From: a virus
Taxonomy: Duplodnaviria; Caudoviricetes
Direction: 5' to 3' (one strand)
Virus record (IMG/VR): IMGVR_UViG_3300035498_000371
Span: 32,001 to 96,000 of that record
Length of the DNA stretch: 64,000 nucleotides
In this document: positions 1 through 64,000 of the stretch, piece after piece
Layout of the letters: every line of letters starts with the position of its first letter
Numbering within the stretch: position 1 is the stretch's first letter
Translations under genes and position numbers: made by a program
The notes under the pieces: model-generated
Seen by the model: only the letters and a program-made list of their open reading frames with translations
What the model was told of the DNA's origin: nothing
The model's database searches: none

Positions 1-752
1 AGGACAAGGATGATATATATAAAGTTCTTAGATGGATGATTTATGAGTTTAATGCTCTACGCCAGAAAGATAATTTAGATATATCTACCAAGAAAGTAAG
101 ATATGCTGAGTATATTGCATCCCTGTATGCAACTCGTTTAGCCAATGGTATTTATAGAGTATCAGATAAAGGAGATAAGGCTGATTTATCTGATATAAGA
201 AAGGCGATTATGATACCGCCAATGTATCTTATAAATGCTATTGTTAAATGTGAGCTGGTTAACTACAAAAACTGCGTAAATGATCTTGATGCTCTTATAG
301 CATTAAAATATACTTACAAGGGAATTGCGGGAATCGGGGAAAAATCTAATGCAGTATCTGATGCATATCGATCGATTCAACCAAGCCATTTAGGAAGGGT
401 TGATATCGATAGTTCATCGAACTCAGATCCAGGAGTTTCTGGAACAATATGTCCGTATGTTGTCTTACACGATGGTCATTTTGATGAATACGTGGAGCCG
501 AGTACGTGGCGTGATGATATCACACGTCTTATAGATACTTATAAGGCTATAGATTCGAGACTTGTAATGTGTAAAATCATAGACGACCATAATCTTTCTG
601 ATAAACGAAAAGATAACAAAGTGGTGGAAGAGTGTGTATCTATTGCAAAGTCTTTATTAGATATGCCGAGATACGTTTTAGAAACTGAGCAATATATTAA
701 CGGTTTCGATATTTTTGGAGATGGCCTTATGTTCTATCTAAACGACGAATAA
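1..752 (+). CDS. rpoB: Phage multisubunit RNA polymerase beta subunit, N-terminal part (5'-truncated by the window)
   Basis: Frame is open from position 3. KYTYKGIAGIG...YRSIQPSHLGRVDIDSSSNSDPGVSG matches the beta fork-loop region (bacterial LGPGGL...[23 protein letters not shown]). Confidence 0.85.
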   Translation, partial: DKDDIYKVLRWMIYEFNALRQKDNLDISTKKVRYAEYIASLYATRLANGIYRVSDKGDKADLSDIRKAIMIPPMYLINAIVKCELVNYKNCVNDLDALIALKYTYKGIAGIGEKSNAVSDAYRSIQPSHLGRVDIDSSSNSDPGVSGTICPYVVLHDGHFDEYVEPSTWRDDITRLIDTYKAIDSRLVMCKIIDDHNLSDKRKDNKVVEECVSIAKSLLDMPRYVLETEQYINGFDIFGDGLMFYLNDE

Positions 753-772
753 TAGTTTAGGAGGAATATATT

Positions 773-1009
773 ATGGCTTCAAAAACTGTGCCATCTATGT
801 ATAATCGATACTTCATGTACTCTGCATCGGATGCTGCAAGAGCAACCAGAGTATATGGAAAGAATACAGAGTGTGGAACTGTTATTGTTAGAGGTGTACC
901 TAAACCATACACCTCTATCGTAACAGACCCATCTTCATCCGCAACAGACGCGGTCGTTGTCACCCAGGGTGATATAAGAAAAATTAAATATACTGAACCT
1001 ACAAGATGA
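773..1009 (+). CDS. Hypothetical protein (78 aa)
   Basis: RBS aggagga upstream; co-oriented in operon. Confidence 0.75.
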   Translation: MASKTVPSMYNRYFMYSASDAARATRVYGKNTECGTVIVRGVPKPYTSIVTDPSSSATDAVVVTQGDIRKIKYTEPTR

Positions 1010-1034
1010 TTATTTTTTGTAAAGGAGAACAAAA

Positions 1035-1355
1035 ATGAGCAAAGAAATGGTTAGATTAGTTCCTATAGGAAGCTGTCCTATATGTGGTCATAACCAATTC
1101 GTTGTAGCTGAATCTGAACTCAATATTTTTCTTACAAATAGAGATGGAGAGATAGTTGATTCTAGCAATTGTTCTTATAAGTGTGAAGGAATGTGTATAA
1201 ACTGCAAGACTAGGATGCCGATGTTGGCTACTCCTGAAAGGTTCATTCCTTTAACACCATTAAGGAAACTTCTTTATGAGAATATTAATCACAACGAGTT
1301 AGGTTTGTCTGTAGATGAGGATGTGGTTCCTAATCCTATGGAGGTAGCTAAATGA
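1035..1355 (+). CDS. Zn-ribbon protein
   Basis: CPICG...CINC; RBS aaggag; N-terminal KEMVRLV motif. Confidence 0.7.
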   Translation: MSKEMVRLVPIGSCPICGHNQFVVAESELNIFLTNRDGEIVDSSNCSYKCEGMCINCKTRMPMLATPERFIPLTPLRKLLYENINHNELGLSVDEDVVPNPMEVAK

Positions 1356-2011
1356 AGATAACTTCAGGCCCAATAGCTAATTTTGTAATAGCATTATTAA
1401 GTGCTATAACTGACATAAAAGAATCAGATTTTGAACAATACACCAAAGTTGATGAGGATGAGATATTACTCCTCATGAACAATGGGTGTAGAATATCAGA
1501 CGTGGAACCAATGGAAAATATGGTTTCATTGGACAATAATTACTATGTGTCCATTATCACTGGTATGATGGGTAATGATAAGAATACTTTCTTTGATTTC
1601 TATTACACGCATGATGGTAATAGAAATGTAATAAAAATCCTTGTGGTATTCTTAGATTATTTTAAAGACGTAAAGACTGAAGAAACGCCTTTAGTCGATG
1701 AAAATGGCATTACCGATATTACTGGTAACAGCAATTTCTTTTTTGCAATAAAACAGATATCGGAAATATTCTTAATGTCTTATTATAATCCTGCGACATT
1801 TACTGGAGCGTTTAATGCTACAGTTGCAGGTACAAACTTCAGGTATTTACCAAATATAATTGCGGGAATTATTCTGGCTCAATTTAAACCGCTTACAGAA
1901 GAAGATACGGAAGGGTGTGGAATGGAACATAATATGCTTACTGAAATTTTGCAAGATGAATCAATGCCTATAAACCTGATTCTATCAGGAATTAGAAGGC
2001 AAGATAGATAA
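1352..2011 (+). CDS. Hypothetical protein (219 aa)
   Basis: Long ORF, ATGA overlap with upstream gene, RBS ggagg. Confidence 0.75.
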   Translation: MKITSGPIANFVIALLSAITDIKESDFEQYTKVDEDEILLLMNNGCRISDVEPMENMVSLDNNYYVSIITGMMGNDKNTFFDFYYTHDGNRNVIKILVVFLDYFKDVKTEETPLVDENGITDITGNSNFFFAIKQISEIFLMSYYNPATFTGAFNATVAGTNFRYLPNIIAGIILAQFKPLTEEDTEGCGMEHNMLTEILQDESMPINLILSGIRRQDR

Positions 2012-2295
2012 TGCAAGATAATAAAGTAGAAATGTGTAAACTCCATACTCCATACGTATGTAAGCATTGCGGAGAAGAGCTTTTATTTTTTGTCACTAAT
2101 AGAAATACTCTGATTGATTACAAGAATCTTTTTGTTAACGGTAAAACCTCACCAGAAATATATGCGGAACTTCAAAATAAGAATATACGTTCAATGAAAT
2201 GCATTGTATGCGGAAAGTATTATCTTATTGATTGGAGCGAGCATTTCCCACAACAATTATTAGATAGAAATAGTTTGAGCAAATTTGGGGTATGA
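2011..2295 (+). CDS. Zn-ribbon protein
   Basis: CKHCG...CIVCG; TAATG coupling; N-terminal KVEMCKL motif. Confidence 0.7.
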   Translation: MQDNKVEMCKLHTPYVCKHCGEELLFFVTNRNTLIDYKNLFVNGKTSPEIYAELQNKNIRSMKCIVCGKYYLIDWSEHFPQQLLDRNSLSKFGV

Positions 2296-2370
2296 GGAAA
2301 CTCATACCCTATAAATTTTGCGATAATATAAAGCCGTTCACATTATTATAAAGAAAGGCGGTGCTATAAA

Positions 2371-5067
2371 ATGAAATATCTTTCTGTAGAACTTATAGGT
2401 TACGGTGGAATATATAATGGTTTAGGGCTAAACCAGATAAAAATAGATTTTACAAGATGCGTTCATAATAAAGTAATTATTAGAGGAAAAAATGGTTCTG
2501 GAAAATCTACTTTAATGAATGCCATAAATCCAAATCCAGATGGTAATGAATGTTTTATGCCTGGAGTTGAGGCTAGAAAAACATTGGTTTTATTCTGCAA
2601 TGGGATAATTTATACGATAAGATATATTCATCCAATAACTGGAAACGGCTCTAGAGCAACGACTAAGGGTTATATATCTAAGACTATAGATGGGCAAATG
2701 GTTGAATTAAATCCTAATGGAAATATTTCCTCATGCAAAGATATTCTTTACGATGAATTCTCTTTGGATTCGAATTATGTATCCTTATCCAAATTATCGT
2801 CAGAGAATAGAGGATTGGTTGATAGCAAACCAGCAGAGAGAAAGAAACTTTTAAATGGTATTATAAATATCTTAGACGTTTATAATGGAATATATAAGAA
2901 TCTTTCTAAGAAATCTAGCGCTTATAAACAGATCATCAATTCTTTAGTATATAAAATTGATAGTATTGGAGATGAAAATATGGTCACTGGAGCGCTAGCT
3001 AATCTTGAGGCTAGAATAGATGAATTAGAGTCAGATAAGTCTAAAGCAATAGAAGCATCAGCAGCGATCAAAGTAAAGATTGCTGATTATGAAGCTATAT
3101 TGAAAGAGAATAATTACGATTCAATTTTATCTGAATTAAGAGCTCTCGATAAAGATATAAAATCGCTGGATAATAATATTCAGAAACAATTGCAGGCTTA
3201 TGGTATAACTGATATATCTAAAGTTGATGATTTCTTAAATTATATCAACACCCAGATTACAAGTATTCAGCATGAGGTTGATTTATATAAGCAGATAATA
3301 CCTGAAAAATTGGCAGAGAGGGAAGCTGAATCTAAAGATCTTCAAAATAAAAGAGAAAAACTTAATTCATTGCAAAGCGAATATAATTATTTAGATATAA
3401 AGAAAGCGATGGAGAATGCAAGAGCGATCGTAAACGAGTACGATGCGGTCTTTGAGAGAATGGGTTTAACTCATATAGACCTTATTACAAGAGATGAGTA
3501 TGATTCCGCTATGGAATCATTAAATTATCTTCTAATGTCATCTAATGCGTTAACTTCAATGTACCAGATTGATGATATAAAATATGTAATTTATCATCAG
3601 CAAGAAATTACACTACAATCTTCTGATATTAAATCCCTTAAAGATCAACTGGATCGGTATAAGAATGAAAGATCAGAATTAGATAAACAAATTGCTATAT
3701 TCCAATCAAAGAGGGAAGTTGCTAATGAGTTAAATAATCGCCCATCTGGATGTAAGATTGATGATTGTCCTTACATAAAGAGCGCCGTAGATGCAAATAA
3801 TCAATATCCTGAAAGCGAATTGCAAATAATGTCTGCTAGATTGGAAGTCCTTAATTCTTCTATAGCAGATATTACTGCTAAGATAGATAAATATGAGACT
3901 TACTCTGCTATATTTACTCATATTAATTCTATCATAAGAGAGTTGAACTCTAAAATGAAATTTATTTCTAAGTTTCCTCTAAGAAAGGATTTTAAAGAAA
4001 CTTTTCTATATAGATTAGCAGAATTAGATCCATTTGATGATATAAGAGAATGCTACAAATACGTTGAGTATAGTAATATTTTAGACGAATATAAGATTGC
4101 CAAAGAACAACTTCATACATATGAAGTTGAGCATAAATTGTATGAGTCTAAGAATAGTATTATAGAATCATTAATTGATTCTATAAATGATATATCCAGG
4201 AAGACAGATGAATTAGCCCAACAGATTGAGCATTTAAATTCTCAAATATCTGAGAAGGAAATGAATTTAGAGGAATTGAAAACTCTTAAATCTAAAGTAG
4301 AATCTTTATCTATCAGCATCAATCAATCCTATAAACCATCGGTGGAAAGGCAGAATGAGTTATTGATATTGAAGAAATCACTAGACTCAAATACATCAGC
4401 GTTAGATGAACTTCATGCTAATCTTTCTATTGCCGATAATAATATTGGTTCTATATCTAGTGATATTAAGAATTTATCTTTAGAGAGAGATAAGCTTAGA
4501 CACAATTTATCACTGCTTGCTGACTATAAGCAAGAATATGCTGATTACAATAATAAATATTCTAAGATGGAGAAGATTAGATATTATTCATCCCCATCAA
4601 CTGGGATACAAACCTTATTCATGCAGTTATATATGAATAAGATTATCACTACAGCCAATGATCTTCTCTCTTTATTATTTGATGGAGAATTTATATTGCA
4701 GCCATTCATAATCAATGAAGCGGAGTTTAAGATTCCATGCGTTGGAAATGGTTTAATGCATGATGATATAAGCAGTATGTCTACAGCTCAAAAATCTATG
4801 ATATCAATGATATTATCGTTCTCTCTATTAAGACAATCATCAACTAAATATAATATTGTATTTGTAGATGAGATAGATGGCGGTCTTGATACGGGCAATA
4901 GGGCGTACTTTATTACATTACTGGATAGGCTTATGATGATGCTTCAATGTGAACAATGCTTTATCGTTAGTCATAATTCCGAATTAGATACTTCTATGGC
5001 TGATTTGATAGTGCTAAAAACAGATCCTGGAGAAACATATGGCGGTAACGTGATTTGGCATTATTGA
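2371..5067 (+). CDS. sbcC: SbcC/Rad50-like SMC ATPase
   Basis: Walker A GKNGSGKST, long coiled coils with central CKIDDCPY hook, signature MSTAQ, Walker B/D-loop FVDEIDGGLD, H-loop VSH. Confidence 0.92.
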   Translation: MKYLSVELIGYGGIYNGLGLNQIKIDFTRCVHNKVIIRGKNGSGKSTLMNAINPNPDGNECFMPGVEARKTLVLFCNGIIYTIRYIHPITGNGSRATTKGYISKTIDGQMVELNPNGNISSCKDILYDEFSLDSNYVSLSKLSSENRGLVDSKPAERKKLLNGIINILDVYNGIYKNLSKKSSAYKQIINSLVYKIDSIGDENMVTGALANLEARIDELESDKSKAIEASAAIKVKIADYEAILKENNYDSILSELRALDKDIKSLDNNIQKQLQAYGITDISKVDDFLNYINTQITSIQHEVDLYKQIIPEKLAEREAESKDLQNKREKLNSLQSEYNYLDIKKAMENARAIVNEYDAVFERMGLTHIDLITRDEYDSAMESLNYLLMSSNALTSMYQIDDIKYVIYHQQEITLQSSDIKSLKDQLDRYKNERSELDKQIAIFQSKREVANELNNRPSGCKIDDCPYIKSAVDANNQYPESELQIMSARLEVLNSSIADITAKIDKYETYSAIFTHINSIIRELNSKMKFISKFPLRKDFKETFLYRLAELDPFDDIRECYKYVEYSNILDEYKIAKEQLHTYEVEHKLYESKNSIIESLIDSINDISRKTDELAQQIEHLNSQISEKEMNLEELKTLKSKVESLSISINQSYKPSVERQNELLILKKSLDSNTSALDELHANLSIADNNIGSISSDIKNLSLERDKLRHNLSLLADYKQEYADYNNKYSKMEKIRYYSSPSTGIQTLFMQLYMNKIITTANDLLSLLFDGEFILQPFIINEAEFKIPCVGNGLMHDDISSMSTAQKSMISMILSFSLLRQSSTKYNIVFVDEIDGGLDTGNRAYFITLLDRLMMMLQCEQCFIVSHNSELDTSMADLIVLKTDPGETYGGNVIWHY

Positions 5068-5068
5068 A

Positions 5069-5080
5069 AACAATCTAGTA
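5069..5080 (+). promoter_or_regulatory. Late-type promoter AACA-N6-TA
   Basis: AACAatctagTA upstream of 5119; one of 14 copies upstream of transcription units. Confidence 0.6.
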
Positions 5081-5118
5081 AATAGCTGTATAATATTATT
5101 CTAAGGAGGTACAAATAA

Positions 5119-5841
5119 ATGGCTAGTATTTGTGGTAAGAGCAATCAGGAAAGATTTTACCCATTCTTTAAATTCTTGCATACAATAAAAGATGCATTAG
5201 ATTGGGATTACATCTTAAAGAACTATGAAGTCGAGGAGGTTATTCTCGAAGAATTCATCAATCAGATTGATATCTCTACAGCTTGTCAATATTGTAAACT
5301 GTCAGAGGAATTCATTAACAAGTATGCTGATACAGTAGATTGGGATAAGATTTCTGCATTCCAGTCTCTTAGCGAAGATTTCATTAATAGAAATATTAAG
5401 AAACTCAATCTTCAGAAGATCGCTAATGATAACAATACTTTATCAGAAACATTCATTTACAACCATGCAGATGAATTAAACTGGGATCAGGTTGTTAGTT
5501 GCCAGAAATTATCCAGCTCAATCTTATATGATTTCAGAGATAAGATAGATTGGAAGTCAGCGTTCTGTTTACAGCAAATGGCTCCAAGTTTCATTACAAC
5601 TATCAGAGATGCTGGAGTGTTAATGAACTGGGATGCAATTGCTATCCATCAGAGACTCAATGAGCAGTTTATTAAAGATAATCTCAATAAGCTTAATATT
5701 GAGCTCGTATTAAAATTTCAGACTTTGTCCGAATCATTTAAGGCAGAACTTCAGAGTATGCTTGACCAGCAGAAAGAAGAAAATGCAGAAACAGAGGAGT
5801 CTGAAAAAGATTCTTCATCTGAAGAAGACGGAGAAAATTAA
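5119..5841 (+). CDS. Tryptophan-repeat protein
   Basis: About 8 imperfect ~22-aa repeats LSE.FI....D.(L/V)DW..I...Q; acidic tail. Confidence 0.75.
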   Translation: MASICGKSNQERFYPFFKFLHTIKDALDWDYILKNYEVEEVILEEFINQIDISTACQYCKLSEEFINKYADTVDWDKISAFQSLSEDFINRNIKKLNLQKIANDNNTLSETFIYNHADELNWDQVVSCQKLSSSILYDFRDKIDWKSAFCLQQMAPSFITTIRDAGVLMNWDAIAIHQRLNEQFIKDNLNKLNIELVLKFQTLSESFKAELQSMLDQQKEENAETEESEKDSSSEEDGEN

Positions 5842-5874
5842 ATCATAATAAATCATTTTTAGAGGAGGTACAGC

Positions 5875-6828
5875 ATGAAGACTGTATTATTATTTACTCA
5901 TAGTGATCTGGACGGAATCGGATGTGATATTGTAGCACGAAAATATTTTTCCAATTATCCAGATAAGTATACACTTAAAACGTTTTTCTGCGATTATTCA
6001 AACGTAGATGAAATTGTTCTTGATACAATTTCAAGTATCGAAACAACCCCCGATATTATTTATATCACAGACATTTCTGTTACTGATAAAACAGCAGAGA
6101 TTCTTGATAAGTATGCCAAAGATAATAATATCGTTCTTAAGCTGCTTGATCATCATCCTACAGCATTAAGACTTAATACTTATGAGTGGGCCGATGTAGT
6201 AATCAATATTACTCCTAATAAGAAAGCTTGCGGAACATTCTTGTTATTTAAGGAGTTATATATTGATCCTTCATATGCAAGCAAAACAATGCTTGAGTTT
6301 GTAGAGCTAGTAAGACTTTATGATACATATGAGTTTGAGACCAATACTGTATATGGAGATAGACCTAAGAGGTTGAATTATCTGTTCCAGAATATGCTCA
6401 GGGATAAGTTCATTGTCGATATTATCGATTATTATCTCGATGATTCTGTTTACAATGTATTTCCTGAATTTACAGAATGCGATAAAGAGATAGTTGATAG
6501 AGCAATTCAGAGAGAAGAAGATGCGTATGAATCAGCTAAGAAGTCTTTAACTGTTAGATATTTTAGTTCACATAATAGTGGGTGGTATTTTGGTAATGCT
6601 TACGTATCTGCTGTGTGCAACAGATTGTGCAAAGAGAATCCTGATTTAGATTTTGTTTGCTGCATAAACACTAATCGATTAACGTTCGAGTTCAGAACAA
6701 TAAGAGATGATTTAGACCTTGGTAAAGAGATTGCACCATTATTTGGTGGTGGAGGCCATCCTAAAGCTGCCGGAGCACAGATCAACCAGGATCAGGTTAA
6801 GCACATGATTAATGCATTAATAAACTAA
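5875..6828 (+). CDS. DHH/DHHA1 family phosphoesterase (NrnA/NrnB-like)
   Basis: THSDLDG, ITD, LDHH and GGGGHPKAAG motifs. Confidence 0.9.
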   Translation: MKTVLLFTHSDLDGIGCDIVARKYFSNYPDKYTLKTFFCDYSNVDEIVLDTISSIETTPDIIYITDISVTDKTAEILDKYAKDNNIVLKLLDHHPTALRLNTYEWADVVINITPNKKACGTFLLFKELYIDPSYASKTMLEFVELVRLYDTYEFETNTVYGDRPKRLNYLFQNMLRDKFIVDIIDYYLDDSVYNVFPEFTECDKEIVDRAIQREEDAYESAKKSLTVRYFSSHNSGWYFGNAYVSAVCNRLCKENPDLDFVCCINTNRLTFEFRTIRDDLDLGKEIAPLFGGGGHPKAAGAQINQDQVKHMINALIN

Positions 6829-6836
6829 ATAATATT

Positions 6837-6860
6837 GGAGGTACCATTATAGGTACCTCC
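6837..6860 (+). terminator. Intrinsic terminator
   Basis: ggaggtacc-attata-ggtacctcc followed by a T-rich run. Confidence 0.7.
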
Positions 6861-6892
6861 ATAAATTTTGTAATTTTGTTTTTTAATAATCA

Positions 6893-6900
6893 TATATTAT
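6893..6900 (+). promoter_or_regulatory. Early-type promoter motif TATATTAT
   Basis: Same octamer precedes genes at 25184, 32257, 39188, 53738, 56946 and 59720; resembles the phiKZ early motif TATATTAC. AT-rich, so chance matches are possible. Confidence 0.45.
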
Positions 6901-6964
6901 ACCTCTGATAAATAGATCCTAAGAGATTAAATAAAAATATTTTTCATATCGGAGGTAAAGTACT

Positions 6965-7213
6965 ATGAAAAGAGCATTATTAAGTTACATTGATCCTTAT
7001 GATCATCGCCGCAGCGATGCTATTGATCGTTATGAATGGGGAATGTCTAGCGATAAACAACTTGATGAAGAGTTGCTCATGGTTGACCTTATTCAGAAAT
7101 ATGGTATCTATCCATATAGCGATCGAGAATTACAGCATTTTGCTGAGCGTGGTGATATGGTGCAGCCACTTAGAAATATGTGCACAATAGTGCAGAAAGG
7201 AGCTGTAGCATAG
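6965..7213 (+). CDS. Hypothetical protein (82 aa)
   Basis: RBS ggagg; C-terminal RNMCTIV motif. Confidence 0.75.
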   Translation: MKRALLSYIDPYDHRRSDAIDRYEWGMSSDKQLDEELLMVDLIQKYGIYPYSDRELQHFAERGDMVQPLRNMCTIVQKGAVA

Positions 7214-7216
7214 AGT

Positions 7217-7396
7217 ATGTATCAATGTAATGCACTGTTAGAAACTAGAAATACGCCAGTTAGTTATTTTACAGAGAGCGTACATGAAGTATTGAGAGAA
7301 CAGTTTAAGATTGTTAGTAATCGTTCATCTGCATACATAGAAGATCAGATTGAACAGATTAGATCAATCAAATGGGATAATGATGAATGGAATTAA
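7217..7396 (+). CDS. Small hypothetical protein (59 aa, below the ORF-track cutoff)
   Basis: MYQCNALLETRNTP...IKWDNDEWN fills the gap between the 7213 stop and the terminator. Confidence 0.5.
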   Translation: MYQCNALLETRNTPVSYFTESVHEVLREQFKIVSNRSSAYIEDQIEQIRSIKWDNDEWN

Positions 7397-7401
7397 ACAT
7401 A

Positions 7402-7437
7402 AAGTAGCCCGGACTCGTAGTTGAGTCCGGGTTGCTT
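7402..7437. terminator. Bidirectional terminator between convergent genes
   Basis: aagtagcccggactc-gtagtt-gagtccgggttgctt. Confidence 0.75.
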
Positions 7438-7452
7438 ATTCATCATTATTTT

Positions 7453-8391
7453 TTAATATTCTGACATATCTCCTGCGCCAGCGTTAAGCACTATAAGAGG
7501 ATATACTGCATTTCTGTTTGAGTCTTTAGCGAAACCGCCTCTTACGTTTATATCTAATTCATAGATATAGGTATCACTTGGTTTTTCTACGTTAGGAACT
7601 GGCTGACGAGTATTCTTATCTACTACTTCAAACCATCTATTTCCCGTAGCCGCATCATACATAACTACAGTTTCGATTAGTCCTTTAGCATCAAGAACCA
7701 TGCGGTTTTCTGCTGGTGATAGGCTCTGTTCCCATGCTGCCTGGTCATTCATTCCGCCTATAGGAGCTCTATTAAGAGATGATCCATTTTGTATAATCAT
7801 ATCCTGCATTGATGGTCCAAGCATTGCAGGTCCAACACCAACAGGCGTGTTGATAAATGCGTCATACATACTTGCAATTCTTGTGTTATCATCTTCTTCA
7901 TTGGCTCTAGATTTGAGCTCTTTCATTCTTGTAATCTCAAGATGATTAATATCATTGATTGTTTTGTTCTTTTCTTTAATAGCAGAGATTTTAGAGTTGA
8001 TAATTGTACCAACTGTCTCTGTCATATCATTGATATAACCATATTTGTTACGAAGAGTTTTAGATGCTCTAACCTGTTGGAGATCATTCATGATTTCTCC
8101 ACCTAAAATATTGAGCTGTTGAATAGCCTCATCAAGCTGCTGATTTGTTTCCTGATATGCTGTAGCATAAGGAATATTCTCCTGAATATATGACATGCTT
8201 GTTTGGGGTACCAATGGTGCTGCTGAAACAATAGCAGGTGTTTCTTTTTTTGCTCTCTTTTTTGCCGTCTCTGCAGGAATTTGTTCGGTTACAACAACCA
8301 TTTGGGTTCCAGTGAGGGTATGGTCTTTACATTCTTCGGAACCGTTAATAAAAGATTTGATGTTGAATGACACATCTTGTTTCTTTGCCAT
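7453..8391 (-). CDS. Hypothetical protein (312 aa, coiled-coil)
   Basis: Long ORF, RBS aaggagg, AACA-N6-TA at 8422..8433 (-). Confidence 0.8.
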   Translation of the reverse strand: MAKKQDVSFNIKSFINGSEECKDHTLTGTQMVVVTEQIPAETAKKRAKKETPAIVSAAPLVPQTSMSYIQENIPYATAYQETNQQLDEAIQQLNILGGEIMNDLQQVRASKTLRNKYGYINDMTETVGTIINSKISAIKEKNKTINDINHLEITRMKELKSRANEEDDNTRIASMYDAFINTPVGVGPAMLGPSMQDMIIQNGSSLNRAPIGGMNDQAAWEQSLSPAENRMVLDAKGLIETVVMYDAATGNRWFEVVDKNTRQPVPNVEKPSDTYIYELDINVRGGFAKDSNRNAVYPLIVLNAGAGDMSEY

Positions 8392-8571
8392 AGCGTAATT
8401 GCCTCCTTCATTAATATACTTTATTTTGCTGTTTCAAAAAATGAAAATCTGTTAATTTATAACCTTCAATTATTATTGAAGGTTTAATCGAATGTTTTAT
8501 TTATGTAAAGTCTCTGGGACATAATTGTAATGAAGAATAAGCAAAAATAAACGTAAATGGAGGCGATACGC

Positions 8572-10488
8572 ATGTTTAGGATCAAAGGTTACGAACCAGG
8601 GGCAAATATAACGGTTCTTAATACGATTTATCATAAGAGCAGAAAAGATCCAGAGACTGGAAAATATGGGAAAGATTCCATAGATATTATTTTTAAAGAT
8701 TTGGATACAGGGCAGAAAAAGATTGAGCATATAGTTGAACCGACGTATACTTATTATATAGCTAATGATGACGTTCAGATTCCATATAATCAATTATTTA
8801 CATCTAAAGATAACGTTCATCCAGTCATATGTAAATATCGAGATCTTCTGAAGGATATAGCAGAGAAGACAAATAATACAGAATTCTTTTATGATAATAT
8901 AAAGAATGGTAATTATAGAGAGAATAATAAGCTTCTTACAATTCCAAAAATATTTGGTGCTGATACTCATATAGAAGATTTTTATAGAGCAGAATTCGAT
9001 AGAACTTATAAGAATGATCCATATGTTCCAAGTAAATTGTATTTCGATATAGAGGTTGATGGTAAAAATATGAGAGGAGATTTTCCTCAGCCTGGAGAAT
9101 GTCCTATAAATGCAGTAACATTGGTAGATGATTTAAATAAGCAGGTTTATACACTATTGCTAAATAATCCTGATAATCCTCTTATAGCAGAATTTGCAGC
9201 ACAACCAAATCTTACAGCAAAACTAAAAGATTTTGTTAGGAAAAGTGTTGGCGGATGGAAACAAGAGAAGAGATTTGGATTAGATGTATTTGAATACCAT
9301 ATTTTGTTTTATGATGAAGAAATCAAATTAATCTACGATATGTTTAAGTATATCAATATGGTTAAGCCAGATTTTGCATTAGCGTGGAATATAGCATTCG
9401 ACTTACCATATATTATTGAACGTATTAGAGTATTAGGATATGATCCATTAGATATTATTTGTCATCCAGACTTCAAAGAGAAAGAGTGTTATTATTATAT
9501 AGATAAGAGAGCTCAGAAGTTTGAAGAAAGAGGAGATTATGCAGCAATATGTGCATATACAATTTATCTTGATCAGTTGATTACATTTGCATCTCGTCGT
9601 AAAGGACAGAAGAAAGGAGCAATCACAAGTTATAAGCTTGATTTTGTTGGTTCGGTTATTGCAAAGGTTAGAAAGCTCGATTATTCTCATATAACTCATA
9701 GTGTTATTGAATTACCATATCTTAATTATGAAGTCTTTGCGTTCTATAACGTAATGGATACAATAGTTCAGTTATGTATTGAACGTAAGGTTGGTGATAT
9801 TGATTTTGTATTCAATAAAGCATTAACGGTTAATACTAGATTTTCTAAAGTTCATAGGCAGACGACTTATTTAGTTAATCGTGGTATAAAAGATTTCTAT
9901 GATATGGGTTATGTGATGGGTAATAATATCAATAAATCTAACGAAAAAGAAGGTTTTGCAGGAGCATTCGTAGCAGATCCTACTTTAGTTAGTGATAAAC
10001 CTAAGGTTAAAATAAATGGTAGAGCAATTAATATTTGTGATAACCTAGACGATTTCGATTATAAAGCACTTTATCCGTCCATTATTGACGAATCAAATAT
10101 GGCACCAAATACTCAGCATGGTAAAATATTGTTGCCTGAAAAGTTGGACGCTAAGGAGAATAGATTCAATAACGAATACTTTGATAGGAGCGTTTGGTTT
10201 GTTGAAGATTTGGTATGCCACAATAGATTGGATTTCTGTCAAAGATATTTGCATCTTGCAGGTTATGAAGAAATGTATGATGATATAATCAAATACTTCT
10301 CAACGATAGAAAATCCTGCGGGAAGATTTAGATATTCTGATCCTATAAGTGGTAAGAGATATATGTACCATATTATCAACAATCAGCAAAATAGGATTAT
10401 GTGCAGAATATCTCAAGATGGAGAAAAGAGAAGAATGTGTTTTAAGGTAGATAAAATGCCTAATGGTATATTACCTAACGTGATGTAA
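8572..10488 (+). CDS. polB: Family B DNA polymerase, N-terminal subunit (3'-5' exonuclease and motif A)
   Basis: ExoI FDIE, ExoII WNIAFDLPYI, ExoIII YNVMD, motif A DFDYKALYPSII; motifs B and C absent. Start moved to the ATG after ggagg. Confidence 0.9.
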   Translation: MFRIKGYEPGANITVLNTIYHKSRKDPETGKYGKDSIDIIFKDLDTGQKKIEHIVEPTYTYYIANDDVQIPYNQLFTSKDNVHPVICKYRDLLKDIAEKTNNTEFFYDNIKNGNYRENNKLLTIPKIFGADTHIEDFYRAEFDRTYKNDPYVPSKLYFDIEVDGKNMRGDFPQPGECPINAVTLVDDLNKQVYTLLLNNPDNPLIAEFAAQPNLTAKLKDFVRKSVGGWKQEKRFGLDVFEYHILFYDEEIKLIYDMFKYINMVKPDFALAWNIAFDLPYIIERIRVLGYDPLDIICHPDFKEKECYYYIDKRAQKFEERGDYAAICAYTIYLDQLITFASRRKGQKKGAITSYKLDFVGSVIAKVRKLDYSHITHSVIELPYLNYEVFAFYNVMDTIVQLCIERKVGDIDFVFNKALTVNTRFSKVHRQTTYLVNRGIKDFYDMGYVMGNNINKSNEKEGFAGAFVADPTLVSDKPKVKINGRAINICDNLDDFDYKALYPSIIDESNMAPNTQHGKILLPEKLDAKENRFNNEYFDRSVWFVEDLVCHNRLDFCQRYLHLAGYEEMYDDIIKYFSTIENPAGRFRYSDPISGKRYMYHIINNQQNRIMCRISQDGEKRRMCFKVDKMPNGILPNVM

Positions 10489-10506
10489 TTGGAGGTGTAT
10501 TATATT

Positions 10507-11145
10507 TTGGAATTAAGTATAAGCGATTTAGTTTATATAAATGATGCGGCGAAGTCCCTGAAATACAGTGACTTCGTCTTTATAAATAATCTACTGGTTG
10601 GTATAGATAATATAAATACGTATACAAGCAAGGTTATTCTTGATGTAAATAAGCTATCTAACGTATCATTGATTGGATTGAGTTTTAATCAGAGAGAACT
10701 ATCTAAATTTGTGAAATCTCTATCAGTAGAGTCATCATTCTATATAGATGAAAATCAACCAATAAATAAAATATATAGCACTGCAGGTGCAGTAGAGTTA
10801 AATATTCATATTGATTCAGTGATGAATAATCTTGTAGCAGCAAAGATTAATCAGAGTTTAGATATAGATAATCTTATGATTAATTCAGAAGATGTGACTG
10901 CTGATATGGAAAAGTTATTTAGCATGAGAAAGGGAGACGGAGCATTCTATTATGTGAGCCATGATAACCATTATATGACTTTATTTAATGGATTGCTCCC
11001 ATTGAATAAATCTGACAAAATATTCCTATCGATATATGACGCAGGGTATGGAACATTCACTGCAAGATTTATTGTAAAGAAATCAAAATTCACAATTATG
11101 GTTTATGTGTCTTATCTTTCAATACCAAAGAAAGGACCTCAATAA
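10507..11145 (+). CDS. Hypothetical protein directly downstream of polB-N
   Basis: Long ORF; TTG start after ggaggtg. Confidence 0.7.
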   Translation: MELSISDLVYINDAAKSLKYSDFVFINNLLVGIDNINTYTSKVILDVNKLSNVSLIGLSFNQRELSKFVKSLSVESSFYIDENQPINKIYSTAGAVELNIHIDSVMNNLVAAKINQSLDIDNLMINSEDVTADMEKLFSMRKGDGAFYYVSHDNHYMTLFNGLLPLNKSDKIFLSIYDAGYGTFTARFIVKKSKFTIMVYVSYLSIPKKGPQ

Positions 11146-11173
11146 TGAGGTCCTACTTTCGTTTTAAGCCTAA

Positions 11174-11185
11174 AACATGAGAATA
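11174..11185 (+). promoter_or_regulatory. Late-type promoter AACA-N6-TA
   Basis: AACAtgagaaTA upstream of portal. Confidence 0.65.
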
Positions 11186-11208
11186 AAACATAAAGGAGGT
11201 TGTAAAAG

Positions 11209-13641
11209 ATGGCTGATAATAAAAAAGACGATAAGCGCCCAATTAGATTTAATGTAATCAATAAGATGGCGAATAGAGTCCAGGATAATATTACTTCATT
11301 ATACAGGTCTGCATATTATTCGGATTCTACAAATCGTCAACAGTTGCAAGCATTAAAGACTGATATATCTTCTTCGATTAAGTCTATAATGGACACAAGC
11401 TCGGATAATATCGGAGAGCCAAATATATCAAGATTATACGAAAGGTTATTTCTAAAATCTCAGGACAATCCAGAAGTTACAAAAGAATTTGAAAGAATTT
11501 TTGGAGATAATGATTTTGTAAATAATCTTGCTAATTCATATCTTGATAATAGATGGGTAAGAGCAGTAGATTCTGAGATAGATGAAGTTCTTAAATATAT
11601 GCCTAAGCTTGAAGAGGCATTACAGACAATACGTGATAACGTGTTGTCGTCAGATAGTTTCTCTAAAGATTATCTTAATCTTGAATCTCATTTTGGTATT
11701 AGTAATGATGATACCAATCAGTTCTCAAGAAATGTAGAGGAATTAAAGAAGAAGTATGATCTTCTATCATTCATTAATGAGCTATATTATGATATCTCAA
11801 AGTATGGTGAGGTATTCGTATATTGTGTACCATATACCAAAGCTATACAGAAGCTTATGGATGATAAGAATACTAACTCTAAGATTGCTCTCAAAACAAA
11901 CTATACTGAAGGTGCAATCATTACCGAATCTGTAACAGGTTTAAGTAGTACTAAAATTCCTGAAGTTGGTTCTGCTAGATCATTGAATGATACATATGGC
12001 GGAGAAGTTAACGTCGATGTACAATTAGAAAGAGGTTTAATTTCTTCTATCGTGCAGAACGAAAAGTTTGCTAGAGATAAGAAGAAGCAGATTAAGATGA
12101 CTTCATTAACAGAACAGTATTTGCATGAGAATGGAGTTATAGATGACGATGGTAAAATATTAATGGAGGCTAAATCATTCAATATCAATGAGGCTCAGAC
12201 GATAGATATTAGAAATGATGGCAAGCCATATAATTATTCCAATACATTTGATCATGATCTTGAAATGGGGGAGAAACTTCCAGTTCATCATAATTTCGAT
12301 CATACTCTCGACGATAATTTACCACTCCCAAATGACAGTGATCCGTCATCTGAGGGACTCGTAGATTCACGTAAACGAAATAAAAGAATAAATGAGATGA
12401 ACGGGTGTATCATTAAAAAATTAAAGCGCGAGAGCGTCACTCCAATCGTCTTGAATGATATTTGCTTGGGTTATTATTACTTTGAATTTGATAATAATCA
12501 GGGAATCTTTGACGAAAGATATACAACTACTGGAATGGTTAATACCATTACGGGATTAATGAATAGCAACAGAGATGAGAATTTTGATATGCTGCAGAGA
12601 AGAGAAGAACTTCTCAGAACTATAGCCTCTCAGTTAGCAGATAAAATTGATACAGAATTTATTAATGATAATCAGGATCTTAAGAAAGAGATCTATTATA
12701 TTCTTAAGTATAATGATGATTTCAATAATGCTGCTGCAATGCATACAAATATCAGAGTTTCTTATATCCCTCCAGAGGATATCCATCATATGTACTTCAA
12801 GCTTGATGAGGATACTGGCAGAGGAATATCTGATCTTAAATTATCTCTTATCCCTGCAAAATTATGGGTTGCCATCTATATTACAAACTGCTTGGCTATA
12901 ATGACCAGAGGAAACGATAAGAGGGTTTATTATGTAAGACAGTCTGTAGAGACAAATATCTCAAAAACATTATTGAAGACTATCAATGAGATCAAGAAAT
13001 CTAACTTTGGTATTCGTCAGGTTGAGAATATTAACTCTGTACTTAACGTTACTGGAAGATTTAATGATTATATCATCCCTAGAGGAAGTGATGGTCAGTC
13101 TCCAATTGAATTTGAAGTTATGCAAGGCCAACAGGTTGAAATCAAAACAGAACTTCTTAATCTTTTGGAAGAATCGGCTATTAATCCTACAGGTGTTCCA
13201 ATAGAGATTATACAGAATCGTCAATCTCCAGATTATGCTATGCAGCTCACTATGAGTAATTCAAAGTTCTTAAGATTCGTATATGGAAGACAGTCTGATT
13301 TCGAGAATATAATTTCTCCATTCTTGACTAAAGTATATGATATTGAGTTTCTATGCAGTGACAGAGTTGAGGTTGTATTGCCTCCACCATTGTTCATTAA
13401 TGTGACAAATACTAACCAGCTCATTGTTAATACTAATGATTATTGCGAGAATGTAGCTAATATAGTAATGAGCGATGAGACTAACGATGCTGTTAAAGCT
13501 AAGTTTATCAAGAAGCTTAAGATATATCATCTTGGTTCTTATATTAAGATGGATGTTATTGAGAATCTTGCAAATCAGGCTAAACAGGAAGTAACCAAAG
13601 ATATGGTATCAAATCCAGAATCTATAGATACAGGTGAATAA
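11209..13641 (+). CDS. Portal protein
   Basis: KRVYYV, DYIIPRG, IEFEVMQGQ and TGVP in the order of T4 gp20-like portal motifs; adjacent to sheath and tube. Confidence 0.8.
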   Translation: MADNKKDDKRPIRFNVINKMANRVQDNITSLYRSAYYSDSTNRQQLQALKTDISSSIKSIMDTSSDNIGEPNISRLYERLFLKSQDNPEVTKEFERIFGDNDFVNNLANSYLDNRWVRAVDSEIDEVLKYMPKLEEALQTIRDNVLSSDSFSKDYLNLESHFGISNDDTNQFSRNVEELKKKYDLLSFINELYYDISKYGEVFVYCVPYTKAIQKLMDDKNTNSKIALKTNYTEGAIITESVTGLSSTKIPEVGSARSLNDTYGGEVNVDVQLERGLISSIVQNEKFARDKKKQIKMTSLTEQYLHENGVIDDDGKILMEAKSFNINEAQTIDIRNDGKPYNYSNTFDHDLEMGEKLPVHHNFDHTLDDNLPLPNDSDPSSEGLVDSRKRNKRINEMNGCIIKKLKRESVTPIVLNDICLGYYYFEFDNNQGIFDERYTTTGMVNTITGLMNSNRDENFDMLQRREELLRTIASQLADKIDTEFINDNQDLKKEIYYILKYNDDFNNAAAMHTNIRVSYIPPEDIHHMYFKLDEDTGRGISDLKLSLIPAKLWVAIYITNCLAIMTRGNDKRVYYVRQSVETNISKTLLKTINEIKKSNFGIRQVENINSVLNVTGRFNDYIIPRGSDGQSPIEFEVMQGQQVEIKTELLNLLEESAINPTGVPIEIIQNRQSPDYAMQLTMSNSKFLRFVYGRQSDFENIISPFLTKVYDIEFLCSDRVEVVLPPPLFINVTNTNQLIVNTNDYCENVANIVMSDETNDAVKAKFIKKLKIYHLGSYIKMDVIENLANQAKQEVTKDMVSNPESIDTGE

Positions 13642-13666
13642 AATAAAATATATATTACAAGAGATA

Positions 13667-13694
13667 TACCGAGTACCCATATGGGTACTCGGTA
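13667..13694. terminator. Palindromic terminator between convergent portal and tube genes
   Basis: taccgagtacccatatgggtactcggta is a perfect 28-nt palindrome. Confidence 0.75.
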
Positions 13695-13736
13695 ATCCTT
13701 AGGAGTATTCACAAATGTCATTTATGGGTTAACTTC

Positions 13737-14711
13737 TTATGATGGTACATAGAAGCTTGAAGCATCGTATGTTGTACCTGTACCCTGAGCTTCTTTTACA
13801 GAACTGTAATCATCTGCAGAAGCACCATAGCTTCCAAGAGTCTTACCAATAAGCTCACTTCCAGTGTAATCATAGTTGTTGCTGTTAATGATAATCTGAC
13901 GAGCTTTAGCATCAGAGCTAAGCAAGTACGTGATCATCTCAGAGGCAGCCTTATCGATCTTCGGAGAAGAGATTGGATAGCCACTGAATTTAACAGTTGT
14001 TTCACGCTTACCAATGTCGCCCTTTGTATAGTTATACATATCTGTATCTGCCGAGTTAAGCTGACAAGCAATAAGCAAGTAAGCAGCCTCAACCTTAAGC
14101 ATGGTATTATCAGTATTGATGAATAAGAAGGTAAATACCTCCTTCTCAAATCCTGGAGTATAACCCTGACCATGGATAAGTCCATGATATGTCTTAACCT
14201 GTGTACGGGGATCTTTAATACCTGTAAGATACAACTTAGCAAACTTGGTTAACGGAGATCCAGATTTCTCATCATAAGTAAGAGAGAATTCTGACGCGCT
14301 CTGCATATTTACCTTAGAGATAACGTTAATGTTATTCAAGTCATCACCAAGCTGAATTGTATCAGCGCTGATATCCTGTAAGCCGTCGAATGACTTAAAC
14401 TCATACTCAATAATATGGGCCCAGTTTACCATGAGTTTATAATACTCAGAATTGTATCTTGCAAGTTCCTGAATGAACTTAGGCATCTGGCAAATAATAA
14501 ATGCAGCATACCCAGTCTCATACGGGTTGAACTGTACGAGAGAGCCAAAATCAGGAACGCCACGCATCAGACGATAACTACTTACGTCCTTGAAATCCTT
14601 CGTATTGGCAAACATATTGATTATTGTTTTATTTGGATCAGAGTTGCTAGCCTGAGATGCTAACGACGCTTTATTGGTCCAGTAATCAGTATTACTTCCT
14701 GCTACGATCAT
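13737..14711 (-). CDS. Probable tail tube protein
   Basis: Directly follows the sheath gene; size and beta-rich pattern fit. Confidence 0.6.
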   Translation of the reverse strand: MIVAGSNTDYWTNKASLASQASNSDPNKTIINMFANTKDFKDVSSYRLMRGVPDFGSLVQFNPYETGYAAFIICQMPKFIQELARYNSEYYKLMVNWAHIIEYEFKSFDGLQDISADTIQLGDDLNNINVISKVNMQSASEFSLTYDEKSGSPLTKFAKLYLTGIKDPRTQVKTYHGLIHGQGYTPGFEKEVFTFLFINTDNTMLKVEAAYLLIACQLNSADTDMYNYTKGDIGKRETTVKFSGYPISSPKIDKAASEMITYLLSSDAKARQIIINSNNYDYTGSELIGKTLGSYGASADDYSSVKEAQGTGTTYDASSFYVPS

Positions 14712-14728
14712 TCTTTTTGCCCTCCTTC

Positions 14729-16588
14729 CTAATTAATAGCAATGATCTTAAAGTATTCTTCTTGGAAGAATTCTCTAAACTTCACTACAAGTACTGCATA
14801 GAAGATCTTATTCAACTCGTACTTCTCATCTGCCATATACGTTACAGTGATACTGTTGTAATTAGCAGCATACTCGTTGATAATCTCCTTGATATTGTCA
14901 ATATATGTCTCCAGATCGTCACCGTCTGTAAACGTATATCTTGTCTTTGGGCATTCACTACGAAGTCTCTTGATGATTTCCTGCACGCCCATTACGTTGC
15001 TAAGATAGCTAAGCTGAGTATGCTCTTCGTTATTGGTATACATTGTATCCATTACAGGAAGCCCATCGTAGTAGTTCAGATAGTTGATATTGTTATCAAC
15101 TAACATCTGCTTCTGGTTGGTGCCCGGAATATCGTAAGGCAAGAAGTTGATAGTATCATCAATGATTCCATCGAATGTGAGATTATTTGCAATTCCTGCA
15201 AATGGTCTATGAACTCCAGCCTCAATATGACTAACCATTTTTACCGCCAATAAGTATGGCATTGTAACAGTGATTTCTCTCTTTGTATATGGATCATATA
15301 CATTGAAGAAGTTGTGATAGATTGAAATGTATCTTGAATAAGGAATATTCTTTACATAAGCAATCATGCTGTCGATATCGACGAACTCTGTTCCAAGATC
15401 GGCAAAATACATCATATCACCACGGAAATCTGCAACATTAAGAATCTGCTTCTTAACAGAAAGCGGATAAGCACAGTCGAATGTAGCATCGATCTTATAA
15501 GCATCCAAGTCATAGATAACTGGATCGAACAAGATAGAACTTGTATTTGCTCCCCATGTAGCTAAGAGCATCTTCTCGTATTCATCTGCATTCTTCATAG
15601 GGTCTGTACCCATAGTACCATAAGTACCATTAATGAGTCTAACACCTGTATCTGTAGAAAGATCAATGACTTTATCTGAAATATCAGAAGGAACGTTTGT
15701 AGACCAAAGATCTGATCCGTCTGATGTAGCATCAGAGATTGTTACGAGATTACCAATTTTAACCTTACCTCTGTTATTCATTCCATAAAGGAAATCATAA
15801 TTGATAAGATCATTGGCTGTAAGAGCATTTCCGCTTCCATCTGTTGCTACAGTAGCAAGAGTAGAAACGAATGTCTGAATTCCATCATCATACAGTTTTA
15901 CCTGTACCTGCTTAGAATTAGATTTTACTTTAGGATTTAATGCCTGAGAAACGCCATCCACGATTACATTTGGATTCATTGTAAATAAGATGCTCTCAAG
16001 CTCTGTTGTGCCTTCATATATCTCAAACGAGTAGTTTGTGTAAATAGATGAAGTTTTGTTTGTTGTGTACTCAGGATTGATTCTAATGAAGAGGTTGCTT
16101 ACTCCTCTTCCCATTGGTGCTACAGTAAATAATGGAATATCTACTGTACCATCTGCAGCCTCTGGCTCATCTGCGTTGAAATCTCCGTAGCCTTCAGCAC
16201 ATGCTTCTTTGAATGTCACAACATCTTCGGCCGAGTCTGCATAGATGTAGCTATATAAGATTCCATCTACCTTGACAAGCCTTACCTTAACAGTTATATT
16301 AGCAAGTGTAGCATCTTCAGATACCATACGCTTAGCCAATACAACTCCACCAGCTCTCAAAACTTCAGCAATGGTTAACATTGACTGTCCATGTCTTGCA
16401 AAACTGATAGGGCCCTTAACATCAGTGAAACCATCAAATCCACGGAGCAGTTCCCATTTTTCGGTACCTTTATCGGAAGTGTAAGTTTGCGCTATCACTG
16501 TCACATTACCTGAAACTACTGAGGAATCGATTTCCTGAATCTGAGACTGATCTACAATCTCAGCTTTGAACTTAGGATAACCCTTCAT
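14729..16588 (-). CDS. Tail sheath protein
   Basis: Sheath C-terminal pattern (PFAG, LVDNNINY, LSYLSNV, YTFTD, VKFREFFQEEYFKI); AACA-N6-TA at 16652..16663 (-). Confidence 0.8.
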   Translation of the reverse strand: MKGYPKFKAEIVDQSQIQEIDSSVVSGNVTVIAQTYTSDKGTEKWELLRGFDGFTDVKGPISFARHGQSMLTIAEVLRAGGVVLAKRMVSEDATLANITVKVRLVKVDGILYSYIYADSAEDVVTFKEACAEGYGDFNADEPEAADGTVDIPLFTVAPMGRGVSNLFIRINPEYTTNKTSSIYTNYSFEIYEGTTELESILFTMNPNVIVDGVSQALNPKVKSNSKQVQVKLYDDGIQTFVSTLATVATDGSGNALTANDLINYDFLYGMNNRGKVKIGNLVTISDATSDGSDLWSTNVPSDISDKVIDLSTDTGVRLINGTYGTMGTDPMKNADEYEKMLLATWGANTSSILFDPVIYDLDAYKIDATFDCAYPLSVKKQILNVADFRGDMMYFADLGTEFVDIDSMIAYVKNIPYSRYISIYHNFFNVYDPYTKREITVTMPYLLAVKMVSHIEAGVHRPFAGIANNLTFDGIIDDTINFLPYDIPGTNQKQMLVDNNINYLNYYDGLPVMDTMYTNNEEHTQLSYLSNVMGVQEIIKRLRSECPKTRYTFTDGDDLETYIDNIKEIINEYAANYNSITVTYMADEKYELNKIFYAVLVVKFREFFQEEYFKIIAIN

Positions 16589-16692
16589 TGGTTGTACCTC
16601 CTTTAACGTTATTTTTTAATTTATTTATAAATAAATTAAAGCAGTAAGCTTTATTCATATGTTTATTCTAAAGCCATGATCTTGGTAGTGAG

Positions 16693-17127
16693 CTATTTGA
16701 ACTCAAACCCGAAGATATCGTCAACTTCAGCCTTCATATAAGCCTCTAATTTAGCGGTCTCTTTCTCCAAAAATTTGCGTTCATTTTTAACCCACTTCAG
16801 GCATTCTTCCATTTGCTTAATAATCCTATCCCAATCTTCTTTTGTATAACCGCCAGATTCAATTCCAGTAAGGGTACCAAAAGGACCAAATAAGCCATAA
16901 TTAATGCCAGCTCTATTTGCTTGGGCAAGTGTTTTCTGCATATCATTTTTATACTCCTTATGAGGAGTTTTAGATTCTGCCTTGGCTCTTTCTATGCACT
17001 TCTCATATTCTTTCTGATAAGTATCTAAATACGTTAGTCTTCTTTTCCCGTGCTGCATTCTATAAGATTGCTTTAGATAATTCATTGTAGGAGCAGTCCT
17101 GTATATGTACGATGGTTCGTTAAGCAT
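16693..17127 (-). CDS. Hypothetical protein (144 aa)
   Basis: Co-oriented ORF in the minus-strand late cluster. Confidence 0.65.
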   Translation of the reverse strand: MLNEPSYIYRTAPTMNYLKQSYRMQHGKRRLTYLDTYQKEYEKCIERAKAESKTPHKEYKNDMQKTLAQANRAGINYGLFGPFGTLTGIESGGYTKEDWDRIIKQMEECLKWVKNERKFLEKETAKLEAYMKAEVDDIFGFEFK

Positions 17128-17129
17128 AA

Positions 17130-17873
17130 TTATTCACCTCCATATGCTTCTTCATTCAAATCAGCAGATTCCATCATTATCTTTTCCAATGGCGAGCTTG
17201 TATTTGACTTAACAGTCATAGCAGCAGCAATAGCCTCATCAGCATTTTCTGATGTTATAGCTGTATATGGAGAAGTGTATTTAGGAACCTGAAGAATTGA
17301 TATTGCTTTGTAATCTGTCATATTTTTCATTTCTGAGAATCTAAATGGCTTAGATAAATCAGCCTTAGATCTACACAACTCAGATATTAATAAACCAATA
17401 ATCTGAGGTGATATCTTATAACTAAATCCATTTAACTCTGCATTTTGTAAGATATATTCATGAAGTTCGTCGTAAGGTATAGTCTCTGGCAAATTAGCCC
17501 TCATAAGTAATGTAGTAAATTTCTCTACATTATCTATATCCTTAGGAACTCTTGTAGAACATATTAATTCATCACCATCTTTGAAATGTAAGAATCTATA
17601 TGCGGCTGGTTCTGAAGTGCCCTGTAAATGAAATTTTGGTTCTTTTGTAATGGACGATGGTTTGCATTGAATCATTGTAGGGCATTTAAATGGTTTTAAT
17701 GCAAGCTGTTTACCATTCTTATCATATAAGCCATATGAGAATACTCCCATAACATTTATTACCTCACCAATTGTTTCAGCAGCGCTAATATTAAAGTACT
17801 TCTCAGGAACGTAATAAATGGCTTCACCTTCACCAGTGAAAACAACCTTATCTCCGTCTTTCTTGTAGAACAT
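17130..17873 (-). CDS. RNA polymerase beta' extreme C-terminal subunit (probably of the virion RNAP)
   Basis: ISPQIIGLLISELCR and SPYTAITSENADEAIAAA...SPLEKIM resemble beta' INDKHIEVIVRQM and SFISAASFQETTRVLTEAA...LKENVI; lies in the late cluster. Confidence 0.6.
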   Translation of the reverse strand: MFYKKDGDKVVFTGEGEAIYYVPEKYFNISAAETIGEVINVMGVFSYGLYDKNGKQLALKPFKCPTMIQCKPSSITKEPKFHLQGTSEPAAYRFLHFKDGDELICSTRVPKDIDNVEKFTTLLMRANLPETIPYDELHEYILQNAELNGFSYKISPQIIGLLISELCRSKADLSKPFRFSEMKNMTDYKAISILQVPKYTSPYTAITSENADEAIAAAMTVKSNTSSPLEKIMMESADLNEEAYGGE

Positions 17874-17930
17874 AATTTAGACCTCCTTTCAAATAAGATA
17901 TTAATTAAAAGTTCAATACAACAAAAATCA

Positions 17931-17955
17931 CCCTCTACGGATTTACCGTAGAGGG
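17931..17955 (-). terminator. Intrinsic terminator
   Basis: ccctctacgg-attta-ccgtagaggg. Confidence 0.7.
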
Positions 17956-17962
17956 ATAATTT

Positions 17963-18706
17963 TTATAAATCTTCACTTGTTATTTGATCAGCATAGATGC
18001 TTGTATTACTAAGTTCTGTAAGTTTTAGATTAATCTCATCCATCTTCTCAGAAGCCTCAACACAACAATCACATCCGTTAGATTCAAGTTCATTAAGAAT
18101 CTCTTCAAGCCTCTCAAGGATTGAGTATTTCTTAACAGAATCATCCTCTGATGGCGCTACATAATCTTCATCATCTTCAAGACATTCGATTCCTCTGATG
18201 GTTGCTATATAGATCTTTCTCTTATCAGAAACACCTTTTGTAGAACAATCAACGCCGATGAATCCCTGAGTAGCAGAATCTGAATATTCCCCTACATATT
18301 TGGTACACTCTTCAGGAATACTAGAGCTTAAGAATCTAAGATAACCATCTGCTACTTTCATTCCTTGCTCTGTTACATAAGTAATGGCATAGCGCTTACC
18401 AATTTCAAGCGTATAGGATTGATCATATTCCTCACTGGTTCCGTATAGATAAACCTTAAGAGTCTTAACCATCATGGTCTCTACGTTGATTATATTTGGA
18501 ACGTTTCCTCTTATTATATTACCATCGCTATTTGTATCATCAGTTGTATATTCCGAACCATCATCGAATACCCTTTCAGCACTTAACCCTCTGAACCTGC
18601 CAGTTTTACAAGCATGATGCTTTGTATGATTGTAGTAAGGAACTTCCTGTTCGTAGAACGTATGTCCGTATTGATATGCGCCTCTTGATATAAAAGGTCC
18701 TTCCAT
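17963..18706 (-). CDS. Hypothetical protein (247 aa)
   Basis: Long ORF with RBS aggagg. Confidence 0.75.
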   Translation of the reverse strand: MEGPFISRGAYQYGHTFYEQEVPYYNHTKHHACKTGRFRGLSAERVFDDGSEYTTDDTNSDGNIIRGNVPNIINVETMMVKTLKVYLYGTSEEYDQSYTLEIGKRYAITYVTEQGMKVADGYLRFLSSSIPEECTKYVGEYSDSATQGFIGVDCSTKGVSDKRKIYIATIRGIECLEDDEDYVAPSEDDSVKKYSILERLEEILNELESNGCDCCVEASEKMDEINLKLTELSNTSIYADQITSEDL

Positions 18707-18722
18707 GGTAACATTACCTCCT

Positions 18723-19769
18723 TTATAAAAGATTATTTATCTTATCTAATGCTTTAGCAATGTTACCAAAAATTGTATTATACCTTTCTGACTCTGGATC
18801 TGAAGAGAATTTAAAATCGTAGATGTTATCAACGGTTCTATATACATAAGCCAGATTGCTAAGATTCTCTTCCCCTTCAAGCTGCAGATTTGTTGTCGTC
18901 TTAACGATAATTGAGACGAATTTCTCAATTACATCCATATCATATTCAGGTAGACGAGCTTTAATAATCTCAGGTAACTCTCCAATATCAGGAATTTTGA
19001 TTTCAGTAACATTTACTCTTTTGTTAAAGTAATAAACATCATTCCTTAATCTTTTTCCTCCATGATATTTGTTGAGCCTCTTAGTATTAAGAGTATCGAT
19101 ATAGTCTAACTGGCGCTGATAAGTCATGGATTCGGCAAAAGCATTCTTAATAGCAAGAATTCTATCTGCTCTTTCTGGATCTTCCTGACGAATCTTATCA
19201 ATATCATTGAAGATATCTTCGATTGCATCGCTATAAATAAGATCATATTCTTTATTCATGCCTTTAATGGTTTCATCCATTTCTGTAGTAAATTCATCCA
19301 CAGCCTTATTAAGCTTAGCGTCATTAATAAAGCTATTGATCAAGAATTCAGCAGCAGAATTCTTAGAGATTTTATGACCCATAGCATCAGGACTTGTTCT
19401 TAATCCATCTGCAATTTTCTGCATATCAGATGGCAATCTGTTATAAAGGAACGCATGGTCAACCTTACCAGCCTTATAATCATAAATAAGATTAAGAAGT
19501 TTAACTGCATCCTCATCACCAATATTGTAAGGAGCAAATGCTTCAAGATAATCAGCTTTTTCCTCATTAACCTGAGTATTATCTACTCCTGTAACACTAA
19601 CGTCTGTAATGTTGCTCATAGGTTCAACACCAGCATATTCTGTATTTTCTGTTTCTTCCTGCGCAGCCTTCAATCTTTCAGCGTCTTTGTTATCTTTTTC
19701 TAATTCGTTATACACCATCCCCACCTGTTCTGGTGTAATCTTCGTATCATTGTTTTCAGTAGCAGCCAT
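18723..19769 (-). CDS. Hypothetical protein (348 aa)
   Basis: Long ORF in operon. Confidence 0.8.
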   Translation of the reverse strand: MAATENNDTKITPEQVGMVYNELEKDNKDAERLKAAQEETENTEYAGVEPMSNITDVSVTGVDNTQVNEEKADYLEAFAPYNIGDEDAVKLLNLIYDYKAGKVDHAFLYNRLPSDMQKIADGLRTSPDAMGHKISKNSAAEFLINSFINDAKLNKAVDEFTTEMDETIKGMNKEYDLIYSDAIEDIFNDIDKIRQEDPERADRILAIKNAFAESMTYQRQLDYIDTLNTKRLNKYHGGKRLRNDVYYFNKRVNVTEIKIPDIGELPEIIKARLPEYDMDVIEKFVSIIVKTTTNLQLEGEENLSNLAYVYRTVDNIYDFKFSSDPESERYNTIFGNIAKALDKINNLL

Positions 19770-19771
19770 AA

Positions 19772-20731
19772 TTACTGTTCCTCCTTAATTGATTTCTTCT
19801 TTCTTACCAACTGGAATCCAAAGATATTATGAATCATCATTTCCTTAGTATCAGGATATGTACCATCAGCCATAGCTATCTTAGATTTTACATTATCTCC
19901 GATCATAAGCATTCCAGCAAATAATTCATCTCCAATAAGATTTTTATTATTAAGAAGCATCTTTCCATGGATTGACGCCCTATTTACGTTTACCATTATA
20001 TATCCTTCCTCAATATTATATTCGTAAACGAATCCTAAGATTTGATCCATAGGAATAGACCCAGATTCAAAATCAGGATTACCAACAATCATCGGACAAG
20101 ATTTATCTTTAAGCATCTTCTGCAATGTTTCAGCTTTATTATAAGCATCAAGAAGAGTCTTCTTAGTATAGAAGTATCCATTGGGAGATGTATAAACATC
20201 ATTCTCATCCCTAGTAATGAACATCGGTACCTTGATTTGTTCATAATCTTCTTCGCCTGCATACATGGCGCTCTCAACAAGAACTTCTTTTTTGATAAAT
20301 AAAGTAAATATCTGAATGCCCTTAATATCTAATCTCTTTACAGTTCCAACGTCTTCATAAGAACCAAAGAAACCGATATCTGCTATAGCATCTCCATCAG
20401 TTAATGCTTTACCATATTCTACAAGTAATCTATATGCAGGAATATTAGGATTAGTTTCTACCTCAATATAATTACCCTCTTTATCATATTTAAGCACTCT
20501 ACCAATTATAGGGCTATTCATTACAATATTAGCAAGTTCAGTATTTAAGTAAGGAACCATATCCTGAGATGCTATAAGAGGAATCTTCTCCTCTAATTTA
20601 GCATTATTAAGTAATTCTACAGCGCTATTGAATTGTTCTTCTTCAATAAAACTTCTTCCATTATCGAAAGTATGCTTACCAAATAAGAATTTCTTAGGCT
20701 CTACAGGAATTCTAATCTTTTTACTTTTCAT
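19772..20731 (-). CDS. Tandem prohead-protease-like domains, apparently inactive
   Basis: Two internal repeats; the second aligns by eye with the protease at 41479..42309 but has GNP in place of GHP. Confidence 0.55.
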   Translation of the reverse strand: MKSKKIRIPVEPKKFLFGKHTFDNGRSFIEEEQFNSAVELLNNAKLEEKIPLIASQDMVPYLNTELANIVMNSPIIGRVLKYDKEGNYIEVETNPNIPAYRLLVEYGKALTDGDAIADIGFFGSYEDVGTVKRLDIKGIQIFTLFIKKEVLVESAMYAGEEDYEQIKVPMFITRDENDVYTSPNGYFYTKKTLLDAYNKAETLQKMLKDKSCPMIVGNPDFESGSIPMDQILGFVYEYNIEEGYIMVNVNRASIHGKMLLNNKNLIGDELFAGMLMIGDNVKSKIAMADGTYPDTKEMMIHNIFGFQLVRKKKSIKEEQ

Positions 20732-20742
20732 ATTATTTCCCT

Positions 20743-21534
20743 CTACTCTTCTTCATTCATATTTATGATTGTATTTATATCTGCTGTAGATACGTTACCA
20801 ACCAATCTTTGTAATGCTAATTTGATATTAGTAATAACTATAGGAGCAATCTCGGGATTATTAATTGTGCTGCAATAATAATCTTTGAAGAAATTACCTT
20901 TATCAGCAAAAGCATTATCGAGAAACATTGTAAGTTGCTGATCTCTGTAAGTGCTCTGGAAGATATTAAGAAGAGTAACATCCATCTCACTGATATATTT
21001 AATAACGCTATTCATATTAGAGCTTATTGTAACGTATTTCTGGTCAGCATATACAAGCTTACCGTAATTAGAAGAGCTATCTCTGCTCTTCTTAATACCG
21101 TCTGTGGTCAGCATATTATACAATGAATCTTTGTTATTAACAATAAATGCCACGAAGAAGTTTGTCATAATATCATTTCTCCTACTTACAAGAAATTCAT
21201 ATAAGTAAGATGCTGCTGTAAATACATCAATCGTATCATCAACAGTATTGAATGTAAGATTATAAGCATTTGTAAGTATATCAATAATCTGCCTATAAAC
21301 TTGCTCTCTGATATTTCTTATATTCTGACTATCCCCTGGATAAGTCTGATTCATGATTTTGAAATTCTCTTCGAAAGCCTGTACGACATTCGGCTCTGGT
21401 AATTGGTTAGCATAGTTTACCCTTTGCAATTTATCATTGATAATTGAAAAAATATAATTGGAATCAAAATGAGCAATGACTTCAGAGAAGTCATATTCAT
21501 TACCAATTAAATAGGGCTGGAAATTTTCTATCAT
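20743..21534 (-). CDS. Hypothetical protein (263 aa)
   Basis: Long ORF; AACA-N6-TA at 21566..21577 (-). Confidence 0.8.
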   Translation of the reverse strand: MIENFQPYLIGNEYDFSEVIAHFDSNYIFSIINDKLQRVNYANQLPEPNVVQAFEENFKIMNQTYPGDSQNIRNIREQVYRQIIDILTNAYNLTFNTVDDTIDVFTAASYLYEFLVSRRNDIMTNFFVAFIVNNKDSLYNMLTTDGIKKSRDSSSNYGKLVYADQKYVTISSNMNSVIKYISEMDVTLLNIFQSTYRDQQLTMFLDNAFADKGNFFKDYYCSTINNPEIAPIVITNIKLALQRLVGNVSTADINTIINMNEEE

Positions 21535-21635
21535 AATTTTTATTCCTTCCTTTCTTTTATAAGTTTATCTATCTGTTTTTGCGCGATTATAAACTAAAAA
21601 TCATAGGAGAGGGCTTTGACCCTCTCCTTAAAGAC

Positions 21636-22496
21636 TTAGAAATTGAAATGATCATAATAACTGTAGTCTTCTCCCTCTATATATCCACGATACGCTTCAG
21701 GAACTGCTCCAACATTCTGGAATGGTTGATCGCTATCGTAATAATCATTGAGGGTATTAGTTGATTGATTATAGAAACCAATAAATACTGTGTCAGGCAC
21801 AGAGAACTCCGTCTGATCTCCAACAAAATTGGTTATAGGTACATTATCAGGAATATTGTATTTCTGTCTATACGCCCTTTCTCCTAAAGGAGTATTTACA
21901 AGAGATTCAAATCTTGCTTTCTCTTCTGCTCTACGATTATCAATAAAGTCTTGCATCTGAATTCCGCCAGCTTTAATAGCTGCATTAAGATCTCTTTCTA
22001 TCTCATTATTGAGCTCTGACTGAGTATTGAAATGCTCTACGATTTCTACTGTATCATCATCATAGTAATTGATCTCTTCATCTACATCTTCATCTGTTCG
22101 TATAGAAGTCTTCCGAATTCCATATCTTTCAGCAAGATTGATTCCTTCATACCATACATAAAGAGCCATAAGCATAGAGAATACCTGATCATCATGGGTA
22201 GAAGCTGAGTGCTCTACTTTACCATTTCTCTTAATCTCCATTCCAAGTAACTCATTGTAAATGATTGGAGATATTATCTTGTCTTTATGCATTTCTACAC
22301 GTTCTATCAAGATATCAATAAGTAGCTTTCTGATATCTCTGGTTGAATTGAGACCGTATTCTTTTATTCTAACCTGATGCTTGTAAGCATGAACACCATC
22401 TTGTCTCTCTTCTACCACTTTATCTTTAATCTCATAATAGAGATTTCTCTTTAATCCCATTTTAAGAAGCTTAGATATAACTGTACTACCGTAACC
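21636..22496 (-). CDS. terL: Terminase large subunit, exon 2
   Basis: GYGSTVISKL continues VNVERNG of exon 1; HDDQVFS nuclease motif. Boundary uncertain by a few nt. Confidence 0.8.
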   Translation of the reverse strand, partial: GYGSTVISKLLKMGLKRNLYYEIKDKVVEERQDGVHAYKHQVRIKEYGLNSTRDIRKLLIDILIERVEMHKDKIISPIIYNELLGMEIKRNGKVEHSASTHDDQVFSMLMALYVWYEGINLAERYGIRKTSIRTDEDVDEEINYYDDDTVEIVEHFNTQSELNNEIERDLNAAIKAGGIQMQDFIDNRRAEEKARFESLVNTPLGERAYRQKYNIPDNVPITNFVGDQTEFSVPDTVFIGFYNQSTNTLNDYYDSDQPFQNVGAVPEAYRGYIEGEDYSYYDHFNF

Positions 22497-23571
22497 ATTT
22501 GTGTTTAGATATATACGCAACTATATACCCCATGGTTGATTCCATGCATCCCCGTTACAGGGAATGATCAGACTATACGTACATCCTTAGAATACCTAAG
22601 GAGCTGGATTTTTCTTCCGCCATTAGCTTGCGGTTTTACATTAAGGCTTTCGCCGCCCACGCAATGGGCCAGTCGTTAGACGTAATATTAAATTATTGCA
22701 CAATACGAACCATATTTCTATATATTTTCTTTCCTGTCCTATCGATCATATATCCAGCATATGGACCAAATGCTATTTTTCTACCATTACCGACCATATT
22801 CTTTAGACTTATTTCTTCATAACCTATCAAATCGGAAACTTCTGATCTTCCATTACAGACTATTCTATCTTCATCGTCATTATACACTTCATAAATATTG
22901 ACTATTTTTACAGACTTAGCTGGAGAGGATTTTCTATCTTCTCTAAAAGCCTGAGATATATTGTCTGATTGGGTTCCCCATTTTAAATTGGAAACGTGAT
23001 TATTAAGTTTATCGTTATCTTTATGCATAACTACTGGTAGATTATCTGGATTCGGAATGAATGTTTTAGCCACTAATCTATGTATTGATTCATTCTTTCT
23101 ATGCCCATCGTCGCAATCTTCTAATGCTGTTCTCAAATAACCAGAATTGCTTACAGCAGTTCTCATAGTATGACCGTTTTCGTTTATTACAATTCCAGAT
23201 TCATTTATTTTATATTTTCCATTATATCCTGGTATTTCTTTCATCATGATTCTATTTCCTCCTTAAACTTTTGATAGAGCAAAATGGCTATATCATATTA
23301 TTTAAGAAGTTAATATTATTGTGCGTTATTAATATTTTCGTAACTGCACGTTGGCTTGTTAATAGTAGCTGCAGGATTTAACCATACTACCATCCTTATA
23401 TCTTTTTTCTGCTTTCGCCGCATTCACGCTTACCTTTTGAGTTACGTTGTAGCGATATAAGGCTCTTGACCAATGAGTCGCAGTTTTAACACAGGAGAAC
23501 TAACAGCTTCCGCTATTAGCTGTGGTATTTAAACCGTATTCTTTATATTACTTTATACGGCTTTATTTCTC
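22497..23571 (-). ncRNA. Group I intron in terL
   Basis: R element GTCTAACGACTG, S element CGTATAGTC, P9 hairpins, P1 ACGGU/GCCGU; contains an HNH ORF. Confidence 0.85.
22693..23247 (-). CDS. Intron-encoded NUMOD4/HNH homing endonuclease
   Basis: KEIPGYNGKYKINESG, IHRLVAKTFIPNP, VMHKDNDKLNNHVSNLKWGT; own RBS aaggagg. Confidence 0.9.
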   Translation of the reverse strand: MMKEIPGYNGKYKINESGIVINENGHTMRTAVSNSGYLRTALEDCDDGHRKNESIHRLVAKTFIPNPDNLPVVMHKDNDKLNNHVSNLKWGTQSDNISQAFREDRKSSPAKSVKIVNIYEVYNDDEDRIVCNGRSEVSDLIGYEEISLKNMVGNGRKIAFGPYAGYMIDRTGKKIYRNMVRIVQ

Positions 23572-25053
23572 ACCGTTCCTTTCCACATTTACCACCGCGT
23601 TCGGCATCCAATTCTTTACAATGAATTCAATACATCTTGCTAGGTCTAATGTAGAAATGTAGTTACAGTTCAAGCATCCTAGAACTTTGGTTGTTAAAGA
23701 GTCTATAACAGTGATTGTCGAACTATCCTGTTTATAACCACCAGCAACGTCGACGCCGATGATAGCAGGATAAGTTCTTGTATCAGCCTGTAAGTAAGTT
23801 TCAAATCTATACTTACCAAGCAAATATACTTCAGATATTGGTTGCCTAAGTAATCCAGAAATTGTATCAAGATCTTCTTCTCTAAATGGAGAATTCTCAA
23901 CTCCAGTAGCCCACTCAAGAAGAATCTCACGTCTGATATCAGGCCATGAATTCTTAAGCAATCTACATACTTCCTGGAACCATTCCTCAGAACATCCAAG
24001 TTGCTGATATGTATAACGAATGTATACATAATCAGAATTGTTATTAGCGTTAATAATCTCCATAAGCTGTAGATATGATTTATCATACCAGCTTTCAGAG
24101 AATGGAGTTGCAGCCTCTTTCATAGCATAAGCTTCTTTTCCTTCAGGAGTTGTCATAAATCCTGGAGTTGTAGTTATTGTAATACCATAAGGGGCATGAT
24201 TGTTCTTTGCTATAGAAGAAGCAGTCTTATACGCAGGTGCACCATTCATATAAATAATATCATTAAATGGCAAGAAAGCGTACTCATCATACCACATCAA
24301 AACGAGAGTTTTACCCCTGAGTAATGATGCTGCTTTTGCTTTATTTGTAGCAGAAGCAAACGTTTTGATGGTATTGTTGTTATAAGGATTTACTACTTCC
24401 GTTGTATTATTCTTACCTTTATCTAATTTACCATCTGGAGTTATACGCTCTTTAAGAATAAGATATGGTGGTAATAAATCCCTCATATCTTTCATGGCTG
24501 TAAGGTTGTCTGTAGAACCAGCCATATTCTTATGCAAGAATGCCATTTTAGAGTTAGTAGTACCAAAGTTATATAAATAAAGATATCTTACAATTACAGC
24601 GGTTGTTTTTCCACGCTGACGTGGCTCCTCAAAGAATATATTTAAGTTTAATGAAGCACAAAAGTTATATGCTAAATTACCTCTATCGAGTTTGTAAGGC
24701 ATCGGTCCAGAACCAGTAGATGGTAACCTTACAACCTCCCTGATGAAATACCAATAGTTACATATACACTCTCTAAGGATCTTTTGTTTATAGTACACAT
24801 TAAGATTCGGATCATATGGATTAATACCATCAAGATCTGGATCTATAAGTGCAAGCATAAACTCATTATTCTTAATTCCAATGGATTTAAGATAATGGTG
24901 CATGTCTAGGAAACTTTTGTTTTTAGTCGTTTTCTGACTATAAACAGTTCTTATAGGTGGTGGTTGATGCATTTGAGGCGGTGGCATTTGTTGTCGCTGC
25001 ATCTGAGCATTAAATGGAATATAAGACGGAGTAACAATGTTCCCATAAGGCAT
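23572..25053 (-). CDS. terL: Terminase large subunit, exon 1
   Basis: Walker A PRQRGKT, Walker B LMWYDE, motif III TTTP, RNase H IIGVDVAGG; AACA-N6-TA at 25082..25093 (-). Confidence 0.9.
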
Positions 25054-25183
25054 TTAAGATCTCCTCCTTTCTATTTTGCATTAAGTAAATGTTCCGCCTG
25101 GCAAAATCATAAGAGTTAAAATATATTATGACTTTATATTAAAGCTTTAGGCTTAAATATAATATTTTAAGGAGGAACAAATT

Positions 25184-25756
25184 ATGGCATTCAACAAACA
25201 GGCAGAGATTACAGCTATGATCTCAGATCCTAAGTACACATCAGATTGGATTGCTGCATCAACAGATCTTCTTGAGAAATATCCAGATCAGGGAGTGGAT
25301 ATGGAACATCTTAAAAACTCTGGACTTACAGCCATGCAGATCAATATCGTTGCTGAATTGGTAAAGCATTTCAACAATGATTTCTTATCAGCATACGAGT
25401 TCGTTGCAAATAACAAATACAACGATACACAGCTGCAGGTTATCATGAAGGCATTAGATGATGGAATGGCTTTCGATGATGTGATGAGCATTGCTGACGA
25501 TTCAACATCTTATGCTAAACTCAATTGGTTACTGATAGGTGTTAAGGAAGGGCTCGACAACTTCAGAGATCCTATCTATAAGAACTATCATCCAGATCAG
25601 TTACAGGAGATTTACTCTAGCTGGAAGGATGGAGTTAAGTTCGATGATTTCGATAGAGTAGATTTCGATGCAAGACTTATGCAGGTTATTCGTCATGCAC
25701 GTTGCATTGGTCTTACAGTTGAGATTAGCGACGAAAAGAAACTGACAATATATTAA
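25184..25756 (+). CDS. Helical-repeat hypothetical protein
   Basis: Repeats YNDTQLQVIMKALDDG, YHPDQLQEIYSSWKDG, FDARLMQVIRHARCIG; RBS aaggagg. Confidence 0.7.
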   Translation: MAFNKQAEITAMISDPKYTSDWIAASTDLLEKYPDQGVDMEHLKNSGLTAMQINIVAELVKHFNNDFLSAYEFVANNKYNDTQLQVIMKALDDGMAFDDVMSIADDSTSYAKLNWLLIGVKEGLDNFRDPIYKNYHPDQLQEIYSSWKDGVKFDDFDRVDFDARLMQVIRHARCIGLTVEISDEKKLTIY

Positions 25757-25878
25757 AGACGAAGTTTATATCTTATTAAGGCTGATTATATCCTATAAAT
25801 TTACAATTCTCAGTGCAAAAAATAATAAGCAAAACGGACCGGACTAGGCTATTATGCCTAGTCCATACGTTCCGCTTT

Positions 25879-27630
25879 TTATAGTTTAACAATATTAGAA
25901 TAATTCACTGAATCATTATCTAAACGATTCAATCCAATAGACTGTAATGGGAAGTTCTTTAATGAATCACTAATGATTTCTCCAAAGTCTACAAACTCTA
26001 ATACCCATTTTGGTACTGGGCTATCTAACGGTAATGCTATTACATTAACCTTAGAACCAAGAGTTGGAGAATCTAGTAATCTACATAACTTCTCATACTC
26101 TACTGGATAAAGATCTTTAATCTTGCTTACATTCTTCTTAGTAACATCGATCTTGATCTTTATAATAGAATTTCTTTCCTCAAGGTTTATTGCTGGCATA
26201 TCATCATCTCTCATTTCATTATAAATGAGGCACGCTACTATACCATTAATTTCAAGAGGATTCTTACCATACGAACTCATTGCAGCTACATTATCTGGTC
26301 GATAATATTTTGTTTCTCCGTTCATTATGCTATCATAAATACTGTTCTCCATCATAACTAATTTCTTCATAATAGCAATCTGATCAATATTATCTGCATT
26401 CATGATATCTTCGTAAAGAATCTCTTTGAACTCACTCTTAATATCGTCAGGAAGAGTAGATTTATCTATTGGTAATCCTGCTATGGCCAATCTACTACCC
26501 TCCGGTATTATATTTCCTTCCTGTAGCATTTGTAGCGATGCATAATTACGTCTATGGATTGTTAATAATGCTCTTAAGAAATAGAATTCGTTCTTCATCA
26601 CCATTCTGCATTTTGTTCCTTCGACATAGCTTCCTGTAAGTTTTGTATATTCATTCAAATAATCGACTACAAGAGCACTACATACGTAAGCTATGATATT
26701 TATAATTGAATACTTCAAAGAATCCTGAGGGATAAGTTTCGCAGGTTCAATATATCGATCCAGTTCGATAGTTTCATCTGTATAGAAATCATAATCAAGT
26801 CTTTGTTCTACTATCTCGCACATTACTCGTTTTTTATGATCTCCAAACTCATCTGGATCTGCAATATCAACCATATTAAATTTCTCTCTCTTAATCTTCA
26901 TAGGAATATTATAAACTTTATCCAGTACGAATCTATACCATGCGTCGAATGATACAATAGTACTATCTGTATCTACTATACAAACTGCGTCACGCTGCAT
27001 ATACTCTATTCTATCCAGCTTGTCTATATAGAAGTGAGGATAATATACATATTCCTTAATAAGATCTACAAGAATATCTAGTTCTTTTCTTATAGTCTTC
27101 GGTGGTTTATTAGGATTCATAAAGATATTAGGAGTAATCTTTTCCTTACCATCTTTACCCTCCTCGAATAATGGAGCACCGCCGAGATTACTAAGAATCT
27201 TAATAAGAAGATCTGTAACTACTGGAAGATCACAAAACGTATATAGATTATTCTTATAATATAATCTATTAATATCCTCCTGTGGAAGATCTCTTAGATA
27301 CTCCCATACCAAACCCATTTCCTTTTCGGTCGGTATCCACACTGCCATATCAGCAGTATTCATAAGCTTATAAAAACATTCTGCTACTGTAATATCCCTA
27401 TCCAGTATAGCAGAATCCAAACAATGACGATTATCTTTTTCATGCTCAACGTTATTTATAAACGTAATTACTTCATTTAAACTATTGAATTTTATATTAT
27501 TCGCCAATAAGGATTCAAATAAAGTAATACTGCATGATATATAAGATCTACCTTGTCTAGTAACTGCCTCTGCTACATATAGATTATAATACATAGACGT
27601 TGGAGCTCCTAGAACACCGTAAGTTGCGTT
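25879..27630 (-). CDS. polB: Family B DNA polymerase C-terminal subunit, exon 2
   Basis: Begins NATYGVLGAPTSMYYN; VTRQGR; motif C VDTDS; RRNYA. Confidence 0.9.
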   Translation of the reverse strand, partial: NATYGVLGAPTSMYYNLYVAEAVTRQGRSYISCSITLFESLLANNIKFNSLNEVITFINNVEHEKDNRHCLDSAILDRDITVAECFYKLMNTADMAVWIPTEKEMGLVWEYLRDLPQEDINRLYYKNNLYTFCDLPVVTDLLIKILSNLGGAPLFEEGKDGKEKITPNIFMNPNKPPKTIRKELDILVDLIKEYVYYPHFYIDKLDRIEYMQRDAVCIVDTDSTIVSFDAWYRFVLDKVYNIPMKIKREKFNMVDIADPDEFGDHKKRVMCEIVEQRLDYDFYTDETIELDRYIEPAKLIPQDSLKYSIINIIAYVCSALVVDYLNEYTKLTGSYVEGTKCRMVMKNEFYFLRALLTIHRRNYASLQMLQEGNIIPEGSRLAIAGLPIDKSTLPDDIKSEFKEILYEDIMNADNIDQIAIMKKLVMMENSIYDSIMNGETKYYRPDNVAAMSSYGKNPLEINGIVACLIYNEMRDDDMPAINLEERNSIIKIKIDVTKKNVSKIKDLYPVEYEKLCRLLDSPTLGSKVNVIALPLDSPVPKWVLEFVDFGEIISDSLKNFPLQSIGLNRLDNDSVNYSNIVKL

Positions 27631-28238
27631 CCGTTAACCTTATTTAATTAAAATAAGCGAGACTATATCTTCATCTTAGTAAGATGCCGTGCGCTTCCAT
27701 TTAAAGGGTTCTCACCTACCAGCATGTAATACTGGCCGTACTCCTGTAGACGAATTTCACGTCCCATATGGGGATAGTCGTTGAACTTCATTTGATATTT
27801 TACCTATATAATTAATAAAATGAATATAAAAATGCGCAACACTCACATGAGCCTATAAATTTATCGTAATAACGATCATAATAAGTTGTAGTATTATATG
27901 AGGCGCATTCATGAGAATCTGGCAGCCATTTCCATTTCTCATTATTTATTATTGCTGGTAGTAATTTATTATTTATTGAACTTTCAATATTATTATTATT
28001 CATAATTATGCCTCCCTTTTAAAATATCAAATATTAGCTGCTGATTAGACATTGTAATCGGATTTTAGCACCTTTAATAACTACGGTTATTATTAAAGGC
28101 TTTTATCTCAGCATGATCCATCTCTCTACTTGTTTCTGACTTTCGTCTCCATATAAATGGCAAGAGAGCATTAGCCTTTCCCAGCAATTCACACAGTAGT
28201 TTTTGCTATGCGTCACCGCATAACCCGCCTAGCCATTA
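27631..28238 (-). ncRNA. Group I intron in polB-C (608 nt)
   Basis: 5' site ...AAC GCU|UAA, 3' site ...UAACGG|AAC; R GTTCAACGACTA, S AAGATATAGTC; splicing restores motif B KLNANATYG. Confidence 0.9.
27812..28003 (-). pseudogene. Probable remnant of an intron homing endonuclease
   Basis: 63-aa ORF with strong RBS agggagg inside the intron; NEKWKWLP resembles a NUMOD4 start; no HNH core. Confidence 0.45.
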
Positions 28239-28655
28239 AGCGTTTAATTTTTCTAGCAACTGAAATAAATTATATTTTTCAAACTCTGCAGATCCTTTAG
28301 GATATTTGAACATTGTTGATTTGTATTCAGCTCTTTTTACTAAGAAACCATTAATCATCTTACTTAATGGATTCTCTGCTTCTTTGTGTTTCTTAAATAA
28401 AACACCGCTGGATGTAACTATAGGTTCTAGACTTTCTATATATTTTAGAATATCAAGAACCGTACCATCCATTCTCTTTTTAGTGTAATTATTATCTAAA
28501 GATGCTGGACCATTATATAGTCGACTATTAATAGACCAATCAATGGCTTTAGATAATTCCTCTGGATGTAATCCGGGGAATGAATGTCGTAATCCTTCCA
28601 TCATGACTTGCTTATACTCATTGATGGGTTTAAGATTTAAACTATTTTGCTGCAT
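28239..28655 (-). CDS. polB: Family B DNA polymerase C-terminal subunit, exon 1 (fingers)
   Basis: GVLF...NPLSKMINGFLVKRAEYK...QLLEKLNA. Confidence 0.88.
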
Positions 28656-28804
28656 TCTTTAACCTCCTTTTCTTTATCGCATTTATAATATGCGCTTTAA
28701 TTTAAAGTTTTCCATGCTATAAAATGCAAAGATGAATCCAATAACATCATATTAAATAATTCAGCTGAGAATTGTTAATTCAAACTATTAAGGAGGTAAG
28801 TATA

Positions 28805-29302
28805 ATGATTTTCACTCATGAAAATGATAATACCATTGGTAGCCCTATTGAAGACGAAGTTGATAAGGTTATAAATAAAGACCCAGACACTCCAGAGGGT
28901 ATTGCCAGCATTGCAGCTGATGTAGAAAATCTTATGATGCAGTCTGCATTGGAATCAGCGTCTTACTTTGAGAATGGTGAAGAGGGTGTTAAGAACTTTA
29001 CTGAATCTGCAGAGGTTCAGCAGTTGCTTGAGGCTCGTAAGATGAGTAAGAAGACTCTTGTTCGTCTTGGTAAGAATGATGATTTCACTCGTCGTAAGCA
29101 TCTTGCTGCTATTGTTATTGCTAAGGAGAAGAATGATACTCTTTTCCATCAGTTAGCGCTTAACAGAGTTAAAGAGCGTAAGCTTAGAAACCTCATCTTC
29201 AAAAAGTATGAGAACAAGGCTACATTGGTAGCAAAGCAGAGTCAGAAGGAACATATCAAGGCTATGAAGAAAATGCCTTCCCTTCCAGTTATCAAATTCT
29301 AG
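28805..29302 (+). CDS. Hypothetical late (probably virion) protein
   Basis: RBS aaggagg; AACA-N6-TA at 28743..28754; acidic N-terminus with xxE-S/A sites, basic C-terminus. Confidence 0.7.
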   Translation: MIFTHENDNTIGSPIEDEVDKVINKDPDTPEGIASIAADVENLMMQSALESASYFENGEEGVKNFTESAEVQQLLEARKMSKKTLVRLGKNDDFTRRKHLAAIVIAKEKNDTLFHQLALNRVKERKLRNLIFKKYENKATLVAKQSQKEHIKAMKKMPSLPVIKF

Positions 29303-29451
29303 CGTAATACACGCTATGCAATGTCTACAACACAATATAAGGTCGTTGGGCATTTGTCCAACGGCCTATGGTTTGTCCTCTGAACATAAAACTAATGACT
29401 AAAATAATTTATATTTAGTCTCAAAAAATATTTTTATAAGGAGGTCATATT

Positions 29452-31086
29452 ATGGCAAACACAGTTGATAAGGTTATAGCAATTGCTAAAGCCGAAGTAG
29501 GTTATGTGGAGAAAGCTAGTAATAAGGATTTGTATGACAAGACCGCCAATGCAGGTAGTGCTAACTATACTAAGTACGGTTATGAGATGCACCAGCTCTA
29601 TCCATCAGTAATGGATTTCCCAGCAGCATGGTGTGATTGTTTTGTAGATTGGTGCTTCTACAAAGCATACGGAGTGTCTAACGCTAAAGCACTTCTTGGA
29701 GGTAACTTCGATGATTATACTGTAAATTCAGCACAACTCTATAAGAATAAGGGAGCTTATTATAAGTCAAATCCTCAGATTGGAGACCAGATTTTCTTCA
29801 AGAATTCATCTAGAATCTGCCACACGGGTTTAGTATATAACGTAGATTCTAATTACGTTTATACTGTTGAAGGAAATACATCGACTGCAGCTGGAGTAGT
29901 TGCAAATGGTGGCGGTGTAGCACTCAAGAAATATACTCTTAGTTATGCTAGTATTGATGGTTATGGAAGACCTAAATATGATACTGCTAGCACCACTACA
30001 TCAAGTGTAGCATCTACTCAGTCCACAGGAGTTGATGAAAAGACAATCTGGAATTATCTTATTGGTAAAGGATTGAACGCATTTGCCGCTGCAGGTCTTA
30101 TGGGCAATCTGTATGCTGAAAGTGGATTAAAACCAAATAACTTACAGAATACTTATGAGAAGAAACTTGGAATGACAGACGTGCAGTACACTGAAGCTGT
30201 AGATAATGGTTCTTATACAAACTTTGCTAAAGATGCTGCTGGTTATGGATTAGCTCAGTGGACTTATCATACTCGTAAACAGGGATTATTGGATCTCGCT
30301 AAATCTAAGAGCGTTTCTATCAGTAATCTCTCTATGCAGCTTGATTATTTATGGAGCGAATTGCAGGGTTATTCTACAGTAATTAAAACTCTCAAAGCAG
30401 CTACGTCGGTAAAAGAAGCTTCTGATGCGGTATTAACAGGATTTGAGAAACCTGCAGATACTAGTGATACTGTTAAAACAAAGAGGGCTGGATACGGTCA
30501 GGAATATTATAATAAATATTCTGGAGCATCTAATGCTACAGCTTCTACCACTACTGTAAATAATACTGTAAAGACAACTACCACTGCGGCTTCTTCATCT
30601 ACAGTTCCTGCAGTTGCTTCAGGAACACCTAATCTGAAATCTGGTTCTACTGGAGCACAGGTTACTTTACTTCAGCATGATTTAAATTATGTAATGAAGT
30701 CTGGACTTACGGTGGATGGAAGCTTTGGCGCTAAGACTAAAGCAGCTGTTATCGCATTCCAGAAGAAATATGGATTAACAGCAGATGGAATCTATGGCTC
30801 TAATTCTCAGAAGAAGATGGAAGCAGCCCTTAAAGGAAGTACAACTTCAGTTGTTCCTTCAGTAGCAGCTGGTTCTCCTACACTTAAGAAAGGAAGCAAG
30901 GGTGCTCAGGTTAAACTCTTACAGCAGGATCTTAATTATCTACTTAATAGTGGTTTAACTGTAGATGGAGACTTTGGAACTGCTACATATAATGCAGTAG
31001 TTGCATTCCAGAAGAAATATGGATTAACAGCAGATGGAAAGTATGGCCCAGCATCTTGCACTAAAATGAAATCCCTTCTTGGTTAA
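29452..31086 (+). CDS. Modular cell-wall hydrolase/endolysin (CHAP + phage tail lysozyme-like + two PG-binding domains)
   Basis: WCDCFV...HTGLV...EGN; AAGLMGNLYAESGL...GYGLAQWT; two LKxGS.G.QV..LQ..LN...DG.FG..T..AV.AFQ repeats; AACA-N6-TA at 29383..29394. Confidence 0.9.
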   Translation: MANTVDKVIAIAKAEVGYVEKASNKDLYDKTANAGSANYTKYGYEMHQLYPSVMDFPAAWCDCFVDWCFYKAYGVSNAKALLGGNFDDYTVNSAQLYKNKGAYYKSNPQIGDQIFFKNSSRICHTGLVYNVDSNYVYTVEGNTSTAAGVVANGGGVALKKYTLSYASIDGYGRPKYDTASTTTSSVASTQSTGVDEKTIWNYLIGKGLNAFAAAGLMGNLYAESGLKPNNLQNTYEKKLGMTDVQYTEAVDNGSYTNFAKDAAGYGLAQWTYHTRKQGLLDLAKSKSVSISNLSMQLDYLWSELQGYSTVIKTLKAATSVKEASDAVLTGFEKPADTSDTVKTKRAGYGQEYYNKYSGASNATASTTTVNNTVKTTTTAASSSTVPAVASGTPNLKSGSTGAQVTLLQHDLNYVMKSGLTVDGSFGAKTKAAVIAFQKKYGLTADGIYGSNSQKKMEAALKGSTTSVVPSVAAGSPTLKKGSKGAQVKLLQQDLNYLLNSGLTVDGDFGTATYNAVVAFQKKYGLTADGKYGPASCTKMKSLLG

Positions 31087-31111
31087 TCATATACCTACAA
31101 GATAAGTTGAT

Positions 31112-31135
31112 CAGAGGACGGGAAACTGTCCTCTG
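31112..31135 (+). terminator. Intrinsic terminator after lysin
   Basis: cagaggacg-ggaaac-tgtcctctg. Confidence 0.65.
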
Positions 31136-31156
31136 TAAACTTTTACAAATTAATAT

Positions 31157-31168
31157 AACAATCTGGTA
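31157..31168 (+). promoter_or_regulatory. Late-type promoter for the RNA cluster
   Basis: AACAatctggTA 10 nt before the tRNA-like element. Confidence 0.6.
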
Positions 31169-31178
31169 ATGATGTAGA

Positions 31179-31251
31179 GTTCTGATAGCTCAAAGGGATA
31201 GAGCAAAGTATTTTTATATTTGATAATAGGTCCGAATCCTATTTCAGAAAT
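31179..31251 (+). tRNA. Degenerate tRNA / tRNA-like element
   Basis: Acceptor ttctga/tcagaa, D arm gctc/gagc, T arm atagg-tccgaat-cctat; irregular AU-rich anticodon arm and TCC instead of TTC. Confidence 0.55.
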
Positions 31252-32000
31252 TTTGCCGTTTATAAAACAGAAGCACCGTTGATTACGGCAAATGCGGTTT
31301 GAGTTGGCAGCCCGATATAGAGGCTGCGTGTTAAGTGAGTTGCAACCGCAATATATTAGGTGCTAGCCGTGGGACTTTCTCACCGTTCGGAATAATACTT
31401 GTGCTATGATGAAGCGGCCGCGAGGATAAGCAGGTGCGCGATGGAAGGCAAAGGATAACACCGAGATGCGCCAACGTAGAGTGCGTCTAGATAATTCGCG
31501 ATAATATTCTAGTTCAATCTAGCCGGTCAGCGTGTCACAGCGCTGATCGGTATTCCTTCGTTTTGCTGAATTCCCCGTTCTAGGCAAACGAAGATCTCCC
31601 ATGTTATACTCTCAATATGAGTACCTGTTAACATGATTGTGCAGAGTTCATCTGCTGCGAAATGAAAACGATTTGGGATGCCCAATGGAATAGCATATTA
31701 GATAAAGAGATCTTCTATGTTCCCAAGTTGGTAGCCGCTTATGCGTATAAGGGCGGTATAATAATAAGGATTGGCGTTGGCTTGAAACGTACAAGCTATG
31801 GGGTGGTTGAAGGAAATACACTGGTAAGTGCCTAGTAAATGTGTGCTAGAGTCAGTAATGAATTTCCTAAGGTTACTAATGACCGCTATTAAGCCGAGAG
31901 TGGTGGATCGGTGATGCCTGCAGGTGAGGATGATGGAGTTGTTGGAAGGGAAAGATGGATTGCGTTGTAATCGGCTGTCTGTGTGTAACCTGCAGGATGC
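31252..32000 (+). ncRNA. Putative large structured non-coding RNA (~750 nt)
   Basis: No ORF of 60 aa or more, visibly GC-richer than the flanks, at least 10 inverted repeats, flanked by tRNA-like elements. Confidence 0.6.
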
Positions 32001-32073
32001 GTACCATTAGCTCAGTTGGTAGAGCACATGACTTTTAATCATGGTGTCGAGGGTTCAACTCCCTCATGGTACA
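32001..32073 (+). tRNA. tRNA-Lys (TTT), no encoded CCA
   Basis: gtaccat/atggtac acceptor, gctc/gagc D arm, catga-ctTTTaa-tcatg anticodon arm, gaggg-ttcaact-ccctc T arm. Confidence 0.95.
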
Positions 32074-32110
32074 TTAAGACTACTATTTTTGTTGCCGTAT
32101 TTCAAATCCA

Positions 32111-32134
32111 GCCCAGTGGTTAATTCCACTGGGC
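32111..32134 (+). terminator. Terminator hairpin after the RNA cluster
   Basis: gcccagtgg-ttaatt-ccactgggc. Confidence 0.65.
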
Positions 32135-32256
32135 GCTCCTTTCGGTTTCATTTTGGGAATTATTGAGCCCGAAACAATTTAATATATAAAAGATTTTCCA
32201 TTATATATTATAAAGGAGAATAGTAAAGGCAAATAAGTATAAAGGAGACGATTACT

Positions 32257-34440
32257 ATGGCAGAAGAACTTACAATCGTAACGGAACCGTTACAAAATTT
32301 TAAGAATTATTTTGTCTATGCAGATAATGTAAAGACAGGTAAACAAATCACAGTTAATGTCCCAACGGATATAACTGCTACTAATGTGGATGACCACATT
32401 ATTGCTATCTCTAATATATTGAAAGATGGTATTGAAACTCCATATGTACACGATACGAAGATTACAATCTCATGGGGAGGAGATCTTTGGTGTGAATTAT
32501 CGTTTATCGATTATTGGTTTTCTTTATTTATGTGGAGTATGGTATTAAAAACAGGGGGAGAAATTAGACCTAAGCATATCTTCTGGGGTACTGAATTGAA
32601 GAGGAAGAATATTAAGACATTCATTGATAGATTCGTACTGACGATTGAGAATAAAATCAATATTGGTAATTATGAACTCAATAATATCATTGCTGATGGT
32701 ACATGGAATTTCTCTAATATAGAACCATTCTCATTTTATCTGGCAAATACTATTAATAATGAGGATGATATTGAGTTAATGAAGAAATGCCCAGAGTATT
32801 ATGATTATCTTCATATGTCTTTCGCCAACGTTCCATTTAGTGATGTAAAAGATATTGGCCAGGAGATAACCAATAAGACTATAGATATTATTAAGGATTC
32901 TAAGAAATATCTTGGGTATGAGCATGGATTAACGAATTCATTCAGAGCATCTGAAGCTATCAACCCAAGACAGTATAAGGAGTCAAGAATCAATATTGGT
33001 ACCAAGTCTATTTATGATAAAGTATTTCCATACGTTATTGATCAGTCGTTTAGTAATGGTGGTGTAAATAGACCATTGTATTATTATATTGAATCTAGCA
33101 CGGCAAGAACAGCGCAGATCATGTCAAAGACAAATGTCGGAGATTCTGGTGATTTTGCTAGATTGCTTGGATTGAATAATACAGATACAATTCTTAATCC
33201 TGTAGCAGCATACAAGTGCATGTCTCGCCATTTTGTTAAATATGAGATTAAGAGCCCTAAGCATTTAAGTATGATTAAGAATCGTTATTATAGATTCAAT
33301 ATCTTAGGAATGGAATATCTTATCAATGATAAAGACGATTCATTAATCGGCAAGACAGTATATCTTAGATCTCCAATGACATGCGCTAGCTTATCAAGCG
33401 GTCATGGAATCTGTAGTCGTTGCTATGGAGATCTTTATTATACCAATAAAGATATTAACGTTGGTAAGATTGCTGCAGAAATTCTTTCATCAATCTTAAC
33501 TCAGACTCTTCTTTCTGCAAAACATCTTTTGGAAACAAAGATTATTAAGACTAAGTGGAATAAAGAGTTTGAAGAGCTTTTTGATATAGACATAAACTGT
33601 ATCTCTCTTATACAGGATATTGAGGATACGATTCCAGACTTGAGGAAGTATACACTTGTTATTGATCCAGATAATGTAAATCTGGTAAATGATGAAGAAG
33701 ATACGGTTAAGTATGATGATGACGGAAATATGATTCAGGAAGATTCTATCATGTATAACGAGTACATCACATATTTCTATATCAAATCTCCAAATGGAGT
33801 AATAACGAAGTTTGGTTCGGAGCAGGATGAGCCACTTTATATCTCCAAAGATCTTAATAGTATTATTAGGAAGCGTGGAAATGCAACTAATGATGATGCT
33901 AAGGTTAATATCCCAATGAATCTGCTAGTTGATTCTCAATTGTTCTATATTAAAATCAATAATAATGAGATCTCTAAGACTATGAATGATATTATCAACG
34001 TCATCAATAAGTCTGAGGTTACTGGTAATATGACTAAAGATGAAGCTCTTCAGTCTATTGTCGATCTTGTTATCGAAGGTGGTTTGGATATAGATTCGGT
34101 TCATCTTGAAGTAATCTTAGCTAACCAGATAGTTGACGCTAAAGATATCTTAAAGAAACCTAACTGGAACGATCCTGCAACACAGTACAAGATGTTTACG
34201 CTTAATCAGGCGTTAACGAATAATCCATCTGTAATTATATCATTGCTGTATAAAGATCTTAATAAGACTTTGTACAACCCTCTTACGTTTACTAAGAATG
34301 CGCCTAGCTTTTTCGATCTGTTCTTCTCAGAGCAGCCTCAGGTTTATATGTCTGATGAGATATTAGTAGATGCAGAAGATATAAATATTAGAGACCGTAG
34401 CAAGACTATAGAGATGGTTAAGATAGTCGATAAGAAATAA
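32257..34440 (+). CDS. rpoC: RNA polymerase beta' C-terminal subunit (probably of the non-virion RNAP)
   Basis: Bridge-helix region ARTAQIMSKTNVGDSGDFARLL, Zn site RSPMTC...ICSRCYG, trigger loop TQTLLSAKH, IDSVHLEVILANQ; TATATTAT at 32204..32211. Confidence 0.9.
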   Translation: MAEELTIVTEPLQNFKNYFVYADNVKTGKQITVNVPTDITATNVDDHIIAISNILKDGIETPYVHDTKITISWGGDLWCELSFIDYWFSLFMWSMVLKTGGEIRPKHIFWGTELKRKNIKTFIDRFVLTIENKINIGNYELNNIIADGTWNFSNIEPFSFYLANTINNEDDIELMKKCPEYYDYLHMSFANVPFSDVKDIGQEITNKTIDIIKDSKKYLGYEHGLTNSFRASEAINPRQYKESRINIGTKSIYDKVFPYVIDQSFSNGGVNRPLYYYIESSTARTAQIMSKTNVGDSGDFARLLGLNNTDTILNPVAAYKCMSRHFVKYEIKSPKHLSMIKNRYYRFNILGMEYLINDKDDSLIGKTVYLRSPMTCASLSSGHGICSRCYGDLYYTNKDINVGKIAAEILSSILTQTLLSAKHLLETKIIKTKWNKEFEELFDIDINCISLIQDIEDTIPDLRKYTLVIDPDNVNLVNDEEDTVKYDDDGNMIQEDSIMYNEYITYFYIKSPNGVITKFGSEQDEPLYISKDLNSIIRKRGNATNDDAKVNIPMNLLVDSQLFYIKINNNEISKTMNDIINVINKSEVTGNMTKDEALQSIVDLVIEGGLDIDSVHLEVILANQIVDAKDILKKPNWNDPATQYKMFTLNQALTNNPSVIISLLYKDLNKTLYNPLTFTKNAPSFFDLFFSEQPQVYMSDEILVDAEDINIRDRSKTIEMVKIVDKK

Positions 34441-34538
34441 TACCAATAAGTATCGAGGTAGGGTTGTTCCCTACCTCGTTATTTTTTATTGAATTGCGAA
34501 CTTTATAGTAATGCTATAATTTAGAGAGGTGAAGTATA

Positions 34539-36065
34539 ATGCAAAATAAAGTTGTATTAAAGCATTCTAGGATAGAAATAAATAATTACGTTTTAGGAGA
34601 TGCTCCTAGGCTGGAATATCTTTTCTCTATGAATGATCCTATAAGACACGCTAGATATTATAAAGGCATAGAATATGATGAAGCTAATAAGAAGCTTATA
34701 TTACCAAGAGGATTTGATATTAGTTATCTTGAGAGTATATTCGGTATGTCGGCTATAGTCGATAAGAATCCAGATCCCTATGTAAATACAGAACAGATTC
34801 CCATCAAATATTTAACCAGAGATGAGCGCCAGTTAGAAATATTGAAGTTTATTATAGGCGTTGATAATTATGCTTATACAGCAACCAAATCACAATTATC
34901 AGTAAACTCTGCTACAGGTTCTGGTAAGACATTCGTTACTGTAGCATCAATATGTTTTACTGGAGCTAGAGCTATTCTTATAACTAATTCATTGGACTGG
35001 TTAAATCAATGGAAGTATAAGATATTTGAGTATACCCCATTACAGGAGAAAGATATCTATACTATCAGTAGTAAATCTGTTGGCTCTATAAATAAGCTTT
35101 TATATGATGATCCATTAAAGTACCAGATATTTCTTATATCTCATTCTTCTATTAAATCATATGGAGATAGATATGGTTGGGATAAAGTTGAAGAGTTCTT
35201 TAAGCATTTAAGATGCTCTTTAAAGATATTCGATGAGGCTCATTTATATTTTGATAATATGATGAAGATAGATTATCATTCCAATACGAGAAAGACTTTG
35301 TATTTAACAGCAACGCCAGCAAGATCAGATAGAAATGAGAACGATATTTATCAACTTTACTTTAAGAATATCCCTTCAATATCTTTATTTGATGAGAATA
35401 AAGACCCTCATGTAAATTACTTTGCAATTCATTTTAATTCTCATCCATCACCAGCAGATATTGTAAAGTGTAAAAATAGTTATGGGTTTGATAGAAACAA
35501 ATACGTTGGTTATGTAACTTCCAGACCAATGTTTTTAAATCTCGTTACTGTAATAATAGATATGTGTATGAATATAGATGGTAAATGTTTAATTTATATC
35601 GGCACCAACAAGGGTATTATGGACGTTTATAAACACATAATTTCTGTATTTCCATTTCTTGAAGGGTTTGTGGGGGTTTACTCTAGTATCTCTGATAAAG
35701 ATACTAAAGATCTTAATTTGCGTACTAAATTTATCTTATCTACAACTAAATCATGTGGAGCAGCATCAGATATTCCTGATTTAGCCTGTACAATAAATTT
35801 AGCAGAACCATTCAAATCTTCTGTATTGGCTCAGCAAACTCTTGGTCGTTGTAGAAAAGATAATACATTGTATATTGATGTAGTAGATGAAGGTTTCTAT
35901 TTTACTAAGAAGTATTATCAAGCTAAGAAACCTATATTCTCTAGGTATGCTAAGTCTTGTAAAGAGGCTTTTATGTCCGATATTGAACTAGAAGATAGAG
36001 TTGCTAAAGTATTGGAGAAATACCAACAAAAAGAAGTCATGTGTATGAGGGTGTATAAAAAGTAA
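34539..36065 (+). CDS. Superfamily 2 DEAH helicase (UvsW-like)
   Basis: ATGSGKT, FDEAH, LTATP, QTLGRCRK. Confidence 0.9.
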   Translation: MQNKVVLKHSRIEINNYVLGDAPRLEYLFSMNDPIRHARYYKGIEYDEANKKLILPRGFDISYLESIFGMSAIVDKNPDPYVNTEQIPIKYLTRDERQLEILKFIIGVDNYAYTATKSQLSVNSATGSGKTFVTVASICFTGARAILITNSLDWLNQWKYKIFEYTPLQEKDIYTISSKSVGSINKLLYDDPLKYQIFLISHSSIKSYGDRYGWDKVEEFFKHLRCSLKIFDEAHLYFDNMMKIDYHSNTRKTLYLTATPARSDRNENDIYQLYFKNIPSISLFDENKDPHVNYFAIHFNSHPSPADIVKCKNSYGFDRNKYVGYVTSRPMFLNLVTVIIDMCMNIDGKCLIYIGTNKGIMDVYKHIISVFPFLEGFVGVYSSISDKDTKDLNLRTKFILSTTKSCGAASDIPDLACTINLAEPFKSSVLAQQTLGRCRKDNTLYIDVVDEGFYFTKKYYQAKKPIFSRYAKSCKEAFMSDIELEDRVAKVLEKYQQKEVMCMRVYKK

Positions 36066-36156
36066 AAGTCGCATTTTCAACTGCATAATATATTTGTAAG
36101 TAGTATGCGTAGAAGAACGTATTAAATCAAATTTTATATTATGGAGGTAGAAAATT

Positions 36157-37215
36157 ATGACACTTAACATGACAAAATTGTACAATAACGAAAAGGGATA
36201 TGGATATGATCCCGAACATCCTGTAGAGAGTATGCTTAATAAAGCTGTATCAGCATCTATTAACGTACTGTCTCCAATGGGAGAATTCTATGGAACCGAG
36301 TATGAAGATGACGCCGCATCAATAATGCCGAACCTTTACAACAAGGATGGCTCTATTGATTATGGTATCGCTGCAGATCTTGTTGCGCTTGCGCAGGTTG
36401 CAAATTATTCGGAGTATATGTCTTTCGCATTGTTGTACAAGGCTTTAAAGCCAAGTGACAGAAGAAGGTTCGAGGAGATCGGTAAGAAGGTAATTACTGA
36501 TAACAAGGCCAAGGAAGATGGTGAGTCTGATAAGAAAGCTGAGAAGGTTAAGACTGAGGAAAAGAAGGAATCTGCAAAGCAGGAAACTGTAGCAGCTCCT
36601 GAACAGGAAAAGAAGCCGCAGGAAAACAAGAAGTCTCAGAATAAGCCTGTAGTTCAGCAGCAGCCAGCACAGGCAGCTAATCAGGTCGGATTCAATATCA
36701 ACAATTTCTTGAATCATAATCAGAACAATCAGCAGCCTAACCAGCAGGTGCCAATCAAGCCGTTTGTTCCACCAGTAATTGGACAGCCTCAGGCACAGAT
36801 GCAGCAGCAGGCTGTAGTTCAGCCACAGCAGAATCAGCTGCCTGTACAGTATGATCCTAGACCTGATTTAAATGCTCAGCAGAAAGTTGAACAGCTCAAG
36901 AAGAATTACAAGTTCATCGAGGGCAAGCATAATAGCATCGGCGTAAGTCAGCTTAATGCATTATTGATGTTGCTTAATAACGGAGAGCTTAAGAGCGCAG
37001 TTAAGAAGAACAATGCAAAATGCAGAGCAAACAATATCTTTATGACTGAAGTTGAGATGCCGGACCAGTATAAGAATGACTTCGACTTTGCATTTCATAT
37101 TACAACCAAGGACCCGAAGCATCCGATACTGGTATTATTCAACAGCAACCAGTTTTATGATAGCAAGGGTGGGTGGTTAACGAAACTTAAGATTGAAGTA
37201 GCGCATAACCACTGA
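36157..37215 (+). CDS. Hypothetical protein with K/E-rich and Q/N/P-rich central linker
   Basis: RBS ggagg; low-complexity middle region. Confidence 0.75.
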   Translation: MTLNMTKLYNNEKGYGYDPEHPVESMLNKAVSASINVLSPMGEFYGTEYEDDAASIMPNLYNKDGSIDYGIAADLVALAQVANYSEYMSFALLYKALKPSDRRRFEEIGKKVITDNKAKEDGESDKKAEKVKTEEKKESAKQETVAAPEQEKKPQENKKSQNKPVVQQQPAQAANQVGFNINNFLNHNQNNQQPNQQVPIKPFVPPVIGQPQAQMQQQAVVQPQQNQLPVQYDPRPDLNAQQKVEQLKKNYKFIEGKHNSIGVSQLNALLMLLNNGELKSAVKKNNAKCRANNIFMTEVEMPDQYKNDFDFAFHITTKDPKHPILVLFNSNQFYDSKGGWLTKLKIEVAHNH

Positions 37216-37338
37216 CCATTTTTGGCATACTACTACTTTCAAAGGGATGGGCAAGCACCAGGCTTGCCCTATACTCCCCTTGTAATTATTTTTTGTTTTA
37301 TAAGCTGGACAACTTCTATATAAATCCTATAAAAGAAG

Positions 37339-38070
37339 GTGATTAAAATTAATGAAATGGTAACAATCGTTCATAACGATTATGAAAAAATATCTGATAC
37401 GGTATTTTGGTTATCCAAAGAATGGATAATGAAATTTGTCGTTCAGTTGAATAAATATAGTGAAAAGAATGGAAGAGAAAACTTCTATAAAGAATTTGGA
37501 TACCAGAAGAAAGGCAATTTCTGTGTATCTATAAATAGAGATTTTAATTATTATTTTTTAATAGAATCAGTACAACGAGATTCTAATGGTTTTAAATATA
37601 GTTTAATGATAACTCAGCAAGATATTTATTTTCTTCAGTTTAAATTATCCAAGGCGGTAGAATGGTTTACAGGAGATTCATCTATATTTGCCAAAAAGGG
37701 TGAGGATATAATAATTCCATCTAAAGTTTATACTGAGAGAGTAGATCTTATAACTAATACATATATTGAGTTAGAACCATCAGTTATAAGATTTGATAAT
37801 GGAAATCAAATAATTGGAGTTAGATTCTATTTAGGAAATGATACTGTTAATTTCTTTATGGATGTGAATAGATTCTTATCATTCAATTATTTTATATCAA
37901 CCTTTAATATGTATTTGGCTGCACAGGGCTTATTATCATATTTAGGAAGACCTCAGAATGGAACAAACCATATCAATATGAGCGCATTAAACTCATCCAA
38001 TCAAAATAGTAATTATAATAGTAATCAGACAAGCAGTTTCTTTGATAGAGTAAATGCAAAGAAGAATTAA
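37339..38070 (+). CDS. Hypothetical protein (243 aa)
   Basis: Long ORF; N-terminal EMVTIV motif; AACT-N6-TA at 37311..37322. Confidence 0.75.
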   Translation: MIKINEMVTIVHNDYEKISDTVFWLSKEWIMKFVVQLNKYSEKNGRENFYKEFGYQKKGNFCVSINRDFNYYFLIESVQRDSNGFKYSLMITQQDIYFLQFKLSKAVEWFTGDSSIFAKKGEDIIIPSKVYTERVDLITNTYIELEPSVIRFDNGNQIIGVRFYLGNDTVNFFMDVNRFLSFNYFISTFNMYLAAQGLLSYLGRPQNGTNHINMSALNSSNQNSNYNSNQTSSFFDRVNAKKN

Positions 38071-38081
38071 ATGGAGGAAAT

Positions 38082-38330
38082 ATGAAAGAAATACATTTAT
38101 TTGAATTTGACGATAATATATGTAAGAAGATTGATGAATCTGGATGTTTGGATGAGAAAGAGCTAAGAATTGTAGAGCTGGCATTAAAAATATTTAGTGC
38201 TCATGATATTGCTCTTAATCAATGTCTTGGACTGGAAGATGGTTCTAAAGATGCTAAGTTTGATTTCGGATTCAAATATTCTATAGCGGCGCAACATGAA
38301 AAATATGTAAAAGATAAGCAGGAAGGTTAA
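38082..38330 (+). CDS. Hypothetical protein (82 aa)
   Basis: RBS ggagg. Confidence 0.65.
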   Translation: MKEIHLFEFDDNICKKIDESGCLDEKELRIVELALKIFSAHDIALNQCLGLEDGSKDAKFDFGFKYSIAAQHEKYVKDKQEG

Positions 38331-38344
38331 TACCTTCCTGCTAT

Positions 38345-39097
38345 TTATACTGTCATAATAAGTATTTGATTTTCATTCGCTGTAGTGGTATGAGCCTCAT
38401 CAAGAGATCTTATGATATCTTCTCTTTTACTAGCCCAGTTCTGTATGGTTTCAAGCTTAAGACTAATAGTCATATAAGTAGTCTCTGTATCATCAAAATG
38501 TTTAAGCTGTTCATACAAGAACGCAGCCACATCTGCAGTGCAGAGATCTTCAAATACATTCATCATTGTAGGAGATATAGTCATAAGATTTATTGGATGC
38601 TCTATAAGAACCCATAAAGGAAATGATCTAAATCTTGTTACCATAGAACCATTGACTGTAACAAGTTTAATCTTATTAGGTGGTATGAAATCAATATAGA
38701 TTCCCATATTGAAAAGAGACATATAATCTGCTGATACTTGTGTAAGAGCGACTTCATCGGCTCCATATGTAGATAAGAAATTGTATCTATCATATCCGTT
38801 ATTACATCTGTAAGCATTCCAGTCTACATCTTCAGCCCCTAAGATAACGCTTCCTGTAGGAAGATCTTTATCAATGAAGAAGTAACCATCCTTTTCACAA
38901 GTATTATCAATTACAGCCATAACTCTATACGGAAAAAATCTACTAAATACAGGAATACTATCATCTTGAATGATAGTAGGCCAATAATCCTTTCCTATAG
39001 AATCAGGAAGATTAAGCATCATTGTTCCTAATCTACGTTCTATTTTGCCAAGTAGTTTAGACATCCTATTTGCGTGAACTACAGAATCTTTATACAT
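38345..39097 (-). CDS. Late protein, possibly neck/head completion
   Basis: AACA-N6-TA at 39119..39130 (-), RBS aaggagg; function inferred only from size and late promoter. Confidence 0.5.
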   Translation of the reverse strand: MYKDSVVHANRMSKLLGKIERRLGTMMLNLPDSIGKDYWPTIIQDDSIPVFSRFFPYRVMAVIDNTCEKDGYFFIDKDLPTGSVILGAEDVDWNAYRCNNGYDRYNFLSTYGADEVALTQVSADYMSLFNMGIYIDFIPPNKIKLVTVNGSMVTRFRSFPLWVLIEHPINLMTISPTMMNVFEDLCTADVAAFLYEQLKHFDDTETTYMTISLKLETIQNWASKREDIIRSLDEAHTTTANENQILIMTV

Positions 39098-39187
39098 AGA
39101 GAAGCACCTCCTTATTTTTACTAGAGTGTTGAATCTTGATAATATCGCATTTGATTATATATTATAATTTTGGAGGTGATAAGGAAA

Positions 39188-39955
39188 ATGATTCAATATG
39201 TAAATATACCAAAAACAGAATCATTTATTTATAAAGTCTTCCAATATTATAATGGAAGAATTAATACTTGCAACTTGGCAAGATTAGAAATAAATTGGGT
39301 TGGATTATATGATAGAGCTGAAGCAGGGTTATCTAGAAATCCTAATTTAGTTATTATTAACCCGCATGTTGTAGCGAGATATACAGACGATGAGTTTACG
39401 TTCTATTTTGTAATATTAGAAACGATAATTCACGAATTATATCATCAGGATCAGATGATCGATTATATAAAAATGGCATCAGATCCAAATTATGTAATTT
39501 TGATAGAATCTGCTGTAGAGATTCAGACCAATATTTATATAGCAAATCATATAAATGAAATTCTATATAATTTTGGTATTGATGCTAGCAGATATGGATT
39601 GGAAATATACAGAGAAAATATTTCCTTATTTGAGTATGGGTACCACTATAAGCGTAGAACGTGGTTTGATCATATACTCATAGCATTACGGGAGGTGATT
39701 TATTATTTTGATACATTTACCGACGTATCAGAAGATCTTAAAAAAATATTGGATACTGGAGTCGGTGATTTTAAAATATCCATAAATGGAATCTTCATGG
39801 ATATTTGTAAAAATGGAGTATGGGTAAACATTCAAACTCTGAATGATTTCCTATATGAAACATTCTTTAGCCATACAGTAAGAACAATCGCCGTTACATA
39901 CGGAAGAGATGGATGGTTAGAGATAAATGCGGAACTGAAAAATAAAATGTGCTAG
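39188..39955 (+). CDS. HExxH metallopeptidase-like protein, paralogue 1
   Basis: IIHELYHQDQ; KVFQYYNGRINT shared with the next gene. Confidence 0.7.
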   Translation: MIQYVNIPKTESFIYKVFQYYNGRINTCNLARLEINWVGLYDRAEAGLSRNPNLVIINPHVVARYTDDEFTFYFVILETIIHELYHQDQMIDYIKMASDPNYVILIESAVEIQTNIYIANHINEILYNFGIDASRYGLEIYRENISLFEYGYHYKRRTWFDHILIALREVIYYFDTFTDVSEDLKKILDTGVGDFKISINGIFMDICKNGVWVNIQTLNDFLYETFFSHTVRTIAVTYGRDGWLEINAELKNKMC

Positions 39956-39972
39956 ATTGGAGGAATTATGAT

Positions 39973-40827
39973 ATGATTCAACTTGATAGACTTGAAGTTG
40001 AAAATTTTATAAATAAAGTATTTTTCTATTATAATGGTAGAATAAATACGTTCAATTACAATTGCAGATTATCTATAAATTGGATACAATTTCCATTATT
40101 ACATCAAGACGCAGATTTTATGCAGCCAAATCATGTAATAATATATCCAATTGTTATAGATAGATGGGCTTGCGTTAATTGTCATAAGGCAGAAATGTCT
40201 CAAGACAGATATATGGATTGGGAAACAGTCTTCAAATTTTATATTGTAGAGAGTGTGATCCATGAATTGTATCATGCAGACCAAGTGCTAATTTATGGCA
40301 GGTATAATAAAGAAACTTCAGAAATCCCTGTCGAGAGAGAAACTGCTTTATATATGGCTAATCATAAGAATGAAATATGCAAACTATTCAATATTGGAGC
40401 AGATTTTGATAAACTGATGGAGATAAATATGAATAAATTAATACCAGTTTATTATCCGTATCGTCGTAGAGATATAGCTTCACACGCAGCGACTATAATG
40501 GGAGATATATTATACGGGTATGATATATTTGTAGATGAAATGATAAGAGCATTGAATTTTTGTACAGATACAAATGCTGGAACTATTGTACTACGGATAG
40601 ATGGTATTGAATTTATTATAACACACGACGGATTATGGTATGATATTAACGATCTAAATAATTTTGTTAATGATAAATTCTACTGCAAGGGAAGAAGCGG
40701 AATTGTAAAATTTCGCAAAATCAAATTCGAAGATAAATGGGTGCTAGAAATTCATGAGTTAGAATTAAGAGATGAAATGTGCACCCTTGTAGATTATAGC
40801 CAAGATGATTATGATTATAATAATTAA
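39973..40827 (+). CDS. HExxH metallopeptidase-like protein, paralogue 2
   Basis: VIHELYHADQ; KVFFYYNGRINT; C-terminal DEMCTLV. Confidence 0.7.
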   Translation: MIQLDRLEVENFINKVFFYYNGRINTFNYNCRLSINWIQFPLLHQDADFMQPNHVIIYPIVIDRWACVNCHKAEMSQDRYMDWETVFKFYIVESVIHELYHADQVLIYGRYNKETSEIPVERETALYMANHKNEICKLFNIGADFDKLMEINMNKLIPVYYPYRRRDIASHAATIMGDILYGYDIFVDEMIRALNFCTDTNAGTIVLRIDGIEFIITHDGLWYDINDLNNFVNDKFYCKGRSGIVKFRKIKFEDKWVLEIHELELRDEMCTLVDYSQDDYDYNN

Positions 40828-40832
40828 GGAGG

Positions 40833-41057
40833 TTGAACATGAATACTGAAGTAAAAGAAGTTTTAGATAGAATAATCAATACTAAAATTGATTTAAAATG
40901 TACTGATGGACCTATAGAATTGAAGGTAGATATTCCAGAGGCTAGAAAGCAGATGTGTACAATCGTTAAGAGCAAGAAACAGAAGTTTAACGACACTGTT
41001 GATGCTATAGCGTATGGTATAAAGGCATTATACAATAATATTAAGGAGGACGAGTAG
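40833..41057 (+). CDS. Hypothetical protein (74 aa)
   Basis: RBS aaggagg; RKQMCTIV motif. Confidence 0.7.
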   Translation: MNMNTEVKEVLDRIINTKIDLKCTDGPIELKVDIPEARKQMCTIVKSKKQKFNDTVDAIAYGIKALYNNIKEDE

Positions 41058-41411
41058 ATGTTATTACCTATTATCCCTGGACAGTACGATCCAGTAGTCG
41101 AGACAGTAAAGTGGCTTATTTCCCACGATGAGGATGGCACTCCTAGGTTTGATTATAAGTTTGGCGATGTTGGTGAGGGCCTTCATAAAGAAGATTGTAA
41201 AACCTTATCGCAGTTTAGAGAGGATAATGGATTATCAAAAGCTCCTATAATAGATAGAGAACTTTTGAATCTGCTTGGTATTGCTGAATACAATGATTCA
41301 TATGATGATATTGAATATGAGGATTATGAGCCATTTGTTCTTGGCACACCATGGCAGTTAATACTCTCTATAATAATACTTATATTTGCAGTAATTCTAT
41401 TTGTATTCTAA
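41058..41411 (+). CDS. Hypothetical protein with C-terminal transmembrane helix
   Basis: WQLILSIIILIFAVILFVF; RBS aaggagg. Confidence 0.7.
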   Translation: MLLPIIPGQYDPVVETVKWLISHDEDGTPRFDYKFGDVGEGLHKEDCKTLSQFREDNGLSKAPIIDRELLNLLGIAEYNDSYDDIEYEDYEPFVLGTPWQLILSIIILIFAVILFVF

Positions 41412-41429
41412 TTTCAAACACAATATTTA

Positions 41430-41453
41430 GCCAGTAGGGAAATCCCTACTGGC
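41430..41453. terminator. Terminator between convergent genes
   Basis: gccagtaggga-aa-tccctactggc. Confidence 0.7.
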
Positions 41454-41478
41454 ATTTCTTGTGTTTACTTTATTTTTT

Positions 41479-42309
41479 TTACATTTTGAATGCATAATCC
41501 ATAATGATATTATTTACATGCTTCTCAAGATTTACTGTAATCTTATCGCCGTATCTTGAAGTCATAAGAAGAGTGTTCTCGTTAAGCAATGTAACAGAAT
41601 CATAGATACCATCAAAAGTTTCTACAATCTTAGTTACATTTGCAGATTCTCTCTGAAGCCTATTAATTACATCCATAGCTGCGCCTTCAGTAATCTTGAT
41701 GATAGTACCAGGATCATTTTCAGGAACAACGATGCTATTCTCTGATAATACTTTGCCATCAAGAGCAGCCTCAGATACAATCCTATCTGTGTATGCAACT
41801 TTATGTGAAGGATAAATAACACTATCCCATGTAATAATCTTAATACCCTTAACATAAGCTTTACCGTTTACATTTTCGATAGTACCAAGAGCTCTTAATG
41901 AGAATGCAGGTAAGCAACCTTCTCTAAGATCCTGATCGAAGTACTCTCCATAGTTATTATTCGTTCCCTTAAACTGAGCTTTAACCAGATTACCCTCTGT
42001 CCATACTTTTAAGAATCTAACGCATACTAATTTAGGATCTATCGTTTGCTGACGAACCAAATCATCAGATAACGGATGTCCGTACTCGCCACAGAACTGT
42101 TTAGCGTTTATAAGCTCTTTCATTCTATCGCCATTAATCTCTGGTTCAAGATCTGCTTTAGCATAAATACGTCTGTTTCTGTTTTCTTTATCCATATCCT
42201 GAAGCGTTCCTTCAGCTATAACACGTTTAGTGGAACCATCTGTAATTATGGTATCCTCAACGGTTGTAGCGCCTTCAAGAATGATGTTTCCAATCACCTT
42301 ATTAGACAT
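41479..42309 (-). CDS. Prohead protease (T4 gp21-like)
   Basis: NRNRRIY, GEYGHP, FSLRALG, ITWDSVIYPSH; start at MSNKVIG after aaggagg; AACA-N6-TA at 42339..42350 (-). Confidence 0.9.
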   Translation of the reverse strand: MSNKVIGNIILEGATTVEDTIITDGSTKRVIAEGTLQDMDKENRNRRIYAKADLEPEINGDRMKELINAKQFCGEYGHPLSDDLVRQQTIDPKLVCVRFLKVWTEGNLVKAQFKGTNNNYGEYFDQDLREGCLPAFSLRALGTIENVNGKAYVKGIKIITWDSVIYPSHKVAYTDRIVSEAALDGKVLSENSIVVPENDPGTIIKITEGAAMDVINRLQRESANVTKIVETFDGIYDSVTLLNENTLLMTSRYGDKITVNLEKHVNNIIMDYAFKM

Positions 42310-42414
42310 ATTCTCAACCTCCTTAAAATAAAATTTCTTACTCTTATGTTTCCCAGAGTATAGCCCAAATCTGTTAACTTTATAGTAATAATTTAATAAA
42401 GGAGGCTTAGAATC

Positions 42415-45009
42415 ATGATAAAAGTCGCAGTAGAAGACGTTAATCACAGAAAGTCTACAAGACGTACGAAGTTCAGTAGAGCTAATGTGACAAATAATGC
42501 TTTCCCAAGGCTTTATACTGAAAATGGAGTATTCTGTCAGAATAATACCATTGATGCTATACAGCATTGGGATAGAATAGCCGAAGATACTAACGTTGCT
42601 TATGATAAAGCTTTAGATGCATTTTGCGAGCTATGCTTAAATGCAAATCAATCCGTTATATCTACTCAGTGTTCTTTTTTAGTAGAGAACGTTGATAAAG
42701 TAAGAGATGCTAATAGTCTTATGAATTCTATTAAATATAGAAATTCAAGATTAAAGACTAAGATTGCTACTAAGATTAATAATAAAATTTCTGGAGTGAA
42801 CGATACTATACAGAATTCTATTAGTAATCTATCTCAAACTCTTCATAAAGCCGGTACAGGTTCAACTGCAGGAGTTGCTAAATCTACTCAAGTTTCTGAA
42901 AGTTTTATTGATGAATGTTTCGATAAGATTTATACTAAAGCCAGACAAGCTAAAGAATGCGATCGCATTCTTGAAAATTATTCAAAAATAGCAAGAAGTT
43001 TTAATGTGAATGAGATTGTTAGATGCATCTCTAATAAGAATGACATCTATCAGGCTGTTGTAGATATAACAGAATGCGTGGACCAATTCAATATTGGATT
43101 TAAATCCAAATATAATGCAGCTCTTGAAACTTCATTATATGCTCTCAATACTAATCACATTTATTGTGATAAGAGTAAGATCATTGAAGCCGTAACTGAC
43201 TATTTTATCTTTAATTATGGTTTAACTGAATCACAGATTGGAGATATTAGAAAGTTAAGCACTTCATCTGTATTATATGAAAGCTCTGATTTCGATGATT
43301 CTGATTATCTATGGCAGACTTCTGTAACTGATGATAACACGAGTATGGATTATATAGAACCAGATGAGTATAGCGATGGCTTAGCAATGGTTTCTGAATC
43401 ATTAAAGAAGACTCTTAATGATAAGAAGAATGAACTTAAGCATGAATATAAAGATGCTAAGAAAGACGTTAGAGCCGTGAATAAAATGGTTAAGAAAAAT
43501 GCTAGACATGGAAATCCAGAAGAGCAGCGTGATGAAGAAATTAAAGCAATGGTTGATGATTTCCGTAAGCAATGTACTAAAAATAAAGATGATAAAGATA
43601 GAAAATCTGCAGTGGTACAGCTAAAGGCTCTTATTACTAAGATCTTTACAAGATCTCCAGCACAGATTATCTATGAATTACCATCTATCTTTGGTATTAT
43701 TAGAGGGTCGTTTATTGTAACGATATTCTCTGTAAATCCTATATTGGGAATTATTACATTGATTACCGATCAGTGTATTAAAATGACCCTTACAAGAAAG
43801 CAGATGGAGAAAGTCATTAAAGCATATGAGAATGAGATCTCTTCTTGCAATAATCGCTTAGATAAAGTCAAAGATAGTGATGAGAAAGATCGCTTAACTA
43901 AGTATAGAGATAAACTCAAAGAAGATCTCGAAAAGCTTAGAGAATATGACAGAAGTAATTATACAGAAGAAGAAAATGATGAGCGTAACGCTTATGATTA
44001 TGATGATGATTTCGATGGTGATGATGACTTCGACTTTGATGACGACGATGAATGGGGAGATTTAGACTTCGATGAAGGAGCTATTCGTACAATGGCAGCT
44101 ATAGTCGTTACAGAACAGCTTATGACTAGCATATCTGAAACATTAATCGACGATGATATTGACGGTATAGTTTGTGATAACATATTCAAGCTTCCTAACG
44201 AAGATCTAGATACAGCAGCAGATTTTGCTATCACCGTTCCAGTGCTTCATGAAAGAGATAGATTATGCGAAGCAATGATTCAACAAAAAGATCTTATTTA
44301 TACTCATGAAAATATGACAGTAGAGGATAGAAAGAGAATCGATTGCCTTAATGAGAATATTTATAAGATTAGAAATGCTGGCGGTACTACTGCCCCTACA
44401 ACGTTGAAAGAATCTATTTGTTATCTTAAAGCCATTCAAGAAATCTTAAATATTGAGGGGCAAGAAGAATACGTAACAGAGATGGATTTTTCTAATACAT
44501 TAAAGCTTGCTGTAGATAATATGAAAAGATCTGCTGTTAAATTAAGTGATAAAGAGAAGAAAATATCAAGTGATATTGACGTTACTGTAAATCAGTTCTC
44601 TAAATCATTACAGACAGCAATGATGAATGGCAATAGAGAAGCAGTCATTAAAGGAAAAGTAATACCTTCAGCATCTAAATGTATAAAGCTTGCTTTAGTT
44701 ACAGGAGCAGCATGGGCTATCAATCCAGCCATAGCTGTAATTGGCGCTCTTGGAACATTCGCCTGTATGAAGAAGATGCAAAAGAAGGAAAGACAGCTTG
44801 TAATAGATGATATTGAGATCGAACTTAAGATGTGCGAGAGATATATCCAGCAGGCTGAAAATGAAAATGATCTTAAGAAAGTCAGGGAACTTGAGAAAAC
44901 TCAGAGAACTCTCGAAAGACAGCTACAGAGAATTAGATATAAGATGAATGTAGAATATGGAGAGAGCACTCCAAGCTCTACTTATAGACCTGGCGGGGAT
45001 AGAGATTAA
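42415..45009 (+). CDS. Large putative head/inner-core protein
   Basis: 864 aa in the head cluster; repeated INPxxxxI helical modules and acidic patches. Confidence 0.6.
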   Translation: MIKVAVEDVNHRKSTRRTKFSRANVTNNAFPRLYTENGVFCQNNTIDAIQHWDRIAEDTNVAYDKALDAFCELCLNANQSVISTQCSFLVENVDKVRDANSLMNSIKYRNSRLKTKIATKINNKISGVNDTIQNSISNLSQTLHKAGTGSTAGVAKSTQVSESFIDECFDKIYTKARQAKECDRILENYSKIARSFNVNEIVRCISNKNDIYQAVVDITECVDQFNIGFKSKYNAALETSLYALNTNHIYCDKSKIIEAVTDYFIFNYGLTESQIGDIRKLSTSSVLYESSDFDDSDYLWQTSVTDDNTSMDYIEPDEYSDGLAMVSESLKKTLNDKKNELKHEYKDAKKDVRAVNKMVKKNARHGNPEEQRDEEIKAMVDDFRKQCTKNKDDKDRKSAVVQLKALITKIFTRSPAQIIYELPSIFGIIRGSFIVTIFSVNPILGIITLITDQCIKMTLTRKQMEKVIKAYENEISSCNNRLDKVKDSDEKDRLTKYRDKLKEDLEKLREYDRSNYTEEENDERNAYDYDDDFDGDDDFDFDDDDEWGDLDFDEGAIRTMAAIVVTEQLMTSISETLIDDDIDGIVCDNIFKLPNEDLDTAADFAITVPVLHERDRLCEAMIQQKDLIYTHENMTVEDRKRIDCLNENIYKIRNAGGTTAPTTLKESICYLKAIQEILNIEGQEEYVTEMDFSNTLKLAVDNMKRSAVKLSDKEKKISSDIDVTVNQFSKSLQTAMMNGNREAVIKGKVIPSASKCIKLALVTGAAWAINPAIAVIGALGTFACMKKMQKKERQLVIDDIEIELKMCERYIQQAENENDLKKVRELEKTQRTLERQLQRIRYKMNVEYGESTPSSTYRPGGDRD

Positions 45010-45034
45010 TAAAAACGTGAAAGGAGAATGAGTC

Positions 45035-46168
45035 ATGATTTTTAATATTAATTCAAATCCTGGATTCGTTCATGAGTTGGAAATAAATGGTCAGAAAGTC
45101 GACGAAGACGATAATAAAAATGACTATACTGCTAATGCAGATGATGACACTGGTGGAGATAATCCACCAGCTGAACCTGAGGATACAACAGAACCAGCAG
45201 ATGACGATAATACGGATGATGCTGGAGATGATATGACTGATTATACTGCTGAAGACTTCGATGATGGAGACGATGAAGGCGGCGACGATAGCACCACAGA
45301 TGAGCCAGCAGATAATGAAGAAGATCAACCTGATAATGCCGGTAATAATGATGAAGGCGGAGAAACTTCAACAGATTATACTACTGATGATACTGACTTA
45401 GACACTCCAGATGAAGATGAAGGCGACGAGCCAGATGATGCTGGAGGAGATGCAGAACCAACAGATGGGGATAGCCCAGATAATACTGAAGATGACGAGG
45501 ATGGGGATGCTCCAGAAGATGATATGACCGATTATACTGCTGAAGACTTCGATGATGGAGACGATGAAGGCGGTGATGAGGATGCTGGAGATGGAGAAGA
45601 TGTCACTACAGATGAACCAGATAATAGTGGGGCTACAGGTGATTCAAATTCAACAGATTATACTGCTGAAGGTGATGACGACGAAGGTGGAGATGAAGGA
45701 GATGCTGGAGACGACACCGGAGATGATGAAGGAGCCGATGATAATGCAGACGATTCTGGCGATGAAGACGCGACAACTGATGGGGAAGAGAATAGCTCAG
45801 ATCCAAAGAGTTTAGCAGATATGGAAAAGAATCTGTTCTCTGATCTTACTCCTCAACAGATGTCTATCAAAAATACTGAGCTTCTTCAGAACTATATAGA
45901 TCTTCATGCTACATTAGAAACTATAACAACGGATCTTGATAAGATAGAAAAAACTTTTGAGAATACAAGAGTTATTGATTTCATTCAAGATAAACTTACA
46001 GAGTTGAAGGATATTATAAACTACACTATAACCACTACATACATTACAAGAACGTATGTAGAGAACCTTTCAAACTATAAACAAGCACTTTTAACTTTAC
46101 AGCAAATCAATTCAATGCTTAAAGGATTAATACAAAAGCCGGCAAAACAAACAAATACCGAACAGTAA
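45035..46168 (+). CDS. Highly acidic repeat protein, candidate scaffold
   Basis: ~250-aa D/E/G/T-rich region with five DYT motifs; helical C-terminal domain; directly upstream of the MCP. Confidence 0.6.
   Translation: MIFNINSNPGFVHELEINGQKVDEDDNKNDYTANADDDTGGDNPPAEPEDTTEPADDDNTDDAGDDMTDYTAEDFDDGDDEGGDDSTTDEPADNEEDQPDNAGNNDEGGETSTDYTTDDTDLDTPDEDEGDEPDDAGGDAEPTDGDSPDNTEDDEDGDAPEDDMTDYTAEDFDDGDDEGGDEDAGDGEDVTTDEPDNSGATGDSNSTDYTAEGDDDEGGDEGDAGDDTGDDEGADDNADDSGDEDATTDGEENSSDPKSLADMEKNLFSDLTPQQMSIKNTELLQNYIDLHATLETITTDLDKIEKTFENTRVIDFIQDKLTELKDIINYTITTTYITRTYVENLSNYKQALLTLQQINSMLKGLIQKPAKQTNTEQ
45227..45580 (+). repeat. Intragenic ~60-nt direct repeat (DDMTDYTAEDFDDGDDEGGD x2)
   Basis: Near-identical gattatactgctgaagacttcgatgatggagacgatgaaggcgg at ~45239 and ~45530. 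Confidence 0.85.
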
Positions 46169-46173
46169 ATATT

Positions 46174-46185
46174 AACAATATAGTA
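46174..46185 (+). promoter_or_regulatory. Late-type promoter AACA-N6-TA
   Basis: AACAatatagTA upstream of the MCP. Confidence 0.7.
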
Positions 46186-46263
46186 AATACTTAGGATTGG
46201 ATACCCTAATTATTTATATAAATAATTAACTTATTCCAAAATATATTAAGGAGGTAATTTAAT

Positions 46264-48114
46264 ATGCCAGTTGTAGGTGAAAGACGAAATCCTAACATGG
46301 GAAATATGTCTAAAGATCCCATGTATGCATATGCTGCAGCCTTCATGGAAACACAGCAGAATATGCTTCGTGAAAATCGCATCGACTATGGTTTCGAGCC
46401 AGTAAGAGCATTGGCTATTCAGGGAAACCGTGATGCACTCAGAAAATTCTATGTTGAAAATTCGGTGGTAGGCGACCGAAACAGTATGACAACAGAGGAG
46501 TACGACGATCAGATCAAAATGATGGACGAGGCGTTCATCAATGATATGCAGGCCGTACAGGAAAATGGTAGTATTGGTATGGCTCAGTACAACCCGATGG
46601 TTGGTCTGTCTCTGCCTATGCATAAATACCTTATGTTAAACTGTGTATTCGCACAGGCTATTCCTCGTTTCGTTGCTAAGTCTAGTTCTTGGACTGAGAC
46701 AATGGAAACAAGATTCATGGTTACACCGGATGGAAAGAAGATTGATATCGCCAATCAGCAGAATCAGATCTATCCAGCATGGAAGAGCGCTAACAAACCT
46801 ATCGAGGTTGCTATCGCATTGCCAGAGGTTCAGACAGTGGATATTCTTAATGAGTATTTCCACGTAGATCGTAAGAGTCACAATCTTTCTGTTGCTACTC
46901 ATATCTCTGCAGTTGCAATTGAGGATGCTTATAAGAAAGGTGATACTGTTCTTACAATCGCCGATGGCGTTATTACAGAATCAGTTGCTACTGAGGATGG
47001 TACAGGACTTGTATGGAAACCTTGGTTAGCAGAGTTCACACCAGGATATGGTGAGTATAACCGTGTTATTACAAAACCAGTTGATATTGTTGTTACAGGT
47101 GCAGATGGAGAGGAAACAGCGTTCCATGATTCTATCTTTGCTATGCAGCAGGATAATATGTTTGAGATCAACTCAGGCGGTAAGATCAAAGCTGTTAAGA
47201 TGTATGCTCGTTATGACGCATCTTCAAGAATGCTTAAGACTCCGAGAGTAGAGTGGAGCGAGAGAACTACATTCGTTCAGATTCCTGAGAATGATGGTAT
47301 TACTGTACCTATCACTCCTGAGGAAGTAAAAGACATCGGCGCTAACTATGGTATCAATCAGGTTACCAAGTACATGAGCATGATCAAAGACATTCTTGAG
47401 AATGTTAAAGATGATGATATCCACAATGAGCTTGATGAGAGCTTTATGAGATTGGATGACGATCACAGATTGGCTAAGACAATCGATTTCGCTCCTCGTC
47501 AGGGATACTACAGTGATCACCTTGAGTGGTTACAGAGGACATTCATGAATACACTCGATCAGTATATTACTGGTCTGCTTACAGTTCTTCGTGATCCTAA
47601 TATGCAGATCTGCATTGTTGGTCGTCCAGGACTTATCAGACAGATTACACCTACAGAGTACAGCTACGCTACTCCTTCAAGTGTTGGTCCTATCGAGCTT
47701 GACTTTAAGAAGACTGTTGTTACTTCAGATAAGAGAGTATACAACTTCATCTCTTCTGATAAGTTATTCGGAAATGATAATCTCATTGTTCTCTTGATTC
47801 CTAAGAACACTGATCGTATCGTATATCGTTTATATGATTATCAGATGTACATCAGCAATGAGATCAGAGATGCTGAGAATCCGGCGCTTCCTGCATTAAC
47901 TGCATTCCAGCGTTACAAATTCTTCTCATATCAGCCTGTTCAGGGTCGTCTGTTCGTTGCTAATCCTAGCGGTCTTCGTGAGCATCTGCCTAACGTTGAT
48001 CCTATTGGACCTCAGTATACAAACAATGATCTTGGTAGCGTTTACACTCATTATGATGAGGCTACAGGCAAGAATGTTGCAACAGCAAATGAGCTTCCTG
48101 AAGTAGACGGTTAA
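46264..48114 (+). CDS. Major capsid protein
   Basis: 616 aa in the head cluster near the protease and acidic protein; strongly biased codons; own promoter and terminator. Confidence 0.75.
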   Translation: MPVVGERRNPNMGNMSKDPMYAYAAAFMETQQNMLRENRIDYGFEPVRALAIQGNRDALRKFYVENSVVGDRNSMTTEEYDDQIKMMDEAFINDMQAVQENGSIGMAQYNPMVGLSLPMHKYLMLNCVFAQAIPRFVAKSSSWTETMETRFMVTPDGKKIDIANQQNQIYPAWKSANKPIEVAIALPEVQTVDILNEYFHVDRKSHNLSVATHISAVAIEDAYKKGDTVLTIADGVITESVATEDGTGLVWKPWLAEFTPGYGEYNRVITKPVDIVVTGADGEETAFHDSIFAMQQDNMFEINSGGKIKAVKMYARYDASSRMLKTPRVEWSERTTFVQIPENDGITVPITPEEVKDIGANYGINQVTKYMSMIKDILENVKDDDIHNELDESFMRLDDDHRLAKTIDFAPRQGYYSDHLEWLQRTFMNTLDQYITGLLTVLRDPNMQICIVGRPGLIRQITPTEYSYATPSSVGPIELDFKKTVVTSDKRVYNFISSDKLFGNDNLIVLLIPKNTDRIVYRLYDYQMYISNEIRDAENPALPALTAFQRYKFFSYQPVQGRLFVANPSGLREHLPNVDPIGPQYTNNDLGSVYTHYDEATGKNVATANELPEVDG

Positions 48115-48137
48115 TTAATGTAAATGATCAAGATATA

Positions 48138-48163
48138 CAGGGGTAGCAGAAATGCTACCCTTG
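48138..48163 (+). terminator. Terminator after the MCP
   Basis: caggggtagca-gaaa-tgctacccttg. Confidence 0.75.
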
Positions 48164-48226
48164 TAATTTTGTCTTATTCATTCACGTCGGAACAAATAAA
48201 TAAAAATAGATAGAGGAGGTGTTTGT

Positions 48227-48388
48227 ATGGCTACTATAAATCCATATGCTAGACCATACCCTACTAATGATTTGGGATCGGTATATACACATTATAATCC
48301 TAAAACTGGTAAGAATGAACCAACTCCAAATGTATTACCAAACAATAATCCAAAGGAGGATAACAAGGATGGAAAAGACACCAAGTAA
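48227..48388 (+). CDS. 53-aa protein duplicating the MCP C-terminal tail
   Basis: MATINPYARPYPTNDLGSVYTHYNPKTGKNEPTPNVLP...; RBS gaggaggt; AACA-N6-TA at 48191..48202. Confidence 0.8.
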   Translation: MATINPYARPYPTNDLGSVYTHYNPKTGKNEPTPNVLPNNNPKEDNKDGKDTK

Positions 48389-49511
48389 TTATAACTTTTC
48401 TAATATGGAAAAGTTGTTATTTGCTATTGATGAAGATCATTCCAGTTCTACTTTATCTAAACTGAAGAATGAGCTGAATAAGTTTTTCAATAAAGCAAAA
48501 TGTAAAGAAGTTTTATATACTATGAACACCGATAAGATGTTTTTCGGTATGAGAGTTTATCCTATGATTAATGGAGATGAGGCTCTTGAAATTCTGGGAG
48601 ATGGAAAGACTAAACCATTTGAGTACTACTACGTAGAGCTTGATTCTAAATTATTTGATCCTATGCTGGGGTTGGATGAGAAGGAGCTAACAGCCATATT
48701 ACTTCATGAGGTTGGTCATATTGTATATGATACTGGTACTATAGATGAAGTACGCAAAGCAGTTGATATGTATTTTGCTGGAACTGGAGATTATGCAGAT
48801 CCTAAAGTTTCTAAAGGATATAAAGAGCTTATTGGATATGCAATGAAAGACTCTGTTATGAAAGTAGGTTCTATATTCTCTAGATTCGGTAATGATGAAA
48901 TCATTGCAGATGCTTTTGTTACAGGCTGTGGCTATGGTCCTTATCTTGAGAGTGGTGTAAGAAAGATTATGAGGTCTGATACATATTTGAATAAAGATGT
49001 TGATGATAGATTAATCACTCTTAGTTGGGTATTAAGACTTCGTAGTGAGTTTGCTATAAGAAGATTACCAGCAATACATACTCTTAATAAAGCAAAACAC
49101 CTTACTGGTTCTCAGCTTGAGAAGAGAGAATTAGATTATGCTGTTAATTTGCTTAATCACATGGATGAACCAATGACTGAAGGGGCTATCGATGCTGTAA
49201 AGCAGAGATTCTCTAAGAAGTTCAATGACTTCAAGGTTAAGGGTATTAACGCTATTAAGAACGATGTATATGAGTTTAATGTTAGACTTCGTTGTGCAGA
49301 GTCTGAAGATGATCTTTTGTATATCATCAGAGCAATCAATAGAGATGTAACAATACTTCAGGATTATCTTACAGAAGACATTCCTGATAAGGAAAGAGAA
49401 GCAGTATTAGCAACCTTACAGGAGCTTTATGATGTAAGACAGAAAGCAGCAAAAGAAAAGAGTGTAAGAAATCTTAGCAGTAGTCTTATAAATGTCGTAT
49501 ATCCAGAGTAA
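48369..49511 (+). CDS. HExxH zincin-like protein, probably virion-associated
   Basis: ELTAILLHEVGH...EIIADAFV..CGYG; start at MEKTPS after aaggagg. Confidence 0.7.
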   Translation: MEKTPSNYNFSNMEKLLFAIDEDHSSSTLSKLKNELNKFFNKAKCKEVLYTMNTDKMFFGMRVYPMINGDEALEILGDGKTKPFEYYYVELDSKLFDPMLGLDEKELTAILLHEVGHIVYDTGTIDEVRKAVDMYFAGTGDYADPKVSKGYKELIGYAMKDSVMKVGSIFSRFGNDEIIADAFVTGCGYGPYLESGVRKIMRSDTYLNKDVDDRLITLSWVLRLRSEFAIRRLPAIHTLNKAKHLTGSQLEKRELDYAVNLLNHMDEPMTEGAIDAVKQRFSKKFNDFKVKGINAIKNDVYEFNVRLRCAESEDDLLYIIRAINRDVTILQDYLTEDIPDKEREAVLATLQELYDVRQKAAKEKSVRNLSSSLINVVYPE

Positions 49512-49642
49512 AATATATAAGGGGAAGCAGAAATGCTTCTCCTTTATATCTCTTTATAAAGCATTAAAATGTATATTTTTAACATTATATTTACATGAAA
49601 TTAATTATGTAGATACTATTTTTATTAAGGAGGAACAATTCC

Positions 49643-50434
49643 ATGGCGTTTAAAAACTATAACAACAACACAAACACACCTACAACCACTACTTATTCAC
49701 CGATCTCATTCTCTAACGGTGATTCTAAAGTGGAAGGCACAAGATTAAGCATAAGCTATTTCAATAAGCTTATGAAGATTTCCATTGCAAAGAAGACTTC
49801 TGGTGGCGGAAACAACGACTATGCTACATTCGATAACGATAATGCTGTTACCGTTTATGTATCTTATTCTAAGGCTAAGATTTTGCTGGATCTTCTTCGT
49901 ACAAGATTTACGCATGACGATGTTCATAATGTATGTGTAGAGTTAAAGAATGGATTACTTAAAGTATCCGATGGTGTCGAATTTGGTTCGACCATGCCAT
50001 GTATTAGCATCAGCTCTGCAGATGCTAACGGTAATGTAACAGAGACGATTTATCAGTGCAAAGATAACTTCTATACTGGCGCTTATAACTATAACAATGG
50101 TAAGTATTCCTCTGAATCATTTGATTTGTTTGAGTTGGATACTTTCGAGATGGTACTTGAAGAGTATTATCGTGCATCTTCTTATGCTATCGCTGCAACT
50201 GTAATGGAAGCAAATATGTATAAGCGTGAAGGTCAGTATAATCTTATTAGAGCAATTGCAGATAAGGTTGGAGCTTCAACTCAAGGAGGTGGAAATTCAG
50301 GAGGATATAATAGTAAAACATTCCTTGCTGGTAATGGAAACTCTGGAAATGGCGGAGGAATGAATGGCGTCGCTGCAGAATACGAAGCTAGTTCATTCGA
50401 TGATATTGCTAGTAGCATGAATCTTCCTGAATAG
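49643..50434 (+). CDS. Possible single-stranded DNA-binding protein
   Basis: Beta-rich core, G/N-rich linker and acidic-aromatic tail (EYEASSFDD); inference from architecture only. Confidence 0.45.
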   Translation: MAFKNYNNNTNTPTTTTYSPISFSNGDSKVEGTRLSISYFNKLMKISIAKKTSGGGNNDYATFDNDNAVTVYVSYSKAKILLDLLRTRFTHDDVHNVCVELKNGLLKVSDGVEFGSTMPCISISSADANGNVTETIYQCKDNFYTGAYNYNNGKYSSESFDLFELDTFEMVLEEYYRASSYAIAATVMEANMYKREGQYNLIRAIADKVGASTQGGGNSGGYNSKTFLAGNGNSGNGGGMNGVAAEYEASSFDDIASSMNLPE

Positions 50435-50439
50435 GATAT

Positions 50440-51108
50440 ATGAAGAAAGATAATGTAATCCTTGCTAATTTCGATTTCTTGGTGGACTTAGACGTAGCAA
50501 TGTTTAAGTTCATCAAGAATCGTTATAAGAACTCCAAGTATGTAGATCAAAAAATCATTAATATGGAAGATGAGAATCTTATTAAGTATACTATGCTGAA
50601 TAGAAAGCATATAAATCCATTAGAAGTAATTATGCCTGAGGTAGACACCACAGATATGTATTATGAAATAATGAATGATCATTTTGACGAATTATTATCA
50701 TATGCTAAAGCATATGATACATTTGGTCTGCTTATTACGTTTCTCAACAATGCATCTTCGGTAGATATAGTAGTTCGTTGTAATAATGAGAAAGAAGAAA
50801 AGTTTATCAAAAAACTTAATCCAATACTTAATACAACTATAACTCCTAGATCAAATGTTAGGGTTAATGATTATTCTGTTATTTATGAGAAGTATTACGC
50901 TTATTTAATAGAGTATCCTAAACTTATAACTAAGCATATCTACATTGCGGCAGCAAAATTTAATATGGAAGAAGATAAAGATCTTCTTAATGTAGGATTA
51001 TCTACGTTATTTGGAGATATAAACGCAATCCATTTAATGGATTTGTATCAATATGTAAAATTCAGATTTAAGAAAACCGAGGAGGATGACGACGATGATT
51101 CAATCTAA
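50440..51108 (+). CDS. Hypothetical protein (possible degenerate HAD fold)
   Basis: N-terminal ILANFDFLVDLD. Confidence 0.6.
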   Translation: MKKDNVILANFDFLVDLDVAMFKFIKNRYKNSKYVDQKIINMEDENLIKYTMLNRKHINPLEVIMPEVDTTDMYYEIMNDHFDELLSYAKAYDTFGLLITFLNNASSVDIVVRCNNEKEEKFIKKLNPILNTTITPRSNVRVNDYSVIYEKYYAYLIEYPKLITKHIYIAAAKFNMEEDKDLLNVGLSTLFGDINAIHLMDLYQYVKFRFKKTEEDDDDDSI

Positions 51109-52813
51109 TATTGTGTCTGAGGATAAAGTAAGAAGTGTCCAGCGCGATACTCTTAACGTAATATCTAATGCGCTTGTAAAATCATTTGGTCCTAATGGTT
51201 CCACTACAGGAATCATTAAAAATATGGACAAGAACGGAATTAATATTGCTGTAGAGCATACAAAAGATGGTTATACTATTATGAGCAATATTCAGTTCTT
51301 AAATCCTATTGAAAGATCAGTTCAGGATCTTCTTACTGATTTGACTCGCTATGTGGTTAAGGAAGTTGGAGATGGAACTACATCTGCTGTAGTATTATGT
51401 AATGCTGTATTTGAGCAGTTATGCAATAATGCAAGTATTGCAAATTGTCCAGCGGCAGATACAATCTATAAGTTTACTGAAGTTATATCTAAGGTAAAGG
51501 AAGAGATTAATAAGATGGGAAGAGAGTGCACTGTAGATGATATCTATGAGATAGCTCTCATATCTACAAATAACAATGAAGAAATTGCTGGTATTATAAG
51601 AGAAATCTATAAGAAGTACGATATGAATGTCTTCATTGATGTAGGCACCTCAAATCAGGTCTTTAATGTAGTTAAGGAATATGACGGAATGACTCTCGAT
51701 ACAGGATTTGCTAATGTATGCATGGTAAATGATGCTGAAAAGAATACTGCTTCTGTCAGAAATCCAAGAATCTACTGCTTTAATGACCCTATTGATACAC
51801 CAGAGATGCTCACATTACTTGATACAATCTTATACAGCAACATTATGCGCTGCTATGAGAGAGGTTCTGTGTATGAACCTGTACCTACAGTAATCTTCTG
51901 TAAGCAGATATCTCCAGATACAAGTTCTTATTTTGAGTCTGTAGTAAAATTGATGAGTGCTGTTCCTAATGTACCACTGCTTATTGTAAGTGATATTCAT
52001 CAGCACTACATTTATGAAGATATCGCTCAGATGTGTGGGGCAAAATTCATTAAGAAATATCTTAATCCAGATCTTCAGCAGAAAGATATCGATGCAGGAT
52101 TAGCACCAACTACAGAAACAATTCTTGAATTTTGTGGTTCGGCAGAGTTGGTTGTTGCCGATGAATACAAAACTAAGATTATCCGTCCTAAAGCAATGTA
52201 CAATGAGGATGGTACTTATTCAGATGCTTACAATACTCAGCTTAAATATCTTGAAGCTCAGATTAATAAAGCTACAAATGAAGATGCAGGGGTAATGGAA
52301 ATACAAAAAGCAAAGAGAAGGTATAACTCCTTTAAAGGAAATATGGTTGATCTGTTAATTGGTGGTATTGCACTATCAGACAGAAATAACCTTAAAGCAT
52401 CTGTAGATGATGCTGTGCTGAATTGTAGATCTGCGGCTATTAATGGTGTTGGTTATGGGGCTAACTATATGGCATTCTCAGTATTACATAAAATGAAAGA
52501 TGAATCCACTGCTGAAAATGGCAAGAATAATGTCTTCGTCGATATTTTATGTGATGCTTATGATAAGCTTGTTTCTATCTTATACAACAAGACTGGAGAG
52601 GCTGAAAAGAAAGAGCTTATAGACAAGCTTCTTGAAAATAAATGCCCTCTTAATATAAGAACCAATGAGTATGATCAGAAAGTTCTTTCATCTATCAAAA
52701 CAGATACAAGTATTCTTGACACTATTAACAGAATTCTGATGCTCATGTTTACGAGCAATCAGTATCTTGTACAGACACCAATGCACAATATCTATTCTGC
52801 AGATGAACGTTGA
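51086..52813 (+). CDS. groEL: Phage chaperonin (GroEL-like)
   Basis: SFGPNG, TKDGYT, VGDGTTS, DDAV; no GroES gene in the window. Confidence 0.92.
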   Translation: MTTMIQSNIVSEDKVRSVQRDTLNVISNALVKSFGPNGSTTGIIKNMDKNGINIAVEHTKDGYTIMSNIQFLNPIERSVQDLLTDLTRYVVKEVGDGTTSAVVLCNAVFEQLCNNASIANCPAADTIYKFTEVISKVKEEINKMGRECTVDDIYEIALISTNNNEEIAGIIREIYKKYDMNVFIDVGTSNQVFNVVKEYDGMTLDTGFANVCMVNDAEKNTASVRNPRIYCFNDPIDTPEMLTLLDTILYSNIMRCYERGSVYEPVPTVIFCKQISPDTSSYFESVVKLMSAVPNVPLLIVSDIHQHYIYEDIAQMCGAKFIKKYLNPDLQQKDIDAGLAPTTETILEFCGSAELVVADEYKTKIIRPKAMYNEDGTYSDAYNTQLKYLEAQINKATNEDAGVMEIQKAKRRYNSFKGNMVDLLIGGIALSDRNNLKASVDDAVLNCRSAAINGVGYGANYMAFSVLHKMKDESTAENGKNNVFVDILCDAYDKLVSILYNKTGEAEKKELIDKLLENKCPLNIRTNEYDQKVLSSIKTDTSILDTINRILMLMFTSNQYLVQTPMHNIYSADER

Positions 52814-52879
52814 TATCAAAATATGGGGTTGGTTAGTTCCAACCCCAGATAAATTATACTATGGAAGGAAGTGAGATCC

Positions 52880-53680
52880 ATGGCTAAAGATGGTATAAGT
52901 TTTGATAAATACATTGATAACCCTTCTGGTGGAACCTCAGTAATAACTAACAGAAAGATGTATAAAGATTTATATACTTCAAAGTTTGACAAAATATTGC
53001 TGAGAGAAAATGGTAAAATAGATTTTAAAGTCTATAAGGATAATAAGAGCAAAGATGATTCATTCTATATCCATATTAAAGTTCCATCAGAGGTAATAGC
53101 GAAATTCTATTATGATGTAGTTATTCATCTTAGCACCGTTGAAACGACCAAAAAAGCTAGCACAAATCTAAGACAATATCAGGTCAAATTTTTCTCAAAT
53201 GACCCAGCATTCGTGTACACATTCGCACATGCCTTTAGCGAACATCATATCTTTGTAGAGGATCTTAAACCTCGTATGAGTAAAGTTGCGCTCAAATCAT
53301 TAGCGAAAACTAAGAATCCTACTAATCAAATCTTCTATGTAAAGTCATTATACTTTGCATATCTTACAATGGAAAAGTATAGCCTATTTAATAGAATAAA
53401 CCTTAATGGTCTGGCAGAACCATACGACAAGAAAATTCTATTGAATAATATCACAAACGCAGATATAAAGATTAAAGAGCGTCAAGATGCTCAAGAAAAA
53501 CTAGATAAGGAGGAAAGAGATAGAAAGCGTAAAGAAGCTGCAGAGAAAGATAGAAATAGAAATATTAATCATAAGACAAGCTCTAGCAAAATCTCAAAGA
53601 TTACAAATGTTTCTAAAACATCTAAAATCTCTAAGGTTTCAAATACTACCAGGAAAACGAAGATTGTAGGTAAGTCCTAA
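52880..53680 (+). CDS. Hypothetical protein with basic low-complexity tail
   Basis: Long ORF; tail repeats SKISK(I/V)(T/S)N. Confidence 0.75.
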   Translation: MAKDGISFDKYIDNPSGGTSVITNRKMYKDLYTSKFDKILLRENGKIDFKVYKDNKSKDDSFYIHIKVPSEVIAKFYYDVVIHLSTVETTKKASTNLRQYQVKFFSNDPAFVYTFAHAFSEHHIFVEDLKPRMSKVALKSLAKTKNPTNQIFYVKSLYFAYLTMEKYSLFNRINLNGLAEPYDKKILLNNITNADIKIKERQDAQEKLDKEERDRKRKEAAEKDRNRNINHKTSSSKISKITNVSKTSKISKVSNTTRKTKIVGKS

Positions 53681-53737
53681 AATCTATTTTCGTTGTATAT
53701 TATTATAAGGAAGAATAGTAAAAGGAGGCAGTTTATT

Positions 53738-54700
53738 ATGATAATGTGTCACGTAGTTGACAGGCAGAATATAATACCTGTCGATGAATGGGGTATGGAT
53801 AAGTATCCTATACTAGAGCAAGATGTAATATTTAAGAATATCAAAGGCGAGATAATTTTGCCAATAGCAGAATTCTTTGGTGCAGATACTGAGGAATCAA
53901 AGCAGTTGGATTATTTTGCTATGAACACTAAACGTTCATATAATTCTGATAAGACGAGAGAGCATATTTGCCAATATATGAATTACTTTGAAAAATTTTA
54001 TGACTACGATAAAGAATTATTAATGATTATCTATGACATAAAGTTTTCTATTGACTATATGAGAAACTATTCCGTAGACAATTTTATGGATGACATCAAT
54101 CGACTTATCATTAGAAACAGTTCCATTACTAGAAAAATAACCCACTTTGTTGACGATAACTATAATATGAAGTTATCCAACAATGGTGGCAGAACCCCTA
54201 ATCTTCAGTTCAATAATTCACACGCAAAGATATTATATGAGATATCTATGATGATGAATATGTACATACCGTTAGCTACGCACTATATGTATATGCATAT
54301 GGTAAAGCAGATAAAGCAATCTACAGACGTGCAGGACTTTATGTTGCAGCTATTTGATATGTGCATTGCGAAGTATGAGGAAGAACAGCAGATTTATATT
54401 TACGATAAGATTTATGAGACAGCATTGTCTGTTGTAAATAAGTCTAAGAATCCCGACAAAAAATTATGGGATAAGAACTTTATCAGAGGTAACAATCCGA
54501 CGACGCACACTAAAGATTCGGTAGTAGATGTAATCTTACAGATTATGCCGAAGTATACTTATGATAATAATATCATAAACTTCAATTACTTTTCTAATAG
54601 AAAGTCGTTACAGTATAAAATCACTGATATAGCATATGAGTTTTCATTTACACGTCTTTCATCATCTGAAAGAGATGCAGATCAGAACTCAGAGTACGAT
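53738..54700 (+). CDS. Probable sigma-like promoter-specificity subunit of the non-virion RNAP, exon 1
   Basis: Exon status is clear. Identity is inferred from size, helical character and position two genes from the chaperonin, as for AR9 gp226 versus gp228. Confidence 0.5.
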
Positions 54701-55922
54701 CAAACTGGTCGCCATATAATGGTAACATTGTGTGGAAAAGCTTCTTAATTGCTGGGAAAGGCTAAAGCTCAGGAGCTCGTATATACGAGAATCGAAAGAT
54801 AGAAATAAAGTACTGAGATGGGTCATGGTGAAATAAAAGCTTTATATACAACGCTTCAGTATATAAAGTCCTAAAACCTGTATAATGTTTAATCAGCAGC
54901 GAAGTATTAATAATTATGATGATTGCATTTAGGAGGTGATTATATGATACTGCCTGAATGTAGATTGCAATATGAATACAGACGAAATATACCAATTGAA
55001 TTATTTCCTGAAATTAGAGATGTTTATATTGTAAGCAATTATGGATATATTTATAATTTAGAAACAGGAAATTATTTACCGCAAGCTACTTATTTTGATA
55101 ATAATGATTACGTTTCTGTGCATTTATCTAAGCGCAATGGTGGATTTTATAGCACGTCAATGCATAGAGTTATTTTAATGACTTTTAATTATATTGATGG
55201 TTGTGAAAATCTTGACGTTAATCATAAAGACGGAATAAAATATCATAATTGGCTTTGGAATCTTGAATGGACGACTCATAAAGAAAACATGAATCATGCA
55301 TTCTCAAATAATTTAATATCTTATGGCGAAGATAGAAATAATTCTGTATTAAATAACTATCAAATTCGTGAAATATGTAAGTTAATAGAAGCAGGATATT
55401 CGACTAAAGATATATGTGAAAAGCTAAAATATGATAATTGTAATTTGCGTAGAATAATATGTAATATTAAATCTGGTTTGAGTTGGAGCTTTATATCATC
55501 TGAATATGATTTCAGTAATGCATATAAAAATACTCCATTACTTAATAATGATCAAATACATTTCATTTGTTCATATTATCAGAATAATGGTAAAAACAGT
55601 ATAATAGCAAAAGATCTATTATCGCTTATTGGTATAGATATGAATCTAATGAACGATAAAGAAAAATTGTGCTATGAGACCTGTATATCAAGTATAAAAC
55701 ATAAGAAAAATTTTAAAGAAATTTGCAATCAGTATGATTATTAATAAACGTTCAACGACTATATATGTAGCGCCCAAGTGGGTCTGGCGCACTCAATAAG
55801 TCCAGGTAAGTCGAAATGGAAGCATATCCCTATGGGATAGTGATATAGTCTTCACTTATAGGTAACACCTATAGAAGTTCATAAGAGAACTGCGAGAACT
55901 AACGAATCTCGTGAAAATTTGG
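54701..55922 (+). ncRNA. Group I intron (1222 nt)
   Basis: 5' site TACGAT|C with IGS GGTCG; P AATTGCTGGGAA, Q AATCAGCAGC, R GTTCAACGACTA, S GATATAGTC; 3' site TTTGG|AAG; in-frame join SEYD-KYEA. Confidence 0.9.
54944..55744 (+). CDS. Intron-encoded HNH homing endonuclease
   Basis: YIVSNYG, MHRVIL, VNHKDGIKYHNWLWNLEWTTHKENMNH; two C-terminal helical repeats; RBS aggagg. Confidence 0.9.
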   Translation: MILPECRLQYEYRRNIPIELFPEIRDVYIVSNYGYIYNLETGNYLPQATYFDNNDYVSVHLSKRNGGFYSTSMHRVILMTFNYIDGCENLDVNHKDGIKYHNWLWNLEWTTHKENMNHAFSNNLISYGEDRNNSVLNNYQIREICKLIEAGYSTKDICEKLKYDNCNLRRIICNIKSGLSWSFISSEYDFSNAYKNTPLLNNDQIHFICSYYQNNGKNSIIAKDLLSLIGIDMNLMNDKEKLCYETCISSIKHKKNFKEICNQYDY

Positions 55923-56531
55923 AAGTACGAAGCTAGGCTCAATAAAAGAGACGAGGCTCTGGCATTACAGAATAAAGTAGCAGCAGAACAGGCTGCTCTT
56001 AAGATAGAAGCCTTATATGGTCCATTCTCTGATGAAGAGGTAGAGCATTACAAGAAAGTGCTCACTCGTGATGGATCGCAAATAATAAATAAGCTAACCA
56101 ATCAGTTAGTAGGATATGCATTTTACAGAGAAATGGGTGATCCGATTACTTGGAAGAATATTCCTAGTTCTACTGATTATATTAAGCTTATGATTGCAGC
56201 GAAGAGAAAATACCTTGAGATGGGTATGGTGATATTGCCTCACATTATGTCATCCAAGGTAATAAGATTGTCATCAAGAAAGGTTGTTAGCAAAAATAAT
56301 GCTATCGAAATCAAGAATGCTGCTCTTTATGAAGAGTTTAGGATGAAATATAATAATCCGAAAATACAGCAAATTTGGTTTGAACTTCTCGGGACAATCA
56401 AATCTTCTTCGTTTGAAATAATTGATTGGGATAGTACAAATAACGCTCCATCGGCAATAGATGGAAAGCCACTTCCTATGGTAGATGATATGATTGACGA
56501 GGAAATGTTAGTCTTCGCTATCAGAATTTAA
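55923..56531 (+). CDS. Probable sigma-like subunit, exon 2
   Basis: In-frame continuation after the intron terminal G. Confidence 0.5.
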   Translation, partial: KYEARLNKRDEALALQNKVAAEQAALKIEALYGPFSDEEVEHYKKVLTRDGSQIINKLTNQLVGYAFYREMGDPITWKNIPSSTDYIKLMIAAKRKYLEMGMVILPHIMSSKVIRLSSRKVVSKNNAIEIKNAALYEEFRMKYNNPKIQQIWFELLGTIKSSSFEIIDWDSTNNAPSAIDGKPLPMVDDMIDEEMLVFAIRI

Positions 56532-56544
56532 GGGAGGGAATTGT

Positions 56545-56805
56545 ATGGAAAATTCAGAAGCAATGATTGCTGATAAATTACTTAGAATGCAGCTACATAA
56601 TGCTAGGAAAGCTAGGGGACTTAGCCAGCAAGATGTATCTAATCTGAGTGGTTTGTCAGTATCATGTATATCTAATATAGAATCGGGAGAGGATTCATCG
56701 CCAACTTTACGCAGTCTAATCAAGTATTGTTCTGCGCTAGGCATAGAGATGTATATTGGTATGGATACTGGAAAGTCTAAAGAAGACCAAACGGTAGCAA
56801 CATAG
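56545..56805 (+). CDS. XRE-family helix-turn-helix protein
   Basis: LHNARKARGLSQQDVSNLSGLSVSCISNIESG...PTLRSL. Confidence 0.88.
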   Translation: MENSEAMIADKLLRMQLHNARKARGLSQQDVSNLSGLSVSCISNIESGEDSSPTLRSLIKYCSALGIEMYIGMDTGKSKEDQTVAT

Positions 56806-56945
56806 TTGTAAGTTGGCAAAACTTTTCTGATAATTGGTTATACAGATAATGTGGAGTGCTTAAATGCACTCCGCATTATTTACCAATTTTTATTTTTTAT
56901 TACACATCGAAATAATATATTATAATCATGAAAGGTGGTGAGATT

Positions 56946-58007
56946 ATGTACCATTTGCTTGGAAGAGATTTTATAAATATGATAAAAACAATATATCCAC
57001 AAGCTAAAACTGCAGCTGGAAGTACTGAAGTTATAGTAAGGTGCCCGTTTTGTGGAGATTCTAAAATACAATCTCATGCTCATATGTATATATCAGTTCC
57101 AGTAACTGTAAATGATCTATCGTTTTATGATTGTAAAAAATGCCCTGCTCATGGTGTAGTAGACGATGAATTCTTACGTAAGATTGGTTGTTTAGATACT
57201 AATGTTTTAGTAGCAATCTCTAAGCATAATTCTGATGTTATGAAATTACCAAAGTATAAGACTTTGAAAAGTATAGATATTTATCCATTGAAACAAACTG
57301 CTATAACTGATAATAAGTTTACTAGAATTAAGCTTGATTATATAAATAAGCGTATCGGTGCTAATTTCACTTTTGGGCATCTGATATCGTTGAAGATATT
57401 CTTAAATCTATATGATGTGGTTGGTCAGAATAGATTACAGCTTACAAGAGATCAAGAAATATGTAATCAGTTGAGTAACAGCTTCATTGGATTTATATCT
57501 TATGATAATTCATTTGCTACAATGAGAAGAGTGTTTAATAAGAACCTTATTAAGAGTATAGATAAAAGATATATCAATTATCATCTTGTAGAGAAGCTAG
57601 ATGATGGAAAGAATTTCTATGTTATCCCTACAAGTATAAACTTCTTAAATATGGAAAGAATAAAGATTCATATTACTGAAGGAGTATTTGATATATTATC
57701 TGTATTCTATAATATAAATGCTTGCAATACTAATCAGAATATTTATATTGCAAGTGGAGGAAAATCTTATAAGCAAGCGTTACAATTTGTATTGACTGAA
57801 TTTGGTATTATTAATTATGAGATTCATCTCTATCCAGATAATGATGTAGGCGATGATGAATTGAATAAATTGGTTTTATACAGTATTCAGATATTACCAA
57901 GTAATATTTATATTCATAGAAATATCATGGAAGGCGAAAAAGATTTCGGAGTTCCAATGGATAGAATAAAAGAATCTACAAGAATGATAGGTGATTTATA
58001 TGGATGA
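56946..58007 (+). CDS. DNA primase (DnaG/T4 gp61-like)
   Basis: Zn finger RCPFCGDS..H...CKKC; TOPRIM ITEGVFDILS and YPDND. Confidence 0.85.
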   Translation: MYHLLGRDFINMIKTIYPQAKTAAGSTEVIVRCPFCGDSKIQSHAHMYISVPVTVNDLSFYDCKKCPAHGVVDDEFLRKIGCLDTNVLVAISKHNSDVMKLPKYKTLKSIDIYPLKQTAITDNKFTRIKLDYINKRIGANFTFGHLISLKIFLNLYDVVGQNRLQLTRDQEICNQLSNSFIGFISYDNSFATMRRVFNKNLIKSIDKRYINYHLVEKLDDGKNFYVIPTSINFLNMERIKIHITEGVFDILSVFYNINACNTNQNIYIASGGKSYKQALQFVLTEFGIINYEIHLYPDNDVGDDELNKLVLYSIQILPSNIYIHRNIMEGEKDFGVPMDRIKESTRMIGDLYG

Positions 58008-58371
58008 TAATATGAAAAAGAACCAAGAGTTCTATCAGATTATATCTAGAATAGATTTAGGTAACAAAACATTGCGTGATTATTTTGAAGAGTCCCACGA
58101 TCACTATTTTGGGGAGGCTGGAGCACCCACAGAATTAAGTGAGCGAAAAATTAAGCGAGACCTGGTCAACTCCATTCGACACAATAATTCTTTCGATTAT
58201 GACGCAGGAATACGTGAAGTTCATCGATTAGATAGAAAAAATCGTGCAGATAATTATAAGCTTTACAAGAATATAATTCTAGATAAAATCGCAACTAAAT
58301 ATCCTTTCTTATCTGCAGAATGTAGAAATCAGAAACTACGAGTCGACATGGTAAAGAAAGTAAGTAAATGA
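58000..58371 (+). CDS. Hypothetical protein
   Basis: Overlaps the primase stop; C-terminal RVDMVKKVSK motif. Confidence 0.7.
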   Translation: MDDNMKKNQEFYQIISRIDLGNKTLRDYFEESHDHYFGEAGAPTELSERKIKRDLVNSIRHNNSFDYDAGIREVHRLDRKNRADNYKLYKNIILDKIATKYPFLSAECRNQKLRVDMVKKVSK

Positions 58372-58458
58372 GGGTGATTTTATATCACCCTCTATAATTT
58401 TTTGTGATTGTATATAATAATTTTGTACTAGAAATATAAAATGGAGGTTTATAAATAC

Positions 58459-59094
58459 ATGGAAGAAAATAATAACAAATCAAGACAGATCTACAATTAC
58501 TTTACTAAATCATATAGGGAAAAGTTTGCTCACATTATTAATCATAATGATGTACGGCATACTTCATGTTATTGCTCAGAGTGTCATAATCATCTGGGAG
58601 ATTTTACTTACGAATCAACATATTTTGCTCATTTAGAGTCTAGAAATATTCCCACGGCAGTATTAGAAGACATAATGCCACCAGTCCCAGGGCCATATGT
58701 GTTTGAAGCAGAATGTAAGGTATGCGGTAAGACCACTACGCATTATACTGTAGATTATGGTTTAGGTCCAACTATACAAAAATTAAATAAATTGGGATTC
58801 GCAACAATATTCTGCTGTGAAGGGCATGATTATTCATTCAATACAGGATTTGATAGTCCGTATATAGCATTCATTAAAGATTATAGTGAGTATTTTAACA
58901 TGGATGATTTCTTACTTAGATATTGGACTATTGAATTCAATGAATATGATTATTCGCCATGTAAAATGATTCTTAGGATTTCCGATGAAGCACCGATGAG
59001 ATATGTAACCGACAATATATTTATTAAAGATCTTAATAAATATATTAATAAGGTATTAAGTAAGAAGGTTGGTGATAAAGAAAATGATGTTTGA
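58459..59094 (+). CDS. Hypothetical Zn-binding protein
   Basis: CSEC, CKVC, LNKLGFATIFCCEGH. Confidence 0.7.
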   Translation: MEENNNKSRQIYNYFTKSYREKFAHIINHNDVRHTSCYCSECHNHLGDFTYESTYFAHLESRNIPTAVLEDIMPPVPGPYVFEAECKVCGKTTTHYTVDYGLGPTIQKLNKLGFATIFCCEGHDYSFNTGFDSPYIAFIKDYSEYFNMDDFLLRYWTIEFNEYDYSPCKMILRISDEAPMRYVTDNIFIKDLNKYINKVLSKKVGDKENDV

Positions 59095-59608
59095 TATGTT
59101 TAGCGGGATGACTGCGCCATATAAAATTACAGCAGATAGAAGCAAGAGGCTTAAATTTAGGCTATATCTTGATACCAATTTTGTTATTATTAATGATAAT
59201 TATACGTGTTCAGCCACATTGTACGATAGAAACACTAATAAAATTATTGGTACAATTTATGATAGCTCAGATAAATACTCAAATAAGCATTTCAAGAGTT
59301 TTATGTATGAGCTTCTTGCAATAGAATCGGTTAATGTAGAATCTAAAGTAAGATTTGTACAAGCATTATTTATCTTAGATCCGTATTGCTATAGAAAAAC
59401 TAAATATGAATTATATGATTATTTGGTGAACGTCTTAAATGAATTATGCAGAGAAGCCATTTATACAGGGATTAATCCCTATGCCACATTTGATGAAGCA
59501 ATTATATTGAATAAAGCAGTAGAGGAATATTATAAGATGTCTAGGCATTGGCCTTGCGATGATTCAGATATGATGGATAATGATGCAATAGATCACAATT
59601 GTACATAA
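59084..59608 (+). CDS. Hypothetical protein
   Basis: ORF overlapping the upstream stop. Confidence 0.65.
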   Translation: MMFDMFSGMTAPYKITADRSKRLKFRLYLDTNFVIINDNYTCSATLYDRNTNKIIGTIYDSSDKYSNKHFKSFMYELLAIESVNVESKVRFVQALFILDPYCYRKTKYELYDYLVNVLNELCREAIYTGINPYATFDEAIILNKAVEEYYKMSRHWPCDDSDMMDNDAIDHNCT

Positions 59609-59719
59609 ATTTTAGGGTGGTTTAATAGCCACCCTACCATATGTAATTCTACAATTTTTTATCGGTATATTATAGTCTTAGTAAGTAGTAGAAAAATTAA
59701 ATATGGGAGGTACGGTTTT

Positions 59720-60214
59720 ATGGCAGCAGTAGCACAATTAAAACAAGAACGTTTAAATGGTTGCATTATATGCAGGGAGAAGCAAGGTAATAGGTTTCAG
59801 AGAACCCAGTATAATTGCGGATATAGTATTATTAAAGATTCTGGAGTTATAATGGTGCGTGACGATGTAGAAAAGATTAACCGATATGAGTTATATGAGA
59901 GAAATATCGAATGTACTTACTTATTTATGATCGTCTATGGCGTAATAAGAAATTGCGCATTTAGCGCAGAAGAGAAACGTTGGTTCATTGAGGAGCTTGA
60001 TAAGATAGAGTTAAAAATTCCTGGATTTGTATCGGATTCAACAGGCGAATTATTAGCAGAAGCAATATCTACTATATTCGCTAAGAAGAATAGGATATCA
60101 ATAGAGGATTATAGGCTCTATAAATATTGCAAATCTTTGATCAGCGGGGTGTATAATAAACATCCACAGTACGACATTGAAGCAAAAATAAAAACTAAAG
60201 TGGAGGTATACTAA
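59720..60214 (+). CDS. Hypothetical protein (164 aa)
   Basis: RBS gggagg; TATATTAT at 59666..59673. Confidence 0.7.
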   Translation: MAAVAQLKQERLNGCIICREKQGNRFQRTQYNCGYSIIKDSGVIMVRDDVEKINRYELYERNIECTYLFMIVYGVIRNCAFSAEEKRWFIEELDKIELKIPGFVSDSTGELLAEAISTIFAKKNRISIEDYRLYKYCKSLISGVYNKHPQYDIEAKIKTKVEVY

Positions 60215-60215
60215 A

Positions 60216-60482
60216 ATGAAATCAGTACTGGTAAACTGCGATGTCGATGAGGCTATCAATTTTATTTCCAAATTTATTCCAAATGAGAGAGACAGAATGG
60301 AAATTCTTGGAATACGTAATTACAGAATCCTGATGGGAGATATGTTTTACGATTTTGTGAATTCAAACACAAATAAGAATTTACATATGGATCGTCAGGA
60401 AAGTGTTAAGGGAGGCAAAGTAAGATTAATACTTCATACTCCTAATACCCATTACAGTTTCGTATGTGTTTGTGATCATTAG
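60216..60482 (+). CDS. Hypothetical protein (88 aa)
   Basis: RBS ggagg. Confidence 0.65.
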   Translation: MKSVLVNCDVDEAINFISKFIPNERDRMEILGIRNYRILMGDMFYDFVNSNTNKNLHMDRQESVKGGKVRLILHTPNTHYSFVCVCDH

Positions 60483-60489
60483 TACCATG

Positions 60490-60513
60490 CCGGAGTGGAG
60501 AAATCCACTCCGG
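60490..60513 (+). terminator. Intrinsic terminator
   Basis: ccggagtgga-gaaa-tccactccgg followed by ttatttt. Confidence 0.75.
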
Positions 60514-60597
60514 TTATTTTATCGTATTATTTTTTCTCTATGCTGCTTATTTCGCAACATTTGAGTAAAATATGACTTCAGAAAGGAGGTAAGAATA

Positions 60598-61896
60598 GTG
60601 GCTGGAAGGTTTATAAACACGGATAGAGGTGGTGTATTAACACAGACTTCCATTACAAATAGTATAACTACTGCTGTAAAAAATATCCTTAATAATCCAT
60701 ATTATTTATATTCTGATAAGAGAGCATCAAAATGTACATATTTCAATATCAATACTACAATGACTACTCTAGATGAAGCAACTAGAGGAAACTATGGAGA
60801 AATATCTCCTGATAGTCCATTAAGATACAATAGAGTATATGATTTCTATATCTATGGAATATCAAAGATAGAACCTAATCTCGATGTCGGAGATTATGGT
60901 ATTGAAGGTGCTACTGTAACTGGAGATGCTATTATATTACCTTACACATTAATACCCTATCCAGGAGATTATTTTATCCTTGATCAGATAGATTCAGATA
61001 GACCATTAATGTTTAAGGTTACTGGAGTTGATCCTAGTTCATTAGATACTGGCGCTATAATGTATAAAGTTTCTTATGCTCTTGATTCATCTGATGGGAT
61101 GGAGAATATTGAACCTCAGGTTGTAAAGAATTTAAGATTCTTCATACAGAATATGGGAACAAATTTTGCTACATTCATGGAAGAAGACACATATGCTGAT
61201 GCCCAGAGTATGGAAGCTTATTCTACCATGCTTAAGGATTATTACATCTCATTATTCTATGATGCAAAAATCCAATCATTTTCTTATAATTATAGCAACA
61301 ATGGAACCATTGGAGGATCAATGCCCAATAAGTATGGCTATCATGAATTTATGGGGTTTAAAGTCTACGATCCTTACTTGATTGAATTCATGATTAGGAA
61401 TAAGATTATCAGTGGTTCTACAAATTATATATTTGTATCTCATCAGATGGTTATGCCTGTAACATTTCCTATAGATTATGATAGGACTTTCTTCTCTGCA
61501 TTAGAGAACCAAGATATTACTACTCATAAAGGAACCTATGTAGGAAACATGCTACGCTGTGATCAGGTTTTATCATTGCTCTATGCTTACCCGATAGATT
61601 ATTACTATATGGAATATAGGACTCTCGAAGCTGGATTATTTATGATTAATATTTTCGACGATCCAGAGTTTGCTGATATAATTAAAGCAAATGGCCAGAG
61701 ACCTAATGATCCAAACTGGGTGATGAAGAATATAATTATTAAATTCTTCAATAAGATAGATATAACTTTAGATGATCTTGCTGATTTATCTCATTTAGAT
61801 TATCTACAGACTAAAGAGCTATTTTATCTTATCCCAATGGTTATATTCTGTATAGATAAAACATTGGAAACAATGATGAGTAAAACATCTAGTTAA
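60598..61896 (+). CDS. Late, probably virion structural protein (432 aa)
   Basis: AACA-N6-TA at 60556..60567; RBS aaggagg; PYPGDYF motif reminiscent of neck/adaptor proteins. Confidence 0.6.
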   Translation: MAGRFINTDRGGVLTQTSITNSITTAVKNILNNPYYLYSDKRASKCTYFNINTTMTTLDEATRGNYGEISPDSPLRYNRVYDFYIYGISKIEPNLDVGDYGIEGATVTGDAIILPYTLIPYPGDYFILDQIDSDRPLMFKVTGVDPSSLDTGAIMYKVSYALDSSDGMENIEPQVVKNLRFFIQNMGTNFATFMEEDTYADAQSMEAYSTMLKDYYISLFYDAKIQSFSYNYSNNGTIGGSMPNKYGYHEFMGFKVYDPYLIEFMIRNKIISGSTNYIFVSHQMVMPVTFPIDYDRTFFSALENQDITTHKGTYVGNMLRCDQVLSLLYAYPIDYYYMEYRTLEAGLFMINIFDDPEFADIIKANGQRPNDPNWVMKNIIIKFFNKIDITLDDLADLSHLDYLQTKELFYLIPMVIFCIDKTLETMMSKTSS

Positions 61897-61910
61897 TGGA
61901 GGTGCAAAAT

Positions 61911-62123
61911 ATGATTATTTCTGAGAAGGCTAAAGTAAGAACGCCTATAGAAGATATGCTATTAAAAGAAATGGCAGACGAGGACACAATGGATACAGTA
62001 TTAGAATCGGATTATGCAGACGTGCTAGATGATGATTCTACTGATACTGGATTATTCGGCAATTCAAGCTCAGAAGATGATCTTGAAGACTTGCTGGGTG
62101 ATGACGATGATGACTTATTCTAA
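61911..62123 (+). CDS. Small acidic protein
   Basis: RBS ggagg; D/E-rich. Confidence 0.65.
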   Translation: MIISEKAKVRTPIEDMLLKEMADEDTMDTVLESDYADVLDDDSTDTGLFGNSSSEDDLEDLLGDDDDDLF

Positions 62124-62138
62124 AAGGAGGTAAAATCC

Positions 62139-62399
62139 ATGGATGAATTATTGATGGAAGACGGAGCTGTTGGAGCATTCTTAGATTCTGAAGCTGATGA
62201 AATATCGGCTGCTGTTGATGATCTAATGTATGACAATGGTGATGATATCGATCAGATTGCAGAGATTACAGATGATGATGTAGAAAACTGCGACTATGAT
62301 CCAGAATCCGATTCCGAATATTATGAAGACGTAGACACTGATGATTATTCAGATGAGTTCGATGAAGATGACTATCTGGATGAAGATGATTTAATTTAA
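62139..62399 (+). CDS. Small very acidic protein
   Basis: RBS aaggagg; close to half of residues are D/E. Confidence 0.7.
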   Translation: MDELLMEDGAVGAFLDSEADEISAAVDDLMYDNGDDIDQIAEITDDDVENCDYDPESDSEYYEDVDTDDYSDEFDEDDYLDEDDLI

Positions 62400-62430
62400 A
62401 TAAGATAAAATTTTAAGGAGGTAATTAAAA

Positions 62431-62994
62431 ATGAGTTCATATCCAAACGTAAAGAAGGTAAATATCTATCCCCAGAGACCAATTGTCTCTCTTAATCCGC
62501 CTATCAGGAGCACTGTACGTAGAGTGCTTAAATCTACTGATGAGATCAGAAAGTGCTTGATTGAGCGTGGTATTGTTGAAGAGGTATTAGACGATAACTC
62601 TGTTGTAAAGCTTGACTTTACAAATTATGATAAGGATAATCGTAAAGATCCTAAGGCTGCAGAAAAAGAAGCAGCAAAGAAAGCTGCTGAAGAAGCAGAG
62701 AAGGCTCGTAAGGAAGCTGAAGAAGCTGCTGCTAAGAAGGCTGCCGAGGAAGAAGCCGCTAGAAAAGCAGCAGAGGAAGAGGCAGCTCGTAAACTTGCTG
62801 AAGAGGAAGCAGCAAAGAAAGCCGCTGAAGAAGCTGCTGAAAAACAGGCCACAGAAGAATCAGTTAAGACTGCTGATATTGAGGACGATTCTAAGGTTCA
62901 GGCTAATAACAATAATAACCAGAACAATCATCAGAATCAGAACAATAATAACAAGTCTAATAACAACCAGCAGCAGAATAACAACAAGAAGTAA
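62431..62994 (+). CDS. Protein with E/A/K single-helix repeats and N/Q tail
   Basis: (EEEAAxKAA)n; RBS aaggagg. Confidence 0.75.
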
Positions 62995-63210
62995 TTCTGA
63001 GGAATTAAGATTATATATAATAAAAGTAAGAGAGAAGCGTAATTGCTTCTCTCGAATCTTTTGTTAGGAGGTGCTGTAATGGATGAAATAGGAATCGGTA
63101 GTGAAGAAGATGAACGTGAGTAAGGAAGGAGTATTAGAAAGAACTTATAAGAATAAAAATATTTAAGCAAAATTATTATTAATGGATATTTTTAATTTCT
63201 AAAAAAAGAA

Positions 63211-63238
63211 TCCCGTTAGGCATAATAGCCTAACGGGA
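63211..63238. terminator. Bidirectional terminator
   Basis: tcccgttagg-cataatag-cctaacggga between A- and T-rich flanks. Confidence 0.7.
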
Positions 63239-63262
63239 ACATTCTTTGTATTTTATTTTTTA

Positions 63263-63659
63263 TTAGAATACTGGATTTGTAAGTTTGGTTCCTGGAAGAA
63301 CTAGTGTTAAGTTATACATTGCTTGAATAGCTTCCTTATCAGCAAGTCTTCCATTTTTTCCAGCCATTGTAATAAACTGAGCATTAGAGTTCATATATTT
63401 TAATAACTCTTGATTTGCCTCGATAGTCCATGCTACTTTAAGAGTAACCTGATCACCATCATAATCGGCTCCCATAAGTATGCAGTAAGGATTACATAAC
63501 TGGAGAGTATCTATAAACTTATTTGCAGTATTAGAACCAATATCATTCTGTCTTATCTTAGGGAACCACTGGTAGAATACTCCATTTATTACCATTGGTT
63601 CTGTTTTATTCATAGAAGATATATGCATTTTGGTATACAGTTGGTTGAAGTAAGAATCT
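63263..63659 (-). CDS. rpoC: RNA polymerase beta' catalytic subunit, last exon
   Basis: MGADYDGDQV (NADFDGD equivalent); frame extends upstream to DSYFNQLYTK at the intron 3' G. Confidence 0.9.
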
Positions 63660-64000
63660 CATTTTCTTCACATAGGTCGTTAATCTATGCAGTTCTCTTA
63701 TGAACTTCTTCGGTTTTTCTCCGAATGTTGAGACTATATCACTATCCTTATTAAAGGATACCACTCATTTCCATTTAAAGGGTTCTCACCTACCTACTTA
63801 GGCCGTACTCCTTATGCTGAATTTCACAGCCCTTCCGGGGATAGTCGTTGAGCATCAATATCTATATTGATTTGTAATATCATTATTTTGAAGTCTGAAG
63901 AACAATCTCCTCGCTATTCTTATAGATTTATCGCTTATTTCTATTCCAGCATTTAATAACGCGGCCTCTGTTATAAGTTTAGCTCTATTATAATAGCAAT
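63660..64000 (-). ncRNA. Group I intron in beta' (3' part; runs off the window)
   Basis: R GCTCAACGACTA, S GATATAGTC, P9 hairpins, terminal ...GAAAAUG. Confidence 0.85.
63855..63998 (-). CDS. C-terminal end of an intron-encoded ORF (probable homing endonuclease)
   Basis: ...RRLFFRLQNNDITNQYRY* ends just before the R element, like ...EICNQYDY* of the HNH at 54944..55744. Confidence 0.55.
   Translation of the reverse strand, partial: CYYNRAKLITEAALLNAGIEISDKSIRIARRLFFRLQNNDITNQYRY

What the first reader, a model, noticed from the sequence alone, without database searches (positions are those of the whole stretch)
31252..32000. About 750-nt ORF-free, highly structured RNA between two tRNA-like elements
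Seen: this is the only long non-intron, non-coding stretch in a densely coded window, and it is GC-richer than its flanks. It has many stems: tttgccgt/acggcaaa, tgcggtt/aaccgca enclosing gcagcc/ggctgc, ccggtcagcg/cgctgatcgg, cttcgtttt/aaacgaag, catgtta/taacatg enclosing tactc/gagta, ttggga/tcccaa, gcttg/caagc, cctgcaggt/acctgcagg. A late promoter lies upstream and a terminator follows tRNA-Lys. It lacks the tmRNA ends, the RNase P GAGGAAAGUCC element and group I R/S elements. Established: GOLLD and ROOL are large ornate RNAs found beside phage tRNAs. Inference: a member of such a class or a new large ncRNA, released by tRNA processing at both ends.
Basis: partly seen in the sequence, partly recalled or inferred. 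Interest (0 to 1): 0.8.

Follow-up and report, generated by a model that had tools for sequence, protein, structure and literature searches.

The report
New large pseudoknotted phage RNA family
A gene-free 750-base stretch of a giant gut phage encodes a large, intricately folded RNA of a family absent from the Rfam RNA-family catalogue, flanked by transfer-RNA shapes that probably serve as cutting marks to release it; what the RNA does is untested.

Summary
Confirmed. Window 31251-32000 of an AR9-like jumbo phage (239 kb) is the gene for a large structured non-coding RNA. Its own folding energy is unremarkable (z about -1). However, seven homologues from two sister lineages (53-61% identity between lineages) keep its helices by compensatory changes: 24 of 52 pairs in the 3' half. 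Two pseudoknots covary. A model built without this sequence scores it 125 bits. A shorter RNA holding only the 3' core (46 bits) occurs in an apparently unrelated 268-kb phage, between tRNA-shaped elements and near a phage RNase Z gene. No Rfam family matches; ROOL (positive control worked) and GOLLD models fail. The 5' tRNA is Asn, Arg or anticodon-decayed across relatives but keeps its acceptor/T-arm stack, which fits a processing mark. An AR9-type late promoter precedes it. Gut metatranscriptome contigs cover the RNA (weak support). Function is inferred only: a GOLLD/ROOL-like RNA scaffold is my best guess (about 0.4). A palindromic kissing loop and a four-GG tract are not statistically strong. 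The scan has reported other large phage RNA families on other DNA, but not this sequence.

The parts
29452..31086 (+). Endolysin-like gene (CHAP + phage lysozyme 2 + PG-binding); inserted with the RNA between the 176-aa gene and the RNAP gene in this clade
31112..31144 (+). Terminator-like hairpin plus T-run ending the endolysin transcript; stem covaries in relatives
31157..31168 (+). AR9-type late promoter AACA-N6-TA, predicted start 31168; same motif in L023, L030, L049, L052, L057 (one base longer in L056)
   Evidence: consensus from PMC5312081
31180..31250 (+). Decayed tRNA: anticodon arm broken, D/T arms kept, 6+6-bp acceptor/T stack; Asn(GUU) or Arg(ACG) in relatives; proposed RNase Z mark defining the RNA's 5' end
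31251..32000 (+). Large structured ncRNA (about 750 nt; 676-710 nt in sister phages)
31252..31383 (+). Variable 5' domain: P1 31252-59/31285-92; its loop pairs 31272-77 with 31359-64 (pseudoknot 1, fully different paired sequence in L023)
   Evidence: alignment by eye, 10% invariant columns
31384..31554 (+). Conserved middle domain: helix 31386-90/31461-65; hairpin 31487-91/31508-12 with a 16-nt invariant loop holding the palindrome UCGCGA; hairpin 31523-32/31541-50
31555..31669 (+). Variable linker of lineage-specific hairpins
   Evidence: 10% invariant
31670..31916 (+). 3' core shared with an apparently unrelated phage: helix 31670-78/31721-29 with a bulge pairing 31682-86 to 31770-74 (pseudoknot 2), helix 31693-97/31716-20, multiloop 31775-79/31912-16 with hairpin 31780-96 and arm 31802-09/31880-87 + 31811-17/31862-68
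31917..31996 (+). Terminal 9-bp helix (8 of 9 pairs changed on both sides) enclosing a G-rich strand with four GG tracts and an AGUA/GAG loop-E-like junction (altered in the window)
32001..32073 (+). tRNA-Lys(UUU) without encoded CCA, the only standard tRNA of the genome, intact in all sister homologues; proposed RNase P mark defining the RNA's 3' end
32111..32134 (+). 9-bp hairpin after tRNA-Lys, probable terminator or 3' protection; replaced by an HTH gene in some relatives
32200..32212 (+). AR9-type early promoter of the downstream non-virion RNAP beta' gene (32257-34440); separate unit

Best explanation
A trans-acting large structured RNA of a family not in Rfam. Shown by comparison: it folds into a multi-domain structure with at least two pseudoknots, a conserved 3' core and variable 5' and linker parts. 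Inferred: the phage non-virion RNA polymerase transcribes it late from 31168 as a precursor (leader, tRNA-like element, RNA, tRNA-Lys, hairpin). RNase Z cutting after the CCA-less 5' tRNA shape and RNase P cutting before tRNA-Lys then release a stable RNA of about 31251-32000. Most likely job (inferred by analogy only): a GOLLD/ROOL-like structural RNA that self-associates through conserved loops into a protein-free scaffold or cage late in infection. Odds: real structured RNA outside Rfam about 0.93; tRNA-directed release about 0.75; oligomeric scaffold about 0.4 (the confidence given).
For: Covariation: an unbiased column scan finds 11 helices of 5 bp or more with two-sided changes vs 1.6+-1.4 in shuffles, 0/200. 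24 of 52 pairs are two-sided and 99% of cells pair, vs 35-49% with slid partners (alignment fitted to the model). The held-out window scores 125 bits. A fourth lineage keeps the core helices and changes pseudoknot 2 on both sides. There is no conserved ORF. The 5' tRNA switches Asn/Arg/decayed while elbow and stack persist. The L165 phage has tRNA-shaped flanks and an RNase Z gene above the NCBIfam cut-off. Promoter match. RNA-library contigs from three gut studies lie on 31266-31523 and 31575-31974; T31804C and A31345G keep their pairs. Like GOLLD, it has a conserved 3' part, a variable 5' part and sits next to tRNAs (PMC12286853, PMC12990946). The only 6-nt palindrome shared by all 8 long members lies in a 16-nt invariant hairpin loop; symmetric kissing loops are GOLLD/ROOL/OLE bridges.
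Against: Only 9 distinct sequences in 4 lineages, so relatedness inflates the pair counts and R-scape-level power is lacking. The shared palindrome arises in 25% of column shuffles, shows no palindrome-to-palindrome switch, and is missing from the short L165 version. Part of that loop could instead pair with 31859-64 (invariant). Contigs cannot show strand, ends or level, and the runs were chosen for holding this stretch. raiA, a comparable large RNA, is a monomer, so size does not imply a cage. More distant jumbo phages lack it, so it is dispensable.
Confidence: 0.4

Rival explanations
1. Monomeric decoy or ligand RNA acting on the host translation or defence machinery (binds ribosomes, an RNA-binding protein or an anticodon nuclease), co-delivered with tRNA-Lys(UUU).
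For: It is always co-transcribed with an intact tRNA-Lys(UUU), the phage's only standard tRNA. Many invariant unpaired runs could be protein contacts. The L165 version sits in an RNA-repair/translation island with RNase Z, an RLIG1-type ligase and tmRNA. GOLLD pulls down ribosomes (PMC12286853).
Against: No rRNA, tRNA or other Rfam mimic was found. No partner gene travels with it except the endolysin and tRNA.
Confidence: 0.25
2. The 3' core is a new ribozyme or ligand-binding domain, with the rest as accessory.
For: A compact pseudoknotted core of about 170-250 nt survives alone in an apparently unrelated phage, with 64 invariant columns over four lineages, many of them unpaired.
Against: No match to RNase P, group I/II or any self-cleaving family. 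The HDV/theta-like reading I tried failed, because the helix it needed has no covariation. It is not embedded in a gene.
Confidence: 0.12
3. Virion-associated or packaging RNA, like the phi29 prohead RNA, made late with lysis and structural genes.
For: Late promoter and position behind the endolysin; self-pairing loop candidate.
Against: Absent from related jumbo phages with the same core genes. The L165 copy has a sigma70-like promoter in a different kind of phage.
Confidence: 0.08
4. A highly diverged GOLLD or ROOL member beyond the reach of the Rfam models.
For: Same context, size and conserved-3'/variable-5' plan; the Rfam GOLLD model covers only 416 positions.
Against: No hit at E up to 10 for any member. 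ROOL's end-closing P1 and landmarks are absent. The reciprocal CM and HMM miss true ROOL.
Confidence: 0.1
5. Structured spacer, intron remnant or cis element serving only tRNA-Lys expression.
For: The window's own MFE z is weak; the phage carries introns elsewhere.
Against: Dense covariation, invariant loops and pseudoknots across four lineages; transfer as a unit to another phage; no flanking exons.
Confidence: 0.05

Closest known systems
GOLLD RNA (Rfam RF02032)
   Same: Large (700-830 nt) ornate phage RNA beside tRNAs; conserved 3' domain with variable 5' domain; expression linked to lysis (PMC12286853, PMC12990946).
   Different: No CM match for any member; occurs in lytic AR9-type jumbo phages under a phage late promoter; its 3' core can stand alone at about 330 nt. 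GOLLD's consensus could not be viewed for a helix-by-helix comparison.
ROOL RNA (Rfam RF03087)
   Same: Large, pseudoknotted, tRNA-adjacent RNA of gut Firmicutes and their phages (PMC5737381).
   Different: ROOL's 5' and 3' ends close in a long P1; here the domains run in series with no shared end-closing helix. No CM match, while the pMP118 control scores 130 bits.
tRNA-punctuation processing by RNase P and RNase Z (CCA-less tRNA precursors; mascRNA-like marks)
   Same: A tRNA shape with intact elbow and acceptor/T stack defines the end of a neighbouring RNA (own knowledge; RNase Z role in PMC7479834).
   Different: Here a real tRNA is seen in relatives at stages of decay into such a mark; cutting was not tested.
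OLE and raiA RNAs
   Same: Large ornate RNAs of Clostridia-type bacteria.
   Different: Chromosomal; no Rfam match here.

Membership tests
GOLLD | Match to the RF02032 covariance model | tested here: not met
   No hit at the locus at E up to 10, nor in homologues; no GOLLD positive control could be obtained.
GOLLD | Conserved 3' domain P14-P27 with its kissing loops | not tested
GOLLD | Phage location next to tRNAs; conserved 3' and variable 5' part | tested here: met
GOLLD | Self-assembly into an RNA-only cage | not testable with these tools
   Needs mass photometry or cryo-EM.
ROOL | Match to the RF03087 covariance model | tested here: not met
   positive control 130 bits
ROOL | Long P1 pairing the 5' end with the 3' end | tested here: not met
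   No end-to-end helix shared among members; both ends form local helices.
ROOL | Several pseudoknots and multistem junctions | tested here: met
   (different topology)
tmRNA | tRNA-like ends plus tag reading frame | tested here: not met
   the L165 phage has a separate true tmRNA
RNase P RNA | Rfam RNase P model / P4 consensus | tested here: not met
Group I or II intron | Rfam core match and interruption of a gene | tested here: not met
   flanking genes and tRNAs are whole
HDV-like / theta ribozyme | Nested double pseudoknot with catalytic C in J4/2 | tested here: not met
   The candidate P1 (31770-75/31851-56) has no two-sided change and conflicts with covarying helices.
AR9-type late promoter | AACA-N6-TA/G (PMC5312081) | tested here: met
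   31157-31168, conserved in relatives; start site not mapped

The most novel reading that the evidence does not exclude
A third, independent class of phage RNA nanocage (besides GOLLD and ROOL), moved between unrelated jumbo phages as a tRNA-bracketed cassette, whose minimal 3' core works alone and whose long form adds a palindromic kissing loop and a helix-enclosed two-tier G-quadruplex.
Probability: 0.15. Interest if true: 0.88.

Novelty: new variant of a known kind. Interest (0 to 1): 0.6.

Why it matters
Large ornate bacterial and phage RNAs are few and none has a known function. This adds a structurally distinct family with a natural short form (about 330 nt) and long form (about 700 nt), ready for in vitro transcription and cryo-EM. 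It directly tests the open question of whether cage formation is general among large phage RNAs (raised in PMC12286853). The series Asn, Arg, decayed at the 5' tRNA suggests why such RNAs sit beside tRNAs: the tRNA shape is kept as a processing mark. Limits: few sequences, uncultured phages, function untested, and the scan has already noted several other unnamed large phage RNA families, so the kind is recurring.

Tried and rejected
MFE z-score of the window alone: not significant. blastn against 50,697 phages: only tRNA or chance hits. Pattern scans giving nothing or chance hits only: 126/128. Model R1 found nothing in G001/G002 (related jumbo phages, 60-63% RNAP identity), in AR9, LPJP1, MarsHill, phiR1-37 and BpSp, or in 151 genomes of the family of a Lachnospiraceae genome; this means not found in those searched. 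A motif scan of 401 genomes of its class gave only chance hits; L186 lies in coding sequence. My first pairing 31770-75/31851-56 was dropped for lack of covariation. G-quadruplex idea: four GG tracts are shared by all 8 long members but arise in 4.7% of shuffles and are absent from L165, so kept only as a lead. A 23S rRNA peptidyl-transferase mimic, a Shine-Dalgarno decoy and T-box-like UGGN pairing with tRNA ends were considered from short motifs; none is conserved enough to support. Freshwater DNA runs mostly hold tRNA words (one 151-nt piece on the RNA in X8) and were not used for habitat. No GOLLD positive control could be fetched (tool errors; LBR48 has none). A second CM including L165 failed to build; a pair count on the middle domain failed on a length slip. 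The Fremin et al. viral RNA catalogue (PMC10690425) was not checked for overlap.

Full report
Setting. The window is part of a 238,843-nt virus record, 34% GC. The gene at 32257-34440 is a homologue of the AR9 non-virion RNA polymerase beta' subunit, in the same order as in AR9: DNA polymerase, small gene, RNAP, helicase. The endolysin's CHAP domain has its nearest relatives mostly in Lachnospiraceae and other Clostridia, a weak host hint. Related phages at 60-67% RNAP identity have no endolysin or RNA at this place, so endolysin, RNA and tRNAs form a clade-specific insertion.

Observation. The listed stems, the GC rise and the two tRNA shapes are all there. The sequence alone is only mildly unusual: MFE z -1.07, and perfect stems of 8 bp or more number 3 against 0.46 expected. 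Rfam finds only the tRNAs, even at E up to 10.

Homologues. Phages with 80-84% identical RNAP keep the same order with a gap of about 1 kb. This gave eight distinct RNAs of 676-750 nt in three lineages, 53-61% identical between lineages. An unbiased scan for column pairs that pair in all lineages found 11 helices of 5 bp or more with two-sided changes, against 1.6 +- 1.4 in column shuffles (0 of 200), and 26 such pairs against 1.8. The best are the terminal helix 31917-25/31988-96 (8 of 9 pairs), 31811-17/31862-68 (4 of 7), 31802-09/31880-87 (3 of 8) and the pseudoknot 31682-86/31770-74 (2 of 5). A covariance model of the 3' half built without the window scores the window 125 bits. On the fitted alignment, 24 of 52 pairs change on both sides and 99% of cells pair, against 35-49% when partners are slid. 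These counts come from few lineages and a fitted alignment and are not p-values. Homologue MFE z-scores are -4.0 and -5.2. No ORF is conserved. A second pseudoknot from the P1 loop (31272-77/31359-64) has a wholly different paired sequence in L023, but this region aligns only by eye.

A distant member. A motif scan found L165 in a 268-kb phage in which no homologue of this RNAP gene was found and whose copy has a sigma70-like promoter. It scores 45.7 bits, E 6e-11. It keeps the 3' core helices, with pseudoknot 2 changed on both sides again, but lacks the middle domain, the palindrome and the GG tracts. It lies between two tRNA-shaped elements with inserts, before tRNA-Gln, an RNase Z gene, an RNA ligase and a tmRNA. 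The family therefore has a mobile conserved core with optional 5' additions.

Expression and processing. Behind the endolysin terminator is AACA-N6-TA at 31157-31168, the AR9 late consensus (PMC5312081), conserved in relatives and about 2.5-fold denser in non-coding DNA of this genome. The 5' tRNA is Asn(GUU) in L030 and L052, Arg(ACG) in L049, L056 and L057, and has a decayed anticodon arm in the window and L023/L029. D and T arms and a 12-bp acceptor/T stack are kept with compensatory changes. That pattern fits selection for recognition by processing enzymes and not for decoding; an anticodon-nuclease decoy would be expected to keep the anticodon arm. Neither tRNA encodes CCA, the substrate type of RNase Z (PMC7479834; Firmicute practice from own knowledge). 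Cleavage itself is inferred. Contigs from three gut metatranscriptomes lie on 31266-31523 and 31575-31974 at 98-100% identity. Two of the runs have no near-identical contig on the flanking genes, and one has them at depth 2-4.5 against 8-19. Two runs start at 31266-68 and two stop at 31974, near the predicted ends. This is a weak hint only: contigs show no strand or level, and the runs were picked for this stretch.

Function. Nothing here tests it. The closest working analogy is GOLLD and ROOL, tRNA-adjacent phage RNAs that form protein-free cages through kissing loops. The longest invariant run, 16 nt, is a hairpin loop holding the only palindrome common to all long members, as a symmetric bridge would. 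But such a palindrome appears in 25% of shuffles and is absent from L165. Four GG tracts inside the terminal helix could form a two-tier quadruplex (4.7% of shuffles). I give the oligomeric scaffold 0.4, a decoy for translation or defence factors 0.25, a ribozyme 0.12, a hidden GOLLD/ROOL member 0.10, a virion RNA 0.08 and a mere spacer 0.05.

Membership. ROOL: not met, with a working positive control and a different end topology. GOLLD: model not met, but without a positive control or a view of its consensus. tmRNA, RNase P, introns and HDV-like ribozymes: not met. It resembles GOLLD in context and plan but is not filed as a member.

Verdict. A real, conserved, probably expressed large RNA of a family outside Rfam: a new variant of the known kind of large ornate phage RNAs. 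The scan's index holds this sequence only from the same genome and nothing for L165, but lists other unnamed large phage RNAs. Interest 0.6.

Noticed in passing
window 27595-28235 (- strand): The family B DNA polymerase gene is split here; the L023 homologue is one 723-aa ORF. Probably a self-splicing intron of about 0.6 kb with no Rfam hit at gathering score.
   Followed up: partly
L165 1112-1250 and 1573-1692: Two tRNA-shaped RNAs with acceptor and T arms but several extra hairpins in place of the D/anticodon region; no Rfam match.
   Followed up: partly
L165 2881-5963: RNA-repair island: RNase Z, a weak tRNA-like element at 3948-4015, RLIG1-type RNA ligase and tmRNA in a 268-kb phage.
   Followed up: partly
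L030 5559-5882, L049 6579-6899, L056 5575-5889: An HTH gene replaces the hairpin between tRNA-Lys and the RNAP gene in one lineage.
   Followed up: no
window 31734-31757: Variants in two RNA runs (T31739C, T31742C) strengthen this hairpin and make its loop region a perfect 8-nt palindrome; not conserved in other lineages.
   Followed up: partly
window 32200-32212 and six other intergenic sites of G000: AT-rich motif matching the AR9 early promoter, always 32-66 nt before a start codon.
   Followed up: partly
window 22490-23580: The terminase-like ORF ending at 23563 appears interrupted (gap 23248-23562); noted earlier by the scan as an intron.
   Followed up: no

Follow-up and report, generated by a model that had tools for sequence, protein, structure and literature searches.

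A Predicted Free-Standing Copy of the Major Capsid Protein Arm Is Encoded Together with a Zincin-Like Protein Gene in a Clade of Uncultured Jumbo Phages

Immediately downstream of the major capsid protein (MCP) gene of an uncultured giant phage of gut or rumen type lies a short open reading frame (ORF), referred to here as the mini-gene, whose product resembles the C-terminal end of the capsid protein itself. What could such a small piece of an MCP be doing as a separate gene? The DNA analyzed, called the window throughout, is a stretch of 64,000 nucleotides corresponding to bases 32001-96000 of a 239-kb uncultured virus record that is roughly 76% complete. Table 1 lists the features of the locus. 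In tblastn comparisons, the MCP distantly matched the 'precursor of major head subunit' of PBS1/AR9-like Staphylococcus jumbo phages. The 377-aa protein encoded directly 5′ of the MCP gene (window 45035-46168) is extremely rich in Asp, Glu, Gly and Thr over its first ~250 residues; it had no Pfam or PHROG match and looks like a scaffold or core protein. The same block of head genes includes one for a GroEL-like phage chaperonin (window 51086-52813; PHROG 5725, E 9e-68; Pfam Cpn60_TCP1), which is located three genes 3′ of the gene for the zincin-like protein described below.

Table 1. Features of the capsid gene, mini-gene and zincin-like gene region (window coordinates).
Feature	Position	Strand	Remarks
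Major capsid protein (MCP) gene, 616 aa	46264..48114	+	PHROG 20655 'major head protein', E 1.6e-13
MCP C-terminal arm segment, residues 578-612, template of the mini-protein	47995..48099	+	BLASTP
Terminator-like hairpin of 13 pairs (48136-48165) and T-run, 3′ of the MCP stop codon	48136..48175	+	
AACA-N6-TA, AR9-type late promoter motif	48191..48202	+	Inferred transcription start 48202
Shine-Dalgarno sequence of the mini-gene, GAGGAGG	48213..48219	+	7 nt 5′ of the ATG
Mini-gene, ATG start, 53 aa, paralogue of the MCP C-terminal arm	48227..48388	+	
Shine-Dalgarno sequence of the zincin-like gene, AAGGAGG, within the mini-gene ORF	48353..48359	+	9 nt 5′ of ATG 48369
Gene for the zincin-like HExxH protein, 380 aa	48369..49511	+	20-nt overlap with the mini-gene ORF

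The first-pass annotation of this DNA described the 53-aa product as a free-standing copy of the MCP C-terminal tail, and a direct comparison of the two proteins agreed with it. Residues 4-38 of the mini-protein align with MCP residues 578-612, with 20 identities in 35 positions (BLASTP, single comparison, E 7e-11), and the alignment includes the identical 10-residue run NDLGSVYTHY. That this run is encoded by different codons in the two genes was also borne out: the same codon is used at only 7 of the 19 identical residues other than Met and Trp, and the synonymous sites of the two copies are saturated (pS 0.84). Elsewhere in the 239-kb record, the core motif recurs once only, in the MCP arm. 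This core comprises 28 residues, Y-P-x-N-D-L-G-S-V-Y-T-H-Y-D followed by a turn of three or four residues and then by K-N-V-P-T-x-N, and the window mini-protein fits it. Alignment A1 combines eight mini-proteins with 10 MCP arms, and none of these 18 sequences departs from D15 or N30. Two residues in the same alignment are specific to the mini-proteins, the Pro that follows the first Tyr and the Pro of the 'N-V-P-T' segment. Since the mini-proteins hold residues that the arms lack, they are not just refreshed copies. The window mini-protein is more arm-like than the others, is devoid of their N-terminal segment and resembles the arms of the L005 and L014 types, a likeness that suggests another exchange between the two genes.

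The pattern of conservation in arms and mini-proteins alternates as expected of a hairpin. A low-confidence AF2 model likewise places two short strands, MCP residues 595-598 and 603-606, on both sides of the conserved turn as a β-hairpin; the MCP model is poor (11-sequence alignment, pLDDT 55) and does not fix the position or the shape of the arm. Two other characteristics of the MCP end were observed. An L-R-E triplet (MCP residues 569-571, window 47968-47976), of the L-x-E type cut by T4-type head proteases, is found just before the arm and is kept as L-x-E in most relatives, while L008 and L009 have L-R-S or I-R-S. It is pure speculation that cleavage at this point, if any, would free an arm peptide of about the size of the mini-protein. 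In L007, the MCP runs past the arm motif through about nine tandem four-residue Gly/Thr repeats before its stop codon (L007:5915-6037).

Other identities for the mini-protein were considered. It belongs to no Pfam or PHROG family and had no usable match in the ESM Atlas, and no relation in sequence or fold was found to known families of decoration proteins (Soc, gpD, Hoc, Psu, pb10 and others), the mini-protein being too short and disordered for a fold search. Many mini-proteins begin with M-P-(Y/I)-I-(I/V)-x-R, which resembles the MCP start M-P-x-V-G-E-R. An origin as an internally deleted copy of the whole MCP that conserves its N-terminus was not supported, because an HMM of the MCP N-terminus scored the mini-protein N-termini no better than shuffled sequences. 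An RNA element in place of a gene was also discarded, as comparison with Rfam produced only sub-threshold noise.

Relatives of the locus were collected with the MCP (16 metagenomic loci, 39-86% identity) and with the protein encoded downstream (61 loci). Nine distinct lineages carry the mini-gene, namely the window, L001-type, L004, L005-type, L014, L007, L008, L009 and L030. Disruption or loss of the gene in close relatives, which would have spoken against the first-pass annotation, was not the pattern observed: the ORF is open in 9 of the 9 carrying lineages and is preceded in all of them by a good Shine-Dalgarno sequence at 6-9 nt from a start codon. A random frame of 53 codons is open with a probability of 0.0135 at 34% GC, which for nine independent cases gives about 1.5e-17. 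Selection on the peptide, which had been proposed from the codon differences, is visible between orthologues as a dN/dS of 0.07-0.63 over the 28-codon core, with dS near or beyond 1 or saturated. The flanks outside the core evolve much faster and almost neutrally (pN/pS about 0.7). The ORF at 48227..48388 is also predicted by other gene callers.

A search of 1.84 billion representative proteins with profile A1 returned 69 matches. About 60 of them, counted as clusters at 50% identity, are separate proteins of 44-99 aa that share the core. The others include C-terminal MCP fragments of 53 and 79 aa and longer MCP fragments of 133 and 380 aa, and two matches, P0162 and P0190, were set aside as unrelated repeat proteins. 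P0168 (171 aa, with the motif near its end) and P0164 (99 aa) have the arm motif behind much longer N-terminal parts, in the manner of a portable tag. The family is therefore sizeable, about 60 clusters, and is unnamed in the databases searched. These comparisons show that the mini-gene ORF is a genuine gene with its core under purifying selection.

The signals surrounding the mini-gene are those of a late transcription unit. The non-virion RNA polymerase of phage AR9 recognizes 3′-UUGU-N6-AU-5′ in the template strand, equivalent to AACA-N6-TA in the coding strand (PMC9209446). This non-template motif, ending at the start site as in AR9-type late units, is present upstream of the window mini-gene. 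It is found 35-64 nt 5′ of the mini-gene start in seven of the nine lineages, and the remaining two have GACA-N6-TA. In the relatives, a terminator-like hairpin always precedes the promoter motif of the mini-gene. AACA-N6-TA occurs 45 times in the window, counting both strands, and 15 of these occurrences are within the 96-nt zones 5′ of 51 ORFs against 1.7 expected. This is an enrichment of about 9-fold upstream of the window ORFs, and the MCP gene and the mini-gene are among those that have the motif. The first-pass annotation had assigned to the mini-gene its own late promoter and ribosome binding site (RBS) after the MCP terminator; the hairpin, the AACA-N6-TA motif and GAGGAGG are all present in that order, and reading the motif as a promoter is a reasonable inference. 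The mini-gene can be considered a late gene, with a strong RBS and a late promoter motif that a terminator separates from the MCP gene. In L008 and L009, a second hairpin with a U-run is located between the late promoter motif and the mini-gene RBS (approximately L008:3105-3145 and L009:6473-6513). This hairpin is absent from the window and could be an attenuator in the 5′ leader.

A point that was absent from the first-pass annotation is that the mini-gene is physically coupled to the gene that follows it, which codes for the zincin-like protein, and not to the MCP gene. The start of the zincin-like gene was placed at ATG 48369, instead of at longer or shorter alternatives, because the first 12 residues read from this codon are conserved in all relatives (alignment A2). 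Its RBS and start codon are thus inside the 3′ end of the mini-gene, and the same arrangement is found in relatives. A free-standing ORF of ~45-100 aa abuts or overlaps the zincin-like gene in the window and in eight further distinct lineages; in every relative the two either overlap or have only the stop codon or a few more nucleotides between them. Many mini-proteins have a conserved G-K-(D/S)-S-K ending, which results simply from reading the ATG-GAA-AAG start of the zincin-like gene in the other frame. The frame of the mini-gene relative to that of the zincin-like gene is +1 in six lineages, and the two are in-frame with an intervening stop codon in L007, L008 and L009. A fusion of both proteins by frameshift or readthrough was therefore rejected: the frame relation varies, and no fused form was found among the 69 A1 matches of any length.

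Insertions between the genes point in the same direction. Segments of 0.8 kb in L008 and L009, 1.2 kb in L007, 2.4 kb in L014 and 8.4 kb in L030 separate the MCP gene from the mini-gene/zincin-like gene pair, and all of them fall between the MCP gene and the pair, never within the pair. Since the pair stays together despite the insertion of up to 8.4 kb, the weight shifts to an accessory role in assembly or maturation exerted with the zincin-like protein. The spacer between the MCP gene and the pair is a hot spot for insertions, and the unrelated small genes within it add up to anything between 0 and about 8 kb, depending on the relative (window 48115-48226; L008:2495-3167; L009:5858-6535; L007:6041-6993; L014:5870-8259; 8.4 kb in L030/L082). 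These genes include ORFs of 142 aa in L009 and of 246, 160 and 184 aa in L014, and there was no obvious homing endonuclease among the spacer ORFs of the relatives. At about 55 loci, the MCP gene is followed by the zincin-like gene at a distance of 80-150 nt with nothing between them, and in Staphylococcus phage SA1 a protein with a HEIGH sequence is encoded directly after the MCP. The MCP gene followed by the zincin-like gene is, judging from this distribution, the ancestral order.

The nature of the partner was examined by several approaches. The HEVGH sequence is found at residues 113-117, within a predicted helix (residues 104-120; AF2 pLDDT 80), and 587 homologues were identified. The window protein scored 12.5 bits against Peptidase_M48 (PF01435), below the Pfam gathering threshold of 20.3 bits, while P0057, a 64%-identical homologue, passed the threshold for PF18894 PhageMetallopep (25.2 bits vs 23.7). 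In the ESM Atlas, a viral M48 cluster was among the neighbours of the protein, at 0.94. The best Foldseek matches were BepA and MATCAP, both weak (E 0.17-0.6), and the structural likeness between Ste24p and residues 21-214 of the model was also weak (VIA; Z 5.9, rmsd 4.4, 136 residues aligned). The fold-search lists were dominated by the C-terminal three-helix bundle of the model. The downstream protein is best described as probably zincin-like and M48-like, and not as a proven member of M48. A tblastn search of 50,697 cultured-phage records with this protein gave no match at E 0.01. Of 120 close homologues, 119 have an intact HExxH sequence, and a degenerate one was found in L010 and at about 9 of 60 distant loci; therefore, the family must also have a role that is independent of catalysis. 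One or both His residues of HExxH are lost, the rest of the protein being conserved, in L010, L055, L059, L060, L063, L064, L067, L068 and L071, and these homologues may be pseudo-enzyme forms.

The history of the arm and of its copy was reconstructed from a quick version of an MCP tree that included the MCP body only. The arm motif was restricted to one MCP clade, on a long branch with an SH-aLRT of 100; distant MCPs stop about 45 residues earlier or bear other short tails. The arm motif was thereby shown to mark a single clade of AR9/PBS1-like uncultured jumbo phages. Eight of the 10 distinct rows of this clade have the mini-gene, and L010 and L011 have the arm only. L010 clusters with the mini-gene-bearing L007 (support 98), and since it is nested among lineages that carry the mini-gene, at least one loss of the mini-gene, or else a second gain, must have occurred. 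The comparisons show that, within the arm clade, the arm-coding segment was apparently copied once into the interval that separates the MCP gene from the gene following it, and that the copy was then kept open and under purifying selection, evolving in step with the arm. Together with the absence of the mini-gene, L010 has a zincin-like protein without HExxH that is down to 30% identity, compared with the 65% identity retained by its MCP. This joint loss, a single case, points towards a functional tie between the mini-protein and the zincin-like protein.

Arm and mini-protein have also remained alike within each genome. Their identity is 0.547 in the same genome and 0.465 across genomes, and permutation gave a p of 0.003 for nine genomes and of 0.012 for eight lineages, with L008 and L009 counted once. 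Rare residues common to the arm and the mini-protein of one genome only were found in L004, L007, L008/9 and L030. L004 has a 53-nt run that is identical in both genes, which indicates a recent gene conversion. In L030, the arm and the mini-gene are 8.4 kb apart and share four unique residues, three of them encoded by different codons; this sharing fits either a conversion long ago with subsequent drift or selection exerted by a partner that both bind.

What, then, might be the function of the mini-protein? We propose tentatively, at a little short of an even chance, that it mimics the MCP arm in soluble form, being produced late along with the zincin-like protein, and that it has a role in head assembly or maturation with that protein. 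The mini-protein, probably a β-hairpin with disordered ends, would occupy the binding site of the arm. Both proteins would come from one late message, with translational coupling probably setting a fixed ratio between them, and because of this common message the likeliest partner of the mini-protein is the zincin-like protein or its site in the capsid lattice. The mini-protein could then act as a stand-in, a guide or a competitor for the MCP arms during head assembly or maturation; for example, it might hold the zincin-like protein in a state like that of the arm-bound form or pace its access to the arms. Several facts weigh against this proposal. The linkage could be a by-product of operon layout, since with a shared promoter insertions would be tolerated only upstream of the pair. 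Gene conversion alone, as in L004, can yield concerted evolution without a shared partner. The nearly neutral evolution of the residues outside the 28-residue core and the poor MCP model, which leaves the arm unplaced, also count against it. The zincin-like gene is present without the mini-gene in L011 and in all distant relatives, so the mini-protein is not an obligatory cofactor, and the degenerate HExxH of the distant loci indicates that catalysis itself is not always needed.

A more far-reaching version of the same idea, which we regard as unlikely, is that the arm hairpin serves as a portable tag that docks at a site on the capsid lattice or on the zincin-like protein, and that the free copy controls head maturation. 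The mini-protein could, for example, fill the peptide-binding cleft of the zincin-like protein until proheads present an array of MCP arms. If so, one short motif would both build the shell and time the enzyme that acts on it, and P0168 and P0164 would be cargo delivered by the same tag.

The proposed role linked to the zincin-like protein ranks ahead of the three alternatives that were weighed, the first of which is a purely structural role in the virion. In this case, a free hairpin in the shell would fill arm-binding sites out of reach of the covalently attached arms, for example around pentons or the portal, or would serve as a plug or cement at capsomer centres. The identity of its core to that of the MCP arm and their covariation are expected of such a component, and so are the late promoter motif and an RBS as strong as that of the MCP gene; the docking-tag-like arrangement of P0168 and P0164 was counted in its favour too. 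In addition, the 239-kb record yielded no distinct MCP paralogue that could serve the vertices, although at ~76% completeness a vertex protein could be missed. One MCP therefore probably builds both hexamers and pentamers, as in phiKZ, and this was also counted for a virion component. However, capsids are presumably still built in L010 and L011, which have the arm without the mini-gene. The linkage of the mini-gene is with the zincin-like gene and not with the MCP gene, and conservation is poor on both sides of the core. We consider a purely structural role rather unlikely, if the strongest of the three alternatives.

Another possibility is that the ORF is a translated remnant of a duplication that now serves as a leader: ribosomes passing through it would drive translation of the zincin-like gene, and gene conversion would refresh its resemblance to the arm. 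The location of the RBS and start codon of the zincin-like gene within the ORF, the conversion documented in L004, the near-neutral evolution outside the core and the especially arm-like window mini-protein, without the N-terminal segment of the others, would all be explained in this way. Nonetheless, a mere leader would not hold a 28-residue core at a dN/dS of 0.1-0.6 amid synonymous saturation, nor would it keep Pro residues that the arms do not have. The rare residues shared in L030, three of four with different codons, do not fit recent conversion, and the core is kept in all of the about 60 clusters at 50% identity. A leader or remnant is accordingly judged improbable. Equally improbable is a decoy, a free arm copy that soaks up a host protease, adaptor or immune sensor acting on the exposed arm of the unassembled MCP: the promoter motifs suggest late co-expression with the MCP, and short MCP segments trigger abortive infection by the host, as the Gol region of T4 gp23 does with the Lit protease, but a trigger copy would be expected to activate the host factor and not to block it, the source phage is uncultured, with neither a known host nor a known defence system, and the tight coupling to the zincin-like gene would be left unexplained.

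The soluble arm mimic acting with the zincin-like protein remains our preferred reading, and the locus is of interest beyond it. Partial copies of capsid proteins kept as separate, selected genes are outside the textbook picture of phage head assembly, and a literature search found no published description of a capsid arm that is copied as a separate gene and maintained by selection. Should the free arm bind at the site of the MCP arm, it would provide a handle on the function of the C-terminal arms of jumbo-phage MCPs, and another on the conserved, uncharacterized zincin-like protein encoded beside the MCP gene. A 28-residue motif that docks by itself, if true, would lend itself to display or to the tagging of cargo for these capsids.

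Known systems offer partial parallels. T4 gp24 is a vertex paralogue of the MCP gp23; its gene adjoins the MCP gene, is expressed late and acts in head assembly, and the protein has a full-length HK97 fold and forms the pentons. Like gp24, the mini-protein is the product of a duplicate derived from an MCP gene; unlike gp24, it consists of the terminal arm only and cannot form a shell subunit. [quoted passage not shown] The phiKZ gp120 arm is, like that of the window phage, a short C-terminal extension of an HK97-type jumbo-phage MCP outside the core fold, in its case forming a six-arm bundle in the hexamer (PMC11297242). It has 20 residues and is helical, whereas the arm of the window phage has about 40 residues of a different sequence and is modelled as a probable hairpin; no free-standing copy of the gp120 arm is described in the phiKZ study (PMC11297242). 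Two other phiKZ proteins, gp93 and gp162, are small, largely unstructured, late minor capsid proteins that bind the MCP by strand addition, and one of them reaches towards the hexamer centres (PMC11297242). No relation in sequence to the MCP is reported for gp93 or gp162, while the mini-protein is a paralogue of the MCP arm. Finally, an uncharacterized zincin-like metallopeptidase is conserved in the 'group 1' (phiKZ/AR9-type) jumbo phages, and a role in maturation cleavage has been proposed for it (Iyer et al. 2021, PMC7824862). The partner of the mini-protein in the window is likewise a conserved HExxH protein of a phiKZ/AR9-type jumbo phage, and the group 1 zincin may represent the same family.
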